This document shows positions 1 to 64,000 of a stretch of DNA of 64,000 bases, piece after piece. Under the pieces are notes generated by a model. The model had not been told where the DNA came from and ran no database searches. It saw only the letters and a program-made list of their open reading frames with translations. Position 1 is the first letter of the stretch; every line of letters begins with the position of its first letter. The stretch is from positions 1 through 64,000 of the IMG/VR virus record IMGVR_UViG_3300029288_000132, one strand, 5' to 3'. A program made the translations under genes and the position numbers. The stretch is from a virus. Taxonomy: Duplodnaviria; Caudoviricetes.

Positions 1-287
1 AGCTTGGCAACAGCTTCAGTTTCCCTATTGGCCGACTGCCGCATAACGAGCTCTTCGATAGTAGAGTTCTTAGCTTCCAAGAAGATTTGGAGCCGACGAG
101 CAAGCTCAGCCTTGTGGGCCTCGACTTCCTCGAAACACACCTTTTTCGCTTTCGCGAGGCGTGCCTGAAATTCAGTCTCCGATTGCTCTTTCAGCATGCT
201 TGCGTGGTTGTCGATGGCTTCGCATAATTGCGTTGAAACCTCGGCGGTAAGACCACATTTTTGCAAAAGCTGCTTGATCTTGTCCAT
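1..287 (-). CDS. Prohead core scaffold protein (T4 gp22-like), 5' part; runs off the window start
   Basis: Not in the ORF track. Manual translation from ATG at 287 (SD AGGAG) gives MDKIKQLLQKCGLTAEVSTQLCEAIDNHASMLKEQSETEFQARLAKAKKVCFEEVEAHKAELARRLQIFLEAK..., a helical E/K-rich sequence open to position 1, lying downstream of the portal region. Confidence 0.6.
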   Translation of the reverse strand, partial: MDKIKQLLQKCGLTAEVSTQLCEAIDNHASMLKEQSETEFQARLAKAKKVCFEEVEAHKAELARRLQIFLEAKNSTIEELVMRQSANRETEAVAK

Positions 288-478
288 TATCAGGTCAACT
301 CCTGTGTCACTTGGGAACTGGTCGTTCTGAACTTATTTTTGCTAAACACTATTAATTTCATTGTTTCTAGACTTATTGTTATTATAGAAAGCATCGAATA
401 AAGCCGGACATAACGCATCCAGCTAATATAGCAGTAATGGTAAACCGGACCAACTGATCTTCCTTCTTGTGTTCTAAC

Positions 479-742
479 TTAGACAGGAATTTCATCAGCA
501 TCACCTAGTATTTCGTCCATATTGCCAACCATAATCCATCTGGTGGGAGCACCACATACTACACACTTTCCAGATGGTTCAGTAGGTTCTTTATCGCCCT
601 TCTGAATCCTACCACCATTCTCGAAACCACAGATAGTACAAGTCCTCGTCCAGAGGATACCTTTTGCGAATTCGACTTCTACTTTTCCGGTATCGTCGCA
701 CTTATGGCATCCATCGATGCAGAATGGGCATTTAGCTTTCAT
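479..742 (-). CDS. Small Cys-rich zinc-finger protein
   Basis: Four CxxC pairs (CPFC, CHKC, CTIC, CVVC); TAAATA motif at 748-753. Confidence 0.6.
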   Translation of the reverse strand: MKAKCPFCIDGCHKCDDTGKVEVEFAKGILWTRTCTICGFENGGRIQKGDKEPTEPSGKCVVCGAPTRWIMVGNMDEILGDADEIPV

Positions 743-923
743 AGAACTATTTACGTTTCGACTTCTTCTGACCCCACCGAATGAATTTTTCTCTATCGGA
801 TGGATGTAGCAAGAACGACATCCGTTTGGTCGGATCTGCCTTCACCCAATGTCCTTCACTAAGCAGTTTCAATTTCATAGGTATGATAATTTTGTGGAAA
901 CATAATGCAACCACAGAGGACCC

Positions 924-1175
924 ATGATGATTGAAGAAAAAGCAGTCAGATGTGAGCACCTACAGGAATTTCTTGATTGTGAGCTTGGCGTTATCAAACG
1001 GCATCTAGCAAGACATAAATGGTTCAATGCAATTCCTGATGAAGAAGAAGGAATTGCCGATTTTATCAAGAAATATGGTTGGCTGATGCGTGAATTATAC
1101 TGCGGCTATGCATGCCCAGACAGAGATAAGTGTGATCTAGGGATGAAGGTTTATCCTATTGAGGTGGCGGGGTAA
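924..1175 (+). CDS. Hypothetical protein
   Basis: 83-aa ORF with SD-like GAGGA before the ATG. Confidence 0.6.
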   Translation: MMIEEKAVRCEHLQEFLDCELGVIKRHLARHKWFNAIPDEEEGIADFIKKYGWLMRELYCGYACPDRDKCDLGMKVYPIEVAG

Positions 1176-1536
1176 ACTGTCCGCCGCCCGGCCCGCCAAT
1201 AGTGATGTTAGTATTTGTAATCAGCCGCAACGCAGCCATTAAAACACTCGTTGCAGTTATGCCTGTGCCTGCGCCAAATACGCCAGAAGCATCGTAGTAA
1301 TATCCGTAAACAAGAAATCCGATGCCGATGCCGAGAAGACTCAAACCGACAATCATTGTCTTGCTTCTGTACCACGCCTTATATCCACGCATCTCCTTCA
1401 CACCATCAGCAAATCCCTTTGCCCATTCCTTGCGTTGTTTCTGGTCGGTATAGGCACACTGTCTTTTGAGTTCAACGGCCTGCCAACCTTCCCAATATTC
1501 AACAGATTTCTGATCGGTGCTAAGTAATGAAAACAT
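1156..1536 (-). CDS. Membrane protein: RMF-like N-terminus plus holin-like two-TM C-terminus
   Basis: EGWQAVELKRQCAYTDQKQRKEWAKGF resembles ribosome modulation factor; WYRSKT..TM..TM..LRLIT resembles small phage holin-like proteins. Confidence 0.5.
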   Translation of the reverse strand: MFSLLSTDQKSVEYWEGWQAVELKRQCAYTDQKQRKEWAKGFADGVKEMRGYKAWYRSKTMIVGLSLLGIGIGFLVYGYYYDASGVFGAGTGITATSVLMAALRLITNTNITIGGPGGGQFTPPPQ

Positions 1537-1982
1537 CAGTTCCTCCTTAGCAGCCTACGTAAAGGGCCTCTTACTGTAATAGTTTCAACGTTAGATTCAC
1601 TAGCCTGTGGCGCTGCTTGCGGCGGCTCTGGCTCTGGAAGACCTGGAACCGATGCCCAAGGCACTGGCGTATATTGTTTCTTAGCGGCACCAACAGGTTG
1701 TTCTGCATCCTTGCAAGGGCATGTATCTTCGGTGCAAGGTTTATCTGCCACAGGTGCCTTCAAAGGATTAACAGCTTTAACTGGCTCATCGGCAGGGACC
1801 GGTGGTGCTGGCGGCTGAGTAGAGCCTTGTTCAGAACCAGGTTTTGGTTTTGTTGGTTCGATAGGCTCTGTTGGCGTCACAGGAACATCATTCGGAGCCA
1901 CGGTATCAGCACTAGCATGAAATATGAGCCATATGCCGACGACTAGCAATACACAACCAACGACAGGCAATATCTTCTTCAT
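1536..1982 (-). CDS. Membrane-anchored or secreted Pro-rich protein
   Basis: Signal-like MKKILPVVGCVLLVVGIWLIF followed by a Pro/Glu-rich low-complexity region. Confidence 0.6.
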   Translation of the reverse strand: MKKILPVVGCVLLVVGIWLIFHASADTVAPNDVPVTPTEPIEPTKPKPGSEQGSTQPPAPPVPADEPVKAVNPLKAPVADKPCTEDTCPCKDAEQPVGAAKKQYTPVPWASVPGLPEPEPPQAAPQASESNVETITVRGPLRRLLRRN

Positions 1983-2239
1983 TATACGACCCCTTCATCT
2001 AGAATGACTGGGACTTCACGCTCTTCGCGCATTGGATATTTGTCTGAAAACCATTCAATCTCACCACATTTATTGCACTTGTGCTGATGATCATATCTGC
2101 TTGCCGGTCCCGAAGCACCGTTTGCAGGTCTGACGGCACCAGTCCCTATCATAGTCCCTTTACCACATTTACACAGTATACTATGCTTAAGCGTCTTGAT
2201 TTCGAACGACTGTAGCCGACTCTTTTCAATGACGACCAT
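1982..2239 (-). CDS. Small zinc-ribbon protein
   Basis: CKCGKG...HKCNKCG; stop/start overlaps with both neighbours. Confidence 0.6.
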   Translation of the reverse strand: MVVIEKSRLQSFEIKTLKHSILCKCGKGTMIGTGAVRPANGASGPASRYDHQHKCNKCGEIEWFSDKYPMREEREVPVILDEGVV

Positions 2240-2904
2240 TATATCCTGAAAACGTTAGGGATTGCCATCGTTCCGAATTTTGTAAACAGATTACGCCAAA
2301 ACGCACTACCATCATCGCGGTTGTATTTTTCTAATGGTTTTTGCCATTCCTTGTAATCAGGCAAATAACCAATTTTGCGTGCTGTATCACCAGAGATTAT
2401 TTGCACACCGCCTACTGCACGTCTGATATCAGTTAATATGAATTGTGATCGATCTATATCAACCACACTAGGTTCTATGTCCCCATTTTTCAGTAAGGCA
2501 CCAACCATTTGCATTTTCAATCGACGAGCAATACGATATTCATGCTCTGGGCGATATATGCCATCGTCTTGCGGCACCCATACAGCGTTCAAGCATCCAT
2601 CACCGAACACATAATCAGCGTCAGTGAACCATATGACATCGGCCTTCGACGATTTGGCGGCAAGATCGCGGCCTATTGGCCTTTGATACAATGACTGGAT
2701 CGGCATATGGATAAAATTCCATGTTATCCATGGGCGATCAATCACACCGAAATACGACAGCACCTTTGTTGTCAATTTATCATTGGTGGCGAACATAACG
2801 GTCGCAGTGACCGGCTGACTCTCATTGAGCACAATAGAACTTAAATGATAATTCAGAAGAGTAGCAAATCTCTCACCAAAGCAATGAGTAACAATCTCGA
2901 TCAT
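2239..2904 (-). CDS. Glycosyltransferase, GT-A fold (GT2-like)
   Basis: IWFTDADYVF DxD motif plus GGVQII. Start revised to MIEIVTHC (ATG at 2904), which overlaps the upstream TGA in an ATGA arrangement. Confidence 0.65.
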   Translation of the reverse strand: MIEIVTHCFGERFATLLNYHLSSIVLNESQPVTATVMFATNDKLTTKVLSYFGVIDRPWITWNFIHMPIQSLYQRPIGRDLAAKSSKADVIWFTDADYVFGDGCLNAVWVPQDDGIYRPEHEYRIARRLKMQMVGALLKNGDIEPSVVDIDRSQFILTDIRRAVGGVQIISGDTARKIGYLPDYKEWQKPLEKYNRDDGSAFWRNLFTKFGTMAIPNVFRI

Positions 2905-3062
2905 TTTTGGTACGTCTCTATCGTTCTGCCACACACACAGCATTTGAAGTAGTCTGGATTTGAATTTTCGAACATATGCGTCGGGTCTTTACAGACGTGG
3001 AATCCGAATAGGCAGAAGAGTCTGCCGATTATTGGGCAGCCACCGGAGACGCAGGCTATCAC
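2901..3062 (-). CDS. Small Cys/His protein of 53 aa, missed by the ORF track
   Basis: GTG start; MIACVSGGCPIIGRLFCLFGFHVCKDPTHMFENSNPDYFKCCVCGRTIETYQK*. Fills the gap exactly and its TGA overlaps the next ATG. Confidence 0.6.
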   Translation of the reverse strand: MIACVSGGCPIIGRLFCLFGFHVCKDPTHMFENSNPDYFKCCVCGRTIETYQK

Positions 3063-3067
3063 ATGGT

Positions 3068-4009
3068 TCATTTGTGACTATTCCACCATTGGACCGTTCG
3101 TTCTAGACCGACATCAAACGGCGTCTCGGCGCTAAATCCGAACTCCATACATGCTCTTTGTACGTCAAGACATCTACGTGGCTGACCATCCGGTTTGGTG
3201 AGATCATGAAAAATCTCGCCCTCAAACCCGACAAGCTTCGCGATCTTCACAGCAAGATCATAGATAGTAATTTCAAATCCGGCTCCAATGTTCACTGGCT
3301 CCGGATGATCATATGATCTGGTCGCCATCACTAGTGCTCTAGCACAATCTTCGACATACAAGAATTCGCGGCTCGCTTTACCGCTTCCCCACATAACGAC
3401 TCGATCTTCGCCTTTGTCTTTGGCCTCTTGAAACTTGCGAATTAGTGCCGGGATGACGTGAGAACTCTTTGGGTCGAAATTGTCGCCTGGGCCGTAAAGA
3501 TTGACCGGCAATAAGAAGATTCCATTCATGCCATATTGCTGCCGGTAAGCCTGCAACATTACAAGCAATGCTTTTTTCGCAATTCCATATGGTGCGTTTG
3601 TTTCTTCTGGGTAGCCGTTCCATAGGTCTTCTTCGCGGAATGGGACTTTTGTATGTTTCGGATAAGCACAAATGGTACCAACTTGAACGAACTTCTTAAC
3701 CTTGCTGCGTCGCGCGTGCTCGATTAAGTGCACGCCCATTATCATATTATGGTAAAAGAATTTACCAGGGTTTTCTCGGTTTGCTCCGATGCCACCAACA
3801 AGAGCCGCAAGATGCACAACTACATCTGGTTTGAGATCGTGATACATCCGCGACACACTATTTTCATAGATGAGATTGTAGTCCTCGATTCCCGGTGTCA
3901 GTAAATTCTTGTCTGGTACGCCAGCCAAGCGGAATATGGCTTGTACATTCTTTCCAAGGAAGCCAGCAGCACCAGTTATTAAGATACGGTCATTTGCAAA
4001 ATCAATCAT
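3068..4009 (-). CDS. fcl: GDP-L-fucose synthase
   Basis: [55 protein letters not shown]. Confidence 0.95.
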
Positions 4010-5019
4010 GATCTCTTGGAGTCTCGTAAGATCTTCTCAGATCGAGCCAATTCCATATCGTGCTCGACCATCATTTTCACTAGCTGCTTGAAGGTAACTT
4101 TGGGCTCCCATCCAAGCACTTGCCTAGCCTTAGAAGAATCACCAAGCAATAAATCAACCTCTGTCGGTCGAAAATATCGTGGATCTATTTCGACATACTT
4201 ATGCCAATCTAAATCGAGTAAAGCAAATGCCTCTTCGACAAATTCTCGAACTGATCTGGTCTCGCCTGCGGAGATTACGTAGTCGCCGGGGACGTTGTGT
4301 TGCAGCATGAGCCACATGGCTTCGACATAATCGCCAGCATATCCCCAATCTCTCTTGGCATCTAAGTTACCAAGAAATAGCTTGTCCTGTAGTCCTAGCT
4401 TGATACGAGTCGCTGCACGTGTTACTTTCCTAGTGACAAATGTCTCACCACGTTTGGGGCCTGTGTGATTGAAAAGTGTGCCATTACAAGCGAACATGTC
4501 ATAGGCTTCACGATAGTTGACTGTCTGCCAGTAAGCACATGCTTTAGCACACCCATATGGACTACGCGGATAAAACGGCGTTGATTCTGTTTGCGGCGTT
4601 TCAACAACCTTACCGTACATCTCACTGCTGGAAGCTTGGTAAAATCTTATGCTCTTGTTTGTGGACCTTATAGCTTCCAATAGCCTAATTGTACCCATGG
4701 CTATAGTCTGCGTAGTATAAACTGGTATGTCAAAGCTCACACGCACATGGCTCTGGGCTGCCAGATTGTATACCTCATCTGGCATTATCTCTTTTATCAG
4801 AAACGATAATGACGAGCTATCTGCCATATCGCCGTAGTGCAAGAACATCCTTGCATCTTTGTTATGCGGGTCCTGATACATAGATTCAATACGCTCAGTA
4901 TTGAAGCTACTCGAACGACGTATCAGGCCGTGAACTTCATAACCTTTGGAGATAAGAAGTTCACATAGATGTGCACCGTCTTGACCGGTTATACCGGTGA
5001 TCATCGCCTTCTTAGACAT
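4006..5019 (-). CDS. gmd: GDP-mannose 4,6-dehydratase
   Basis: [54 protein letters not shown]. Confidence 0.97.
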
Positions 5020-5030
5020 GGTTCCTCAGC

Positions 5031-5795
5031 TTAGCCAGCTAAGGTCATACCACGAAGCACGAATGAACCCATTGACGGGATGGCCCTTGATCCTGCGAGC
5101 CATGCATCATTACCTGGGCCATGAGAATTCGGAGTATGGACCTCGATCTTGCCGTTATTGACTCGCAGCATATCAAGAAACACGGCGTGACGCCACCAAT
5201 CGTAACCCACGTAGCAGCCCCATCCTTGGAGCAGAGCAGTTATAGTCTCGGCCCAAACGTCATTACCACCAAGATCCCACCACTCCTGCGGCATGTAGTT
5301 CTGCCGCTCGTCCTTATAACTCGGATTCCATTGTGATGGGCTGATTTTGTGCTGTGGAACAGTTGCCCGTGTCGCAATACCATTCGTCGAAGCGTATTCC
5401 AATGCACGATCAAGATAATAACCGGCATTGCGATATCCAGTGCATTCAGCCAATGATTCTGGCGACAACTGCACGAACTGCTGACCCATCGCATGACGAA
5501 CAGACATACATGTTTGAGACAAACTGTATGCCCAACAAAAGCCAAAACCATTCTGGTAGTCGGCGTTCGGGTCACTCTTCCATCTCTGCCCAATGAAAGC
5601 ACCCGCTGCCGTCATTTGTGCAATTCGGTCCTTCCATTCACTCTCAGGAATGAGCGGGACATGCTCCGCAAAGACCGGCGCACATACAAGATCGCCAATT
5701 TGCGTTTGCCGTGGCAATGCACCAAAAGTAAAGCCAGCAGCTTCACTCTCGGCTACAACATCAGCGAAATTGTCGTCATTAATATATAAGCTCAT
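5031..5795 (-). CDS. Papain-like (C1A) cysteine peptidase
   Basis: QNGFGFCWAYS (oxyanion Gln, catalytic Cys), LSPESL, WRHAV (His), PNSHG (Asn). Confidence 0.8.
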   Translation of the reverse strand: MSLYINDDNFADVVAESEAAGFTFGALPRQTQIGDLVCAPVFAEHVPLIPESEWKDRIAQMTAAGAFIGQRWKSDPNADYQNGFGFCWAYSLSQTCMSVRHAMGQQFVQLSPESLAECTGYRNAGYYLDRALEYASTNGIATRATVPQHKISPSQWNPSYKDERQNYMPQEWWDLGGNDVWAETITALLQGWGCYVGYDWWRHAVFLDMLRVNNGKIEVHTPNSHGPGNDAWLAGSRAIPSMGSFVLRGMTLAG

Positions 5796-6178
5796 GGTTT
5801 GCCTGCGGCTTTCTTAAGTGCGTCCAATTTCGACGGGCATGGCATCGTGGTAATTTTCCCACCGGGCCATTTCAAAGCCAGAATTGGAAGTGGTTGATCA
5901 CCAACAGCGTCAAGAAACGGTTGTGCTTCGGCGGATGGCTTTTTAGCCTTCCCTAGCACATCCTTATCCCATACCGATATACCGAGCTTCTCAGCACCGG
6001 CAAACAACTCGACCCACTCCTCTGATAGTGGTTTGTCGACTTTGGTCTCACGCAAGATCACAGCCCTCTCTGGAACCCCAGTAGAGCCAAAGGGAATTAC
6101 GTCAGGCTTGACGATCATCGTCAAACCGATAGCGAGAAACAAGACGATGATGATTGGCGGCAGTACTTTCTTCGTCAT
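5792..6178 (-). CDS. Membrane-anchored hypothetical protein
   Basis: N-terminal TM segment, then a soluble domain (LPILALKW...PCP). Confidence 0.6.
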   Translation of the reverse strand: MTKKVLPPIIIVLFLAIGLTMIVKPDVIPFGSTGVPERAVILRETKVDKPLSEEWVELFAGAEKLGISVWDKDVLGKAKKPSAEAQPFLDAVGDQPLPILALKWPGGKITTMPCPSKLDALKKAAGKP

Positions 6179-6549
6179 TGGACCGGAACCTCCACAACAG
6201 TGCCGTCAGTAGTTGTGATTTTTGCTGTCTTAGCAACAACAGGTGTCGTGGTCGTAGTATCGGCAGTCTGTGCAGTCTTCCATGCTGCAATTGCACCTTG
6301 CCAGAGTGTATCTGCAAGGATGTCACATGCCTTGACTGCATCTGGCGATGCTTTCACGACATCGATCTTGCTCAATAGTTCAACATAGCCAAGATTGGCT
6401 GTCAGGGTTGCCGTATCAAGTGCAGCACTAACAATCTTGCCTCCTGTGGTTTGGCCGATTGTAGAGCCCTTGCCCCATGTAATCCATACCCAAACTGCAA
6501 GTGCGACTAATGCTAGTGCAACAACTACTACACCAATAAGCTGCGTCAT
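6175..6549 (-). CDS. Membrane-anchored hypothetical protein
   Basis: N-terminal TM; GTGA overlap with the downstream gene. Confidence 0.6.
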   Translation of the reverse strand: MTQLIGVVVVALALVALAVWVWITWGKGSTIGQTTGGKIVSAALDTATLTANLGYVELLSKIDVVKASPDAVKACDILADTLWQGAIAAWKTAQTADTTTTTPVVAKTAKITTTDGTVVEVPVQ

Positions 6550-6587
6550 GGTATCACCCTCTATCGGTTAGGTTAACCAAGTGGGAA

Positions 6588-7559
6588 TCATTTGCGACGA
6601 CCACTCTTCTTCCAAATCCCAAGATTTTTCTTTTTCGCTTCGTCTTCGAATGTCTTCCATTCCTTTGGAGCTTCTGGTAGTAACTTTGCCATGCCTAGCC
6701 GTACTTGTTCAGTGTTCAGGCATTGGCCATATGCGCTGTATACCAATCCTACATATAATCGTGCTTCTAGCGGCTCTACTGGATATTCGCCACTACCGTC
6801 ACATTCAAGGCATTTTATCTTCTGCGGTTGATCCGGCTTTACCGCTATAATATTCTTTAGTTGTTGTGCTAAAAATGGACACGGCCCGTTTAATTCCTGG
6901 CATTCTTTACATCCATTCTCACCTATATGTCTCAGTATGGCCGCTTCGCACTGATCGACAGTATCATAATTGAGTTTTAGCCTACCAGTACCCTTGCACT
7001 CTGGGCATTTCGGATCTCTCTGGCAGAAGTAGCATACGACTACACAAGTATCCCAAATTTCGCCGGTGCCCTTACATGCATCGCATTTTACGGTTTCTGC
7101 TTCTTTTGGCTCATCGGGAGTAGCAGAAACAGGCTTAATCGGGTTAACTAGTGGCTTTTTAAATAGCCCCTCGTATGGAACACGAATCACATTACCCGCA
7201 AGACGTTCAAGAGATGAACGACTTTCATCAGCAAGATCGTTAGATGGTGCAGCAATAAATGATAAATTTACTGTCTTGGTACGTCTTCCACGAGAACCCA
7301 GACTGCATTCGAGACTAGTGCCGGTAAGTGCACTAGATACTTTTAATTCCTGCCACTTAATTGGCTTCGGATCACGGTGTTTACTGAAAAAGAAGTCACG
7401 GCAAGAGCCGCCATAAAATGTCAACCCACCGAGAAAGAAAATCACCAGGCAAGCCCAAACTTGCCAGGGGATAGCAGCTACAATCTTAGCGATTACATTG
7501 AAAATAGCACCAAAAATCGCCATTATACCTGTAAGCATATAGCCCTCAGATAATGTCAA
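6588..7559 (-). CDS. Thermonuclease (SNase)-fold protein with inserted DnaJ-type Cys-rich zinc region
   Basis: N-terminal TM; SNase-like ending LNTEQVRLGMAK...EDEAKKKNLGIW; CxxCxGxG repeats (CDACKGTG, CPECKGTG, CLECDGSG). True start probably ATG at 7538. Confidence 0.7.
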   Translation of the reverse strand: MTLSEGYMLTGIMAIFGAIFNVIAKIVAAIPWQVWACLVIFFLGGLTFYGGSCRDFFFSKHRDPKPIKWQELKVSSALTGTSLECSLGSRGRRTKTVNLSFIAAPSNDLADESRSSLERLAGNVIRVPYEGLFKKPLVNPIKPVSATPDEPKEAETVKCDACKGTGEIWDTCVVVCYFCQRDPKCPECKGTGRLKLNYDTVDQCEAAILRHIGENGCKECQELNGPCPFLAQQLKNIIAVKPDQPQKIKCLECDGSGEYPVEPLEARLYVGLVYSAYGQCLNTEQVRLGMAKLLPEAPKEWKTFEDEAKKKNLGIWKKSGRRK

Positions 7560-7591
7560 AATTATTTACTATCCGAATCGCTATATATTTG

Positions 7592-8095
7592 CTAAGAAAG
7601 CAACGCTCGATTGAGAGAGCGTTCAAAATGCGATTCGCCCAGAGAATCGTGGTAGATGTAATTATCCACAGGATTCTTGTCGATGATATCTTGCTCTACT
7701 AGCTGGAACAACACCTGACTAGCCTCAGGTGATAGTTTGCCACGATGGCGTTTATCACCATATTCGATGTTGTATTCGATAGGGCCAGCTAATCTGAATT
7801 CAGCGTCGACATCAGCCGGTGTGTCATGGCTGCCTTCGTAATAGGCACCAGACGTTAGCCAATCCACAGAAAAAGAAATTAACAGTTGGCTAGCTCGAAA
7901 CCTTCGTCCAACAACACGTCTGAGTACCGGGAATAGCTCGCGTTGAACTACTCCCGGTACCTCATTGTCGTTCTCTAGGTACAAAACCCCACCATCGAGA
8001 TAGACATTGTATGACGAGTCACCGGGAATATTATTCCAGCTCTTTGGCATGATGCTAGATTCTGTTCTCACCAGCTTTGACGGGCTTAAGATCAC
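7592..8095 (-). CDS. Hypothetical protein
   Basis: ORF directly downstream of the giant acidic protein; true start probably MPKSW. Confidence 0.55.
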   Translation of the reverse strand: MILSPSKLVRTESSIMPKSWNNIPGDSSYNVYLDGGVLYLENDNEVPGVVQRELFPVLRRVVGRRFRASQLLISFSVDWLTSGAYYEGSHDTPADVDAEFRLAGPIEYNIEYGDKRHRGKLSPEASQVLFQLVEQDIIDKNPVDNYIYHDSLGESHFERSLNRALLS

Positions 8096-11075
8096 CAGCG
8101 TCCTTAACGCTGACGTCGACTTTACCGTTCGAGTCGAAGCCCTCTAGCTCTTTGCCTTTGCCCTTGGGCTTCTGGGCACCCTTCTCCTTTGGAGGCTCGC
8201 GGTGATCCTGCGTTGTCGTGTCGTAGTCACTCTTCTTCGGATCAGTGATGTCCTTATCTTCCACGATCTTCTCTTCGCCCATTTCCTCTTCGGGCTCTTC
8301 TTCGGGTTCAGGTGTTCCACCAGCCTCAAAGTCAGGCATCTCATCGGCAATGGCCTCCGGGGCTTCTGGTGCCTCTGGTTCGATAGCCTGATCGGTCACT
8401 GGCTGCATTTCGTTTTGCTCGCCAGCACCGCCCATGCCAATCTCGCCCATCTCTGCACCACCAACACCAACGATATCGACTTGTGGCTCTTCGCCGCCGT
8501 CTTCAACACCGGTGTCAACCGAGACCGAAACCGACCCATCGCTACCAGCAGTAATGGTGGCTACGGCTTCTTGAAGAGCATTGTCTTCCTCTTCCGTAAT
8601 TGGCCGGAACTGTTCGATACCTTGGGCGAGCCATTTCGAGAACGGTTTGCTGTCGCCGTTCTTCAAACCAGCGGCACACAACGCACTCTCGAACAGACTC
8701 TCAGGAATCGGTACATTCACGTTGCCGTCTTCGCTGAGAATGACGAAGGGTTCGGCGTAATCGAGTATGAATCGAACGCCATCAAGGTCGCCCTTGATTC
8801 CCTTGCCGCTCTCGTCGTGTTCAAGCCAAACGATGTTGCGTCGAATACGCGATTCATTCTTCGGGCCTTCGCCAGTTATCCCAGCATCAGCCTCTGGCGG
8901 TGTACCGTCGTCGATCTCAGAAACACTGTTTCCGGACGGCTTCTTCCGCTCAGTCTTATTCAAGCTTGAACGCCGAGGGTTGCGCCGACGCATCAAAGTA
9001 CCGCTCTTGTATTGATCTTCGGCAATCTGGTTGAACTGCTCGACAATATTATCGACAGTGGCGTTGATGCGATGCTCTGGAATTCGCAGACCAGAAGCTG
9101 TGATGGCTTCCAACGCCAGCTTGTGTGTGTCGATATCTTCGAAATCGACATCTTTGGATTCAGCGAGCTTGAACATGTTGGAAACTACGTCGTTCATCTC
9201 ATCGCGGAGAATAGACCGCCCGTAATCAATGCCCATGCTCGAAGTGAATTCGACCGATTCACCCATGGCGTACGGATCAGCGTCTTCATCACATTCCATC
9301 TCACACTCGTCAACCTCTTCGTCGCCCTCGTCCTTCTTGTCGCCCTCGTCCTTCTTGCCTTCTCTCTCGGCAATCTTGTTCTTGAGCCATTCTTTATCTT
9401 CGGCCATACCGAGAGCCTTACGTGCGACACGCTCAGATACTGGTGTTTCGGTCTTCTGCTTGCTGTCGAGGTTGATGTTGACGTCTTCATCCTCTTCCTC
9501 ACCACCAAGTCCGAGATCGTCCAATCCCTCTTCACCTTCTTCCTCATCGCCGAGTCCGAGTGCTTCGAGATCTTCCTCTCCACCTTCCTCTTCTCCACCG
9601 AGTTCATCTCCACCGAGATCAGCACCGAGATCGGCCTCTCCACCTTCTGGGGTACCAGATGTACCACCGATCTGGATGAGAGGTGAGTTGATAACGATAT
9701 TCGGTTGGCCAGCACCACCAGCGGCATTGAGATCGTCGCCGATTTCATCACCAAGCTCTTCACCGGCGTCGATACCAGCATTAGTTTCAGGACCACCCTG
9801 TGTATCGTAATCATTCAGCGTATCCATAGCTTCAAGCTCTTTATGAGCAGAAGCTAATGTCTCGCGAACTAGATAAACCGTAGCGTCGTCGACTTCCGAC
9901 TCGGATAATTTATCGATCAGTTCGTCGACCTTCTCTTTGAGCTCCACATCCTCTTGAATCTTGGGGCTGTTGCGGAGTAGGTCGAGTGCTGTACGATATG
10001 CCTTCACCTCCTCGTCGCGTGGCGACAAGGCTTCGTTGAAGGTCATATTCAAGAACTTATCGTAGTCGCCATCGAAATCTTTCGTCTTTTCGAGGACATT
10101 CACGTTCTCTAGAAGTGTTGGGTGCTGTGACTTCACGGCGGTAGCACGCCACTCCCTAACGATAGAATCACGGTTGACTTTTAGATTTGTGCGGTAGAAC
10201 AGCGTAGCAACGTCATTACACAGCTGTTGATTCATAACCGCTCTTGACGCCAGAGTATTTTCGATGAGCGTCTTACTTTCTTGGCGCGTCAGTAGACAGA
10301 ATTCTTGTTGTTCAGCCAAAAAATCCTTGATGCCAGCGACGGCCTCAGAAATCTTGTCACCATCGACCAACTGTGCAATCTTGTAAATTCGTTTCTGGAA
10401 TCCGTCAGACTTATAAGCCTGTTTGGCCGATTCACGCATATGGGTGCCAACAACCTTACGGCATGTCCATTCGCTTACTGGCAACTTCTGACGACGCTCG
10501 CTATTGAAGCTGGCGCTGATGACCCTGCCATTTTCAAGCACGACTGAATCCGACAGACTCTCAACCAAAGCCTTCACCAGCTTTTGCTTGCTGGTATCAT
10601 CCCAGCCATGTGAATGTGATTCGACCTGAAGCCGACGAATCACACCATCACGTGTACGAATGACGCCGGACGACGGCAATGTACGGGGAGAGAATTTATG
10701 AGCGGCAAGGTTGTTGAATGTCGTCCGCATGGCTCGTTGGTCATTTGCCTCAATGGCATTGACCAAGCCATGACAATCTTGTTCGAACAACGATTGCTTC
10801 TGACCCTCAACGATCTTGATTGGGCGAACGTTCGTTATGTTCACCTTACCACCACGCAAGTGCTGATAGATCGCGGCATAATAACCGCCATTGCTGGTGT
10901 CTTCGATGAACAAATTGCCCTCATTGAGAGCCGCAAGCCGCCACTTAGCTCCAACACGCTGTCCGAGCTGGGTGACTAATGATTCATACATAGCCACTTT
11001 GCTTTGAGCAGAGTTGTTGATAGTCCCAAGAAACTTCCTGCTATCCAATACGAGGCGTTCGGCTTTAGTGGCCAT
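8055..11075 (-). CDS. Giant acidic head-associated protein (prohead core or internal protein candidate)
   Basis: Follows the portal gene; long E/D/G-rich linkers and many hydrophobic-x-E motifs. Start revised to MATKAE (ATG 11075, SD GGGAG). Confidence 0.5.
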   Translation of the reverse strand: MATKAERLVLDSRKFLGTINNSAQSKVAMYESLVTQLGQRVGAKWRLAALNEGNLFIEDTSNGGYYAAIYQHLRGGKVNITNVRPIKIVEGQKQSLFEQDCHGLVNAIEANDQRAMRTTFNNLAAHKFSPRTLPSSGVIRTRDGVIRRLQVESHSHGWDDTSKQKLVKALVESLSDSVVLENGRVISASFNSERRQKLPVSEWTCRKVVGTHMRESAKQAYKSDGFQKRIYKIAQLVDGDKISEAVAGIKDFLAEQQEFCLLTRQESKTLIENTLASRAVMNQQLCNDVATLFYRTNLKVNRDSIVREWRATAVKSQHPTLLENVNVLEKTKDFDGDYDKFLNMTFNEALSPRDEEVKAYRTALDLLRNSPKIQEDVELKEKVDELIDKLSESEVDDATVYLVRETLASAHKELEAMDTLNDYDTQGGPETNAGIDAGEELGDEIGDDLNAAGGAGQPNIVINSPLIQIGGTSGTPEGGEADLGADLGGDELGGEEEGGEEDLEALGLGDEEEGEEGLDDLGLGGEEEDEDVNINLDSKQKTETPVSERVARKALGMAEDKEWLKNKIAEREGKKDEGDKKDEGDEEVDECEMECDEDADPYAMGESVEFTSSMGIDYGRSILRDEMNDVVSNMFKLAESKDVDFEDIDTHKLALEAITASGLRIPEHRINATVDNIVEQFNQIAEDQYKSGTLMRRRNPRRSSLNKTERKKPSGNSVSEIDDGTPPEADAGITGEGPKNESRIRRNIVWLEHDESGKGIKGDLDGVRFILDYAEPFVILSEDGNVNVPIPESLFESALCAAGLKNGDSKPFSKWLAQGIEQFRPITEEEDNALQEAVATITAGSDGSVSVSVDTGVEDGGEEPQVDIVGVGGAEMGEIGMGGAGEQNEMQPVTDQAIEPEAPEAPEAIADEMPDFEAGGTPEPEEEPEEEMGEEKIVEDKDITDPKKSDYDTTTQDHREPPKEKGAQKPKGKGKELEGFDSNGKVDVSVKDAGDLKPVKAGENRI

Positions 11076-11149
11076 GTAGTAGCTCCCTTTGATTGCAACC
11101 AGCTCCGACACTCGGAGAGTTCGATTGGCTTATATAATAATGTTTGCTT

Positions 11150-13072
11150 CTAAGTGGGTAAGTCATCTTGGCTAATATCAGTATCATTTTCACCTGCTAT
11201 AGCCATCGGTTGTCCTTTAAGGACATTCTTGATTTCAGCAATAGCCTCATTACGGTCTTTTTCCGGTACAGACCATTCAACCAACAAACCTTCACTACTG
11301 TTTACATCCTCAGTCAATATATCGCTATCTTTTGGTAGTGATCTTGTGAGGCCATCCAACTCCTTAGATTCTAATAAGAATTGGAATGGATTTGAAGCCC
11401 TCCTAGCACGCTGCGATACTTTAACCAAATTACTATATCGCTTCTTACGTCTGGCGTCTTTACGTATCTCCAAAATTACCTTACGTTCGATCTTCCTACC
11501 TTCTATCTCGAATTCCTCTTCGCCGCCTTCTTCCTCACCCTCATCACCTCCTTCACCTTCCCCTCCACCTCCTTCGCCGGTATCAACATCCACGTCCATA
11601 TCAAAATCATCACCCTCTCCGCCACCTAAATCACCGCCCATATCCCCTCCGATGCCACCACCACTTTCTCCGCCTTCTCCCCCTTCTGATTCTTCTTCAG
11701 CTAATTCTTCCATCTCCTGAATTTCATCAGGTGATAAGTCAGTAAACCTAGTAACTATCCAAGTCTTCGGGAACCAACCAATTTCTTTCAAATCAGCCAT
11801 TACGCTAACTCTAGTAGCCCATGTCTCCATCCTATAGAGATCATCAAGCGCCGAGCTAGAAGCCAAGGATAGGCTGAATCCCTTAATATCTTGAACAGTA
11901 TATCCACGTAAAGCGAGATGAATAATTCCTATTTTCTGTAGACTAAGAGCTATTTCAGATTGCACCCATTGGACTGCTTTAGCAAATTCGGCATCTGATT
12001 GTGCCAATGATTTCTCGTTTGGTTCGCCAGCCCCTTCGCCAATACCAACCCTAGCAAACGGTATCTTCAAGGGAGAAATCATCTTCTTCTTGAAGTATTC
12101 GATATCGGATATCTTATCCATGTTCTCGCCACCAGGGAGAACCTCAATATCTGGCCCAGAACCATCAGGACGCACCGGTAGGAAGAAATCGTCTTCTTGA
12201 ACAATCGGTGAGAAACGCTCATCAAATGTGCCGGTGGTAGGATTATAAAACCTCTGTCTCTTAAACATTCGAGCAATGCTTAATAGATATTCGGGAATTT
12301 CCTTAGGAGGAATCATTCCTACCGGAATTTTGTATTTTCGCTTCTCCGGTCCTCTTGTAATCCTGTAAATGAGCGAGGCATCTTCCATAAGTCTCAATTG
12401 CTTGAATGGCTTACGGGAACCGTCTATAATAGCCCTACCGTATGGCGCATAGACCGATTCGAAATTCGTCAGACGCATATGCATACAAGACCATGGGTGC
12501 ATAAACACCGGTTCTGGATACATATCGTCTTGATAAAAGAACCCTACTAGGTCGCCAAACCTTGTCTCGATGCGTGTGAAGTTGTAAATGTTCATGAACC
12601 GCAGCGACGAAATACCTGTACGGTTTCTGTCAGTGACAACTTCAAACGCAGCGTCACCAAATTTACAGAGATATCTAGCAGCCGGACGCAGCCAGCGATC
12701 GATGAGTAATGTGTCGAAGAATAATTCCTCTAGCTCTTCTTTTATTCTTCGGTTCGCAGCTCGAATAATCAACCCATGCTTATATTCTGGGTCGATAAGA
12801 CTACATTCATCAGAATAAAGATCTAACGCAAGCGAAATTTCGCCGGTCTGATCCATCTGCTCATAATCTTTATATCTCTCCAAGCGATTGATTTGGAGAT
12901 TCGTTTGCTGGAGAATTGCATTTTGACTTGAGAAATCTAGGAAGTCCCCGCCGACAGCTAGCTTATCTATAGAAGACTGATCTTGTAATATCCGTTCTTG
13001 CTGGTATATACGGTTAGAGCGGGTAAATTCCCTAATACGATCCCAAACTAACCAATTTGCGGGCATAGCCAA
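11150..13072 (-). CDS. Portal protein (T4 gp20-like)
   Basis: YKDYEQMD..EISLALD, RLMEDASLIYRITRGPEKR..KIPVG..P, EDDFFLP.R, LPGGEN, DIEYFKKK..L.IP; acidic Gly-rich C-terminal extension. Confidence 0.93.
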   Translation of the reverse strand: MAMPANWLVWDRIREFTRSNRIYQQERILQDQSSIDKLAVGGDFLDFSSQNAILQQTNLQINRLERYKDYEQMDQTGEISLALDLYSDECSLIDPEYKHGLIIRAANRRIKEELEELFFDTLLIDRWLRPAARYLCKFGDAAFEVVTDRNRTGISSLRFMNIYNFTRIETRFGDLVGFFYQDDMYPEPVFMHPWSCMHMRLTNFESVYAPYGRAIIDGSRKPFKQLRLMEDASLIYRITRGPEKRKYKIPVGMIPPKEIPEYLLSIARMFKRQRFYNPTTGTFDERFSPIVQEDDFFLPVRPDGSGPDIEVLPGGENMDKISDIEYFKKKMISPLKIPFARVGIGEGAGEPNEKSLAQSDAEFAKAVQWVQSEIALSLQKIGIIHLALRGYTVQDIKGFSLSLASSSALDDLYRMETWATRVSVMADLKEIGWFPKTWIVTRFTDLSPDEIQEMEELAEEESEGGEGGESGGGIGGDMGGDLGGGEGDDFDMDVDVDTGEGGGGEGEGGDEGEEEGGEEEFEIEGRKIERKVILEIRKDARRKKRYSNLVKVSQRARRASNPFQFLLESKELDGLTRSLPKDSDILTEDVNSSEGLLVEWSVPEKDRNEAIAEIKNVLKGQPMAIAGENDTDISQDDLPT

Positions 13073-13076
13073 CCTG

Positions 13077-13085
13077 TGCTATAAT
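13077..13085 (+). promoter_or_regulatory. Extended -10 sigma70-type promoter (TGcTATAAT)
   Basis: Perfect TGnTATAAT about 60 nt upstream of the antisense nuclease gene. Confidence 0.6.
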
Positions 13086-13126
13086 TTAAAGTATTTTTAA
13101 GTGCAGATACCTCTAACAGTGGCATA

Positions 13127-14875
13127 TTGTATCTACTAGGTAAAATGATTGACTGGATAGAAACAGAACGAGAGTTTGGATATTCAGAGATACCTAATAA
13201 CAAGCGTCCGAAAGTTATTTGCCGTTGTGATACTTGTCAAAAACCGCGTACCATTGCTATAAGAATCAAAAGCACAATAATAAATGGTCAGATGCCTTGG
13301 CTATGTCCGTCTTGTGTCAAGAAATTAGAGTCAGATCAGATATCTATAAGAATGAAGAAACAATGGGAGGATAATAAATATCGCCAAAGAAGGACTGCTG
13401 GGACAGCAGCTTTATTGAAAAGTGAAACTTTCAGAGAAAAACAAAAACTCGCAACGAAAAAAAGCATGAAGAATGTCGATGTTTCGTCGATATTAAAGGA
13501 AAGATACAAAGATCCAGCAGCCAGAGAGAAGATTAGAAAAGCATCTACTAAAGCTTGGCAAAATAAAGAACTACGTGCCTTACATTTATTGATTATGCGG
13601 TCGTCAGCCATACGTGTGCTATGTTCGGACGGTACAAAAGCTGCCTGGAAGACCGAAGAATACAAAGAGAAAATGCGTCTTTCTCATCTATCGCTAAGAC
13701 AACATATGTCTGAATGTGGAAAACAATTATGGAAAAGCGTTGAGTATAGAGAGAAGATTGCTGCATATTGGAATGACCCAGAGTTCTTAAAAAAACACGC
13801 AAAAGCTGTCTCTGCTATATCGAAAGAACTCTGGAAGAATGAGACATACAGAAATAGAGTATCATCGGCTGTCCGAGCTGCGCTAGCAACACCAGAAGCT
13901 AAAGCTAGATTATCACAAAATTCAAAGCTCGTTTGGGAGCGACACGACTACCGTAAAAAACTCGCGATCGCTAGGGCTGCTCAATTAGGTCGCACATCGT
14001 CTATTCAAAAGATGCTGTACGAATTCTTAGATAATTTCGATATACCATATTTCAAAGAAGGCGAACAGACACGGATAGGGTATTTTGTATTCGACTGCCT
14101 GATACCGAACATCGGTCATAAAAATTTACTAATTGAATGTCAAGGCGACTATTGGCATTCTCTTTCTAATGCCGAAAGGAACGATAAAGCTAAATTTACA
14201 TATATCGAGCGATATTTTCCAGAATATGAAATCATGTATGTTTGGGAACACGAATTTTATTGCAAAGACCGAGTTCTCGATAGGTTGAAGTTAAAACTCG
14301 GCTTGAACATAGAAACGAAAGAATTCAATTTCTCCGATCTCATAATCGAAGAAGCGAATGCAGATGAAGTTAAAGGATTTTTAGACCGCTATCATTATAT
14401 CGGGAAAGGGCGTGGTGGAAGAGCAATAGGTGCTTATTTAGATGGTGCACTAATTGCTGTAGTTATTTTCAGTCCGCCGCTACGACAGAACACAGCTGGC
14501 CAATTTGGATTGCAAGACGGGGAAGTTCGGGAATTATCAAGACTATGTATACATCCGTCGTATCACAAAGACAACTTCGCGACCTGGTTGATAAGTAGAA
14601 CATTAAGGTTTATTGATTGTAAGCTTATAATTGCATATGCTGATACAACAGTCGGACATACTGGTACGATCTATAAAGCAAGCAATTTTGAATTACATCA
14701 CACCGTTCCTGCTGATTATTGGTATATTGACCCAAAAGGATATGTGATGCATAAACGGACTCTCTATGGCAGAGCCAGAAGCCTTCAGATGACCGAATAT
14801 GAATTCGCTGAAAAATATGGTTATATTAAGAAATATGGCGGCGAAAAACTATGTTTCATTAAACGAATTAATTGA
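13127..14875 (+). CDS. Hef-like homing-endonuclease fusion: helical repeats, Vsr/DUF559-like PD-(D/E)xK nuclease and Mom-like GNAT domain
   Basis: FDCLIP...LIECQGDYWH...YVWE (Vsr-like); FLDRYHY...ELSRLC...IAYADTTVGHTGTIYKASNF (Mom-like). Antisense to its neighbours. Probable start ATG 13145. Confidence 0.75.
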   Translation: MYLLGKMIDWIETEREFGYSEIPNNKRPKVICRCDTCQKPRTIAIRIKSTIINGQMPWLCPSCVKKLESDQISIRMKKQWEDNKYRQRRTAGTAALLKSETFREKQKLATKKSMKNVDVSSILKERYKDPAAREKIRKASTKAWQNKELRALHLLIMRSSAIRVLCSDGTKAAWKTEEYKEKMRLSHLSLRQHMSECGKQLWKSVEYREKIAAYWNDPEFLKKHAKAVSAISKELWKNETYRNRVSSAVRAALATPEAKARLSQNSKLVWERHDYRKKLAIARAAQLGRTSSIQKMLYEFLDNFDIPYFKEGEQTRIGYFVFDCLIPNIGHKNLLIECQGDYWHSLSNAERNDKAKFTYIERYFPEYEIMYVWEHEFYCKDRVLDRLKLKLGLNIETKEFNFSDLIIEEANADEVKGFLDRYHYIGKGRGGRAIGAYLDGALIAVVIFSPPLRQNTAGQFGLQDGEVRELSRLCIHPSYHKDNFATWLISRTLRFIDCKLIIAYADTTVGHTGTIYKASNFELHHTVPADYWYIDPKGYVMHKRTLYGRARSLQMTEYEFAEKYGYIKKYGGEKLCFIKRIN

Positions 14876-14897
14876 ATCGATCATACCTTTACACATT

Positions 14898-15803
14898 CTA
14901 TTTTGGATAGTGCTCTTCAGATTCGCGTAGCAATGCTGCAGGATCGATAAGACCGTGGCCGCTGCCAATCTGCCCGATACTAATTGACGCCTCAGACAAT
15001 AAACTCACTATTTGATCCTTGGTAAGCGGAGCTCTACCGTCATTCTTACGGTCAGCAGCCATAAGTGCAACAATACCAGCAACAAACGGACATGCCATAC
15101 TAGTTCCACTTAGCATTGCTATTCCATTCGGTGGCCAGCAGGATACAATATTGTCACCAGGTGCTACAATATCAACGCGATCTCCACGAGACGAGTAATC
15201 AGCAAGACGTTTATTACGGTCTATTGCACCGACGCCGATGGTCTCGGGATATCTAGCAGGATAGTTTATAGCATCCAATGTTGCCCCATTGTTACCGGCA
15301 GCACAAACAATGCATGCCTTTTGCGATGCCGCGATAATGGCGTTATGTAGTAAATCAGTAGAGCGGGGCGTACCTATACTCATAGAAATAACATCAGCGC
15401 CTTGTGCAATAGCCCAATTAAGGCCATTGATAACAGCCTGATCATAGCAAACACCATTATCGTTTACGACCTTACCAATTAATAGCTGGCATTCTGGTGC
15501 TACTCCAATAACACCGAAATTGTTCTGTCTCGCACCAATGATACCGGCACAGAATGTGCCGTGGCCTATTTTGTCTTCGATGCCTTTGCTGCCAGTGAAA
15601 TCAGCACCAGCAAATACAGATCCAGCTAAATCTTGATGTCGCTGTGCTACACCTGTATCAAGCACAGCGACTTTTACGTTTCTACCCTTAGTGATCTTCC
15701 ATAAATTAGGGATACCCTCACAAACCAGACCCCAATTTATGGTCTCTGCACTACTATTGACAATATATGATGGTAAGCTAAGTGAGCCTTGCATGATTTT
15801 CAC
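14898..15803 (-). CDS. Subtilisin-like serine peptidase (S8)
   Basis: VAVLDTG, GHGTFCAGII, AAGNNG, SGTSMACP; no signal peptide or propeptide. Confidence 0.93.
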   Translation of the reverse strand: MKIMQGSLSLPSYIVNSSAETINWGLVCEGIPNLWKITKGRNVKVAVLDTGVAQRHQDLAGSVFAGADFTGSKGIEDKIGHGTFCAGIIGARQNNFGVIGVAPECQLLIGKVVNDNGVCYDQAVINGLNWAIAQGADVISMSIGTPRSTDLLHNAIIAASQKACIVCAAGNNGATLDAINYPARYPETIGVGAIDRNKRLADYSSRGDRVDIVAPGDNIVSCWPPNGIAMLSGTSMACPFVAGIVALMAADRKNDGRAPLTKDQIVSLLSEASISIGQIGSGHGLIDPAALLRESEEHYPK

Positions 15804-15825
15804 CTAAAATATCTTTCAGGTGAAA

Positions 15826-17778
15826 TTATCGGACATTTAGAACATGCTTTCTATTTGATGTTGGCGGCATATTCTGCACGCTAATAGGCATCGCGCCTAG
15901 CTGCTCTGCGAATTTTACGATTTCACCAGCTATACCGATATCTGGCGAAACTTCTGTGAATCCACCAATAGGTGCCAAAACAGATGCATCAACTTGGCTT
16001 GGACTATAATTATCAGGAACACTGAGATCTGTTTGCATAGATTCCTGGAACGGAATCAATCCACCAATCACCTGGCTAGCTGCATCATTAACTCCAATAC
16101 AGGCAAGGCCAAGGCTCATAACTAAGTCGTCATGGTTGCCTGGTCCTTCTTCAGCCTCGGTCTTATCTGTATCACGCCCGGTCCTATCTTTTTTACGAAC
16201 GTAAATTTGTAATTGTTTCAATAATCGACGACTATATATCTTATAACCACCTTCGGGATGCAAATAATCGATCAATGCCTTATTCAAAGTCGGCTTTGAA
16301 GCCTGACCGGTATAGAAGCCATACTCAGCCAATTTGATGGTATTTTTTCTCGCTGTCTTGCTTGGCTTGTCGTTGATGTCTTTCTTCCGCCATAAGTTCG
16401 GATACATCAGATCGTATCGCATATCATCTATAAATGCGTCACCGCCGTTATTACGCTCTACTACCATCATCGCATTGTTGTACCAACGTCCAACATAATC
16501 AGCTAATAGTTTGAAATCCTTCGGATAGCATCGTATCATCATCTCTGCGGCTTGTTCTTGTGCGTCGATATCTAAAACCTGTAATCCGAAATAGTCCCTA
16601 CCTTTACCAGTTGCAACATCAATCCCAATCGAATAGCGGTGCGGTTGCTCGCCTGGATCTATAAGGCGCTTGCCTTCATAGACAGGTCGTTTACCATGAT
16701 TCGGCTTTCTCCAAACCCACAAACCCTCATCTTTATCGAGTTCTCGCTTATTGCTGCCGTTGAAATTAATCTTAAGGTGCTGATTCTTTACAGGATGAAC
16801 ATACGTCTGCGGACCCTTAACTCGCTTAAAATCGTCATTGATAATAGTCTGCAGATATGCCAAAATTTTCATATCGATTACAGTACTACCAGATCCGACA
16901 AATTCAGCTAATATTTCTTGCCTAAACTTCCATGTCTCGCCACGTTCCTGCAATTCGCGATATTGATCTTCAAGCCATGGCGACCATTTTTGGCCATATT
17001 TCTCTATTTCCTCGGGAGTTACGCACTCTCGCAATCCTGCTGTCGGTGCTATAACCTTAAGATCACCGGTCATCGCATCACGATATCGGATTTCCCAATC
17101 CATATCCCACCAGTCAATCTGAATGGGATTGAAGTTATTAAATCCAGCAACAGCATCGGTCCAAGTGCTCCAATACCAACCACCAACACCGCACGTTGTT
17201 GAAACAACAATAACGCTACCGCCGTGGATCAAAGTCGGCTGGCCAGCTGCCCACATTACACCCATATCTCTAATGAACGCAGCTTCGTCGATAATATTCA
17301 AAGAAGATGCATTAGATCGCAATACGTCGGGGTGTGAGGTAAGAGAACGAATGCGAGAACCGTTCGGAAATTGTATCTCGTGTTCGTTCTCTTTAATCGG
17401 CTTCCAAGCATCCTGCATCCATTGTGGAAGATGTCGAAACAAGAAAATGATGTTTTCTCTGAGAAAGTTGATAGCGTCTTCGTCGGTACGTGAGACTATC
17501 AACACTGTCTTATTCATGAAGAACATCGCAAACCACAGTGCAAAAGCTCCGGCTATTTTACTAGCACCACTTTGCCGTGATTTTTTGAATATGTTATATC
17601 TGTGTTTTCTAAAGGCAGTTAAGGCTTTAATTTGATAACTAAACGGATTCAATGGTAAAACGCCAGCAGATGGATGCTTAGTTTTACCGAAATTACGAAG
17701 AAAAAACATCGTCGACTGTTGGCAACGACGCATTACTGCAGCCTGTGTCGGAGATAAATGAGACAAAAGTTTTGCCAT
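15826..17778 (-). CDS. Terminase large subunit (T4 gp17-like)
   Basis: KSRQSGAS Walker A region, IIDEAAF Walker B, STTCG, GIDVATG and VVERNNGG nuclease motifs, HDDLVMSL. Confidence 0.93.
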   Translation of the reverse strand: MAKLLSHLSPTQAAVMRRCQQSTMFFLRNFGKTKHPSAGVLPLNPFSYQIKALTAFRKHRYNIFKKSRQSGASKIAGAFALWFAMFFMNKTVLIVSRTDEDAINFLRENIIFLFRHLPQWMQDAWKPIKENEHEIQFPNGSRIRSLTSHPDVLRSNASSLNIIDEAAFIRDMGVMWAAGQPTLIHGGSVIVVSTTCGVGGWYWSTWTDAVAGFNNFNPIQIDWWDMDWEIRYRDAMTGDLKVIAPTAGLRECVTPEEIEKYGQKWSPWLEDQYRELQERGETWKFRQEILAEFVGSGSTVIDMKILAYLQTIINDDFKRVKGPQTYVHPVKNQHLKINFNGSNKRELDKDEGLWVWRKPNHGKRPVYEGKRLIDPGEQPHRYSIGIDVATGKGRDYFGLQVLDIDAQEQAAEMMIRCYPKDFKLLADYVGRWYNNAMMVVERNNGGDAFIDDMRYDLMYPNLWRKKDINDKPSKTARKNTIKLAEYGFYTGQASKPTLNKALIDYLHPEGGYKIYSRRLLKQLQIYVRKKDRTGRDTDKTEAEEGPGNHDDLVMSLGLACIGVNDAASQVIGGLIPFQESMQTDLSVPDNYSPSQVDASVLAPIGGFTEVSPDIGIAGEIVKFAEQLGAMPISVQNMPPTSNRKHVLNVR

Positions 17779-18368
17779 TATATATCTTGTGGCTGATCTA
17801 ATATCTTTTGCAGTTCCGCATCAACACCGGTAATATTAATATTGGTTTGATTTGCATTAACAGCACTCTTAGTGGCTGCTAACAGCTTCGAGCGAGAATC
17901 AAGTAATTTTACAGCATGTCCGTTCGTGTCGGCTAAAACTGCGAGCGCCTTTACAAGAGACATTGTGTCTGTTTCGGCGTCGGTGTTGGCTCTAACACGA
18001 GCTAATAATATATCGATCACAGAATCAATTTTCCTGCGATCGCCTTTCAGATTCGATTGGACTTCGCCATAATCGCGGTCGAATTTATCGACAACCGACT
18101 TAATCTCAGTATTAATCGGAGCTTGATCAGATGCCAGTGGTAAATCAGATGGCTCTATTTCGCCTGTGTCTATTATAGGATCAATTAATTCTGGGTCTGG
18201 GATAATCAACTCAGTACTTGTTGGAGCAACCTCTACCTCATTGCCATTGGTCGCCTCACTCGTAGCGTCAGCCAATGGCTCTTCAGGTTGCTCTAGATCA
18301 GCCAGTAGTGATTGTAGTTCATCATCCATACCTTGGACAGATTCTTCAGCCATTGATCTCTTTCCCAT
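17778..18368 (-). CDS. Hypothetical protein, terminase small subunit candidate
   Basis: Directly upstream of terL with a stop/start overlap; acidic N-terminus and helical C-terminus. Confidence 0.45.
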   Translation of the reverse strand: MGKRSMAEESVQGMDDELQSLLADLEQPEEPLADATSEATNGNEVEVAPTSTELIIPDPELIDPIIDTGEIEPSDLPLASDQAPINTEIKSVVDKFDRDYGEVQSNLKGDRRKIDSVIDILLARVRANTDAETDTMSLVKALAVLADTNGHAVKLLDSRSKLLAATKSAVNANQTNINITGVDAELQKILDQPQDI

Positions 18369-19383
18369 AGTGTTTTGATATCATATCGTCAAGGCCGACG
18401 AGCCAGTCTTGCCATTCTTTATTCATACCAGGTCTTCTAGCGAGCACTGCTGTTAGTCTTTGCAGTGCTACAGGGTTTGCTATATTAACCAACTTAGCTT
18501 GACATTCTTCTAGTGGCTTACAACGATTCATTTCGAGAAACTCCATGGCCTCTCGAAATTGTTCCGGGTGTGCTTTATTGCGCTTGATTTGTCTCCGTAG
18601 CGCGTGTTTGCCACGTAAGGTAGTAGTCGGATCATTATGATCGGCTGGTTCATGGTCTGTCTTATCATCAATTTGCCGACCAAGACTTGAAGATTGCGGC
18701 CCGATTTTATCGTGCTTCATCTGCCGTTGGACTCGCTTATTAAGGCTAGTCGGACTGGTTTCAGCTATAAACCGGTCAAAGTCTTCAGCAGTTATGGTTT
18801 TCTCATCGATCATCCGCAGTATGTTCTTGATCGATTCACTAACAGGTGTTGCGTCACAACACGTATTAAGATCGACGCCAAGAAGTAGTTTACTGTCTTC
18901 GGTTTGATAAGACCAGATATGGCCATTGGGACATCGCAATCCGTGGCCCCTTTCAAGATCCTCGGTAGTATGCTTGATGATATTACTACACCTGCATCGG
19001 GAGACCGATTTTTCGTTGCAAATAGGGCAGATATCCTTGGGCGATTCAGCCGACTCCGTTACCTCCGGCGTCTCGTCCTTCTTGATTTCTTTCTTGACTT
19101 CCTTCTCACCCTCTTTATAGTGTTCAACCTCATCTGGGGCAAGTTCATGTAAGACCTTTAAAAATTCACCAGCATGCACACGTTCTTCGTCGGTCACGCT
19201 CGTCAGCACTTTCTTAACGAGCTCATTGTCCGTCGCTTCCACAATTTGCATATACATCTGAGCTGCTTCATATTCAGCAGCTATAACAAAACGAATAGCT
19301 CTAATAAGTTCCTCAGTAGTCAGCTTCCTGCCGTTTAGAGGCTCTGAAAATGGTGATGCGAAATTTGGCATATTATTCTTCAT
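18346..19383 (-). CDS. Ferritin-like (EncFtn/rubrerythrin-type) domain fused to a Zn ribbon and a charged C-terminal region
   Basis: AAEYEAAQMY...DEERVHAGEF di-iron-type ligands; CPIC...CRC...CPNGH. Confidence 0.7.
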   Translation of the reverse strand: MKNNMPNFASPFSEPLNGRKLTTEELIRAIRFVIAAEYEAAQMYMQIVEATDNELVKKVLTSVTDEERVHAGEFLKVLHELAPDEVEHYKEGEKEVKKEIKKDETPEVTESAESPKDICPICNEKSVSRCRCSNIIKHTTEDLERGHGLRCPNGHIWSYQTEDSKLLLGVDLNTCCDATPVSESIKNILRMIDEKTITAEDFDRFIAETSPTSLNKRVQRQMKHDKIGPQSSSLGRQIDDKTDHEPADHNDPTTTLRGKHALRRQIKRNKAHPEQFREAMEFLEMNRCKPLEECQAKLVNIANPVALQRLTAVLARRPGMNKEWQDWLVGLDDMISKHYGKEING

Positions 19384-20407
19384 CCTGACAAAGAAATTGT
19401 TTCTTTAATTGCTTGTCGTGTTCGTTCTCATGACTTAAAGGTGAATCTGTAAACTCATGAGAACGAAGACGCAGCATTTTGATGAAACTATTGACTTGGA
19501 CACGAGATAACCCCGAGTACTCCACCAACTTACCTATCAAACCATCATATGGTTTGTCGTCCGTCTTGATCGCACGATATAATGCTTCTACGCATCGCAT
19601 ATGATCCTTATTATGTTTGCAAAGTTCAGACACTTCTAGGAAAAATCTCTTCAACCGATCTTCGTCAACTCTATTAGTATTACAGAGGTGATCCTTATAT
19701 GCCGTAGCGTTCTTCCTATCACGCCCTTCCTTCTTCACAAAGGCTAAAATAACGGTCCTACTGACCTGTGACCACATATTAAAGACTTTGGAATTACCCC
19801 TGAACAAAACTGTTACCGACCCGCCAAATGTTCCTTGCTTCGGCTCTACATCTGGATGCGAACTTAGTGCGATACCACAATATGGGCATTTAGGAGGATT
19901 CCTGCCGCTGCGGCCAATAACAAACTTCTTACTACCAGGAGGACAATATTTCGGGTCGAATAATTGGTCGAATGTGATTATGCTATATTCTGATTCGGCT
20001 GGAATATAAAGGGCAGAACTGATCGGTCTATCTGGATTATAACAATTCCTACAATGTGGCTTAGCCCTGAATTTATATAACGTTCGCTCGACCTGGACCC
20101 AAGCCGTCTGCACAAGATCGCCAAAGGCAGATTCTTCTTGCCCTGGATAAATCATATGCAGGTTCTGTTTTCTGATTATCTGTTTAATCAGCTCCGGGGC
20201 GTGAGTCATTATAGAATCACGTATGGCGACATCTGTACAATTAGTCCAAATGTAACGCCGAAGTTTATCCTCTACACACTCGTTGATGAAATAATGTTTC
20301 TTCGACAGCAGGGCTGGATCGTCAGGAAGAACCTCCTCTACATCGTCAGACTGGAACTCCGTCAACTCATCTAAATCGGCAGCGTCTAGATCTTCTTCAA
20401 TCAACAT
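19373..20407 (-). CDS. Putative late-transcription sigma factor (gp55/sigma region 2-like) with Zn-ribbon insertion
   Basis: IRDSIM...LIKQII...DLVQTAWVQVERTLYKF [insert] SKVFNMWSQVSRTVILAFVKKE follows the sigma2/gp55 pattern. Start revised to MLIEE (SD GGAG). Confidence 0.5.
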   Translation of the reverse strand: MLIEEDLDAADLDELTEFQSDDVEEVLPDDPALLSKKHYFINECVEDKLRRYIWTNCTDVAIRDSIMTHAPELIKQIIRKQNLHMIYPGQEESAFGDLVQTAWVQVERTLYKFRAKPHCRNCYNPDRPISSALYIPAESEYSIITFDQLFDPKYCPPGSKKFVIGRSGRNPPKCPYCGIALSSHPDVEPKQGTFGGSVTVLFRGNSKVFNMWSQVSRTVILAFVKKEGRDRKNATAYKDHLCNTNRVDEDRLKRFFLEVSELCKHNKDHMRCVEALYRAIKTDDKPYDGLIGKLVEYSGLSRVQVNSFIKMLRLRSHEFTDSPLSHENEHDKQLKKQFLCQDEE

Positions 20408-20493
20408 AATAGGGTTCTCCAAAAATTATTTACTTCTTGGAATGTTAAGTATTTAAGGAGTGTATTCAAATATGCAGATCCCAAAGACGGACC

Positions 20494-22122
20494 ATGATCG
20501 CGACAATAATCACCAATAAGACAATTCAGCTATCAAATCTAACTGCTTGGGAAGAAGAGATTATCGATGCCAGATTTAGTGCATCGCGTCCCAGCGCCAG
20601 ATATATTGATGTATCTGGCGGTTCAAGTTGGGATGGAATCTATCGCAAATACAACAGAGCTAACCAAACTATAGCACGACCTTTTCTGGGAGAATTACGT
20701 GCACTGTGTAAGGAGAAGGGTCTACAATTAGCTGTTATCGATAAAAGACCAAGGATGAAGTATAAACCGATAGATGCTTCTCTTATCACCGAAGATTTCT
20801 TGCCCGGCATCAAGCTGAAACCATTCCAGATTGAAGCTATCAAGACAATCTATAGGACAGAAGTAGGGGTTATCAATATTTCGATGGGTGGCGGTAAGGG
20901 GGAATTAATTGCGGGAATTTGTAAGGCGATGCCGTGTCCAACGGTAATCATAGCAGAACAAATTCAAGTTATCGAACAGCTTAAGCAACGACTCTTAATG
21001 CGTGAAGTATGTTCCGAACCTGGACTATTCTATGCCGGTAAAATGCCATCCGGGCAGCTCATTATAATTGGGTCAATCCAATCGTTAGTAAAACCAAAGC
21101 ATCGCCCAGAAAAGCCGCTGCTTGAGAACTTCAAGGATAGCAAATCTGGAACAGCTCAAAAGAAATTCGAGAAGGCATATAAGAATTTCGAAATCAAGCT
21201 TAAAGGATTTCGCAGCAGATGTAAGAAAGCCGAAACACTGCATAAGCTGATTGGTGCTTGCGAGATGTTGTTGGTTGATGAATCAGATCTGGCTACATCA
21301 TCAACATATAAGAACTTGTTCAGATTTTGGTTTAATGGTCGAAGAAGATATGGTATGACAGGCACCCCATATGATGCCGACAAGCCTGTTGAAAATCTCG
21401 TATTGCAAGAACACATGGGGTCGGTTATCTATGTCCAAAACAGAGAGGCGGTTGAGAAAACTGGTTTAACTGTTCCCATCACATATTATGCTCTAGCGTT
21501 CGGCGAAGACGGCAACAAAGATGATGCCTCTGCATTCGATATAGCCGTCAATGAAATGATAGTCTATAATGAAAAGTTCCATAAATTCATTGCCGCATTA
21601 TGCAAGCGATTCACCGATGAAGGTACATTAATCCTAGTTGAACGCGACGATCTAGGATACGCACTACAAAAACTAATACCAGATTCCGAATTCATACACG
21701 GAGAGACATCGAGAAAGAGAAGACCTGAAATTCTAAAAGACTTCGAATCACGTAAATTGAAGGTCCTAATTGGCGGCAAGAATGTCAGACGTGGCCTGGA
21801 CCTCAAAGGCGGATGTGAGAATCTGATATTAGCAACAGGCGGTAAGCTCGCATCAGAATTCAAACAGCGTGTAGCTAGAGCCGCTAGAGTTAATCAGAAA
21901 GGTAGTGCCAGAATATTCGATATCTACTTTATGTGTAATAAATATCTATATGCACATTCAAGGAAGCGATTTAAAGCAGCCGTCTCTGCCGGTTATGTAT
22001 CGAAGGTCATCTTCAACGATTGTAGCGTCGAAGGCGAGAAGTTCTTGAAATCTCGCTTCCATCGACCGAGAGCGAAGGCTAAAAAGACGAAAGATTTGCC
22101 CGGTCAGAAGAGACTATTCTAA
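20494..22122 (+). CDS. uvsW: SF2 helicase, UvsW-like
   Basis: LKPFQ, MGGGKG (motif I), VDESD (II), GMTGT (III), RGLD, QRVARAAR (VI). Confidence 0.85.
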   Translation: MIATIITNKTIQLSNLTAWEEEIIDARFSASRPSARYIDVSGGSSWDGIYRKYNRANQTIARPFLGELRALCKEKGLQLAVIDKRPRMKYKPIDASLITEDFLPGIKLKPFQIEAIKTIYRTEVGVINISMGGGKGELIAGICKAMPCPTVIIAEQIQVIEQLKQRLLMREVCSEPGLFYAGKMPSGQLIIIGSIQSLVKPKHRPEKPLLENFKDSKSGTAQKKFEKAYKNFEIKLKGFRSRCKKAETLHKLIGACEMLLVDESDLATSSTYKNLFRFWFNGRRRYGMTGTPYDADKPVENLVLQEHMGSVIYVQNREAVEKTGLTVPITYYALAFGEDGNKDDASAFDIAVNEMIVYNEKFHKFIAALCKRFTDEGTLILVERDDLGYALQKLIPDSEFIHGETSRKRRPEILKDFESRKLKVLIGGKNVRRGLDLKGGCENLILATGGKLASEFKQRVARAARVNQKGSARIFDIYFMCNKYLYAHSRKRFKAAVSAGYVSKVIFNDCSVEGEKFLKSRFHRPRAKAKKTKDLPGQKRLF

Positions 22123-22398
22123 ACTCGTTTTATTTGACCAAGCATTTCCATTCCAAAAGCACTCGGTACCGTCATCTAAGACGTAAGGTTTCTTTCCGGT
22201 GCAGATCGCATCAACATCTTTTTCATTAAACCAGCGTTCGCCTATCATATACATCGGTTCGCCGCCTATTGGAGCCGCCATAAAACCTCTGACTGGGCGT
22301 TCGCCTATCATATACATCGGTTCGCCGCCTATTGGAGCCGCCATAAAGCCATTAAATCTGGCAAACGTCGCCATCGCAGAATTTTGTGCCGATAGCAT
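22114..22398 (-). CDS. Hypothetical protein with internal duplication
   Basis: FMAAPIGGEPMYMIGER occurs twice. Confidence 0.5.
   Translation of the reverse strand: MLSAQNSAMATFARFNGFMAAPIGGEPMYMIGERPVRGFMAAPIGGEPMYMIGERWFNEKDVDAICTGKKPYVLDDGTECFWNGNAWSNKTSLE
22234..22347. repeat. Perfect 51-bp direct repeat, two copies, period 63 bp
   Basis: gcgttcgcctatcatatacatcggttcgccgcctattggagccgccataaa at 22234-22284 and 22297-22347. Confidence 0.95.
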
Positions 22399-24490
22399 CT
22401 TCCATGAAGTATTTGTCGAAATTGAGCGGCTTCAATTTCGCATTATATGCTGCTACTTCTTCCGCTGTCGCTGGTTGATATGGCGATTGCGGGAAGCCGT
22501 GATCGAGATATGGCAGGAAGCTAATGCCTTTGAGTTCATCGTCGAACTCTTCTAAGACGTACGGCAAATCCTTTGCTTCTTCTGGTCTAAATTGAATTGT
22601 GCATGATATTTGGTTGTCAGCCCAATATCGCTGATAATCGACAGCATTTTTCATTTGCTGCCATATCGAGATTTCACACACCGATGGGATATCTGGTTCT
22701 GACACACCAAAACGCACAATGCTGGTCTTGTTGTCTGTGATGCATTCTTCAACATGATATCCGGCTTCGATGACTGCTTTGAGTAATGCGCTCTCGCTGG
22801 AAACACGGACGTTTCGCCAATATGATCGCGTTGGTGCGATTGTGAAATGAATACCAGCTGTAGCACCAGCCACCAATGATACCGAGCCACTTGGCTTCAC
22901 ACTAGTACGTTTAAGCGACTTGCTCACACACAGCCATTCAGAGTAAATTTCGTCCCACTTGCAGATAACACCATATCCCTTGCTGCAGAAGTCGGTCAGG
23001 ACTTTACGGCGACCAAATTTGGCGAATGCTTGAACAATGCCGCTTTGCGATAAACCAATACGCCTATTACGTAATAACACTGCGTTGGTTTTCTTGCAGT
23101 GTGTCGGCAATAGCGTAACCGTCTTGGCGTACAAGTATGCAAATTTCAATGTCCGATGGTAGTCTTCGGCATCCTGGTGATGAGCCGGGAACGTTTCACA
23201 CAAACAGCATAACTCAGCGTCTTCTAATGATTGTTCACCGCATGGGTTTGTCCCAAGTGCTCTTTTGTCGATACCTTCTTGGCGACCATCAACCATGCGG
23301 CCAAAATTCTGTACATTATCGAGCCATAAACATCCAGGTTCACCATTCCCGGCGATCTGTTTTGCTACGCCATGGTAGTCCATCCCGACCGTAGCAAAAA
23401 TCGAATTATTTGAAGCCCAGCGATGAGATTCAAGCTGCTCACTATGGAGCGTCTTATCCTTCATCGTCATATAATCCCAATCAGCAGGATCACCAAGGGC
23501 GATTTCGCTTGACCTGCGTACGTTACCAGCAACAACGCATCTGCCAATGAAATTCATAAAGTCGACAATATCGACGCTAGTTAGAAGTTGGCTCTTACGT
23601 CGTAGGATATTATTAAAATGGTGCGTGACCATTTTATGCAAACCATGTAAAGTGTCAGGCCCGCTAGCCTTACCACCAAATCCCTTTATCTCTGACCCCG
23701 CTGGTCTGATAGCAGAATAGTCAAACTTAAGTGTCCCAAGATCTGGGCGATTTGTGAATGATTCAATCAATGCTCGTAATGAATCAACCCAACCTTCCCG
23801 TGAGTCTTCGATTCCCCACGGAGTCTCTGTATCGTGTGGTTTAACGACAGTTATCTTATTTGCACCACGTGTATCGAATCCGACACCAACACCAAGCATA
23901 GACATATCCATAACAAAGCAGAATGGCCAAGCTGGGTCTTCCGCGATATCCTTGGTACTACAATATCCACAGTTGTTGAGGCTTGCAGAACCCAACTTCC
24001 ACATATGTGGAGTGCCCATTACCCACAGGCCACGGCCAGGCGGTAAAAACTTGAAGTCCCACATACGTTGGAACATTTCTTGTGCGGACTTTTGAGCTTT
24101 TGATCGCGTCCACGGCAACGCCATACCACCGAAAGCGATGTTGTCTTCTTTGTCGCTCTCACTCTTATTCTTATTCTTGTCGTTCTTACTCTTGCTGCAC
24201 CACACACGCTGAATTTCGTAGCAGCCTTCAACAACACGCTGCAACATATCAACAAACGTCTCCTTAGTGCCATCTTCTTTGAGACGTGAATATGTGCGAT
24301 AGAAAACAAACTCACCAAGACCGTTATATCCGAATTTAGGCTTTTTACCGGTGAACTTGGCTATGAACGCAGGGTCCAATTTAAACGGCGAATCATCACT
24401 TACCGTCTTGCGCCCATTCTTGGAAACCGGGTTTTTATAAGTTTTTGGTGTTGGTTTAACTATCGTTGTTGACACAGTACCATTCTCCAA
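22352..24490 (-). CDS. nrdJ: Class II (AdoCbl-dependent) ribonucleotide reductase, monomeric RTPR type
   Basis: YRTYSR, FLPPGRGLW, LNNC, GVGVGFD, VVAGNVRRS, TNPCGEQ.L, CCLCE, RRIGLS, TSVKPSG. Probable start GTG 24475. Confidence 0.93.
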   Translation of the reverse strand: MENGTVSTTIVKPTPKTYKNPVSKNGRKTVSDDSPFKLDPAFIAKFTGKKPKFGYNGLGEFVFYRTYSRLKEDGTKETFVDMLQRVVEGCYEIQRVWCSKSKNDKNKNKSESDKEDNIAFGGMALPWTRSKAQKSAQEMFQRMWDFKFLPPGRGLWVMGTPHMWKLGSASLNNCGYCSTKDIAEDPAWPFCFVMDMSMLGVGVGFDTRGANKITVVKPHDTETPWGIEDSREGWVDSLRALIESFTNRPDLGTLKFDYSAIRPAGSEIKGFGGKASGPDTLHGLHKMVTHHFNNILRRKSQLLTSVDIVDFMNFIGRCVVAGNVRRSSEIALGDPADWDYMTMKDKTLHSEQLESHRWASNNSIFATVGMDYHGVAKQIAGNGEPGCLWLDNVQNFGRMVDGRQEGIDKRALGTNPCGEQSLEDAELCCLCETFPAHHQDAEDYHRTLKFAYLYAKTVTLLPTHCKKTNAVLLRNRRIGLSQSGIVQAFAKFGRRKVLTDFCSKGYGVICKWDEIYSEWLCVSKSLKRTSVKPSGSVSLVAGATAGIHFTIAPTRSYWRNVRVSSESALLKAVIEAGYHVEECITDNKTSIVRFGVSEPDIPSVCEISIWQQMKNAVDYQRYWADNQISCTIQFRPEEAKDLPYVLEEFDDELKGISFLPYLDHGFPQSPYQPATAEEVAAYNAKLKPLNFDKYFMEDAIGTKFCDGDVCQI

Positions 24491-25131
24491 TCATCATCTA
24501 ATATTGATTTTGCTTTTGCTCGAAAATCGCCATCTTTCGTGAGGTTGATGGCCAAACAGTACAACTCTGATTCTGTCGGTAGCAAAATGCGTTCGTGTGG
24601 TGCTACTATTGCAAGCTTTGACAAAGCTTCGGTGCACGCAACCGACATAGCCAAATATGCTTCGGTGATATCCCCACTCTTATACCACCTTACAATATTT
24701 CGCAACTTGCCAAATGACTCACGATTCAACAACAAAGCAGCAGCGGATTTGCTATTGCATCTATCATTGATAAACTTATGTACGGTGTTTAACTGTGTGA
24801 GGCAATTTGAAGAGCTGGCTGCGTGTTTCTGCATGCGATCAAAGCATACATCCATCATATTACCTTGAAAGAATACAGATAAACCTTTGTGTAATAATTT
24901 CTTCTCTTTCATATAACCAACCGCGAAATTGATAAATGCTCTTGCTGTTGGCTTATCTAATTCCCACTCATCAATCTTATTAGCTAGTCTTGTGATATAT
25001 CTCCATTGGTAGGTCTTCTTTGGATCGGTATTCTTTGGAAACGACAACCTCACACCCTGTGTTGCGAACGCTTCTTGGCACCATTTCCACGTTCGCATTA
25101 CAGTTGTGGGAGATTCTAGTATTTGAGTCAT
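24460..25131 (-). CDS. Hypothetical protein
   Basis: 223-aa ORF overlapping the nrdJ start region. Confidence 0.6.
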   Translation of the reverse strand: MTQILESPTTVMRTWKWCQEAFATQGVRLSFPKNTDPKKTYQWRYITRLANKIDEWELDKPTARAFINFAVGYMKEKKLLHKGLSVFFQGNMMDVCFDRMQKHAASSSNCLTQLNTVHKFINDRCNSKSAAALLLNRESFGKLRNIVRWYKSGDITEAYLAMSVACTEALSKLAIVAPHERILLPTESELYCLAINLTKDGDFRAKAKSILDDDWRMVLCQQR

Positions 25132-25173
25132 TTAGTTCGCCTTTTGATACCACTCTAATACAAGAAGACACTC

Positions 25174-25467
25174 ATGGCAAAATCAGAGAAAGATAGCGTT
25201 AAGAAACCTCAAGAAAAAGTCACTGAGGAAGCACCACCAATTGACGCACGGGTAGAGTTTGAACAGCGATTTGATTTTTTTATGACTCAATTCCGCACAG
25301 TTTGTGAAGAAGCCAAAGTACCTATTGCGATAGCTATAGTCGTCGATGCTGAAAACCCGACAACTCCATTTATTTACAATCATGGTCACATATATGATCA
25401 AGCATCGATTTTAGCAAGCGTACTACGTGATTTAAAACGCAAGATAATAGAAGACATATCCGCTTAA
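25174..25467 (+). CDS. Hypothetical protein
   Basis: 97-aa ORF converging on the next gene. Confidence 0.6.
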   Translation: MAKSEKDSVKKPQEKVTEEAPPIDARVEFEQRFDFFMTQFRTVCEEAKVPIAIAIVVDAENPTTPFIYNHGHIYDQASILASVLRDLKRKIIEDISA

Positions 25468-25871
25468 ACCATTGCATCGACAAATAATTGCGCTATCTTA
25501 GCACGCAATGTGTCGTATGGTAATGCGTCGTAGCATTCAAGCAATATCCTACATATAGGATTATGTTTATCAATCTCTAATCGGTGAATGAAGAGATCTA
25601 AAGACGGGGGGCATCGCAAACTAATAAATGACTGCCCCCAAGTTCTATCTATCTCTCGGATGACTGGTGGGGCCAATAAATCAGATTCATCTCCGTATGT
25701 GCCGCGAATCGCTCCTTCAACAGAGGCTAGAACTTTATTCTTCGATGCACATAAGTATGCTTTTGTAGGATCTTGGTCAAATACGATTAACCACATCGGG
25801 ATAATCTTACCGTTTAACGTTAGCTCGTGCGATTCACTCGGTAGAAATTCCACCGGTAGTCCGCCTTTCAA
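25464..25871 (-). CDS. Hypothetical protein
   Basis: 135-aa ORF co-oriented with the baseplate cluster. Confidence 0.55.
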   Translation of the reverse strand: MKGGLPVEFLPSESHELTLNGKIIPMWLIVFDQDPTKAYLCASKNKVLASVEGAIRGTYGDESDLLAPPVIREIDRTWGQSFISLRCPPSLDLFIHRLEIDKHNPICRILLECYDALPYDTLRAKIAQLFVDAMV

Positions 25872-26196
25872 TATCGTTGTTGTCTAACGCTACCCAATAA
25901 ATTTCGATGGTATCAGAATCTGCAAGAGCCTCAAATTTATGCCATACACCCGGCGGTACATCGGTACACATTCCATCCGTTAATACGGTCTCATCTGCAA
26001 TCTCACCACTAAGAATGGTAATTTTCATCTTCCCTCGAAGAACGAAGAATCGAGAGAATTTACATGCATGACGATGTTCTGAACAATAACCGCGTGCAAA
26101 TGAAGTCAATCTGTTGACATCTATGCCGTTAAAATTGAATATACTCTGCGTTGTACCCCACGCCTTACCTTGGACTGGACCGATTGGTATGCTCAT
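25834..26196 (-). CDS. Cupin-fold protein
   Basis: KAWG, CSEHRH, FFVLRG, VPPGVWHKF, IEIY cupin motifs. Confidence 0.75.
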   Translation of the reverse strand: MSIPIGPVQGKAWGTTQSIFNFNGIDVNRLTSFARGYCSEHRHACKFSRFFVLRGKMKITILSGEIADETVLTDGMCTDVPPGVWHKFEALADSDTIEIYWVALDNNDIERRTTGGISTE

Positions 26197-26202
26197 AATG
26201 GA

Positions 26203-27819
26203 TTAGATACGTGATTTCTCATAGAAGAATTTCACGTTGCGATCGCCTTCCACGATAATTTCATTTATACCAACACCAGTGGTATCGGTCGGGTCAGCGA
26301 GTTTATTGGTTTGAAGAATGTTGTTCGCTGGACTAAACAAATCGACGTATGAAACACCATCAACTTTCGATACAGTTTCAATGATATCTGATACGTACAA
26401 CGGTTGTCCAAGGTCTCTATTATCTACGTTAAAAAACGAGTCTAAGGCTGCATTTACGTTCGTACGAACAACTGATGCGTCGGCATTTTTACTAACTACA
26501 ACAGTCATATCAGTAGTAATAGATTTAATTGCACCATCAAGAACACTCACAGTATCAGTCAATACATTATATCCACTAACATAAGTCTGTACAGCCTGTT
26601 TAAGACCTAAACTTGGCGTAACCAGACCGGTTGCACCATATGCTAGTATATACAGTTCAACCAGATTTGCATTGAGATCTGTACGCACCGTAGCAACAGC
26701 CTTTGCAACAGATCCATATACAGGACTTGCAAAACTGCTAACAACTTGTGCATAATCAGAGCTAGTGGTAATACTAGCTGGTCTATCAGAAGCAAAAGCT
26801 CTCACCACAAAATCGCGTGGTGCTCGTTTCTTAGCTTGCTCCATCGTTTCTCTGTCGGTCCCTCCGGAGCTAGCAACCAAATTCCTAAATGTGATTTGAA
26901 CTGGTGCAGTAGCCGGTGATGGAGGTGATATCGACCTCGATTCATTTATTGCATAGCTTCCGATCCTGCCTCTTACACCTCCACCGATACGATAATTAAC
27001 TACGATTTGTTGACCGGCTAGTGGTGCTTTTCCGTTGATATCGTCGCCAAATAGTAAATCAATCCTATCGGAATAATACGTAATATTAACGACTTCTGCG
27101 TCTGCCGAATATGTTTCGAGTGGATTTGTCGTAACTGTCCACGATACCGGTGAATCACCGGTATAAACATCGACAGTTATTGGCTCTTGTAGAATATTAG
27201 CTACCTTAATAGAGAATGCTTGATTTGGGCCACCTGGACTATATAAATTAGCTGGACCTGCGAATCGCCCTTCAATACCATAGCCTATAACGCCACGCTT
27301 ACCGGCAGGTATGGTTAATGGGCTCTTAAAATCACCAGGAGCACGAAATAGCTCATAATATACCGGTTGCCCGTCTGGACCTGCGATTGTGAATCTTGCA
27401 CCAGCATCGATATCAATATTTATCGTCAAAGCTGATTGTACTGCAACTTCGATATCGACCACTGCTGGTGTTTGCGATTTGATCGTCTGATTAATCAATG
27501 CAAGATGTTCAATGAGTGCGGTTTCAGTCTGGCATGTCGGAAGAAATGATTCATTCGAAAGCAAGTCAGATCTTAGGCTTAATTTTGCTACATTATTGGC
27601 CTGGGTTTCAATCAGCATCATGATGCCACTATGAGCAACCCAATCATTGTAATCGTTTGGATAATATGTACGGATATACTCTATAATCGCACGTCGAGAC
27701 GTATCGAAATCCAATGCACTAAAATCGATACGACGTAGCTTAGCCGGTGGCAACATGACGTCGAATTCGTCAGGCGTCAGCGGCAACTTGAACATTGTGT
27801 TTTCTAATTCGTCGCTCAT
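26203..27819 (-). CDS. Baseplate wedge protein (T4 gp6 / baseplate J-like)
   Basis: IDFSALDFD...YPNDYNDW, YRIGGGVRG, SSGGTDRET...K.RAP, TSSDY, LGQPLYVSDI. Confidence 0.88.
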   Translation of the reverse strand: MSDELENTMFKLPLTPDEFDVMLPPAKLRRIDFSALDFDTSRRAIIEYIRTYYPNDYNDWVAHSGIMMLIETQANNVAKLSLRSDLLSNESFLPTCQTETALIEHLALINQTIKSQTPAVVDIEVAVQSALTINIDIDAGARFTIAGPDGQPVYYELFRAPGDFKSPLTIPAGKRGVIGYGIEGRFAGPANLYSPGGPNQAFSIKVANILQEPITVDVYTGDSPVSWTVTTNPLETYSADAEVVNITYYSDRIDLLFGDDINGKAPLAGQQIVVNYRIGGGVRGRIGSYAINESRSISPPSPATAPVQITFRNLVASSGGTDRETMEQAKKRAPRDFVVRAFASDRPASITTSSDYAQVVSSFASPVYGSVAKAVATVRTDLNANLVELYILAYGATGLVTPSLGLKQAVQTYVSGYNVLTDTVSVLDGAIKSITTDMTVVVSKNADASVVRTNVNAALDSFFNVDNRDLGQPLYVSDIIETVSKVDGVSYVDLFSPANNILQTNKLADPTDTTGVGINEIIVEGDRNVKFFYEKSRI

Positions 27820-28259
27820 ATCGCGGCTCCAGGGGCTGGTATCGAGGTATTCAGTAAGAACTGTTCTGTTGGTGCGTAACTCATATTACCCATTACAGTT
27901 ACCTTTAATAGCAAATCCGCAGGAACAGTTTCCAATTGAACATCGACATTGATCAATCTTGGTTCATTTGTGCTTAATGCTGTTAGTATGTTAGTACGTA
28001 AATCTGCTAACACCTCGTCCGTCATCGGCTCAAACACAGTAGATCGCAGAGTCGTTCCAAATCTCGGTCTTTGGACACGCTCACCTGGTATCGTAAGCAA
28101 TAATTGTAATACATCGTTTTTCACAAGACGCAAATCAGACTGGCGTGGTAGTATACCTCGATATCGATTGGGTTCCGAATCCGACTGATTTGTGTTAGCA
28201 AATGTCTGCACAGCGTTGAGGAAGGGCGGGTTAAAGCCGAAATATGTTGCTTTACTCAT
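27816..28259 (-). CDS. Baseplate wedge subunit (T4 gp25-like)
   Basis: LLLTIPGERVQRPRFGTTL..VFEP...EPR. Confidence 0.9.
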   Translation of the reverse strand: MSKATYFGFNPPFLNAVQTFANTNQSDSEPNRYRGILPRQSDLRLVKNDVLQLLLTIPGERVQRPRFGTTLRSTVFEPMTDEVLADLRTNILTALSTNEPRLINVDVQLETVPADLLLKVTVMGNMSYAPTEQFLLNTSIPAPGAAI

Positions 28260-28269
28260 GCTACACCTC

Positions 28270-28992
28270 TCATCTCACCATCTGTGCCACTGCCAAAATT
28301 CTATTTTCTAAGTCTGTCGCATTACTCGCCTGCTCATTAGCCATTATGACCAAAGCATTCATCTGTGCCACAAATAATACTAGCTTCGATCTTAGAGAAT
28401 CCAAAACCGATTGTAATGATGGATCAGATTGGATTAGTTGTTCAAGAGCCGCGATAGCTTTTTTCGTTTCATTCTGATTCTTTTGGTTTTCTATAATATC
28501 AGTTTCAGTATCTATTCTGGCTTGTCTGACAACACCCAGCTCAGCATTGAGAATTGTAAATTGGTTGTCTGCGGAATTATTTATAGCGATAATATCTGCT
28601 TGTGACACTCCGAGCGATGACAAATCTAGTATATTAGTATCATGTCTGATTTGCAGAGGGTTAGAAGCTAACATCGGTTGAAGCGTCGATTCCTCAGATA
28701 TCCCAAATTCGAGAATTTGTCCTACTTCGAATTGTTTCTTTGCAGAACCTATAGATGATGCATTGGATAGAGTGTTGGTATAGACTCGCTGCCCATCCGG
28801 CTTCTTCGTATCAATTGGTTTCCGCTGCCGAAATTCTATTGCTGCAGGAAGTTGAATCTCCGTAAGCGGCCCGTTCGGCGGTGACGTCATACTTATAATA
28901 TATGTGACATTGCCACTGTCCGACGCAGATTGCGGGATTACTGCAAGATACAAAGCTGTTGGGTAGGTTATAATCACATTATATCTTTTCAA
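28270..28992 (-). CDS. Hypothetical coiled-coil protein in the baseplate cluster
   Basis: TTG start overlapping the upstream TGA; C-terminal heptads. Confidence 0.55.
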   Translation of the reverse strand: MKRYNVIITYPTALYLAVIPQSASDSGNVTYIISMTSPPNGPLTEIQLPAAIEFRQRKPIDTKKPDGQRVYTNTLSNASSIGSAKKQFEVGQILEFGISEESTLQPMLASNPLQIRHDTNILDLSSLGVSQADIIAINNSADNQFTILNAELGVVRQARIDTETDIIENQKNQNETKKAIAALEQLIQSDPSLQSVLDSLRSKLVLFVAQMNALVIMANEQASNATDLENRILAVAQMVR

Positions 28993-31127
28993 ACAATGTC
29001 TTTATTGTACTCTAAATCCTTATTATATCTGGCACCACGATTGTTCGGTTCAAGCTGTGGTAAATCAGATGGAATAAGCACATCTGGGGGCTGGATCGGA
29101 ATGAAGGAGTCGTAACCAATCCACCGCAGAACTTTGTTGATCTTGATGTAATTAGAATCTATTTCAAGCATTCCACTACCACCCATTAGTGTCACTGCAT
29201 TATTGCTACGCATAGAAATATTGCGATTTGCGTACACCTTAGCATCTTGACCGGCTATTACCTCAACATCACCGGCACAGACTATTTGGATTTTTCCCTG
29301 TTCATCGTTCCTGATAACTATTTCGCGCTTGATTTCATCGAACCACCAACAAATCTTAACAGCGTCCGGCTGTTGTCTCGCTCTGCATACTGTCAACTTC
29401 TCCTTGCCAGAAAACCACAAGCCTCGATCATCAAGATCGACAAGTTCAGTCCATGGATCATCATCTTTACTACCATCCCTACATTCTAATCCCTGTTGAA
29501 CTCCTTGGCGTGCTGGCGGATTAACTATATCTCCCCATGGCACATCATCCGGCGTATTACCACCAGCGGTCTTGAATCTTATATATTCATTGTGAAAATC
29601 TAGTTTCATATGATGCGATGTCAATTCGGTATTACCAGCAACCAAAGAATCTTCAAGAAATTCGTTAGCCTTGATCCCAGCCCACGGCATTGGATATAGT
29701 GGCTTAGAGCCAACCATGAAATATTGCAACTTATCGTTTAGTTGGGCGGTAATTCCAAGAGGGCTGCCCCATGTGGTCTGGTTTAACTCATCACGCTCAT
29801 TGAATTCCCAATAGAATCCTCTTGGGTTGCCTTCTACCTCTTTACCTTGCGCCCCAGGTGTTCGACGACCCTTAATCAAGACACCATGAGCTCGCGGGTT
29901 CTCTTGTGTATCTGCATGTTTTGTATCAGAACCTCTATCATCGAGTACTAATTTAATGCCATATCTAGTGACCCACCGTATCCACCGCGCATCACCTTTC
30001 CAGTATTGATTTTCGTGTTCAGTTTTCGTTCCTGTTTCATCAAGCAATTTACGCTTAACAAAGTCATCATCAACAGGATCGAAGCCGATATCAGACATCT
30101 GAAAAAGCATACCGCCTTTCGTACGCCACTTCACCCACCGCTCATCATTAGTGCTATCAGATATCTTACGCGGTTGGCCGTATTCTCCTTCACGTGTCTT
30201 ATTCCAGCCAACATCGCGCATCTCGAATTTGTGGCCATATCTGGTTAACGACATCATTCTACGCTGATCTGCACCATGAGCTGTATCCTCGTTGATCAAC
30301 TTTTGTAGATATTTCCAACGTGCTATTTCCCATTCTTCGTCTTTTTCTACATCGCCATAGAATTCACCGCTATCAGATTTCGAATTGTTAGACCCATCAC
30401 TAGATATCTGCCAATGGTACCCTTGGTCGCCCATTAACAGCAAATGACCGTATTTGCTCAACCGCACCATAAACTTAGCATCGGGATTGTTCATCTCCGG
30501 TGGCAAAGTCGTCTGTTTATATGGCGTCTTACTACCATTACTATCTGTACTTGTCTGCGATTGCAATGGGTCATTGTCTGGCCCTGGCGGCTGTTGCTTG
30601 TGTTCAGAAGGAAAGAAACCAACAGAGCAACTAAAGTCCAAATTACCGTAGCGGTCCGAAGAGCCAGTGCTCATCGGTCTTGAATCTTTTGGAAGGTAAT
30701 CTTTGTTGTAATCGTCTGGTGCCTTAGTTGCGGTTCCTTCCGCATCGACCGGCAGCGGCGTCACACCGTAAATAGCTGGATACGGATAAAACTTTCGCCT
30801 TGTTGGTGTGCAGAAGCCGGTCCAAATAGGGCCATAGGGGTGTTGCTTCTCGAAACCTATCCAGACCCAATCACCGATACATGGTGACGTCCAAGAGCCA
30901 GCTCTTTTACCACCAAGATGAAACTGAGATACGGCCCATGGACACTCCTCGGGTTGCAAATCCCAGTCGTGCATTTCCGGGCATTTAAATCTAACTCTAT
31001 GCATATTTAGCGGATCATTCGTTTCCACCACTAAAGCTCTGTATATGCCAGGAAATCGCTGATTAAGAGGACGCTCTCGATTAATCAGCAAGCGATCTAA
31101 CCCAATCGTAGCATTTTCTTCATTCAT
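28989..31127 (-). CDS. Baseplate central spike (gp5/VgrG/gpV-like)
   Basis: YRALVVETNDP....RVRFKCP, CPWA, P.IGDWVWIGFE..HP..PIW.G OB fold; beta-rich C-terminus. Confidence 0.8.
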   Translation of the reverse strand: MNEENATIGLDRLLINRERPLNQRFPGIYRALVVETNDPLNMHRVRFKCPEMHDWDLQPEECPWAVSQFHLGGKRAGSWTSPCIGDWVWIGFEKQHPYGPIWTGFCTPTRRKFYPYPAIYGVTPLPVDAEGTATKAPDDYNKDYLPKDSRPMSTGSSDRYGNLDFSCSVGFFPSEHKQQPPGPDNDPLQSQTSTDSNGSKTPYKQTTLPPEMNNPDAKFMVRLSKYGHLLLMGDQGYHWQISSDGSNNSKSDSGEFYGDVEKDEEWEIARWKYLQKLINEDTAHGADQRRMMSLTRYGHKFEMRDVGWNKTREGEYGQPRKISDSTNDERWVKWRTKGGMLFQMSDIGFDPVDDDFVKRKLLDETGTKTEHENQYWKGDARWIRWVTRYGIKLVLDDRGSDTKHADTQENPRAHGVLIKGRRTPGAQGKEVEGNPRGFYWEFNERDELNQTTWGSPLGITAQLNDKLQYFMVGSKPLYPMPWAGIKANEFLEDSLVAGNTELTSHHMKLDFHNEYIRFKTAGGNTPDDVPWGDIVNPPARQGVQQGLECRDGSKDDDPWTELVDLDDRGLWFSGKEKLTVCRARQQPDAVKICWWFDEIKREIVIRNDEQGKIQIVCAGDVEVIAGQDAKVYANRNISMRSNNAVTLMGGSGMLEIDSNYIKINKVLRWIGYDSFIPIQPPDVLIPSDLPQLEPNNRGARYNKDLEYNKDIV

Positions 31128-31441
31128 ACTAATTCACTTGCAATGAGTGATCTCGACGGAACCATAATCGTATCACCGGCTTGCGGCCAATTTAGAGCAT
31201 CAGAGGCATTGTTGATAGCTATCAACAGCCAGTCTAATGACGAATTACCATATAAAGAGAAAGCGATAAGATCTGGCCTCCCGGCAAAAGAATTACTTAC
31301 AACGTACGCAGTTGCGCTTTTGGCTAGTAAATCCGTTATAGGATTCTTCCATCTTCCGAACGTATCCTGATTATCAAACAATACGTGTTCAGTTTGGCTG
31401 AATCTAGAATAGACATATTGGTTTAAGTCTGTTGCATCCAT
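31124..31441 (-). CDS. Baseplate LysM-like wedge protein (gp53-like)
   Basis: GRPDLIAFSLYGNSSLDWLLIAINN..ALNWP.AGD.IMVP. Start revised to ATG 31441. Confidence 0.8.
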   Translation of the reverse strand: MDATDLNQYVYSRFSQTEHVLFDNQDTFGRWKNPITDLLAKSATAYVVSNSFAGRPDLIAFSLYGNSSLDWLLIAINNASDALNWPQAGDTIMVPSRSLIASELV

Positions 31442-31449
31442 AATAATCC

Positions 31450-32052
31450 TTATTGCCAATCTGGCGGCACTGCGGAAATCAATCCTGCAATAGCAACTTT
31501 GGGTGGCTGGACTTGCGATGATTGATTTGTGGTATCTTGCGGAACATTACCTCTAGACCACAATTGCATACCGACCTTGATATTGGTTATCACAGGATGT
31601 GCTTGATGTATATTCGGACTACCATTAACGGTAGGAATATAAAGTGCCTTGCCGTGTGAAATATCAATATTACCAAGTCTGCATGTCATTGGATCAGTAC
31701 CACCAAGCTTCCATATTTTAAAACTTACGATATAAGCACTAACTATCGTCTCTAATGGTGCTGTATAATATCCACGTAAACTAAGTATCTGATTCCTTAC
31801 TTTAGTGACATCCCAACCATTGGCACCAATGATATATGTCCATTCTAATGTGAATTTTCTAGCACCAGATGTTTTCCAAGCTTGAAACGGTTGATCTCCT
31901 GGTACTTCGGTTTCAGACCATGTTCCAGATCTGTTATCTGTAGTTATTTTAGGCGGAAATTGAAACTCAATGGTACGAACGTTATCGCGTCCGATCTTGA
32001 ATTCGACCGCTTTAGCCAATCGTGTGTCGATGTCAAGCAAATTTGCTGCCAT
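31450..32052 (-). CDS. Tail tube initiator (gp48/gp54-like)
   Basis: FQFPP.IT..RSGTWSE...PG, SGARKFTLEW; position after the tape measure gene. Confidence 0.7.
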   Translation of the reverse strand: MAANLLDIDTRLAKAVEFKIGRDNVRTIEFQFPPKITTDNRSGTWSETEVPGDQPFQAWKTSGARKFTLEWTYIIGANGWDVTKVRNQILSLRGYYTAPLETIVSAYIVSFKIWKLGGTDPMTCRLGNIDISHGKALYIPTVNGSPNIHQAHPVITNIKVGMQLWSRGNVPQDTTNQSSQVQPPKVAIAGLISAVPPDWQ

Positions 32053-32054
32053 GA

Positions 32055-35000
32055 TTATGTCCAGCTATTCAATCTTGTACCAAGCTTAGATGGCGACTCA
32101 CCAAGCTTGGGGAGATGTTCTTCAAGCAAGCCTCTAATTGCACCAACATCATCGACGTTACCCTTGCTAAGCTTATTTACAGCGTCAGCAATAATTCCTA
32201 TCAGCTCTACTTGTTTAGCCTGTGCTTCTTGCTGCTGCCAGCGTGCCGACACGCCCCCGCTCGTCTCTGTCTTAACTTGTATCGTCGAAACTGTTTCCGC
32301 AACCACCTTCTTCTTAGTAGCTGTCTCAGTCGAGCCAATAGGAAGATCAAGTTTAGCTGCTATCAGCTCTAATGCTGAAAATGACGTTTTCAATTCGTCG
32401 ATCTGTGCTCGTATTTTCTCTTGTCCAGCTTGAATAACCGATGCTATTGTGTCGGTAACGCTGCTGATGACCGGCACAGATGATAAGAGATCGGTGAAAG
32501 CACCTATAATATCGCTCGATTGTAATTGTGATATAGCGTCAACCAATCCGGTGATGCTGGGGGTCAATAAGCTGGCTGCTTTAGCAGTAGTGTTTAAGCC
32601 GTCAACTGCGGTTGCCAGTGGTGCGATAGATGATCTAAATAAAATCGACCCAAACATCATCTTATAACCACCAACCAACACTGCATTGGCGATACTGTTA
32701 ATCGATGACGCAAGACCATCAACAATGCCACTGATTGCACTACCAAATGATGATATTCCATCGCTCACGGATACCAAATTAGCGGTGCTGCCAGCAACCA
32801 GTTTAATCGCTCTACCGAATACGAGCAATGCGGTACTGGTTGTTATTAGTGCCGCAGCGTCTATGGCAGTCAAATAAGATAAACCACTAGCAAGCCCGCC
32901 CATACCTTTAGCAAACACAACACCGAGACCCATAGATGCTATAAACGCCGCAATACCAGGTGATGCAATAACGAGAGCACGTCCGAAGTTCGCGAGACCA
33001 CCATCACCAAGTCTCTCCATTTTGGTAATCGCATTATTGCTGATCAAGAACATTGCTACACTCAAACCGCCCATACCAAGCCCTAAGGCGACCGATGCGG
33101 CAGCCATTGCTACACCACCAGCTCCGATTGTTATAGCTGCTGCCAATAATTCACCGCCGAATATGATCAATGCACCGCCCATAAGCAATAAATCACCAGC
33201 CGATACCTCCATGAGCTTGACAATACTATTTGTAGCAACTTCAAACGCCAGAGCTAATACATATGCGGCCCCGGCTGCAATCATTGCCGCGACAGATATT
33301 CCTATCAGCACGCCAGCTAGTGCTATTGCTGCGGCTCCTCCAACACCAGTCGACATACCGAACACAGCTAGTGCTAATAAACCAAATACGACTGCGAGTG
33401 CCCCAACTGCACTCCATAATTTACCATAATCAAGATCCGCTAACATCTTGATCGCAAAAGCTATAGCCAAAATACTTGCACCGACAGCAAAGGCTGCTGT
33501 GGCTATAGCAAACAATTTTGTCGCGTTCGTAACACGCATAAACCAATCCCACATTGCGATGGCGGCGGCGGCACCGGCAAATACTGCAAAGATAGCCATA
33601 AGACCAGCAGAGACTGCAACAAGTCCTTTTGCTATTGGGCCTAGATATGACCACAATAATGATAATTTATCACCCATCCAACCTAACCACGTTACTGTTG
33701 GTTGTGCTGCCTTATTGATACCATCTATTGCTCCTGCTGCCTGCTTCGCCGGTGGTAAGGCACCGGCTAATAATCTTATAAACCAAGCGGCACTATCGAC
33801 GATTGGTGTAAGAATATTATCTAGGAAAAACATCATAGCCGGTTTCAAAGCATTGAATGCATCCATCCAAGCGCCCTGTATATTGGCCCACATTTTTCCA
33901 AAGCTCTTCGCAACAGTTGCGGTCGATTTCTCGTAATAATACGACCTCTTCTGTTCCGCAGTCATATCCTTGGTTGTGGCGTCTTCAAGTCCCTTCATAG
34001 CCTTTGCTAATTGATCTGTAGTAGCGGTGATCATATTGAACGGAGCTTCACCGGCCTTCAATGTTGCATTGAGCTGCATCTGTGTTCTAGCATAGCCATC
34101 CAGTGCATCGCGCGACATATGAGTATAGCCTTCCATAGCTAGTAATGTATAGTTATACTCATCTCCTTGACCGCCAGTTCTCTTGTATAAATCTGCAAGC
34201 GTCTGCATTTGTTGATTAAGACCATCATTTTGACGAACTAAATCCATTGCTGCTCGTTTTTGCTCTTTCGACAGTGATATATCATTTCTGATTCTCGCAG
34301 CAGCTTCTTCTGATAATTTTCCTATGCCTTTATAATAGTTAGCGGCCTCTTGGTTTGTATAAACCTCGCTCAACGACTTCTGCATTGCATCAACTTGTGC
34401 CATTGGCAAGCTCATAGTATTAGCTAAGCCCATCATGTTCGCTTGTATCTCAGATATCGCAGTAACACCGGCTTTACCCCACATAATGTTGAGTGCTGCA
34501 GCCGTTCTGGCTTGATCGCCTAGAAGACTAGCCATTTGCTGGGCAGATAAGCCAAGCTTATACATGGCGTCGGCTTGCTTACCTAATAGAACCGTCTGTT
34601 CCTTACTATCTATTCCAACACCTTTCATAGCACGCTGCCAAGCGGCTAAATCTTTTTGGCTGACACCAAGTGAGTTTGAATACATAGCGTTAGTCGTGAC
34701 AAAATCAGTCAATTCGTCATCATTCGAGCGTATAACTGCACCTAGCTCAGAGAACCCGGCAATACCTTCTTTCCACATTAATCTATATGCCGAAGTCGTT
34801 TTGCTAACCTGCCCAAGAATCTGGTTTTGCGTTCCGTAAATACGATAATTGAGGGTGTTAAATTTATTCTCTTCTTCCAAGAATGCAGCGAAACCAGCTC
34901 TGAGCCCCTGGATGCCAACAAGCATAGAAGCAAAACCCATAACCGTGTCGACAACAGCATCCTTAGCACTAATCCATGCAGCAGCAACACGCTTTCCTAT

Positions 35001-35576
35001 TCCTACATGTGCTGTGCCTTGACTTGCCGATTTGCCTAAAGCATCGTAGACATTGACCCAAGCGGCGGCGACTTTGTTACCAATACTGGCCTGTTCTCTG
35101 CCTTGGCCGAGCATCTCCTTACCAGAGCCCTTTATCCGATTCCAAGTAGATGCAATCTGTTCACCAATATCAGCTTGCTCTTGCCACTGATCTAAGAAGT
35201 CGCCAGTATCAATGCTTTGCGTCTTGATAGCTTGATTGAGTAGTTTATATTGTTTTATTTGCTTTTCTAATTCTAGGGTTATCTTATGGTAATCTTTAGA
35301 TGCCGTGGTTATTGTCTTACTTGTCTTCGCAAAGTCGGTGCTAAACTTCGTTGTCGTCTTCGCTATCTGTTCGTTAGATATAGCAATAGCTTCTACTTGT
35401 TTTTGCACTGACGCCAGTGTCTTAGTGACCTTATCTGATAACGTTTGTGCGACGTCTTGTAACCCCTTCTGAATATTGACGATAGCACTCAAAACGCCAC
35501 TAAGTCCAGTTATGGCTGGTGCTGTCTGAATGCTGAATGCCAGATTTAAAGCATAGCTATTGATATCATCTGCCAT
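32055..35576 (-). CDS. Tape measure protein
   Basis: 1173 aa, helical, Ala/Gly-rich hydrophobic repeats; lies between hub and tube initiator. Confidence 0.85.
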   Translation of the reverse strand: MADDINSYALNLAFSIQTAPAITGLSGVLSAIVNIQKGLQDVAQTLSDKVTKTLASVQKQVEAIAISNEQIAKTTTKFSTDFAKTSKTITTASKDYHKITLELEKQIKQYKLLNQAIKTQSIDTGDFLDQWQEQADIGEQIASTWNRIKGSGKEMLGQGREQASIGNKVAAAWVNVYDALGKSASQGTAHVGIGKRVAAAWISAKDAVVDTVMGFASMLVGIQGLRAGFAAFLEEENKFNTLNYRIYGTQNQILGQVSKTTSAYRLMWKEGIAGFSELGAVIRSNDDELTDFVTTNAMYSNSLGVSQKDLAAWQRAMKGVGIDSKEQTVLLGKQADAMYKLGLSAQQMASLLGDQARTAAALNIMWGKAGVTAISEIQANMMGLANTMSLPMAQVDAMQKSLSEVYTNQEAANYYKGIGKLSEEAAARIRNDISLSKEQKRAAMDLVRQNDGLNQQMQTLADLYKRTGGQGDEYNYTLLAMEGYTHMSRDALDGYARTQMQLNATLKAGEAPFNMITATTDQLAKAMKGLEDATTKDMTAEQKRSYYYEKSTATVAKSFGKMWANIQGAWMDAFNALKPAMMFFLDNILTPIVDSAAWFIRLLAGALPPAKQAAGAIDGINKAAQPTVTWLGWMGDKLSLLWSYLGPIAKGLVAVSAGLMAIFAVFAGAAAAIAMWDWFMRVTNATKLFAIATAAFAVGASILAIAFAIKMLADLDYGKLWSAVGALAVVFGLLALAVFGMSTGVGGAAAIALAGVLIGISVAAMIAAGAAYVLALAFEVATNSIVKLMEVSAGDLLLMGGALIIFGGELLAAAITIGAGGVAMAAASVALGLGMGGLSVAMFLISNNAITKMERLGDGGLANFGRALVIASPGIAAFIASMGLGVVFAKGMGGLASGLSYLTAIDAAALITTSTALLVFGRAIKLVAGSTANLVSVSDGISSFGSAISGIVDGLASSINSIANAVLVGGYKMMFGSILFRSSIAPLATAVDGLNTTAKAASLLTPSITGLVDAISQLQSSDIIGAFTDLLSSVPVISSVTDTIASVIQAGQEKIRAQIDELKTSFSALELIAAKLDLPIGSTETATKKKVVAETVSTIQVKTETSGGVSARWQQQEAQAKQVELIGIIADAVNKLSKGNVDDVGAIRGLLEEHLPKLGESPSKLGTRLNSWT

Positions 35577-36943
35577 TATGACCCTTTACCAACAGCTTTT
35601 GCTGCAGCATTCCTATCAAGCCTATAGCAATATAGATCGGTCGTCCAGCTACCAGGCTTGTAAATGTGGTGAAAGCCGTAAACAATCCAATTTCCGGCAA
35701 CAAAGTAAGGAGGCCCATTCTCTAATGATGACGTTAAGGTGATATCGATGGTGTCGACACCTAAACCTTCTGATCCAGACCATATATAATGGCCCATGAC
35801 GCGAAACCGCATACGTAGCAGAGCAGAGCTTGATGCAAGATAAATACCTCGTGCTTGACCATCTATGAAGTCTCGATATTTCATTCCCATATCGCCAGCA
35901 GATAGTTCGGGTATGGTCGCAACATCACTCCAACCAACACAGCCACCGTCAAGTGGATCGGCGTCGTGTTCTGGTTTGCGATATGATCTAGATAAGCCTC
36001 CGGTCACATCAACTTTTGGTTTTAATTTGTTGCCAGTTTGCCTATCACCGACGAATACTACATCTTTCTTCTGCTTATATTGTGATTGGTCGAAATATGC
36101 ACCAGATACCGCAGACATACCACCCGTCACCAATTGATGATTTACCATCTGTAAAGCGTTATCACCTATGAATTCCCAGTCAATGATATCGCCAGTTCTC
36201 TTGTCAGATGTACCACCAAATCCTCTCCATTCATAGGTAGCACGATGTTGTGACGTCATTGCAGCTTGCTCTTTTATAGTGAGTTTCTCACCATCTGGGT
36301 AGAGCAACCATCTAGTTTTATTATCCGACAGACTCGTGGACCACTCCAACAAAGACATAATGAAAGTCTTTGGATCCATACGCATCTGCCACCATCTATT
36401 AAGCTTACTATCCTTCGTATCGCCGTCAAAGACCACCTCACATCTGGCCTTGCTATATTTCTCTATTACCTGCTTTACTACCGATGCTACATTACCCTGA
36501 TAACTTGAACCACCAGCATCACCACCAGTTAGCACATACGAGGGGTAGTCGATAGCGAGGAATTCTATTTCAGAAGCGTTGGTACGACCACATGGTGCCA
36601 TCGTGACCAATGCGTGATTCTGAACCTCTGTTTTCAGTTCTGAATCAGCATGCCAACGCACAAAACTTTGTATTTCAACCGGTGCTATCGTCTCTGACCT
36701 ACTGTAATCGAAATATTCGTTACCAACAAAGTTTTTGTAGATAGTGAAGTGAGGATCATAGAACTTAGCTCTGACTTGCTCCCCTCCATTAAGCATTGCG
36801 ATGAATTCGTACTTAATACAGTTTCCACCAACATCTAAACCAACCGAAGCCGGGTTAGAAGGCGAACGCACCTTCACAACAACTATCGGTGATGATCCAC
36901 CTTGCGGAATACCTTGCTCCACAAGACGCTTATTGGTAGCCAC
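35576..36943 (-). CDS. Baseplate hub (gp27 / late control D-like)
   Basis: GTG start with SD AGGAG; WWQMRMDPKTFI, FVAGNWIVYGFHH.Y....WTTDL. Confidence 0.65.
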   Translation of the reverse strand: MATNKRLVEQGIPQGGSSPIVVVKVRSPSNPASVGLDVGGNCIKYEFIAMLNGGEQVRAKFYDPHFTIYKNFVGNEYFDYSRSETIAPVEIQSFVRWHADSELKTEVQNHALVTMAPCGRTNASEIEFLAIDYPSYVLTGGDAGGSSYQGNVASVVKQVIEKYSKARCEVVFDGDTKDSKLNRWWQMRMDPKTFIMSLLEWSTSLSDNKTRWLLYPDGEKLTIKEQAAMTSQHRATYEWRGFGGTSDKRTGDIIDWEFIGDNALQMVNHQLVTGGMSAVSGAYFDQSQYKQKKDVVFVGDRQTGNKLKPKVDVTGGLSRSYRKPEHDADPLDGGCVGWSDVATIPELSAGDMGMKYRDFIDGQARGIYLASSSALLRMRFRVMGHYIWSGSEGLGVDTIDITLTSSLENGPPYFVAGNWIVYGFHHIYKPGSWTTDLYCYRLDRNAAAKAVGKGS

Positions 36944-37213
36944 ATGAAACTCCTCTTTATCAATTTTGACCCCGCGAAAAGACCAGAACTATTCCTCCTT
37001 TTGGACGATGACGGCAAGAGGCTCGTTCTCTTGAAGCATGCTGCAATGGATAAATCAGAAATTCCGATGATTCGCGCAGCATCATCGCAGTTATCTAGAA
37101 TGCCAACCCATGAGAAAATGGGCTGGTTCCGAAAATTGCGATCTTGGAAGACAGCGTATCGGCAATTCACGAAAGCCAAAGTTACCATTCTATCGGAGTA
37201 TCCTTTGAAGTAG
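36944..37213 (+). CDS. Hypothetical protein
   Basis: MKLLFINFD...; its ATG abuts the divergent GTG at 36943. Confidence 0.55.
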   Translation: MKLLFINFDPAKRPELFLLLDDDGKRLVLLKHAAMDKSEIPMIRAASSQLSRMPTHEKMGWFRKLRSWKTAYRQFTKAKVTILSEYPLK

Positions 37214-37261
37214 TATACCCTATCTACCGACATTTAACGAGTTAAAGACTACCGCCGTCGC

Positions 37262-37270
37262 TGCTATAAT
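37262..37270 (+). promoter_or_regulatory. Extended -10 sigma70-type promoter (TGcTATAAT)
   Basis: Perfect match just upstream of GAGGG SD and ATG 37286. Confidence 0.6.
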
Positions 37271-37285
37271 TATCCAGAGGGAAAC

Positions 37286-37648
37286 ATGATGAGATATGAA
37301 GAATTGAGACGACGCTATATCCAATGTCAGAAAAATGCCACCAGGGTGGGGGATTTGAAAGAAAAAGCCGCAAATGGCAAATTGTCTGCACCCCGATTGG
37401 CTGACTGCCGCCAAGAAATCGATCGCCTTGGTGCAGAGCTAGCCGAGGACGAGAAACTATTCACCCATTTGCATGAGGCAGGCGATCCAGCTTGGCAGAA
37501 GCTATCAGGAGAATTGGATACCGCCTTAAAAGAATATCAGTCTACGGACGACCCACTCAGCTTGCGTCAGATAACAAAGAAATTTATTGGTACTATGTCC
37601 GTTCTAATTCTAGGTACGTGGATCATTGATGGACTACGTAGGAGATAA
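37286..37648 (+). CDS. Coiled-coil protein with C-terminal TM anchor
   Basis: Helical heptads followed by FIGTMSVLILGTWII. Confidence 0.6.
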   Translation: MMRYEELRRRYIQCQKNATRVGDLKEKAANGKLSAPRLADCRQEIDRLGAELAEDEKLFTHLHEAGDPAWQKLSGELDTALKEYQSTDDPLSLRQITKKFIGTMSVLILGTWIIDGLRRR

Positions 37649-37808
37649 AATGCACCTTACCAGCAAAGAGATTGGCGTCATCTTGAAATCATTACAAGAA
37701 AAATATGGCTTCGGCTACAGCAACGCCGAAGAAGATGGGGTCAAGATTGGCCAACTACAGGCCAAGCTATCCATTATGGCCGAAGTAGCTGCGGCGACCA
37801 AGCGTTAA
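37626..37808 (+). CDS. Small hypothetical protein
   Basis: Probable start MHLTSKE after SD AGGAG. Confidence 0.55.
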   Translation: MMDYVGDKMHLTSKEIGVILKSLQEKYGFGYSNAEEDGVKIGQLQAKLSIMAEVAAATKR

Positions 37809-38899
37809 GATTGTTCAAATAGTCTTGGCCTTACAACATTTGCTACATTCTTCAACCTATTCTCTAGGTATAACCGCTGTTGTATATTGAGCGGCTTTAC
37901 ACTCTTCTCAAATATCTGTCGTATCTCTGACAGACTAGCAACCTTTACTAAATCATTCCAATCGTTGCTCATTTTGCCGTCTGGTAGCTTTACAATTGGC
38001 GGTAAAGTATAGAAAATTTTGTAACCGAGAGGTTGTAATAGTGCAGTATTATGAAATATGCTCTCTATGCCCGCCTTGTCATTATCTGGCGCAAGAATAA
38101 TACCATCTTTGGGACCGATTAGCCGTATCTTTTTGGCCTGAGTCTCAGTTAGTGATGAGCCACCAGAAGCAAGACATTGATCTTCTAATGTTAGACAATT
38201 GAAGATTGATTCGACTATTATGATAAAACTAGCTGGCTCGACTTGATCAAACCCGTAAAAAAACTGACCTTTCGTTACCCCAACGCTTTCTGGTGGAAAC
38301 ATAAACTTCTTGTTCAGCCGCGATCTACTTTGCCAATAGACTATGGTATTTGGATCGTACTCATAATATGGCCAAACAATATTAAAGCCACTATGCTTTA
38401 TTCTATATTTATTGATCTTTTTAACATCTACACCTCTACCAGCAAGCCACGATAGCAAGCCTAATTCGAGTTGTGATGATATTCCGAACTCTACAGTGCC
38501 CTCTGGAAGTTCAAGAGATACTTCGTCTTTTGTTTCTGGCATCAGACGTGTTCTGTGCCATTTGAATAACGCATGAGCACCGGAAGATGCCCCCAAAACG
38601 TCCTGAACGGCTTGTGAGAACGAACAACTTCCTTTCTTCAGAGTCAAATAATGTTGGACAAACCTCAGGAACGTCCGCTTATTTATTTTGCCAGTATTCG
38701 GATTAATTCCAGCCCATGTCGAGTCGCCACGCCAATCATGAACAGAAGCCTTCTCAATGCTGATATTGAAATGATAACCATCATCACCGTCAAAGGGGTT
38801 ATTGATACGTAATTCATCGCCTCCCTTTCGCGGTTTGCATTCAGGGAAATTCTTATAAACCCAAGCAGATATTTTTTCAGGTGGTATTGGTATGTGCAT
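37805..38899 (-). CDS. DNA primase (TOPRIM; gp61/DnaG-like)
   Basis: YWQSR, FYGFD, IIVESIFN, ILAPDNDKAG (DxD); degenerate N-terminal Zn-binding domain. Confidence 0.85.
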   Translation of the reverse strand: MHIPIPPEKISAWVYKNFPECKPRKGGDELRINNPFDGDDGYHFNISIEKASVHDWRGDSTWAGINPNTGKINKRTFLRFVQHYLTLKKGSCSFSQAVQDVLGASSGAHALFKWHRTRLMPETKDEVSLELPEGTVEFGISSQLELGLLSWLAGRGVDVKKINKYRIKHSGFNIVWPYYEYDPNTIVYWQSRSRLNKKFMFPPESVGVTKGQFFYGFDQVEPASFIIIVESIFNCLTLEDQCLASGGSSLTETQAKKIRLIGPKDGIILAPDNDKAGIESIFHNTALLQPLGYKIFYTLPPIVKLPDGKMSNDWNDLVKVASLSEIRQIFEKSVKPLNIQQRLYLENRLKNVANVVRPRLFEQS

Positions 38900-38954
38900 C
38901 TGATCTGAAATACGACAAATACCATTAGGCGGCTATAGGGTTAGCTAATTATAA

Positions 38955-41822
38955 TTAAGTTATCTTAAATGATGTGGTGGCGATATATTTAACATTAGTA
39001 GAGCTATTTATATAAATATAGCCAGCAATATAATAAGTTCCCGCAGGTACGCCAGTTGTATCCCAATTCCACACAGTCGTACCATTCGCAGCAGGTGATG
39101 CCATCAAAATCCAATGATATTGGTCACTTGCACCGCCCCAAGCTGATAAAGGCGTGTAACATAAATTAACAGTATAACCAGCTTGAATACCATAGGCTGT
39201 CCATGTGACTGGAATTATGGTCCCGGCAGCATAGGTTCCAGAGACCGGAGTACTGATAGTAAAAGTACAAGTTGGAAGAGGAGTACCTGCTACTTGAGCG
39301 TGCCACACACCATTCACTCCACCGCTAGGAGCGACTCCTTGCGGACCACACCAAGCACACACCCAAGTACCAGTTCCATTATTTCTAGAAACAGCCGGAG
39401 TTACCTGGTCATCGATACCACGGTGCTCCAAACTTGGATTGTTAACAACATATTGAGACGTCTTCACGACACCATTTATATTATATTGCCTAGCTATGAT
39501 ACCGTAATCTGACGTTATTGGATCATCGGGATGGTTATAAGCCTGCCAAACAACTGTGAAATTACCATTTCTGTCGCAAGCAATACTAGCACTCTCGCTG
39601 TTATCGGAGGCAGTGTTGACTTGTATTTCTGCACACAGTGCAGTGCCGCTTGAATTGAATGTGCGAGCTACTATACCATATTTTCCACTTACCCATTGGT
39701 GTGCGCTTACCCAGCAAGCTGCAATATTGCCGTTATCATCTACAGCTACCTGCGGATCTGTTTGTGGATTAGTTATATACGTATTCATCTGAACTACGCT
39801 ACCCGTTTTACTTCCAGACGCTGTAAATCTCTGGAAGTAAACATCCCAGCCAGAACCGGCTCCAACATCATACTGCTGCCATGCAGCCGTGAACGCACCA
39901 GTTGAACGATTAATAGCAACATCCGGATGACCCGCACTATGGCCGCTAATGTAGTTAACAACAAAATTTGTAGTGCCAGTTTTCGCACCGGCTGCAGTGA
40001 ATCGCTGTCCGCAAATAGCTGGAAACGCTGTACCATCATACAATTGCCTCCATACTACAACAAACGCGCTATTGTCACGCATAGCTATAGCCGGATCAGA
40101 AAAGTCGTCAGCAGACAATGCATTGACTCTAAATTGATCGCCCTTTGGTGTACCATCAGCATAATACATTCTAGCTTGAATATTTTGTCCGTAATCAATA
40201 TCAGGCCCCTGCCATACAATAACAAAGCTACCGTCAGGAGCCATCGCTATATCAGGTACATTACTTGTCTTATCATCATAAGATGGGACGATAAATTGTG
40301 GTGTAGTTTGATTGCCATTTGCATCAAAACACTGTGCCATTACAACTGGGCTAGTCGGATCATCACTATTAACCCAAGTTATTGCAAAACTACCATCAAT
40401 ACAATCGGCAACACGTGGTTTGCCGTAGGCATGACTTACTTCTACTGATGGCGAGGGTGATAATGATAATGAAGGTGAGAGCGAGGGCGATAACGACAAT
40501 GATCGCGAAGGCGAAGGTGACAACAGGCTAGCTGATGGTGATGGCGACGGCGATAACAATGAAGCTGATGGTGATAGCGATATTATAGGCGAAGACGACA
40601 ATGAAGGCGATAAAGATAATGAAGGTGATAAAGATAATGCCGATGGTGAAGGTGATGGCGACGGTGACAACAACGACTGTGAGGGCGACAGCGATAATGA
40701 AGGCGATAGTGACGGCGAGGGTGACTGCCAAGACGACCTAGACAGCGATGGCGACATGGACGGGCTTATCGAAGGCGATGGCGGTGGTGGAAGTGGAGTC
40801 GGTGACGGTGGAGGAGGTGGCGGCGGCGGTGAAGGCGGCAACTTGCAATCTTCTATAAAATCACCGAAGTATGTCAGCCTTCTCGGACAAGTCGCAACAG
40901 CACTGAACCACATCTGCGTAATAACCGCACCGGACGCATCCTTACCCTTAACAAGCCATAGACGTTGAGTTCCACTTGGGTGTCCATCAACAGTGATAGA
41001 GCCTGATGGTGAAAAGCTACCGTAGTAAGCCCCATCACAACCAGAACAGCACAAGTCTCTGCAATACAGCTCTGTCACCACGATATCGGATGAATCGCTG
41101 TACCATTCTAACGTATAAGGCAAATCAGCTCTGACAAAAGGTGTACTATAGCCAGCTGCACGCAAGTATTGATATCCAGCAACCGGCAAAGTAACCGTTA
41201 ATTTCTCAATATATGTTGGACTTGTAGCAGAGCTCCCAAATGACACATCTTGAGTACGATAAGCACCTAGATCAATCGTTGTATCTTCTAATTTTAAAAC
41301 CAAACCACCGCTCCAAATATCTCCAAGTTGTGGCAGGTCGTAACCAAAATACTCTAATTGTTGAACTTGCCACAGAGCATATTGTGTTGTGAATATTGTA
41401 TGGTCAATATCGATTTCGAGCGGTTGTGATACCCATTGGTTAGTTTCAAGATTCGCAACAGTACATGGATATAGTGTATTTGCATCCGATAGAAACGCTT
41501 TATAATGATCTATATCTGGCCAGCGACAAATCCGCAATAAAGCCAAAACAGAATCTAATGTCTCTTGGTCATAAGCCACAGATACATTATCTTGATTTAG
41601 CGTTTGCAGCCGCCTATTAATCCTAGATGTGACGCCTTTTTTATCTGTTACTAATAAACTGGCTACAGTGACATTACCCCACATATTAATAAAAGGTGTA
41701 CCTGGCATCAAACTAGCACTCACAAAGCCAGTAAGCATATATCTATTATTAAACGAAATTGGATATTGTTGCACCACAGAAGTCTGAGAAGATTGTGCAA
41801 TTTGTCTAGTTGATAACGCCAT
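38955..41822 (-). CDS. Large adhesin or fibre-like virion protein with Pro/Ser stalk, beta-repeat domain and C-terminal Ig-like domain
   Basis: PPSPPPP/SPSLSPS linker; about six repeats of type QFRVN...P.IAM...G.FVVVW; TWTAYG...WDTTGVPAGTYYI. Start revised to MALSTRQ (ATG 41822). Confidence 0.65.
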   Translation of the reverse strand: MALSTRQIAQSSQTSVVQQYPISFNNRYMLTGFVSASLMPGTPFINMWGNVTVASLLVTDKKGVTSRINRRLQTLNQDNVSVAYDQETLDSVLALLRICRWPDIDHYKAFLSDANTLYPCTVANLETNQWVSQPLEIDIDHTIFTTQYALWQVQQLEYFGYDLPQLGDIWSGGLVLKLEDTTIDLGAYRTQDVSFGSSATSPTYIEKLTVTLPVAGYQYLRAAGYSTPFVRADLPYTLEWYSDSSDIVVTELYCRDLCCSGCDGAYYGSFSPSGSITVDGHPSGTQRLWLVKGKDASGAVITQMWFSAVATCPRRLTYFGDFIEDCKLPPSPPPPPPPPSPTPLPPPPSPSISPSMSPSLSRSSWQSPSPSLSPSLSLSPSQSLLSPSPSPSPSALSLSPSLSLSPSLSSSPIISLSPSASLLSPSPSPSASLLSPSPSRSLSLSPSLSPSLSLSPSPSVEVSHAYGKPRVADCIDGSFAITWVNSDDPTSPVVMAQCFDANGNQTTPQFIVPSYDDKTSNVPDIAMAPDGSFVIVWQGPDIDYGQNIQARMYYADGTPKGDQFRVNALSADDFSDPAIAMRDNSAFVVVWRQLYDGTAFPAICGQRFTAAGAKTGTTNFVVNYISGHSAGHPDVAINRSTGAFTAAWQQYDVGAGSGWDVYFQRFTASGSKTGSVVQMNTYITNPQTDPQVAVDDNGNIAACWVSAHQWVSGKYGIVARTFNSSGTALCAEIQVNTASDNSESASIACDRNGNFTVVWQAYNHPDDPITSDYGIIARQYNINGVVKTSQYVVNNPSLEHRGIDDQVTPAVSRNNGTGTWVCAWCGPQGVAPSGGVNGVWHAQVAGTPLPTCTFTISTPVSGTYAAGTIIPVTWTAYGIQAGYTVNLCYTPLSAWGGASDQYHWILMASPAANGTTVWNWDTTGVPAGTYYIAGYIYINSSTNVKYIATTSFKIT
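40440..40850 (-). repeat. Ser/Pro/Leu low-complexity coding repeat
   Basis: About 130 aa of SPSLSLSPS-type units with variable codons. Confidence 0.9.
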
Positions 41823-41823
41823 A

Positions 41824-44607
41824 TTACGCTCCGCCTTGCAGTACAGTAAACCAGCAAGTATATGGTGGCGTTGTTGAAACACCATCATTATTTATAGCTA
41901 CAATGGTATAGCTATGAACACCCGCAGCACGTTGTCCTATTGCTACATTAAAGTCTACTCCGCCTATGCTTGTATTAGTATGTGGGTTGGTGGTGATCGG
42001 TATCCGCACACCATCCAACCATAGTGATGCTGAATAAACGCCCTTCGCAAGATCGTATGCGTTAAAGGTTATAATTAACTCTTGACCGGAATAAAGGGTT
42101 GTCTGTGATTGCCCTGCTGTTTGAAATATAGGTGTTGTCCGCTCGGCCTCATCGTACTGCGTGATCACAACATTACGGATCGTAGCGTTTGAGCTGACAA
42201 CAATCGTACAATCGGTTGGCGATGTCGTACCCGTAATTGGCATTGATAGCTGCCCATTAACAGTGGTGATATGGATTTTATAATAACGATAAGCTACACC
42301 ATTGCTAAACGTGAAGTACGGAGTCCAAGCGTTTATACCTGGCGCTTCGGTATTAATTCTTGTATCTAAGATGATCCAATTTATGCCATCGTGTGAGCCT
42401 TGAAAAGTAAAATCGCGTGGGAATCCGTCGCCACTGTTATAATTCTGCTCATTAATAATTTCACCATTTACAACAGTCGTGCCATTATAATTCTGTTCTT
42501 GAATTGCATATTTGTTTATAGCGACCGCATGGCCAACTCCAAAATCATACTGAATGTACCACGGTGCGATCGATGTAGCACTTATCCATCTATCCGATTC
42601 ACCGAGATTTGTACCACTGAATGCTTTCCATGCAGAATAATATGTTGAACGATATTCAGAATAATATTCACTTGTAGCACTAACAACATTCGGCTCTGGT
42701 ACCGTGTTAGATGCCATAATAGTAGTACAAGCATTAGTTGCAGCATTATTCGCACCATCAACAGAAATACAGATTAGTTTAAGCTCTGCTATATTAGTCG
42801 CAGTCCCACCGCCAACAACAGCAGCGATGCTTAATCTATAATAACGATAAGCCGTCCCGTTGTTGAACGAGAAGTAATCGCTCCAAGACGCTGGACCAGG
42901 TGCGCTAATATCGACTCTCGTATCAAGCGTATCCCAAGTAATTTCATCGTTAGAAGCTTGAAGACTAAAATCTTTCGGGAAACCTACATAATTGAATGAA
43001 TTTCGCTCTTGTATCGCATATTTATTTATAACTACGGCAGTATAGAAGTCATATTGCAAATAATGCGGAAACGGCGTCGATTGACTAGCCCATATATCAT
43101 TCTCATCAAGACTAGATCTATTAAATGCTTTCCATGCCGGACAAAAGAATGATGCTTCTTCCCAGGTCGTCCATGCATTACCATGAGCGAATGGGTCAAA
43201 AACTACATCGCCATTTGGACCGAACAGTTTATGTGTGTAAGTATGGTTAGATTCACCGTTTTGTAAACAACTGACTTTACCGTTGGATAAAGGACGCACT
43301 AAGACACACGCATCAAACACAGAACTACGCGGAGGTGATTGGTCCTCTATACAAATTAGATAAGCGCCTGGGATAGTCCTCGGATCAATAAAACCAGCCA
43401 TACGACTAGGACTGTCACCACCCGCTAACGCCCAATTTATTTCATAATTACCGCCAATCCAGTGATAAAAATCTGAGGTCGTCGGATCTAATGTCGTCTC
43501 AATTTGTTGAACGCCATAGCGATAAGATCTGAAAACGTATTGCCCAAGATGTGTAGGGTTACTTTCCGATCGTTCGCTATCTGCACTAGCTACATATGGT
43601 GCTGGTGTCGTATTGGAAGTCATCTTCGCAGTACAAGTTGTAGTTTCAGCATTATTGCTACCATCAGTCGACATACAGACCAGTTTTATTTCACCGATAA
43701 TGACACATGGCGACGGGAATATATCAAGAATCACAACTGGCGGCGGTGCGATATCTATTGAAGCTGGCTCTATTGAGCTTGTAATTGTTTCGCCAACTGT
43801 AGTTTGTTCGACATATGTAATAGTTGGAACAACCTGCTCTGCTACAACTGGTTGTACTGGCATTTCACTTGTATCCATACCAGGCAGCGGTAACCCACTA
43901 CCAGCTACAGCTTCTGTAACTCCAATCGTCTTATTGAATCGTATTGGCAATATTTCGCTTGCCGCAATTCTCGCTTTTATCAATCCGAAAACACATGAAT
44001 CGTTATAGCATCCAGGCGTAAATGGATGCACAGGAACAATAACTTGTTTGTTAATAAAAACAAGACTATCTCGGCTTGCTATTGGTGTTGAATATGCTAT
44101 TTCAGTCAGATCGTTGGTTGATAAATCACGTTTGAAAACCAAGTAATCGTTAGTAGGAAAGATATTTTTCTGAGCGGCGACATCCTTAGCAGTCGCTACA
44201 GTGGTTGGATCAACTAGATCGCGTTCAAGTTTGATGTCAGTAATATTATACTCAGGCATTTGTGTCGTATCAACCAACTTCTTGTTCTGCATATAGGCAA
44301 GAAGCTGGTTGATATCACGATCATCAACAATGCCATCGCCACTGACATCAACATATGGCTGGTTTGCTGATCTGTTCTTCGGCAGTGGTCCAGACCCATG
44401 GGTAGCGATATAATTAGCTATAGCATTATAGTCATTAATATCGACTACACCATCACCCATTACATCAAATCGATTACCAGGATTTTGCCATTTAGAAGAA
44501 CCCAATATTACAGTACTTATAGTAAACTTACCTACCAATGGCGTGACCTGAATCACCTCAACATATGTTGTTAATCCGATTTTTGTAGATGGCGGCGGTA
44601 TAATCAT
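41824..44607 (-). CDS. Large virion protein with dockerin-I domain, two F5/8-type C (discoidin/CBM32)-like domains and an Ig-like C-terminus
   Basis: WQNPGNRFDVMGDGVVDINDY...PYVDVSGDGIVDDRDI; twice WKAF...YLQYDF...INKYAI...FP.DF..Q.S.D...W..LD...YRYY. Confidence 0.8.
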   Translation of the reverse strand: MIIPPPSTKIGLTTYVEVIQVTPLVGKFTISTVILGSSKWQNPGNRFDVMGDGVVDINDYNAIANYIATHGSGPLPKNRSANQPYVDVSGDGIVDDRDINQLLAYMQNKKLVDTTQMPEYNITDIKLERDLVDPTTVATAKDVAAQKNIFPTNDYLVFKRDLSTNDLTEIAYSTPIASRDSLVFINKQVIVPVHPFTPGCYNDSCVFGLIKARIAASEILPIRFNKTIGVTEAVAGSGLPLPGMDTSEMPVQPVVAEQVVPTITYVEQTTVGETITSSIEPASIDIAPPPVVILDIFPSPCVIIGEIKLVCMSTDGSNNAETTTCTAKMTSNTTPAPYVASADSERSESNPTHLGQYVFRSYRYGVQQIETTLDPTTSDFYHWIGGNYEINWALAGGDSPSRMAGFIDPRTIPGAYLICIEDQSPPRSSVFDACVLVRPLSNGKVSCLQNGESNHTYTHKLFGPNGDVVFDPFAHGNAWTTWEEASFFCPAWKAFNRSSLDENDIWASQSTPFPHYLQYDFYTAVVINKYAIQERNSFNYVGFPKDFSLQASNDEITWDTLDTRVDISAPGPASWSDYFSFNNGTAYRYYRLSIAAVVGGGTATNIAELKLICISVDGANNAATNACTTIMASNTVPEPNVVSATSEYYSEYRSTYYSAWKAFSGTNLGESDRWISATSIAPWYIQYDFGVGHAVAINKYAIQEQNYNGTTVVNGEIINEQNYNSGDGFPRDFTFQGSHDGINWIILDTRINTEAPGINAWTPYFTFSNGVAYRYYKIHITTVNGQLSMPITGTTSPTDCTIVVSSNATIRNVVITQYDEAERTTPIFQTAGQSQTTLYSGQELIITFNAYDLAKGVYSASLWLDGVRIPITTNPHTNTSIGGVDFNVAIGQRAAGVHSYTIVAINNDGVSTTPPYTCWFTVLQGGA
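41889..41896 (-). promoter_or_regulatory. T4-type late promoter TATAAATA
   Basis: Exact TATAAATA on the minus strand, upstream of the 41822 start. Confidence 0.65.
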
Positions 44608-44613
44608 TGTTCT

Positions 44614-45489
44614 CTACGATATCGTCAAAATAAATTGCTTGCTGCATCGCGTCGAACCATCTGGAAGTGTGGCTTTGACAGAATAGGTATATGTCCCCTT
44701 CAAAAATTTAGTCGTATCGACCATATATCTGAATACATATGGATTTGAACGATACGACCCTTGCCGCAAGCCTATAGTTAGAGGCTCTTCCTCGACCAAT
44801 ACCTCGTGATTTTCTGTCTGAATTGTGATAGTTCCAATAAGCTGTGGTAGGATAGGAGCCACCAAATTGAAATCATAATCATATAACGGCAAAGGCATAA
44901 TACCAATTTCAAGTGGCCTAACTTCTGATTGGTTGAATTTCTGATCAAGCGGCTCGAAACCAAGCCTAACTGATGTTAGTGAATCTTGTACATCCCAGTC
45001 GTCTGCATATACCCAAAACTTATTGCATGCTTGCAAAATTAGACCGCTCAATGCAGGATCGTTCAGATCTGGATATCTTGTATATCCATCAGTACCAATG
45101 ATGCATGCACCAGTAAATTCTTCGAGAGTACAGGGATCTGTTGGGATATAACTCCAAACATCATAATAAACATCTGGTACCGCTGCATCTGCTGGAATAT
45201 CAAATAAGAGCCGGTATTCACCGGGCAATATTGCTCCTTGCTCGCCCTCGGTTCCACATGCTCCATCAGGCGTATCACCTCTAATATATTCAACAGGAGA
45301 TGGGTAGTTTGGTTCCCAGGGGTCGACAACGACGAATGATGCGACCAGGTTCGCTGGAATTATCTGGGTCTTATATATATCAACTTTACGTATCGCATAC
45401 GGGGCAGTGGGGATCCCACCTCGTAAGAATCGCGTGTCTAATTGCACTGTGTTGCCACGCCTGGCAGAGATTCGTTGATATACAGCCAT
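44614..45489 (-). CDS. Putative virion structural protein (beta-rich)
   Basis: In the structural operon, SD GAGGTG, late-promoter-like motif upstream. Confidence 0.5.
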   Translation of the reverse strand: MAVYQRISARRGNTVQLDTRFLRGGIPTAPYAIRKVDIYKTQIIPANLVASFVVVDPWEPNYPSPVEYIRGDTPDGACGTEGEQGAILPGEYRLLFDIPADAAVPDVYYDVWSYIPTDPCTLEEFTGACIIGTDGYTRYPDLNDPALSGLILQACNKFWVYADDWDVQDSLTSVRLGFEPLDQKFNQSEVRPLEIGIMPLPLYDYDFNLVAPILPQLIGTITIQTENHEVLVEEEPLTIGLRQGSYRSNPYVFRYMVDTTKFLKGTYTYSVKATLPDGSTRCSKQFILTIS

Positions 45490-45529
45490 ACTGCACCTCG
45501 TTTCAATATCTTTGCTAAGCCGAAGATTA

Positions 45530-45808
45530 TTAGTGAGGTAGAGTAGACGGCATTGCTGAGGATTCCTTCTTATTCCGTTCCTCAGCCACCTTCTCTAACT
45601 TCTTAGCCCACCACGCACGCTCTTCGCCAGTCATCGAATTCTGTTCGAATAGCGTTAATTCCCCAGTGCCGCCCACTCCTGCTCTCAACATGAATTGCTG
45701 CTCCATCAGCATATTCCATTCTTTTTCACACTGTTCGTGTGACTTGTGGACGAAAAAAGGATTCGGTGATCGGCAACATAGCACGGTATGCTTCATTGCA
45801 TGCCGCAC
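45530..45808 (-). CDS. Small protein following the gp26-like gene
   Basis: ...LMEQQF.L....MTGEERAWW; start uncertain. Confidence 0.5.
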   Translation of the reverse strand: MRHAMKHTVLCCRSPNPFFVHKSHEQCEKEWNMLMEQQFMLRAGVGGTGELTLFEQNSMTGEERAWWAKKLEKVAEERNKKESSAMPSTLPH

Positions 45809-46750
45809 ATTGTATCTCGACCATCGTTTCGATACTGGGGGTATTTTCGGATAGCCATTCTCTGATGACGGCTATGTCCGTAGAATGCATCTTATTAACG
45901 ATGCTCTTTATCTTGAATCGATCTGTGACACCCATGATGTCGACAATAACCGTCTCGATATTCTGAGTAACCAGATCATCGAGGGCTATCTCGTCATGAC
46001 TATGGTCGACGAATTGTTGAGCACGCTCTCTTGGTTTGATCTTAGCTCTAGAGCCGCCAACGATCATGTTTTGAGCCTTCTTCATACGTTGGATACCATT
46101 TGCATCTCGTACGCGAAGATATCTAATCGACGCCGTAATTTCTCTACCGGTCGTCTTACTCAAATATGGCAATGATACTTTGAATGGTTCAGACCCAAGT
46201 GATTCGTCTGCCCAAACGATCGTAGTAACAAGCTCATTCAAGTCGATGGAGTGAGTGGCTACCTGCTGGCATTGCTGGTTTGGACAGGTCGATGCGAATT
46301 CATAGATATTGCCGTGAGTAATACCGCGCAGATAGTACAGGAGATAGATCTGATCACCAACCAACAAATCCTGTACGTCGAATCCATCCGGAAAACGGCA
46401 ACATTCCTTCAACATATAGTCGATAGATTGGCCGGTTTGTGCTAATCGCGCAGTAGCTAAGATCTTGTCAACCTTTGCCGACCATGCCTTCACGCCTATT
46501 ACCCCAGAACTCCAACCATAGTATAGACCCTTGCTTGGCAAGGTCGTCTCTTCCCAAGGGATTAGCTGTTCTGGTGTAGCTCTTGAAATGATGTCGACGA
46601 CATCGAGATCAGAAGTAGCATTACCAACCAATTTCGAGATATCCGAGATCGGTTTCTCGCTCAATGGCGTTGTTGATGCTGATTGGGCTTGTAATTGACT
46701 TGGAGCGTCACCACCGGTAAGATGTACTTCTTCTTCTACACGATCTGCCA
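45726..46750 (-). CDS. Baseplate hub assembly chaperone (T4 gp26-like)
   Basis: LPSKGLYY, EKILAT-like motif, LLVGDQIYLL..LR.ITHG.IY, CPNQQC, CAAC...LPITESFFRP. Start revised to MADRVEE. Confidence 0.8.
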
Positions 46751-46812
46751 TTGGTCCACCTATAAGTAGCTTGTTTATGTGGTCTAGATTATATCTACCA
46801 AGCAAAAAACCA

Positions 46813-47367
46813 TCAGTAGCCTTCTGACGCGGAGCTATCTGATGTAGAATCGGCCCAATCGTATGCAATAGTTACATCGATCACCTTTATCTCGGTAGCA
46901 GTATATGTCAGATCGCCCTCTTTAACGCTCTGCGGCCAGCTACCATAAAGAGTCCAAGTAGTCCATGATGAGAAATCTAGATTATAAACCTTGATGACGG
47001 AATCTTTTTTATAGTCAACTGGACTATTGAGACCGGTCTTCACCGACCATACCTTCTCACGCCAATCCTTAATAATCTGTGATGCCTTATTAGAGCCTAC
47101 CACAACATCATAGAACGTGATTCTGATATCTTCCCAAGTAACCATTCCAGCATATTTATAAACGAGCGAAGAACCATCAACGGTATCTTTCGTGATTGTA
47201 AAAGTAGGTAGTGTCGCCTCTTTTGCTAACAATTTTGTTGGGAATAAGTTCCGATTGTCCTCAAATAGATTAATGATCTCCCAAGTATATTGGTAAACAG
47301 GCTTCAGATTATTCTCTGTAGCTGCAATTCCAGTACCGACATCTGTAGCAACTATGAATCCTGGCGT
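46813..47367 (-). CDS. Tail tube protein paralog 3 (gp19-like), proposed ACG start
   Basis: GGGAG-aatatt-ACG CCA GGA TTC; YKYAGMVTWEDIRITFYD, YGSWPQSV..GDLTY, IAYDWA. Confidence 0.75.
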   Translation of the reverse strand, partial: TPGFIVATDVGTGIAATENNLKPVYQYTWEIINLFEDNRNLFPTKLLAKEATLPTFTITKDTVDGSSLVYKYAGMVTWEDIRITFYDVVVGSNKASQIIKDWREKVWSVKTGLNSPVDYKKDSVIKVYNLDFSSWTTWTLYGSWPQSVKEGDLTYTATEIKVIDVTIAYDWADSTSDSSASEGY

Positions 47368-47377
47368 AATATTCTCC

Positions 47378-47914
47378 CTATGTAGCTGGTGCCTGATCTT
47401 TAACTTCGATTTTCTCTTCAGTTGACTTATCCATCTCCAAGGTAAATGTGATTTCGGATATCTTAGACGAAGTGTAATCAAGCTCATCCGGAGTTACTTT
47501 AGACGGCCAGCAACCATGCATTGTATATCTATAGATAGCAGCACCAGTGCCATTAAGCATTTCCAACGTACAGGTGCGTTTTCTAAGGTTAATCTGCGAC
47601 CGGTTGATGTTTATAACACCAGTCGACCACCATTGATAAATCTGGAAGGCGGCGTCGGTATTAGTGACGACGTGATAGAAACTTATTTCTATTGGTGTCC
47701 ACTTCTGCTTACCAGGGAAATAGACACAATCTTGCTGGTAGTGTAAAGTCGCCTTATCGAATTCTACCCTTGGCCTACCAGACTTATGGGCATATAATAA
47801 TATGTCTTTTAGAGGATCAAGGGTAGCAAACTTCCAACGATGCTGGCGTGCCACTTCGACCGTAGCTCCGGGTTGCTGTGCTTGGTTGTTCTGGCCGATA
47901 TTGAATCCTGGCAA
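47378..47914 (-). CDS. Tail tube protein paralog 2 (gp19-like), TTG start
   Basis: AGGAG-agattct-TTG CCA GGA TTC; YFPGKQKWTPIEISFY, GCWPSKV...LDY, LEMD. Confidence 0.85.
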   Translation of the reverse strand: MPGFNIGQNNQAQQPGATVEVARQHRWKFATLDPLKDILLYAHKSGRPRVEFDKATLHYQQDCVYFPGKQKWTPIEISFYHVVTNTDAAFQIYQWWSTGVININRSQINLRKRTCTLEMLNGTGAAIYRYTMHGCWPSKVTPDELDYTSSKISEITFTLEMDKSTEEKIEVKDQAPAT

Positions 47915-47990
47915 AGAATCTCTCCTGACGTATAGAGCAAGACATCACAGAACAACTACTTTAAGTTTGATATGAATGTTATATATACGA

Positions 47991-48016
47991 AGAAGGCCAG
48001 CAATTGCTGGCCTTCT
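47991..48016. terminator. Perfect 26-bp palindrome/hairpin after the tube gene
   Basis: agaaggccagcaattgctggccttct. Confidence 0.65.
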
Positions 48017-48037
48017 ATATCGCTGAATGGCGGATGG

Positions 48038-48544
48038 CTAGCCTTTGATAGCCCGATCATACCGCAACGTCGCTTCGATTGTCACGATATCAGTCGCTGT
48101 ATAATCCAGATCACCCCAGTTGACTTCCTTGGGCCATGCATTACACATAGTCCATGTCTCGGTCGTGTTCCCAGCAGCACCGATCATCTCCAATGTCGCC
48201 TGTTGCTTATATGCTGACGGAGCGTAAACGGTGGCTGTCGGCAGATCGACAACGGTGTTCAACCATTGGTAAATCGTGTCCGACACGTCGGGATTCTGTT
48301 CGACGTCATACCACTTCATGCTGACCGGTTCCCAGGTCTGCTTACCGGCAAAGTAAGCTACTTCCTGGTCATGGTGCATTTCTGGTTCTGCGAACTTGAA
48401 ATTCGGACGTGAGGCGGATTGCAAAACAAGCAACGCCGCAGGGTTCACTGATCCAAGCGTTCGGAAAACCCAACGGTGTTTTCTGCGAGTTTCCAAGTTG
48501 GCGGCTGGGCCATTACCAGTACCACAGATATTGAATCCAGGAAT
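48038..48544 (-). CDS. Major tail tube protein (gp19-like), proposed ATT start
   Basis: AAGGAG-accctgaca-ATT CCT GGA TTC; YFAGKQTWEPVSMKWYD, NAWPKEVNWGDLDY, TLRYDRA. Confidence 0.88.
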   Translation of the reverse strand: MPGFNICGTGNGPAANLETRRKHRWVFRTLGSVNPAALLVLQSASRPNFKFAEPEMHHDQEVAYFAGKQTWEPVSMKWYDVEQNPDVSDTIYQWLNTVVDLPTATVYAPSAYKQQATLEMIGAAGNTTETWTMCNAWPKEVNWGDLDYTATDIVTIEATLRYDRAIKG

Positions 48545-48572
48545 TGTCAGGGTCTCCTTCACGTGATACAAT
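48544..48572 (+). promoter_or_regulatory. Sigma70-type promoter TTGTCA-17-TACAAT for the HNH gene
   Basis: -35 at 48544-48549, -10 at 48567-48572 with an extended TG; overlaps the tube SD on the opposite strand. Confidence 0.7.
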
Positions 48573-48604
48573 GGACATTGTGGCTTCTAGCACTGGAATA
48601 TTAC

Positions 48605-49600
48605 ATGCGAGATCTCAAATCCGAGTACCAAAGGCTCCATCAACATCGCATTGCTTTTAATTTATGTTTGATGTGTGGTGGTCCCCGTGATTCAGAAAAA
48701 TCGTCCTGCTCTAAATGTCTGACAAGAAAAAGCGAAAGACGAAAAGCTGCTCGTAAAGCTAGACAAGCTATTGGTGTCTGCTTATGTGGCCGACCAATTT
48801 CAAAAGGGAAGATGTGCGACAGATGTAAGGAGAAGAGTAAAAGAGAAAGAGTAATACACGACAAACGTTGGGCTGCTAAAGGACTTTGCCCTAGGTGCGG
48901 TAAAGATCCGCTCCCTGGTAAGATTTATTGTACTACTCACGCTACCTATCAAACGTCGATTATTATGAAACGATACAATAATCGCAGACTAAGCAACCAA
49001 TGTACTGTCTGTGGTAATGATTTGGTTGTTGGTGAATCGATACGTTGCAAGTCTTGCAACGGCATCCATGTAGAGGCCAGTAGACGCAAGTGGCACAGAG
49101 ATCGCAAGAAAGTTTTAGACCATTATGGTGCTAAATGTGCTTGTTGTGGTGAAACAACTTATGAATTCTTGGAGGTAGATCACATAGACGGAGACGGAGT
49201 AAAACACAGGAAAATTACTGGTAGACATATTACATCTTGGATTATTAGAAACAAGTTCCCAGATTGGCTAAGGTTATTGTGTGCTAATTGCAATCGCGGA
49301 ATCGGCCATTATAAAACATGTCCGCATAAAACAGAACCACAAATGCCGCATTCTCCATCTGGTAGAAGGGCCAGAAACAGACGCTTAAAAGTTATCGCTC
49401 ATTATGGCGGCAAATGCGTTTGTTGTGGCGAATCGAATTGGGCTTTTCTAGAATTCGACCATATCAATAACGACGGTGCCAAGCATCGTAAAGCAATAGG
49501 GCAGTTAAAGCCAGAGTGGATTATTGCAAACGGCTATCCTGATTATCTACAATTATTGTGTGCTAATTGCAATAAAGCTAAAGGTCTTTATGGCAATTAG
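48605..49600 (+). CDS. Free-standing endonuclease with CxxC repeats and two HNH-like domains
   Basis: YGAKCACCGE...LEVDHID...LLCANCN and YGGKCVCCGE...LEFDHIN...LLCANCN. Start revised to ATG 48605. Confidence 0.85.
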   Translation: MRDLKSEYQRLHQHRIAFNLCLMCGGPRDSEKSSCSKCLTRKSERRKAARKARQAIGVCLCGRPISKGKMCDRCKEKSKRERVIHDKRWAAKGLCPRCGKDPLPGKIYCTTHATYQTSIIMKRYNNRRLSNQCTVCGNDLVVGESIRCKSCNGIHVEASRRKWHRDRKKVLDHYGAKCACCGETTYEFLEVDHIDGDGVKHRKITGRHITSWIIRNKFPDWLRLLCANCNRGIGHYKTCPHKTEPQMPHSPSGRRARNRRLKVIAHYGGKCVCCGESNWAFLEFDHINNDGAKHRKAIGQLKPEWIIANGYPDYLQLLCANCNKAKGLYGN

Positions 49601-49637
49601 CACACAATAATTGTAGATAATCACCTATGATATAGGA

Positions 49638-49659
49638 AGGGCCAGCTTTCGCTGGCCCT
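49638..49659. terminator. Hairpin between converging sheath and HNH genes
   Basis: agggccagc-tttc-gctggccct, 9-bp stem. Confidence 0.65.
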
Positions 49660-49676
49660 CTTGTCACATCATCGGA

Positions 49677-52520
49677 CTATCTCCCGCTCACCACAACTCC
49701 GCCTGCTGCCAGGACTTCCTCGGAACTGAACGATGCCGAAGATTGCATGACTACCAGGTTGAGCACGATGAATTCAATCGCACGCGTCGGTTTGATGAAC
49801 ACCGACACCCATAATTGGTTCATGTCACGCCGCTGTGGAGTGTTATTCGACTCATCGCACACCACATTGTAAGCATCCAATCCACGTCGGGCTTGAATGT
49901 CAGCCATGAATGGATTGATAAGCGTTCGAACTTGTGCCCAAGTCGTAGAGTCGTTCGGCTCAAACACAAAAGCCCGAAGTGTCTGTACCAAATTCTTCTT
50001 TAGGTAGATCAGCAGCATCCGTACATTAACCCGGTCGAGAGCCGTCTCGGTACGCTGTAGCGTCCGCTGGCCGAAGACCACGATACCATCCTTCGGGAAT
50101 GCAACCAATGGGTTTACGGCATTGCCGCTACCATATAACAAGTCACGCTCGCCTTGACTCGGGTTGTATTCGACAGCCAAAGGCGTCAGCAACTTGCCAC
50201 GATTGATACCAGCGGGAGCCATCCACTGATCGGCCACTCTCGACGTACGAGCGAAAACCGAACCAACATGCCCAGATGGCGGAACCCAGATGTTTTGTTT
50301 GCTGAATTGATCGTAGATTTCTAACCAGCCCCAGTATAGAGCACCGTAGCTGCTATTGATTGCATGAGACAAATCAGAAAGCAACATGCCGTTATGCCAG
50401 TCGACGACCTGCTGTGGCCGAAGTCCAAACGGAGGATCAACCAAATAGAGCACATCACCACGGCTTTCGCACAGTTGCAGACCTTGACCGATCACCGCAC
50501 CAGATGTCATACCAGGGATGATGAGCAAGTTGATGTCGAATGTCTCGGAGTTCTGGACACCGTACATGCCGCTCGAATCTTGCGGATTGCCGATAATTGC
50601 GGCATCGAGTTCGCTCGAAAACGCTGGATCGGCAGGAATACCATTAGCACCGCCGCTGAATATATGGCTCGTAAGCTGGGCTGGTTGCCTGACTTCATAG
50701 GTGCTCGGATCGAGTTCGTCATTGTTCAAGAATGCCGGGCGATCCTCCCAGTTGACGTAATCGTTACCGTTAGTACCGCCATAAACAGTACCAGGATTCA
50801 AGACATTTCCGATATAACGAGCATCGGTCTTGTCAAAGCTGATGTTCTGTACATTATCAGCAGTAGCACCATTCGGATCAGTAACAACCAATTGATAGCG
50901 TGCAGCTGGATTACCAGCGATTTGCGTTTGCAGAGCAAGTGTCAGAGTATAATCATCAAGCCACGTTCCGGCACTTGTCGCAACAAACCAACCGACAATG
51001 TTTTGGAAATATGCAGCATCCAAAGCACATTCTGGGCCGCTCGGATCTAACTCGCAGGACAACGGCACGGCGGGTGTCACTTCGCCAGTTGCCGGTAGTG
51101 AGACGCGACTATCATAGAACCCACGGTATGCCTTCGTGTATGGTGAAAGAATACCAAGCTCTTCTGCAAACGTCAACGTCTTAAGATTCGAATAACTGGC
51201 TTTTAGCTGTAGCTGATCCAATTGGTGTGAATCAGACGTCACGATAACGACATGCTGGATATTTCCAGGAGCCGTGATTGCAAACGATGTGAAGTACGTG
51301 TCGCCAGCATATGTGCCATTTCCATTGATCGCAGCCGCAATTGTGGCAGCAGATAAATTTGTCCCTGTCAAAATCGTGAAAGCGATGCTGACCGTCGTGC
51401 TTCTATCTGCCGGAATTATGTCGATTGCGATGCGATTGCTTTGGCTGTTGATGAAGTACGGCTCGGCGTCGGTCCCAAACAGGAAGCTACGTGGGATATC
51501 ATAGACGTATTGTTCTGTTCCGACTTCCTTCGCAAAGGCACACGAGCTGGTGAGTTGAATGCGATGGCCAGCTACTTTCGTGCGAAGTTCCGGATAACCA
51601 TCACTATTAACAACAGCAACATAATCCTCGACGGTGACGAGCAAATTGATCGCATCGACGAGATCAGCCGCAGTCGTATAGGTAGCGGCTGGCATAATAT
51701 AAGGACTGCCAGTACCCTCAACTTCAACCTCGAATGCCCTATTGTATGGCTTAGCGGTGAAAGAGAATACATCATTGGTATCCAGCCGTCCACTCGTAAC
51801 CAGGATGTTGCAGACGAGCCCTTCACCGATTTCGATGTTGGTGCTGGTACCGGGTACCTTCTCGGATAAAACACCACTGACCATCAAAGCACTGTCTCGG
51901 CTACGGAATAATTGGAATGTGGCTCCGCTGATGGCGAACCCAGTATCTGGCCTTCCGGTGATGAACAAAGAGAAAGTGTCGTCGAGACAGCCGGTGTAAC
52001 TGTCGCTCAAATCAGTTTCACCGTCGAATTGTAATGTCGCGTCTGTTGGGCCTTCCGTAACTGACACACTCACATCAGTGAATTCGATGTTTTCGACCCC
52101 AGCGTCATGGAATATGACGGGGGATGACGTAGACACAGCCCTCAGTTGAAGCTTGCCGTAATCGATTCCAGTGAAGACCGGAATACGGCTCCAACCGTTG
52201 ATTCGGCTCCCAGATGTATCGATACAGACATCATTCAGTTCATCAGGCTGACCATCTTGGCATTCAATGCCAACTCGAATGACATATGCTTGGTTGCTCT
52301 CTTCCAAGTAAGCAAGCACCGCATACATCAAATAGCTCTCGACAAACGGCTCACCGAAGATGTCGATTGCCTGTTGTGCACCTGTCACAAAGGTCGGAGT
52401 ATTCATAGGACCTTTTTTGGCGGTGCCGACAAAAGCCGCACGGAGTGGTCCGGCGTTGCCAGTGACTGCGCTAAGGTCTATTTCCCTTGGATAAACACCA
52501 GGGCTCAGATATGTGGGCAT
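49677..52520 (-). CDS. Tail sheath protein (gp18-like)
   Basis: YLSPGVYPREID, GTAKKGP, VPPSG, WMAPAGINRG, RDLLY..GNAVNP, VFGQRTL, RVNVRML, VFEPND, KPTRAIEFI. Confidence 0.96.
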   Translation of the reverse strand: MPTYLSPGVYPREIDLSAVTGNAGPLRAAFVGTAKKGPMNTPTFVTGAQQAIDIFGEPFVESYLMYAVLAYLEESNQAYVIRVGIECQDGQPDELNDVCIDTSGSRINGWSRIPVFTGIDYGKLQLRAVSTSSPVIFHDAGVENIEFTDVSVSVTEGPTDATLQFDGETDLSDSYTGCLDDTFSLFITGRPDTGFAISGATFQLFRSRDSALMVSGVLSEKVPGTSTNIEIGEGLVCNILVTSGRLDTNDVFSFTAKPYNRAFEVEVEGTGSPYIMPAATYTTAADLVDAINLLVTVEDYVAVVNSDGYPELRTKVAGHRIQLTSSCAFAKEVGTEQYVYDIPRSFLFGTDAEPYFINSQSNRIAIDIIPADRSTTVSIAFTILTGTNLSAATIAAAINGNGTYAGDTYFTSFAITAPGNIQHVVIVTSDSHQLDQLQLKASYSNLKTLTFAEELGILSPYTKAYRGFYDSRVSLPATGEVTPAVPLSCELDPSGPECALDAAYFQNIVGWFVATSAGTWLDDYTLTLALQTQIAGNPAARYQLVVTDPNGATADNVQNISFDKTDARYIGNVLNPGTVYGGTNGNDYVNWEDRPAFLNNDELDPSTYEVRQPAQLTSHIFSGGANGIPADPAFSSELDAAIIGNPQDSSGMYGVQNSETFDINLLIIPGMTSGAVIGQGLQLCESRGDVLYLVDPPFGLRPQQVVDWHNGMLLSDLSHAINSSYGALYWGWLEIYDQFSKQNIWVPPSGHVGSVFARTSRVADQWMAPAGINRGKLLTPLAVEYNPSQGERDLLYGSGNAVNPLVAFPKDGIVVFGQRTLQRTETALDRVNVRMLLIYLKKNLVQTLRAFVFEPNDSTTWAQVRTLINPFMADIQARRGLDAYNVVCDESNNTPQRRDMNQLWVSVFIKPTRAIEFIVLNLVVMQSSASFSSEEVLAAGGVVVSGR

Positions 52521-52650
52521 TGTCTAATCTCCGTTGTCGAGTACCAAACTATCATAGATTTGCCGACAACCAGGGGCGACGGAGCAAATCACAATTTCTC
52601 TTTATCAGCTCAATATTACAGAACTGATAGTCGTCCTAAACTATATTTAG
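52521..52650 (-). promoter_or_regulatory. Sheath leader: TAAATA late promoter plus a structured 5' UTR
   Basis: TAAATA at 52644-52649; inverted repeats that overlap the SD GGAG at 52529-52532. Confidence 0.55.
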
Positions 52651-52700
52651 CTCGATATCTATAGCAATCCACAAAATGCCGCACTATTCGTGTGCAGATA

Positions 52701-52952
52701 TTAGCTTGGAGTAGCGACGGTCTTTTCGCTGTCGTGTAGAATTCTTATCATTCGCTTAGTGGTCAAGTTAGAAATTTGCGAATCGTTTAAGAAATTCTTT
52801 GGCAGTCGAACCGTTCTGCCCGGTCTGAGATAGATTGTTTGTTCATGCAGGAAAAAATCACCCCCAGGTGGCCTAACAGAAATGGGTATCATCTGGCGGC
52901 TAGAGTTATAAATCTGCACGACAAAGCTTGCTTCTCTGGTAGGTTGTTTCAT
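52701..52952 (-). CDS. Small hypothetical protein (probably structural)
   Basis: TAAATA at 52992-52997; lies between the terminator and sheath genes. Confidence 0.6.
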   Translation of the reverse strand: MKQPTREASFVVQIYNSSRQMIPISVRPPGGDFFLHEQTIYLRPGRTVRLPKNFLNDSQISNLTTKRMIRILHDSEKTVATPS

Positions 52953-53014
52953 AAACTTACCTTATTGATGGAACGATAATTACCATGCCACTATTTACAT
53001 CTCAGATCTTCTAT

Positions 53015-53887
53015 CTACACATCCCAACCGCCAGATGCTGGGTTACAAAATAATTTGGTTGTATCTCCACGACCGATAGATAATAGTTGGTTCGTGCTAG
53101 ATTCCCTAATGACATTAACGTGGCCAAGTATAGTTGGTACTATAAGCTCTGGTAGTGGCAACCACGCTTCGGCAGTCATAGAGAATTCATATCGCGTCTT
53201 AGCTTTTTGGTCGAAACCAGCCTCTTTTTCACTAGTATCGGCAGACCCCTCGAACCTCAGCTGCACACTACCTTGAAGATGCTGGTCACTCATCACAAAT
53301 TCTGCCAATGGATTAAAACGTGTCAGAATTTGTTCAAGCGCATTATCTGCGTCTCTCTTCCAAGACGCCCATATTGTCATAGTATACTTAACCAAGAATG
53401 GTACTGGTCGTCTGATTAGAGCAACACGGTCCATGCGGCTACTGGTATATCTGCGAGCCATAGTTAGCACTGGCGAGCTAAACTTCTGTGGGTTAAATTC
53501 ATGGCTCAATCTATTTATAGAAGCGACTGGGAATTTTACTCTACCATCCTTCAACTGATCTCGCCAAATAAGAATACTTTTATCGCCACCAGCTATCTTG
53601 ACTCTCATAAATCGATAAGAATCTTTAGTCGGCACCCTAATACCAGACCAATATGTCTTCATGGCTTCATCTAGTGCATGAAAGCCAGGCATTAAAAATT
53701 CTTGAACGAACTCTGGCTGTGTTCCTAATGGTTCGCCATATATCTTACTGCGACCACCTTGAACATCGCTGCTTTGTGCGACAGCTATTGGCACTAGGTC
53801 TATCTGCGGCTTTAGTTCTGGCCCAGGAACAGGGCGAGATGTTTTCACCTGTTCAAGCACATCAGGTGTAAATTCATAGACAGCCAT
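53015..53887 (-). CDS. Tail terminator / sheath stabiliser (gp15-like)
   Basis: VKFPVASINR, RPVPFLVKYTMTIW, EQILTRFNP, YEFSMTAEAWLP. Confidence 0.75.
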   Translation of the reverse strand: MAVYEFTPDVLEQVKTSRPVPGPELKPQIDLVPIAVAQSSDVQGGRSKIYGEPLGTQPEFVQEFLMPGFHALDEAMKTYWSGIRVPTKDSYRFMRVKIAGGDKSILIWRDQLKDGRVKFPVASINRLSHEFNPQKFSSPVLTMARRYTSSRMDRVALIRRPVPFLVKYTMTIWASWKRDADNALEQILTRFNPLAEFVMSDQHLQGSVQLRFEGSADTSEKEAGFDQKAKTRYEFSMTAEAWLPLPELIVPTILGHVNVIRESSTNQLLSIGRGDTTKLFCNPASGGWDV

Positions 53888-54222
53888 TATTTGCCACCTT
53901 TACTCAGAAATGCTACTAAGTTTCCTGGTACTGGTCCTACACAAGTACCAGATGGCGTAGCACCGATGCGATCCATTAAATCTTTGAATTCTTCTACTAT
54001 CGTATTGTGCTCTAATTTATCAACCCATTCTTGGATCTGTAATGAAATCATAGTCCCAGAAGACGTCTGATCGATCGAGACAGTAACACTGTCTTTCGAC
54101 CCCAGTCCTAAAAGCTCCTTACGAAGATTGGTGCGGAATGCACTACCAACAATACCAGCACGGCTATCTAGATCGAGAGCGATTTGCCCTATTAATTCTC
54201 TCGGATTTGAAAATTCTTTCAT
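53887..54222 (-). CDS. Hypothetical protein
   Basis: Start revised to MKEFSNP (ATGA overlap with the upstream stop). Confidence 0.55.
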   Translation of the reverse strand: MKEFSNPRELIGQIALDLDSRAGIVGSAFRTNLRKELLGLGSKDSVTVSIDQTSSGTMISLQIQEWVDKLEHNTIVEEFKDLMDRIGATPSGTCVGPVPGNLVAFLSKGGK

Positions 54223-54572
54223 GATAGTCGTGATCTGATATATTTCAACACATCGACCCAATCAACATCTAAGTGTAATCCAACGTAGTAGGTATCACCA
54301 TTGTGCGTACTATGATCGACAAACCCACCGTCAGCTAACAGCTTTGTGGCGATACGAGTATTATCACCAACAAACGTTAAATATGGTTCCATCCATTCAT
54401 CTACGTGCTCATATTGAGTACCTGGCGCATGACCCATGCATGAGCTAATGGTTTTGAAACCAGCCTTATTTAATAGATGGATCGTATCGATGAAGTTTGG
54501 GTCTTTATCCCAATATTTTGGATCAGCGGTATCGCTAGCAATGCTGTTCTCGTGAATGGCTCTTAACTTCAT
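54219..54572 (-). CDS. Hypothetical protein with MKLRAIHE leader and a TYW3-N-like motif
   Basis: DTIHLLNKAGFKTISSCMGH. Confidence 0.5.
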   Translation of the reverse strand: MKLRAIHENSIASDTADPKYWDKDPNFIDTIHLLNKAGFKTISSCMGHAPGTQYEHVDEWMEPYLTFVGDNTRIATKLLADGGFVDHSTHNGDTYYVGLHLDVDWVDVLKYIRSRLS

Positions 54573-55174
54573 CCATCGACCTCATCCGTATATTCGTCAG
54601 TACTAGTAACGATGTCTTGTGCTGGGCGTAGATTGACGTCACCGACGATAAGAGTAGTCACGCATTTCAAGTAGAGCCAGGTATATCTAAAATTTCCGAT
54701 TTCAGAAGCATTATCGATCATGAAATATTTCGGCTTCTGCTGCGATTGTGAATCGAACGGCAATTCTATCAGATCACCAGGGCGAAATAACCTATTTGGT
54801 GCGGCTTCTACGACTTGTTCAAGTGCAAAAACGATTTCTTGCTTATTCGGGCAATCAACACCCCATAGCGTAAGCTCGTATTCCATCGGATTAGGGACGA
54901 AGAATCCTTTGAGAGTTATCGGGCTCCAATAAGTTGGATCTGCGTCTTCGTCGAATGTCTTATCATGATCCATATTGTCCGTTCTCGTGTGAATCCGGAC
55001 AAGAGCACCATTAACTTGGATCATCTCTAGTGCAATTTTCTTAGCTAGCCCTATATCCGATGAATCTACATCATGAGCTTGGAATAGTGGATTGAACTGT
55101 TCCACATCGCTACGAAAATCGGTCTGTAAACCAGTCGGCCCCTGCTCATTGATAGAACTAAAACTATAAATCAT
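54569..55174 (-). CDS. Neck / head completion protein (gp14-like)
   Basis: LALEMIQVNG-like segment, LTLWG...Q, RPGDLIELP, WLYL.C; near the gp13-like gene. Confidence 0.65.
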   Translation of the reverse strand: MIYSFSSINEQGPTGLQTDFRSDVEQFNPLFQAHDVDSSDIGLAKKIALEMIQVNGALVRIHTRTDNMDHDKTFDEDADPTYWSPITLKGFFVPNPMEYELTLWGVDCPNKQEIVFALEQVVEAAPNRLFRPGDLIELPFDSQSQQKPKYFMIDNASEIGNFRYTWLYLKCVTTLIVGDVNLRPAQDIVTSTDEYTDEVDG

Positions 55175-55180
55175 ATCTTA

Positions 55181-55708
55181 TCACATCGACAAAGGAATGT
55201 CATCTGTCGGCGCTGGACTGTCACGCGGGTCGTTTCCGTAATAATACGGACCAAACAAAAGTGATGGAGCAATACCAAAAACCTTGCCTTCTGGAACATA
55301 ACATTTCACCGGTGGCGGCATTTGTTGCTGGAAATTCTTCGACGGGCACCACCCCTGATCTGAAACAATACAACTAGGTTGCTGGTCTACTTCTTCATCA
55401 GAGTCAGCAAGGCTCCGAAGAATTGCATAATAATCTGGCATTGGAACACATGGACAATCGACATAATGTGGCGGTAGAACAAACCATTTCTGTGTCGACC
55501 CATTAGATTGTCCTGCATTCCATTGCCATTCGATTGTCGATCCTGGAATTGCAGCTAACGCAACTGACAATTTCACATACGCACTCTTGCATCTGTGCAT
55601 CCAAGAAAGGCTGGTAGTGGTAAACGACGCTTCAGGTTCACAACCTGGTACTGCAACACTGTCTGCGCCAACCACTTCCAATTTATTAGCTATATAGATC
55701 TGTCGCAT
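55181..55708 (-). CDS. Hypothetical Cys/Pro-rich protein
   Basis: ORF with SD GAGGT within the late cluster. Confidence 0.55.
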   Translation of the reverse strand: MRQIYIANKLEVVGADSVAVPGCEPEASFTTTSLSWMHRCKSAYVKLSVALAAIPGSTIEWQWNAGQSNGSTQKWFVLPPHYVDCPCVPMPDYYAILRSLADSDEEVDQQPSCIVSDQGWCPSKNFQQQMPPPVKCYVPEGKVFGIAPSLLFGPYYYGNDPRDSPAPTDDIPLSM

Positions 55709-55783
55709 GGCAGCCTTACCTCGCTACCATATATTTCAACTAGAACGCATTCTTTCTTCAAGCCTATCAGCTATAGCATTAAT

Positions 55784-56248
55784 TTAACAGTCGGCGACCG
55801 AATCTTCACTTTCGCCTATATGACCGGCAGATAGGGAGCCACGTAGATTACTATTTTGTATTAGCTGATCGGCCTTACTCTTGATATCTTTCAGTCTAGC
55901 AATAGCCTCGCCAAGAGAACCGGTGACAAAGAAATCCTCTATTCCTAGTATCCCAGCCAAGCTATTTTTACCAGTTTGGCTTATATCGCTAGGAATTTGA
56001 ATTCTAACTCTGTCGTCGTCCTCGATAGTAACCATTATCGTCTGAGATTCTGGGGTCAGAGCATTCTGTCCAGCTTCTATATAGACAATGGCGTCGTCTG
56101 TCGGGCTTTCTGCTGGTTTCATGCTTGGTTTGCGAAAGCCAAGAGCACGTAATGCAGATACCAATTTATCAGCCAACGAATTCTTCAATATGGCAATATT
56201 GCCCAGCTCAGATGCAGCAATACCTTCGGTTAACATGTTAAGTCGCAT
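55784..56248 (-). CDS. Hypothetical protein with MRLNMLTE leader
   Basis: Late cluster; N-terminal motif shared with neighbours. Confidence 0.6.
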   Translation of the reverse strand: MRLNMLTEGIAASELGNIAILKNSLADKLVSALRALGFRKPSMKPAESPTDDAIVYIEAGQNALTPESQTIMVTIEDDDRVRIQIPSDISQTGKNSLAGILGIEDFFVTGSLGEAIARLKDIKSKADQLIQNSNLRGSLSAGHIGESEDSVADC

Positions 56249-56257
56249 AATATAGAT

Positions 56258-56530
56258 TTAACTTGATGGTTCTACTACATCGAAGAATTTCTTTACAGCA
56301 CCCGATAACGTTTTAGCTGATTGATAACAACGATGTGTGTTGCAATAGTAATAGGTCTCACCACGCACAACTGCTTTTTTGATAGCCGGGCTTGGCTTGC
56401 CGTTGGAACCAAAGTGCCAAACAGCCTGAGCGGCCATAATCCGTTCACGCTCCGCGTCTGTTAATTCTACCTTATTCTTCTCTAGAGTATCAAATTGCGG
56501 ACCGGACTCACTCAATAAATATAATCGCAT
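56258..56530 (-). CDS. Hypothetical protein with MRLYLLSE leader
   Basis: Start revised to the ATG directly after the upstream stop at 56532. Confidence 0.6.
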   Translation of the reverse strand: MRLYLLSESGPQFDTLEKNKVELTDAERERIMAAQAVWHFGSNGKPSPAIKKAVVRGETYYYCNTHRCYQSAKTLSGAVKKFFDVVEPSS

Positions 56531-56531
56531 A

Positions 56532-56732
56532 TCATTCCTGTTTACCAGCACGAAAGAATGCATTGACACCACTGACCGCAGCCGAGCTAACAAAGAATAT
56601 CAGCAGAGTCAGAAACGTCTTCGACGTTATCTCTGGATCAATGTTTGTCCAGATCATAGCTAAGCCAAGTAATGCACTGATAACAATCGTCACAATGCAA
56701 ACCGCAAAACACACCTTATTCAATGGACTCAC
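56532..56732 (-). CDS. Small two-TM membrane protein
   Basis: Two hydrophobic helices. Confidence 0.6.
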   Translation of the reverse strand: MSPLNKVCFAVCIVTIVISALLGLAMIWTNIDPEITSKTFLTLLIFFVSSAAVSGVNAFFRAGKQE

Positions 56733-56772
56733 AATACACCTCCTATTGTTATTCTACACTATCTCTATCGGG

Positions 56773-57534
56773 TTACGCTTTCACGATGGGCATAGGCTCT
56801 CCAAGATGGATCGCTTTCTCTATGATGGCGAGTTTTTCTTCTTTTCCTTCTGCCGCAAGTGCTTCTCCGTCTAATGCTAGGCTGCCGCCATCAGGCATCG
56901 GTATCCCGGCAATCTTGCGACGTGCAGCTCCGACCATTATCTTAGTCTCAGCAAGCAACATCTCCGAGGCTAGTAGTTTGGCTTGCGGGCTACGGAAATG
57001 TGTAATAGTCGGGTAATACAAAACAGTTACCGGGAAAGCACCTTTGGGCGTCGGATATAGTCTGATTAGCTGATCACCAGGACCATCACCACCTTCGTTA
57101 AGCACATCCCAATGCCCTATAGTTCCAAGAATCTGTTGTGAAGATCGGCGATACGCTTGCAATAAATAATAATCAGTAAGGATGTTCTGAATACCAGAGA
57201 TATTACCGATATTGAACAAAAAGCTCTCAGCACCGAATACGTCATCGATACGTGTCGTAACTGGATCCCACTGCACCTCTTGAATCCAATAAGCGTCTTC
57301 TGGCATCGGGTATGTCGGTACCAGTGGCTCTGTGTAGAAGAGAGCCAGTTTTTGCTCTCTTGGGAAATAACCGCTGATGAAATCGCAAGTAACGCGCAGA
57401 GCTATCTCGAATTGGGCTTCCGTCACCTCAACATTCACTGCAGGATGACCAAGTTGAGCTAGAACATATGCCTTCATTGGGTTCGGATTCAATTTCAGAA
57501 CCACAGGCAAATCACTCGGTCCGATAATGGCCAT
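56773..57534 (-). CDS. Neck protein / head-tail adaptor (gp13-like)
   Basis: YVLAQLGHP.VNVEV, IRLYPTP, G.ARRK..GIPMPDGG.LALDG..L..EG; TAAATA at 57556-57561. Confidence 0.85.
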   Translation of the reverse strand: MAIIGPSDLPVVLKLNPNPMKAYVLAQLGHPAVNVEVTEAQFEIALRVTCDFISGYFPREQKLALFYTEPLVPTYPMPEDAYWIQEVQWDPVTTRIDDVFGAESFLFNIGNISGIQNILTDYYLLQAYRRSSQQILGTIGHWDVLNEGGDGPGDQLIRLYPTPKGAFPVTVLYYPTITHFRSPQAKLLASEMLLAETKIMVGAARRKIAGIPMPDGGSLALDGEALAAEGKEEKLAIIEKAIHLGEPMPIVKA

Positions 57535-57563
57535 ATATGCAACTCCTCTGAGATATATTTAAA

Positions 57564-58118
57564 CTAAGACGCTCGCTCTTCTTGTGCTCTTTTCCATAAT
57601 TCAATTGCTTGGGCTCTTGCCATTTCATCTAGCGAGCCGAAGACGTTATCTTCTAAATATTGCAATGAAATGTCGTTTCTCTTAACTAGCTCTATAAAAT
57701 CAGCACGATGTCTAAATTGGCTAATACCAGCTTCAATCTTCATCACAAGCAATTGCGGTAAATCTATTACTTTCAACCCAGCTTTAGTATTAGATGGTTT
57801 CTTGAACGTAGTATGTCGGACTTTGAGACCACTATAATATAATTGTATGGTATAGCCAGATAATGAAAACTTATTGTTCTTACCAAGACTGTCACCACCA
57901 TTCTTAATAATTGCATTTGCAACTTTATCGTAATCGGATCTGTCGATTAATATATCGACGTCTTCGGTATTTCTAGTATAATTATATGAACCTAGCGCTA
58001 CGCCACCTATGAGATCTGCTGGGACGCCAGCCTGCTGTAATATAATATTGAGAGTGTCTATGACCTTATGACGGTTCTCAAACAATGTCATAGATATTGA
58101 TAAGTCATGTAGATTCAT
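57564..58118 (-). CDS. Nucleotidyltransferase (AbiEii/DUF6036-like)
   Basis: LIGGVAL...Y.R.TEDVDILI, LLVMK, RHRADF. Confidence 0.75.
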   Translation of the reverse strand: MNLHDLSISMTLFENRHKVIDTLNIILQQAGVPADLIGGVALGSYNYTRNTEDVDILIDRSDYDKVANAIIKNGGDSLGKNNKFSLSGYTIQLYYSGLKVRHTTFKKPSNTKAGLKVIDLPQLLVMKIEAGISQFRHRADFIELVKRNDISLQYLEDNVFGSLDEMARAQAIELWKRAQEERAS

Positions 58119-58131
58119 GACTTATCTACAA

Positions 58132-58665
58132 TCAGGATGGGAAAGTTTGCCCTGCGTCACCATAAGTGATGTTCTTATAGACGAGCCTAAAGACTTCTGG
58201 ATGATTGCCAGAGTCATCGGTAATAGTCGATGCCGCTGTGTCGAGAGCGGTATGTAATGCTTTCACTTCCGCCACAACAGTCGCTGTCGGTTGGCCTACC
58301 GTCCCATCCCACAAACGGGGTCCGCGAGGGCCAGTAAGAACTTGATTTGTGTGGATTAGCGTCAGTGCTGGCGCTGGTTGGGCACTCGGATTGCTGCTTA
58401 CGGTATAGAATCCCTCAACCATCAATAGCGATGGATTGTTTCCGATTTGTGGGCGCACGCCCATTCCGTTGGCGATGCTGCCGAATTTTTCGCTCAGCTG
58501 ATTTTGCCCACCCTCAGGCTCCGGCATCGTAATCTGTGAGACGAGTTTCAGTTCTCCGTAAAGTTGAATACCCAACCGCTGCAGGTCTCGGATGTAGTCC
58601 CACTTGCTCTTACCGCGTGCAGGCACAGTTCGAAAGTAGGCAGTGAATGGTACTAATGCTGACAT
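58132..58665 (-). CDS. Hypothetical protein (probably virion)
   Basis: SD GGAG; co-oriented with neck genes. Confidence 0.6.
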   Translation of the reverse strand: MSALVPFTAYFRTVPARGKSKWDYIRDLQRLGIQLYGELKLVSQITMPEPEGGQNQLSEKFGSIANGMGVRPQIGNNPSLLMVEGFYTVSSNPSAQPAPALTLIHTNQVLTGPRGPRLWDGTVGQPTATVVAEVKALHTALDTAASTITDDSGNHPEVFRLVYKNITYGDAGQTFPS

Positions 58666-58762
58666 ATCGAAATCTCCGATCTGCTGTGTTACAAATTATT
58701 TTTGGCGGGCAAACTTTCTCTTGGAGCCGTATTTTAAACAGGAACTCTTACAAGGAGAACAG

Positions 58763-59047
58763 ATGACCCGCGATGAAATCAGAGCAGAATCATTCAACAG
58801 GATTACTATAGCTCTGAACGAAGTCTTCCCTAACATCCCATCTAAAGCAGATGGCGATTTCTTAAGTTTCGACGGGGAAGCAGTCAAGATCGAGATGTCC
58901 AGCTGCGATGCTTATGAGGGATATTTCGATATCACCAATGACGAAGGCAGCCTCGGAACATTATGGGGCGTCAAGCCAGTAGTCAATGTCTTGGTTAGAG
59001 CAGTTTGTGATATCCGTAGGCAGAAAGTGTTAAGTGGGTTGAGATAA
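58763..59047 (+). CDS. Hypothetical protein
   Basis: Start revised to MTRDEIR after SD AAGGAG. Confidence 0.6.
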   Translation: MTRDEIRAESFNRITIALNEVFPNIPSKADGDFLSFDGEAVKIEMSSCDAYEGYFDITNDEGSLGTLWGVKPVVNVLVRAVCDIRRQKVLSGLR

Positions 59048-59093
59048 ATTAATAATCATCCCTCATCGTGCTATAACCTCTTCGGAGGATAGA

Positions 59094-59291
59094 ATGAGCA
59101 CGACAAGAGAAATATCTTTTTGCACAAGAGTGTGGAGTAACATTAGACGCTATCTCATTCCGAGCAAATGGAAGAAACGAATTATGCTGTATAAGCTATT
59201 CAAAGGCTCCGGTGCGGATATAAGCGATCTAACGCTTGGTGAAAATATGGTGATGTTGCTTGACGAAATCACCGGAATTTTCAAGAGCTAG
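59094..59291 (+). CDS. Small hypothetical protein
   Basis: TGcTATAAC at 59069-59077 and SD GGAGG upstream. Confidence 0.6.
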   Translation: MSTTREISFCTRVWSNIRRYLIPSKWKKRIMLYKLFKGSGADISDLTLGENMVMLLDEITGIFKS

Positions 59292-59637
59292 TTTGGGTTT
59301 TACTGACTAAATGCTTGAACATCCACAATAGCAACGGGTCGCCAGACTGCGCCATTCTTTTAGCCGCTTTCTTATAATGCGGATTGTTTTCAATAAACTT
59401 CTCAATATACTCGTCGTATTCGTCTGCGTTATCATTTTGCCGCAGAGCATGCATTTGTGGTCTTAGTTTTTTAAGTTCTCTCTCCTTATCGAGATCATTC
59501 AAACCCGATTCTTCTATCTCGATACCTTTTCTAACTAATTTCTCTATCGCACGTCGAAGATCATCTCCGTGAACTGTCTCTTCACACAAAATCTCGGACA
59601 ACATTCTATCGAAGTATCTCATATAGTATCTTTGCAA
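59281..59637 (-). CDS. Hypothetical acidic protein
   Basis: MRYFDRMLSEILCEE-type N-terminus. Confidence 0.55.
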   Translation of the reverse strand: MQRYYMRYFDRMLSEILCEETVHGDDLRRAIEKLVRKGIEIEESGLNDLDKERELKKLRPQMHALRQNDNADEYDEYIEKFIENNPHYKKAAKRMAQSGDPLLLWMFKHLVSKTQTSS

Positions 59638-59655
59638 TGTATATCGCTAAATACA

Positions 59656-59686
59656 AAAACGGCAGCCTTTGTGAGGCTGCCGTTTT
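59656..59686 (-). terminator. Intrinsic terminator, probably bidirectional
   Basis: aaaacggcagcct-ttgtg-aggctgccgtttt, with T-tracts on both strands. Confidence 0.85.
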
Positions 59687-59714
59687 ATTCTGACTTAGAC
59701 GTTTCAGAGAGCCA

Positions 59715-60134
59715 TTAGGCCCCAGGAGCCGGAACCGGAGGCACATAAGTGTCGTTCCGGAGGTCGCCTTGCAGATCTCGGGTGAGACCGGCAGCAACGT
59801 TGGCCAAGAACATATCGCTTCCAACTTGGAAAGCGAAGTCGATGCTCGGCAAACCCTCTTGTGCGGCACCAAAGGTCTTGACCTGGTACAAACCCACAAC
59901 AATCGGGAAGCCACGGCCTGCGCCGAAGCGGGCTTCGCCGCAGTAAGGGCTGAAATCTTGGAGAGTAGTATCTCTGGTCAGCACGCCGACCAAAATCTCT
60001 TCACCAGGAACGCTCATGATCAACGGGCGTAGCCGCTTGGTCAAAGCAGCGACGGCCTCGTGTCGAAGAGCTTGGCGATAGGCCCGTACATTGCGATAAA
60101 CACTAATGGACGTATTGGCTGGTTGTGCACTCAT
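59715..60134 (-). CDS. Hypothetical protein, late monocistron (abundant virion protein candidate)
   Basis: TAAATA at 60166-60171, SD AGGAG, own terminator. Confidence 0.6.
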   Translation of the reverse strand: MSAQPANTSISVYRNVRAYRQALRHEAVAALTKRLRPLIMSVPGEEILVGVLTRDTTLQDFSPYCGEARFGAGRGFPIVVGLYQVKTFGAAQEGLPSIDFAFQVGSDMFLANVAAGLTRDLQGDLRNDTYVPPVPAPGA

Positions 60135-60200
60135 GTGTCAAACTCCTAAAGAATTTGGTTTTGTGTATTTAACTATTCGTTCTCTGCCCACATATTAATT

Positions 60201-60229
60201 TTGCATGAATAACTAATTTCTGATATAGG
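60201..60229 (+). promoter_or_regulatory. Sigma70-type promoter TTGCAT-17-TATAGG
   Basis: Canonical spacing with extended TG, upstream of the 60238 ORF. Confidence 0.45.
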
Positions 60230-60237
60230 GCTAACCA

Positions 60238-60591
60238 GTGCCATATTGCATATTCTGTACGCAGGGCTATATGTCTGCTCAAGAAGTCAAAGCAGAGTGC
60301 GGAGTTGAGAAATGGTTACCGATATTGGTAATGCGGTCTGAAAAGGAACCCGGACCAGTAGTGCCGGTATTCGATTCGCCGCATGTCGCAGCCAAATTTG
60401 CTAGGAGGAATCTCCCCTCCAACTGGTTGTGCGGAATTATAGACTTACGCAGGCGTGATGCAGAATGGATGGATAGTAGAGGCTGGCGAGCCAAGAAATT
60501 AGATTATCCGAGAAAACTCAAAGACGTGGTAGATTTCGATATCGAGATTTTGGAATATGAGCTGGAATATGAGATGGCTATGCAACTATAG
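60238..60591 (+). CDS. Hypothetical protein
   Basis: 117-aa ORF; start may be ATG 60271. Confidence 0.55.
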   Translation: MPYCIFCTQGYMSAQEVKAECGVEKWLPILVMRSEKEPGPVVPVFDSPHVAAKFARRNLPSNWLCGIIDLRRRDAEWMDSRGWRAKKLDYPRKLKDVVDFDIEILEYELEYEMAMQL

Positions 60592-60892
60592 TATTGGGAT
60601 CGATTGATACATCGTCACCAAATTGTAGTTTAAACTTCTCTAATGCTTCTGTAACCTCATCCAAACTAGGAAAATAGCACGGTAAGCAAATTATGTAGAT
60701 TGGGTTCTTTTTGCCATCCAAGTAAACTTTTCTTATGACTTCAACATAGAAGAATTCTTTGGATTCTACAAGATCGAATCCGATCTCGTCACCTTTATTA
60801 AGCCATACATAATCATCTGGGCGGTTTTTTATAGTAAACCTACAAAGCTTTTGTTTTGTCTGACTGTCGAATTCGATAACTACATTAACCAT
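60578..60892 (-). CDS. Hypothetical protein
   Basis: Last gene of the glycosyltransferase operon. Confidence 0.55.
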   Translation of the reverse strand: MVNVVIEFDSQTKQKLCRFTIKNRPDDYVWLNKGDEIGFDLVESKEFFYVEVIRKVYLDGKKNPIYIICLPCYFPSLDEVTEALEKFKLQFGDDVSIDPNTIVA

Positions 60893-61847
60893 AATTCGCT
60901 CTTTTCAAAATCATCCTAAATTGTGCTAGTTGCGACCAATAATCCAGATAATCTTTGGTCGCATTTTCAGCTATCGTCTTCCATAGCCCCAAGTCGACCT
61001 TAGAATTGAGATCGCTCCATTTTTCTACGACTACTGCGTTATGCCCATCGACTAACGGTGGTTGATAAGGCGACACTTGCCGTTTTGTTATGATTGTTCG
61101 CCCAAATAGTACTGCCTCAATGAAACGTAAGCTCTTATCCCCAGCACCGCGCAAGTCTACACATGCATTGTAGGAAAGCAGATGTTTCAAATACTGTGTC
61201 GGAGATGCATCAGCCCTCAAAACCAGATCAACCCAACTCGGCATCCCGTCAACACATCTGCGTTCACCATAACCACCACGACCCATGAAACCAGCAAGAC
61301 CAACAATGTCATATTTAAAGGCGTCTCTTATCATTTGTATGTCATCATCGAGATAAGCAAAATCAAGATGCATCCTGGCAAACAAATCGAATACTTGTGT
61401 TGATGGGCGGTGGGCGACAACTATCGTCTTATGCCCATAATCACGTAGTAATTCTAGCGAACAATTAACGGGCATAAACAGGTCACATCGCGTCTGAACA
61501 GGTCCGCCTATACCACTTTTCTTGCCTTGCCATATCATCCGCTTTTCTCTAAATAATCTGTCGGATGAGCATAAGCAGACCTTGAATGCTGGTAAATTGG
61601 CGATATTTTTCCAATTATCATCAAAAAAGAAAGTATCTGATTTTGCGATATACAATCTTACGTTATCGTAGTTATCAGATAGCAAATGTTTAACCCGTCG
61701 AAGGATTGGGTGGCGTTCGTGTTGCCCTTTTATTACTACCTTGACCGGTAAATGCATTCTATCAGCGATTTCTGCTAGATTCGCAAGCTGATAAGCACAG
61801 CGTGGTAATCTATTATCGCTAAGCATAGAAAAGTCAACCGCGATCAT
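60885..61847 (-). CDS. Glycosyltransferase-like protein (GT-B-type C-terminus)
   Basis: QYLKHLLSYNACVDLRGAGDKSLRFIEAVLFG. Confidence 0.6.
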   Translation of the reverse strand: MIAVDFSMLSDNRLPRCAYQLANLAEIADRMHLPVKVVIKGQHERHPILRRVKHLLSDNYDNVRLYIAKSDTFFFDDNWKNIANLPAFKVCLCSSDRLFREKRMIWQGKKSGIGGPVQTRCDLFMPVNCSLELLRDYGHKTIVVAHRPSTQVFDLFARMHLDFAYLDDDIQMIRDAFKYDIVGLAGFMGRGGYGERRCVDGMPSWVDLVLRADASPTQYLKHLLSYNACVDLRGAGDKSLRFIEAVLFGRTIITKRQVSPYQPPLVDGHNAVVVEKWSDLNSKVDLGLWKTIAENATKDYLDYWSQLAQFRMILKRANYG

Positions 61848-62806
61848 TTAAACCTCTGCACCGCCAACAGCAAGGAAGATGCTATATCTTGGAATCCTAA
61901 TGCAGTCATTAGTACTGCCATACGGTGATGATAAGTATGTGCCATTAGTACATCTTCACGCTGTTGTTGAGCTATTTTCGTAAGGCGGCAATGGTCTTTT
62001 AATAAGTTTTGGATTTCATAGTGAAATAACTTTGGATTACTGCCAATTATAGCATGCGGCAAGTATCTATCAAGACCTTTTGCGGGGTCGTGAATAACAG
62101 CAGCACCACTCAAAGCAGCTTTAAAAACTCTTTCTGGCAAGTCGATACCGTGTTCTAGTGTATGTGGCTCACTGATACATGGCACTATTTTGCAGCTCGC
62201 CAACAGTACAGGGACTTCATTATCAGTTATTGGGCCACCACATAGATTATCCGGCCATATTCCCCAACCACGAACCATACGCGATATTGTTGTATCTCGC
62301 AAAACCGGAAACAAATAGGCATCTATGTTTTTCGCCTTATATGGCCAACGTCCGCCTACATATCCAATGTCATACTTGTTGTGCTCTCCGTTGGCAATAT
62401 TAAATATCGTAGCATCGCCAGCGGTTGCCATAGGCACCCATGGTATGCCGATTTTATCCCAAAAAGACCAATAATGGCGGTCGGTTTCATGACCATAACC
62501 AAACACAGCATCTGGCTTTATCGCTTTAACCCAGTTAATAGCATCTTGAGATTCATTGATGTTCGGTTCGATCTTTGTCGGTCCATGTGGATTAACATGG
62601 ACAACGACTTTGCATTTACGGTCATTTGGTATATCTTGTCGATGACCAGAGGCACCAATATACAAATCAGGAGAAAATGCATCCCAGCTATATCTCTTAC
62701 CGTCCCATCTATCTGTAATTATTCCAATATCACGTAGGGCATTAATCATCCCGTCCGTAATAAATGACCAAGCACCACCTACTCTACTACAGAATAGAAC
62801 ACGCAT
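61844..62806 (-). CDS. CgeB-like GT-B glycosyltransferase
   Basis: MATAGD, IGYVGG, LASCKI, PERVFKAALSGA. Start revised to MRVLFCS. Confidence 0.75.
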   Translation of the reverse strand: MRVLFCSRVGGAWSFITDGMINALRDIGIITDRWDGKRYSWDAFSPDLYIGASGHRQDIPNDRKCKVVVHVNPHGPTKIEPNINESQDAINWVKAIKPDAVFGYGHETDRHYWSFWDKIGIPWVPMATAGDATIFNIANGEHNKYDIGYVGGRWPYKAKNIDAYLFPVLRDTTISRMVRGWGIWPDNLCGGPITDNEVPVLLASCKIVPCISEPHTLEHGIDLPERVFKAALSGAAVIHDPAKGLDRYLPHAIIGSNPKLFHYEIQNLLKDHCRLTKIAQQQREDVLMAHTYHHRMAVLMTALGFQDIASSLLLAVQRFK

Positions 62807-62816
62807 GTTTTTTCCT

Positions 62817-64000
62817 TTATTCCAAACAACGACTTCGACCACTCTGAATTAATAGTTGTCGTTGTCGTATTATCCTATCATTGAGTGATAAAGAACTCAA
62901 CTTAGTGCCAAGTTCTTTATTCCTATTATGAAACGTTGTCCATTTGTCGACTCTATCGTGATGTAGGTGCAACAAATCGATGTGGCGATTTTCTTTCCAT
63001 ATAGTAGCTTTCGATAGTCTAAAATAAAAATCACAATCCTCGACGCCATAACCGACAAATTCTTCTACGAAGCCGCCTATCTTCCAATATGTTTTACGAT
63101 GACATGCTATAGATCCACCTTCAAAATAATCAACCATATGATCATATCTGGGCCGATCTATGATGCCTGTAGTATTAATAGTGTGAGTAGCCTGTGATCC
63201 GAGATAAAAAATCTGCCTACAAAGATGACAAGCTTCTACTTCTGCTAGTTCTTTGGTTACTTCTTGAAAATAATTACTCGGCGCTATCGTATCAGCGTCA
63301 TGTAGAACCAATAGATCCGATGTACATACCTCAACACCAAAATTCCAAGCTCTACTCTTGTTGAACGCAGCACCCGGCAGACCAGTGGTAAAAACATGTC
63401 TGGCGGGGACACAATCTACATCCTTCATCTTCGGTGCTGAATCTTCTTCAGTCATAACAATTTCAATATCTGGATAGCGTTGTGCTCTAATATTTCCAAG
63501 GACAGTTAATATTGATTCCCTGCGATTGATTTCACGAAATGGTATAACACAAGAGATGCGCGGGACGACAGTCGCTTCACTAGCATTTACGTAAGTTGGT
63601 CTGATACCAATAGAGCCCAGAATAATTTTAGCACGTTTGAGCTTTTCAACCCTGTTCTCAACAGATGAATGTTCTGGATGTACTACAAAATATGCATTAG
63701 AACCATCGACATCGAAAAACCCCGGCTGCTGTAATTTACTATCAGATAATCTAGTAGACCAGTCAACATGTTCAACACCATATTGACCAAATTGCTCATC
63801 AAAATAACCAACCTTTGCGAATGCTATATGATCGAACGCCATCACAGCGCCGTGCGGTTTGTCATTGACGACATTCAAAACTGTGCCATGAACTTTAACG
63901 CTATCACCTTTCGTGGCACCGTACACACCGGGTTGGCGATAACAAAAATGATGAAATTCAGTACGATGCATTGCTGCAAAATAAAAATCTTCCCACCCTT
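62817..64000 (-). CDS. Multi-domain GT2/GT7C-like glycosyltransferase, 5' truncated by the window end
   Basis: ISCVIPFR, FNKSRAWNFG, LHDADT, FEGGS, FVGYGVEDCDF. The frame stays open to 64000 (GWEDFYFAAM...). Confidence 0.8.
   Translation of the reverse strand, partial: GWEDFYFAAMHRTEFHHFCYRQPGVYGATKGDSVKVHGTVLNVVNDKPHGAVMAFDHIAFAKVGYFDEQFGQYGVEHVDWSTRLSDSKLQQPGFFDVDGSNAYFVVHPEHSSVENRVEKLKRAKIILGSIGIRPTYVNASEATVVPRISCVIPFREINRRESILTVLGNIRAQRYPDIEIVMTEEDSAPKMKDVDCVPARHVFTTGLPGAAFNKSRAWNFGVEVCTSDLLVLHDADTIAPSNYFQEVTKELAEVEACHLCRQIFYLGSQATHTINTTGIIDRPRYDHMVDYFEGGSIACHRKTYWKIGGFVEEFVGYGVEDCDFYFRLSKATIWKENRHIDLLHLHHDRVDKWTTFHNRNKELGTKLSSLSLNDRIIRQRQLLIQSGRSRCLE

Follow-up and report, generated by a model that had tools for sequence, protein, structure and literature searches.

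Initiation at near-cognate codons has been described for infC (encoding IF3) and pcnB of Escherichia coli (AUU) and for cvfC1, ccpN, and infC of Staphylococcus aureus (AUU or AUA behind an extended Shine-Dalgarno (SD) site) (PMC13009471; bioRxiv 10.1101/063800). These genes combine a near-cognate start with a strong and well-spaced SD and have no canonical alternative, a combination that also appears likely for the phage tail tube genes analyzed here. In infC/pcnB-type genes, however, the weak codon is conserved and lowers or regulates expression, whereas the tubes are abundant structural genes in which the codon varies between strains and tracks a mobile nuclease; no IF3 feedback is evident for them. 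For the nuclease, the nearest parallels are the free-standing SegB, SegF, SegG, and mobE of T-even phages (intronless homing and marker exclusion; PMC2330249, PMC2790892, PMC2988022), with which we group the HNH enzymes I-HmuI/II of the SPO1/SP82 introns. Phage homing endonuclease genes cluster beside essential genes (PMC10448857), and immunity of the carrier genome through sequence differences is accepted homing logic, in that the allele which gains the element exchanges its cleavage site for donor sequence and so becomes resistant (PMC12724721). As in T-even-type homing, the nuclease gene described below is intergenic, stands beside a conserved essential gene, occurs sporadically among close relatives, and travels together with flanking polymorphisms, but the immunity change that we propose would, unlike there, be the start codon of the neighboring essential gene and of its paralog. 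The tubes themselves belong to the same family (PF06841) as T4 gp19 and the eCIS tubes Pvc1 and Afp1 (PDB 5iv5, 6j0b) and follow the sheath gene in the same order, but they match these proteins only weakly (E 1e-5 to 0.01) and differ from them in forming three tandem paralogs with a conserved predicted MPGF N-terminus. A PDB sequence search with all three returned weak matches and did not indicate which paralog is the major tube.

The window, i.e., the whole stretch of 64,000 nt that was analyzed, comes from a large, uncultured landfill phage and carries the three paralogs on the minus strand, between the tail sheath gene upstream (49677-52520, minus strand) and a baseplate hub gene (PF12322, 45726-46751) downstream. 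A sequence-only reading of the window had claimed that they begin with x-Pro-Gly-Phe at ATT 48544, TTG 47914, and ACG 47367, respectively, while the sheath uses ATG, and all of these positions and motifs were recovered, including the sheath start at 52520 (GGAG-attagaca-ATG CCC). Tube 1, the probable major tube protein (48038..48544, 168 codons), extends from the putative start ATT 48544-48542 to the stop TAG 48040-48038, and its SD (AAGGAG, 48554..48559, minus strand) lies 9 nt before the ATT, which is followed by CCT GGA TTC. Tube 2 (47378..47914) runs from the putative start TTG 47914 to the stop TAG 47380-47378, with the SD AGGAG (47926-47922, minus strand) 7 nt before the TTG. Tube 3 (46813..47370) may start at ATT 47370 (M-T-P-G-F) or at ACG 47367 (M-P-G-F), located 3 and 6 nt, respectively, from the SD GGGAG (47378-47374, minus strand), which overlaps the stop codon of tube 2. 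All three are gp19-type proteins that score 35.2, 37.7, and 35.7 bits against PF06841 (Pfam gathering cutoff 28.2; E=1.3e-8 for tube 1), and all are matched by phrog_4542, annotated as 'tail tube protein' (E 1e-19 to 4e-25, the latter for tube 1). Between tubes 1 and 2, a conserved hairpin with an 11-bp stem (47991..48016, minus strand, -27.8 kcal/mol, z=-5.2), identical in the relatives L002 and L004 and 96% identical in L001, is a possible terminator or attenuator. Sequencing errors at the starts were a concern of the earlier reading; an independent assembly of a landfill run had 0 differences from the window over all three starts (DNA contigs only). A blastn search of phage records gave no DNA match, and protein matches among these records were limited to distant jumbo phages (24-33% identity).

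The position x in front of Pro-Gly-Phe was compared across approximately 180 homologous tube genes from approximately 100 related contigs; a second scan of viral contigs with tube 3 as the query added no further contigs. The codon at x was ATG in 127 genes, GTG in 17, ATT and TTG in 14 each, ACG in 6, and ATA in 3, and no codon outside this set was found among the approximately 180 genes, so that every non-ATG codon at x is a single-base neighbor of ATG. In many relatives an in-frame stop lies 1-8 codons upstream of x with no canonical codon in between (tubes 1 and 2 of L009; tube 3 of L010, L011, L013, and L014; tube 2 of L018), which argues that x is the initiation position, as the sequence-only reading had proposed. 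The residues P1, G2, F3, N4, and I5 are invariant while their codons vary synonymously; therefore, this N-terminus appears to be translated. Of the 21 non-canonical contexts, 18 had a GGAG/GAGG core at a distance of 5-9 nt, compared with 73 of 146 canonical ones (Fisher p=0.002). Tube 1 is most likely translated from AUU 48544, and tube 2 is predicted to start at UUG 47914, upstream of which the window has 10 open codons with no other canonical codon. For tube 3, the first 30 codons were scanned for a canonical start codon and none was found; the only canonical codons upstream are a TTG and an ATG, 38 and 40 codons away and inside tube 2, in line with the earlier claim that this gene lacks a canonical start. 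Of the three weak starts claimed by that reading, the ATT of tube 1 is most likely right, but the ACG of tube 3 is doubtful because of an overlooked ATT at 47370: all ACG lineages (3 independent ones) have ATT or ATC one codon upstream, compared with only approximately 5% of the canonical-start genes, and tube 3 may therefore initiate at AUU 47370 instead of ACG 47367. The conserved N-terminus of the three proteins would be (f)Met-Pro-Gly-Phe, and the predicted mature N-termini are PGFNICGTGNGPAANLETR for tube 1, PGFNIGQ... for tube 2, and TPGFIVATDVG... (ATT 47370) or PGFIVATDVG... (ACG 47367) for tube 3.

For each paralog, the codon at x varies among strains whose proteins are 90-98% identical: ATG, GTG, TTG, or ATT in tube 1; ATG, GTG, TTG, ATT, or ACG in tube 2; and ATG, TTG, ATT, ATA, or ACG in tube 3. 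Outgroups have ATG on all three tubes and the wider family almost always has ATG; in the close clade, tubes 2 and 3 are mostly non-ATG, even in genomes without the nuclease gene described next. Judged from these alignments, the tube start codons look like fast-evolving alleles and not like a conserved regulatory code.

A putative free-standing HNH homing endonuclease gene (48605..49600, plus strand, 331 aa), missed by the earlier reading, lies divergent from tube 1 and 60 bp from its start. The protein has two HNH-like modules, preceded by Zn ribbons at its N-terminus, and a CxxC...DH...N...CN motif occurs twice in the translation. Only PHROG profiles reached threshold, namely phrog_2255 ('HNH endonuclease'), which aligned in two stretches with E=5.6e-21, and phrog_4234 (E=2.4e-8); the Pfam HNH model stayed below it (10.6 bits, E=0.65). 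The gene is part of a 1093-bp segment (48545..49637) that replaces 78 bp of the sheath-tube spacer of the HNH-less L001/L004. The blastn borders of this segment are 49638 and 48544, i.e., the alleles become homologous again precisely where the start codon of tube 1 begins. At this locus the HNH gene is present in the window, L002, L010, L013, and L019 and absent from L001, L003-5, L008, L009, L011, L014, and L018; in L006/L007, a 35-codon remnant has been overwritten by a Mom-like nuclease gene. The tube 1 tree has 11 switches between presence and absence, and in L200 an HNH gene is inserted in front of tube 2, a paralogous insertion. Competing nuclease families share a single spot, the spacer between sheath and tube 1. 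A sigma-70-like promoter of the HNH gene (TTGTCA-17-TACAAT, 48544-48572, over the start codon) was considered and rejected, since 7 such sites were found vs. 6.1 in shuffled sequence and the site is not conserved in other HNH cassettes.

The non-ATG state correlates most strongly with the HNH gene. Tube 1 is non-ATG in 12 of 12 cases next to an HNH gene and in 10 of 60 without one (the other 50 having ATG; Fisher p=4e-8, a test that ignores shared ancestry), and among all x-PGFNI genes the non-ATG state was found in 18/18 from HNH genomes vs. 17/60 elsewhere (Fisher p=2e-8, again ignoring shared ancestry). An independent-pairs test on the tube 1 tree yielded only 3 well-supported pairs, a number with which the sign test cannot reach significance. 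L006 (HNH remnant) and L008 (no HNH) encode identical tube 1 proteins and start with ATT and ATG, respectively. The candidate target ATGCCNGGNTTYA had 0 sites in the HNH-bearing genomes G000, G002, and G003 and 1-3 sites in the HNH-less G001, G004, and G005. A search seeded with the HNH protein brought further cases, namely L198 (ATT), L199 (TTG), and the above-mentioned L200, where the tube 2 gene behind the HNH starts with TTG. In a distant clade, the PGFNI-type tube 2 was non-ATG in 2/2 genes with HNH and ATG in all of the eight HNH-less genes inspected. The possibility that the start codon merely came along with the insert was ruled out by the pairs L009/L013 and L016/L128, in which ribosome site and non-ATG start are shared although only one member has the HNH gene.

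We favor, at somewhat better than even chances, the explanation that initiation at weak codons is real and that ATG was lost as target-site immunity against the homing endonuclease, where we infer the immunity step. The nuclease would recognize the family-invariant DNA stretch ATG CCN GGN TTY AAY AT, and its gene would be kept only where the genome's own copies of this target are spoiled. A change of ATG to ATT, TTG, GTG, or ACG would spoil it, while in each tube gene the strong SD would present the near-cognate codon to the initiator tRNA in the P site and so sustain translation; the start codon would be the part replaced because it is the only place where the target can change without a change of the protein. 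Among nuclease-free phages of the same habitat, both susceptible alleles (ATG) and resistant ones (non-ATG) would then occur. The pattern suggests escape from a selfish nuclease, and not the adjustment of protein amounts, as the reason why the start codons changed. We found no literature that links homing endonucleases to start-codon changes. Several points speak against target-site immunity. In tube 3 (PGFIV) and in two unrelated gene families, non-canonical starts occur without a nuclease gene close by; therefore, a second cause must exist, e.g., tolerance under translational coupling. Changes at position 1 (TTG, GTG) and at position 3 (ATT) of the codon would both need to block one enzyme, and part of the 12/12 would follow from inheritance alone, had the ancestral allele with the HNH gene already been non-ATG. 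In E. coli, AUU yields approximately 1-3% of the output of AUG (bioRxiv 10.1101/063800), and thus seems costly for a major tube protein.

Some of the same observations could be accounted for by hitchhiking or drift with no immunity involved, the weak starts being mildly harmful passengers of the HNH gene or products of drift, made tolerable by a strong SD and abundant late mRNA, and the nuclease ignoring the start codon. With 0-30 nt between the insertion point and the start codon, the codon would be carried along in gene conversion of the element; strong SD sites accompany the non-canonical starts; and both the two families with such starts away from any nuclease and the frequent non-ATG starts of tubes 2 and 3 in close HNH-less relatives agree with a passenger or drift origin. 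Against this, the codon switches between ATT and TTG/GTG (two steps) across diverged HNH lineages (35-77% protein identity), yet was never seen as ATG, and in HNH genomes the second paralog, at a distance of 600 bp, likewise lacks ATG whenever it has a PGFNI start. Nor does insertion as such have this effect: the non-HNH inserts between sheath and tube 1 left ATG in place, the portal-like gene adjoining a Mom-like nuclease gene keeps ATG, and the idea that any upstream insertion leads to a non-ATG start was discarded, as 72/72 generic upstream insertions elsewhere in these genomes retain ATG. We consider a passive origin of the weak starts unlikely.

The sequence-only reading had itself offered another explanation, in which the three weak codons form a code that sets the ratio of the paralogs or couples tail assembly to relaxed initiation fidelity late in infection, e.g., through low IF3 activity. 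The SD pattern lends it something, since tube 1 always keeps a strong SD while tubes 2 and 3 often lack an SD when they start with ATG or GTG, and initiation strength therefore seems to be under selection; the conserved hairpin after tube 1 could lower the expression of tubes 2 and 3, and in S. aureus weak codons together with extended SD sites lower expression (PMC13009471). However, a code that tunes tube stoichiometry is not supported, given the variation of the paralog codons even at 90-98% protein identity and the ATG starts of all three tubes in the outgroups. Relaxed fidelity fits the genomes no better. When an ortholog-column method was applied to 142 gene families from six genomes, 5 families showed non-canonical starts, which are thus confined to few genes; 3 of the 5 are the tubes, and the other two are a P-loop kinase (ATT or ATC) and FAM176 (ATC), neither with a nuclease near. 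A cruder genome-wide count of codons behind GGAG showed ATG enriched and no excess of ATT/ATA/ACG, but it was too noisy and was replaced by this method, and eleven further candidates (FAM 68, 81, 83, 98, 130, 140, 195, 238, 254, 279, and 281) were rejected as artefacts of a next or nearby ATG or of an internal-residue column. The search for IF3 and for variants of the initiator tRNA that the earlier reading had called for gave no match to the C-terminal domain of IF3 (PF00707) in the genomes of five relatives, no tRNA genes in the window and its contig, and no classical initiator tRNA in the relatives, whose tRNA(CAT) genes are devoid of the three G-C anticodon-stem pairs and, as they are grouped with tRNAs for A-ending codons, are probably of the Ile2 or elongator type. 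Two of these tRNA(CAT) genes have a 1:72 mismatch. A tuned start-codon code is, in our judgment, quite improbable.

We regard it as highly improbable that translation begins at canonical codons further upstream (TTG 48571 or GTG 48562 for tube 1, ATG 47487 for tube 3), with N-terminally extended proteins in which x is an internal M/I/L/V/T residue. In its favor, the window does carry the upstream codons in frame, the five residues are a plausible substitution set for one internal position, and some tube 2 genes start with no SD in front. Against it, the TTG and GTG of tube 1 have no SD (as had been noted from the sequence), the GTG is replaced by GCG in L006 and L007, the upstream codons are missing in L009, L010, L011, L013, L014, and L018 (where stops are found 4-8 codons upstream), Val, Leu, and Thr at x are encoded solely by GTG, TTG, and ACG, tube 3, if extended by 40 codons, would run over tube 2 in another reading frame with a stretch that lacks conservation, and the SD spacing fits x and not the upstream codons.

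Returning to target-site immunity, the locus may have a wider bearing. Homing endonucleases inserted before essential phage structural genes might use the start-codon region, composed of ATG and the invariant codons after it, as their recognition site, with near-cognate starts as the escape alleles, and this could be a general and so far unrecognized cause of rare non-AUG starts in tail tube genes, accounting for their occurrence in phages that are unrelated to each other; in the present family, the nucleases would hit paralogs at once and a module of ribosome site plus weak codon would spread between them; we put this forward tentatively, as a possibility that we hold with less confidence than the explanation of the locus itself. 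For annotation, gene callers and curators that accept only ATG, GTG, and TTG will extend, truncate, or drop such tube genes in jumbo-phage and metagenome data. The tubes also offer a natural allelic series (ATG, GTG, TTG, ATT, ATA, and ACG) in one fixed context, in which start-codon strength is measurable. If target-site immunity is the true cause, a selfish nuclease would be shaping the translation signal of an essential and highly expressed gene.

The source contig comes from landfill metagenomes and covers 88 kb of a jumbo-phage genome (related contigs reach 364–388 kb). It carries on its minus strand a tail sheath gene (52520–49677, ATG behind GGAG), followed by three tandem gp19-type tail-tube paralogs, all above threshold for PF06841 and matching phrog_4542, and then a baseplate-hub gene. 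The tube coordinates and motifs of the sequence-only reading proved exact: tube 1 starts with AAGGAG, 9 nt and ATT 48544, tube 2 with AGGAG, 7 nt and TTG 47914, and tube 3 with GGGAG, 6 nt and ACG 47367, and in all three genes CCN GGA TTC (Pro-Gly-Phe, PGF) lies directly 3' of this codon (hereafter x). A hairpin with a perfect 11-bp stem between tube 1 and tube 2 (47991–48016; −27.8 kcal/mol, z = −5.2) is 100% conserved in the related contigs L002 and L004, although the flanks are ~15% different, and may be a terminator, an attenuator or an RNA-stability element separating tube 1 from tube 2/3.

Relatives were gathered from viral contigs (L001–L034) and metagenome contigs (L121–L191), and the codon at x was compared across 180 homologous tube genes, giving ATG (127), GTG (17), ATT (14), TTG (14), ACG (6), ATA (3) and no others. 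Every codon other than ATG in this set is a single-base neighbour of it. Valine at x was encoded solely by GTG, leucine solely by TTG and threonine solely by ACG, which argues against an internal hydrophobic residue. In many relatives an in-frame stop lies 1–8 codons upstream of x with no canonical codon between, e.g., in tube 1 and tube 2 of L009 (both ATT), tube 3 of L010, L011, and L013 (ATT), tube 3 of L014 (ATA), and tube 2 of L018 (ACG). The residues after x are invariant and their codons synonymously variable, so this N-terminus is translated. L006 and L007 have GCG in place of the GTG upstream of tube 1, and the 40-codon frame upstream of tube 3 shows no conservation among relatives. 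Contigs assembled independently from a landfill run were identical to the window (0 differences) across all three starts, and strains co-occurring there carried tube 1 with ATG or with TTG. Judged by comparison with relatives, the observation of non-AUG or weak starts at x-PGF stands.

For tube 3, the lack of a canonical start holds whichever codon is used, but the identity of the codon as ACG is doubtful, as an in-frame ATT (47370), overlooked in the sequence-only reading, immediately precedes it. ATT or ATC occupies this position in all three independent ACG lineages (the window group, tube 3 of L009 and tube 2 of L018) vs. just 7 of 146 canonical-start contexts, which suggests that an ATG to ACG change was possible only beside a back-up near-cognate codon. 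Initiation in E. coli relative to AUG is ~1–3% for AUU and 0.1–1% for codons such as ACG (bioRxiv 10.1101/063800). Counting against the preceding codon, the Shine-Dalgarno (SD) spacing in the ACG lineages is 3–5 nt to ATT/ATC and 6–8 nt to ACG, while 89 of 91 cases in the tube family have 5–9 nt. On balance, we lean slightly towards initiation at ATT 47370, which would give the N-terminus Met-Thr-Pro-Gly-Phe, and regard initiation at ACG as possible, if rather doubtful.

A free-standing HNH gene (48605–49600, plus strand; 331 aa) fills the 1.1 kb that separate sheath from tube 1 and is divergent from tube 1, with 60 bp between their start codons. Zn ribbons and two HNH-like modules are visible in its translation, and the protein matches PHROG HNH-endonuclease families (phrog_2255, E = 5.6e−21, two stretches), with the Pfam HNH model below threshold. 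Aligned with the HNH-less alleles of L001/L004, the locus is homologous across the sheath as far as 49638 and again from precisely the tube 1 start codon, at its first base (48544), with 1093 bp in place of 78 bp. The gene is sporadic at this locus among close relatives; in L006 and L007 it is cut down to 35 codons and overwritten by a Mom-like nuclease gene. As a hot spot, the spacer also harbours several unrelated inserts (L006:1084–2682, L147:2057–2470, L149:807–2324, L151:1034–2479, L160:398–1972, and the spacers of L165, L166, L176, L179, and L190), which are either Mom-like/REase 'homing endonuclease' genes (phrog_3339/559/1384) or genes for function-unknown proteins of phrog_4335/464.

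All 12 distinct tube 1 alleles beside HNH had a non-ATG start (ATT 6, TTG 4, GTG 2), whereas ATG was found in 50 of 60 alleles without it (Fisher p = 4e−8, shared ancestry ignored). Among tube 1 and tube 2 genes beginning x-PGFNI, non-ATG starts made up 18/18 in HNH genomes vs. 17/60 elsewhere (p = 2e−8, shared ancestry likewise ignored); a tree-based independent-pairs test had three supported pairs only. ATG can persist in paralogs whose DNA diverges after PGF. The sequence ATGCCNGGNTTYA had 0 copies in the three HNH-bearing genomes (G000, the window's own contig, G002, and G003) and 1–3 copies in each of the three HNH-less ones (G001, G004, and G005). A search seeded with the HNH protein added L198, with ATT, TTG, and GTG on its three tube genes, L199, where a TTG tube gene is preceded by a co-directional HNH, and L200, where a homologue (L200:2407–3918) between tube 1 and tube 2 adjoins a TTG-started tube 2, showing that the family is able to occupy the paralogous site. 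The tube 1 protein is identical in L006 (HNH remnant, ATT) and L008 (no HNH, ATG).

As controls, ATG was kept at 72/72 other upstream insertions in these genomes and by a portal-like gene next to a Mom-like nuclease. The latter (13066–14875, plus strand, 582 aa; by the sequence-only reading a fusion of a Vsr-like nuclease with a Mom-like domain) is divergent from the 638-aa portal-like gene, 60 bp from its start. G000, G002, and G003 carry this nuclease gene, G001 and G004 do not, and its neighbour has ATG in six of six genomes. Other sheath–tube inserts retained ATG in L011, L147, L152, L160, L165, L166, L179, and L190, and had non-ATG starts in L149 (Mom-like, ATT), L151 (Mom-like, GTG), and L183 (GTG).

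A serious rival is hitchhiking or drift of weak codons under a strong SD. A GGAG/GAGG core at 5–9 nt was found in 18/21 non-canonical vs. 73/146 canonical contexts (p = 0.002), consistent with strong SDs compensating weak start codons in the tube family; in S. aureus, too, AUU and AUA start codons have been reported behind extended SD sites (PMC13009471). In the distant clade, TTAGATTTGAYTGGAGG followed by 6–8 nt and a non-ATG start forms a common module (L137, L138, L140, L149, L189, L197, L198, and L200) in the 24 nt preceding a start of tube 1 or tube 2, and looks as if it had been copied as a ribosome site between the paralogs. In the close clade, tube 2 and tube 3 are often non-ATG in the absence of HNH, and tube 3 and two unrelated families have weak codons without a nearby nuclease; these genes mostly start a few nt from the preceding gene's stop, and translational coupling may account for them.

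A start-codon code tuning the stoichiometry of the paralogs, or a general relaxation of initiation fidelity, had also been proposed, and neither was supported. The codon of each paralog varies between strains with 90–98% identical proteins, and outgroup tubes (45–65% identical) have ATG nearly throughout. Ortholog families were built from six genomes, the source contig and five relatives taken in full (G001–G005), and start columns common to their members were delimited by stops upstream; the 142 families with a definable column had 577 ATG, 30 TTG, and 21 GTG starts, and after artefact removal only five contained true non-canonical starts, so initiation is not generally relaxed. These were the three tubes (7/18 genes), a P-loop kinase-like gene (ILIITCGMPGSGKSK) and a 585-codon gene (FAM176). 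The kinase-like gene (G000:C1:64621–65146, minus strand, outside the window) has ATT 65146 behind GGGAGG and 7 nt, with ATG, ATC, ATT, and ATG in orthologues; no nuclease gene is nearby and it abuts the upstream gene, making translational coupling possible. FAM176 has ATC in one genome only (G004:C1, minus-strand index 89189; AAGGAG and 7 nt, stop 5 codons upstream) and GTG, ATG, and GTG in orthologues. No IF3 C-terminal domain was found in five relatives, and their tRNA(CAT) genes (G001:C1:218378–218453, G002:C1:37741–37814, G004:C1:202309–202461, and G005:C1:124302–124375) lack initiator hallmarks, the three G-C anticodon-stem pairs being absent in all. They adjoin tRNAs for A-ending codons (Arg-TCT, Leu-TAA, Thr-TGT, and Ser-TGA), and a mismatch at the 1:72 pair, an initiator-like trait, occurs in those of G004 and G005. 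That the start codon was merely carried inside inserted DNA is ruled out by the pairs L009/L013 and L016/L128, in which the HNH-bearing and HNH-less members share ribosome site and non-ATG codon, with the insertion point just 3' of the sheath stop, 20–30 nt upstream of the tube start.

The best explanation, as judged from sequence comparison, is that near-cognate initiation is genuine and arose in connection with the homing endonuclease, the probable route being immunity of the target site. Non-ATG starts are found without exception in HNH-bearing genomes and HNH-less genomes have either state, an asymmetry that such immunity predicts: the nuclease would be retained only in a genome whose own target sites are uncuttable, while nuclease-free phages of the same habitat could have susceptible or resistant alleles. 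Within the invariant ATG-CCN-GGN-TTY-AAY stretch, only the start codon could change and leave the protein as it is, since initiation at near-cognate codons still inserts Met. We infer that HNH recognizes or cleaves the start-codon site and that loss of ATG confers immunity. In the accepted view of intronless homing, carrier alleles have a different sequence where cleavage occurs (PMC12724721, PMC2790892, PMC2330249), and homing endonuclease genes cluster next to essential phage genes (PMC10448857); our literature search found no paper linking homing endonucleases to start-codon changes. The nuclease-immunity reading is testable by simple assays, and the tube genes would join two known phenomena, AUU-type initiation and intronless homing.
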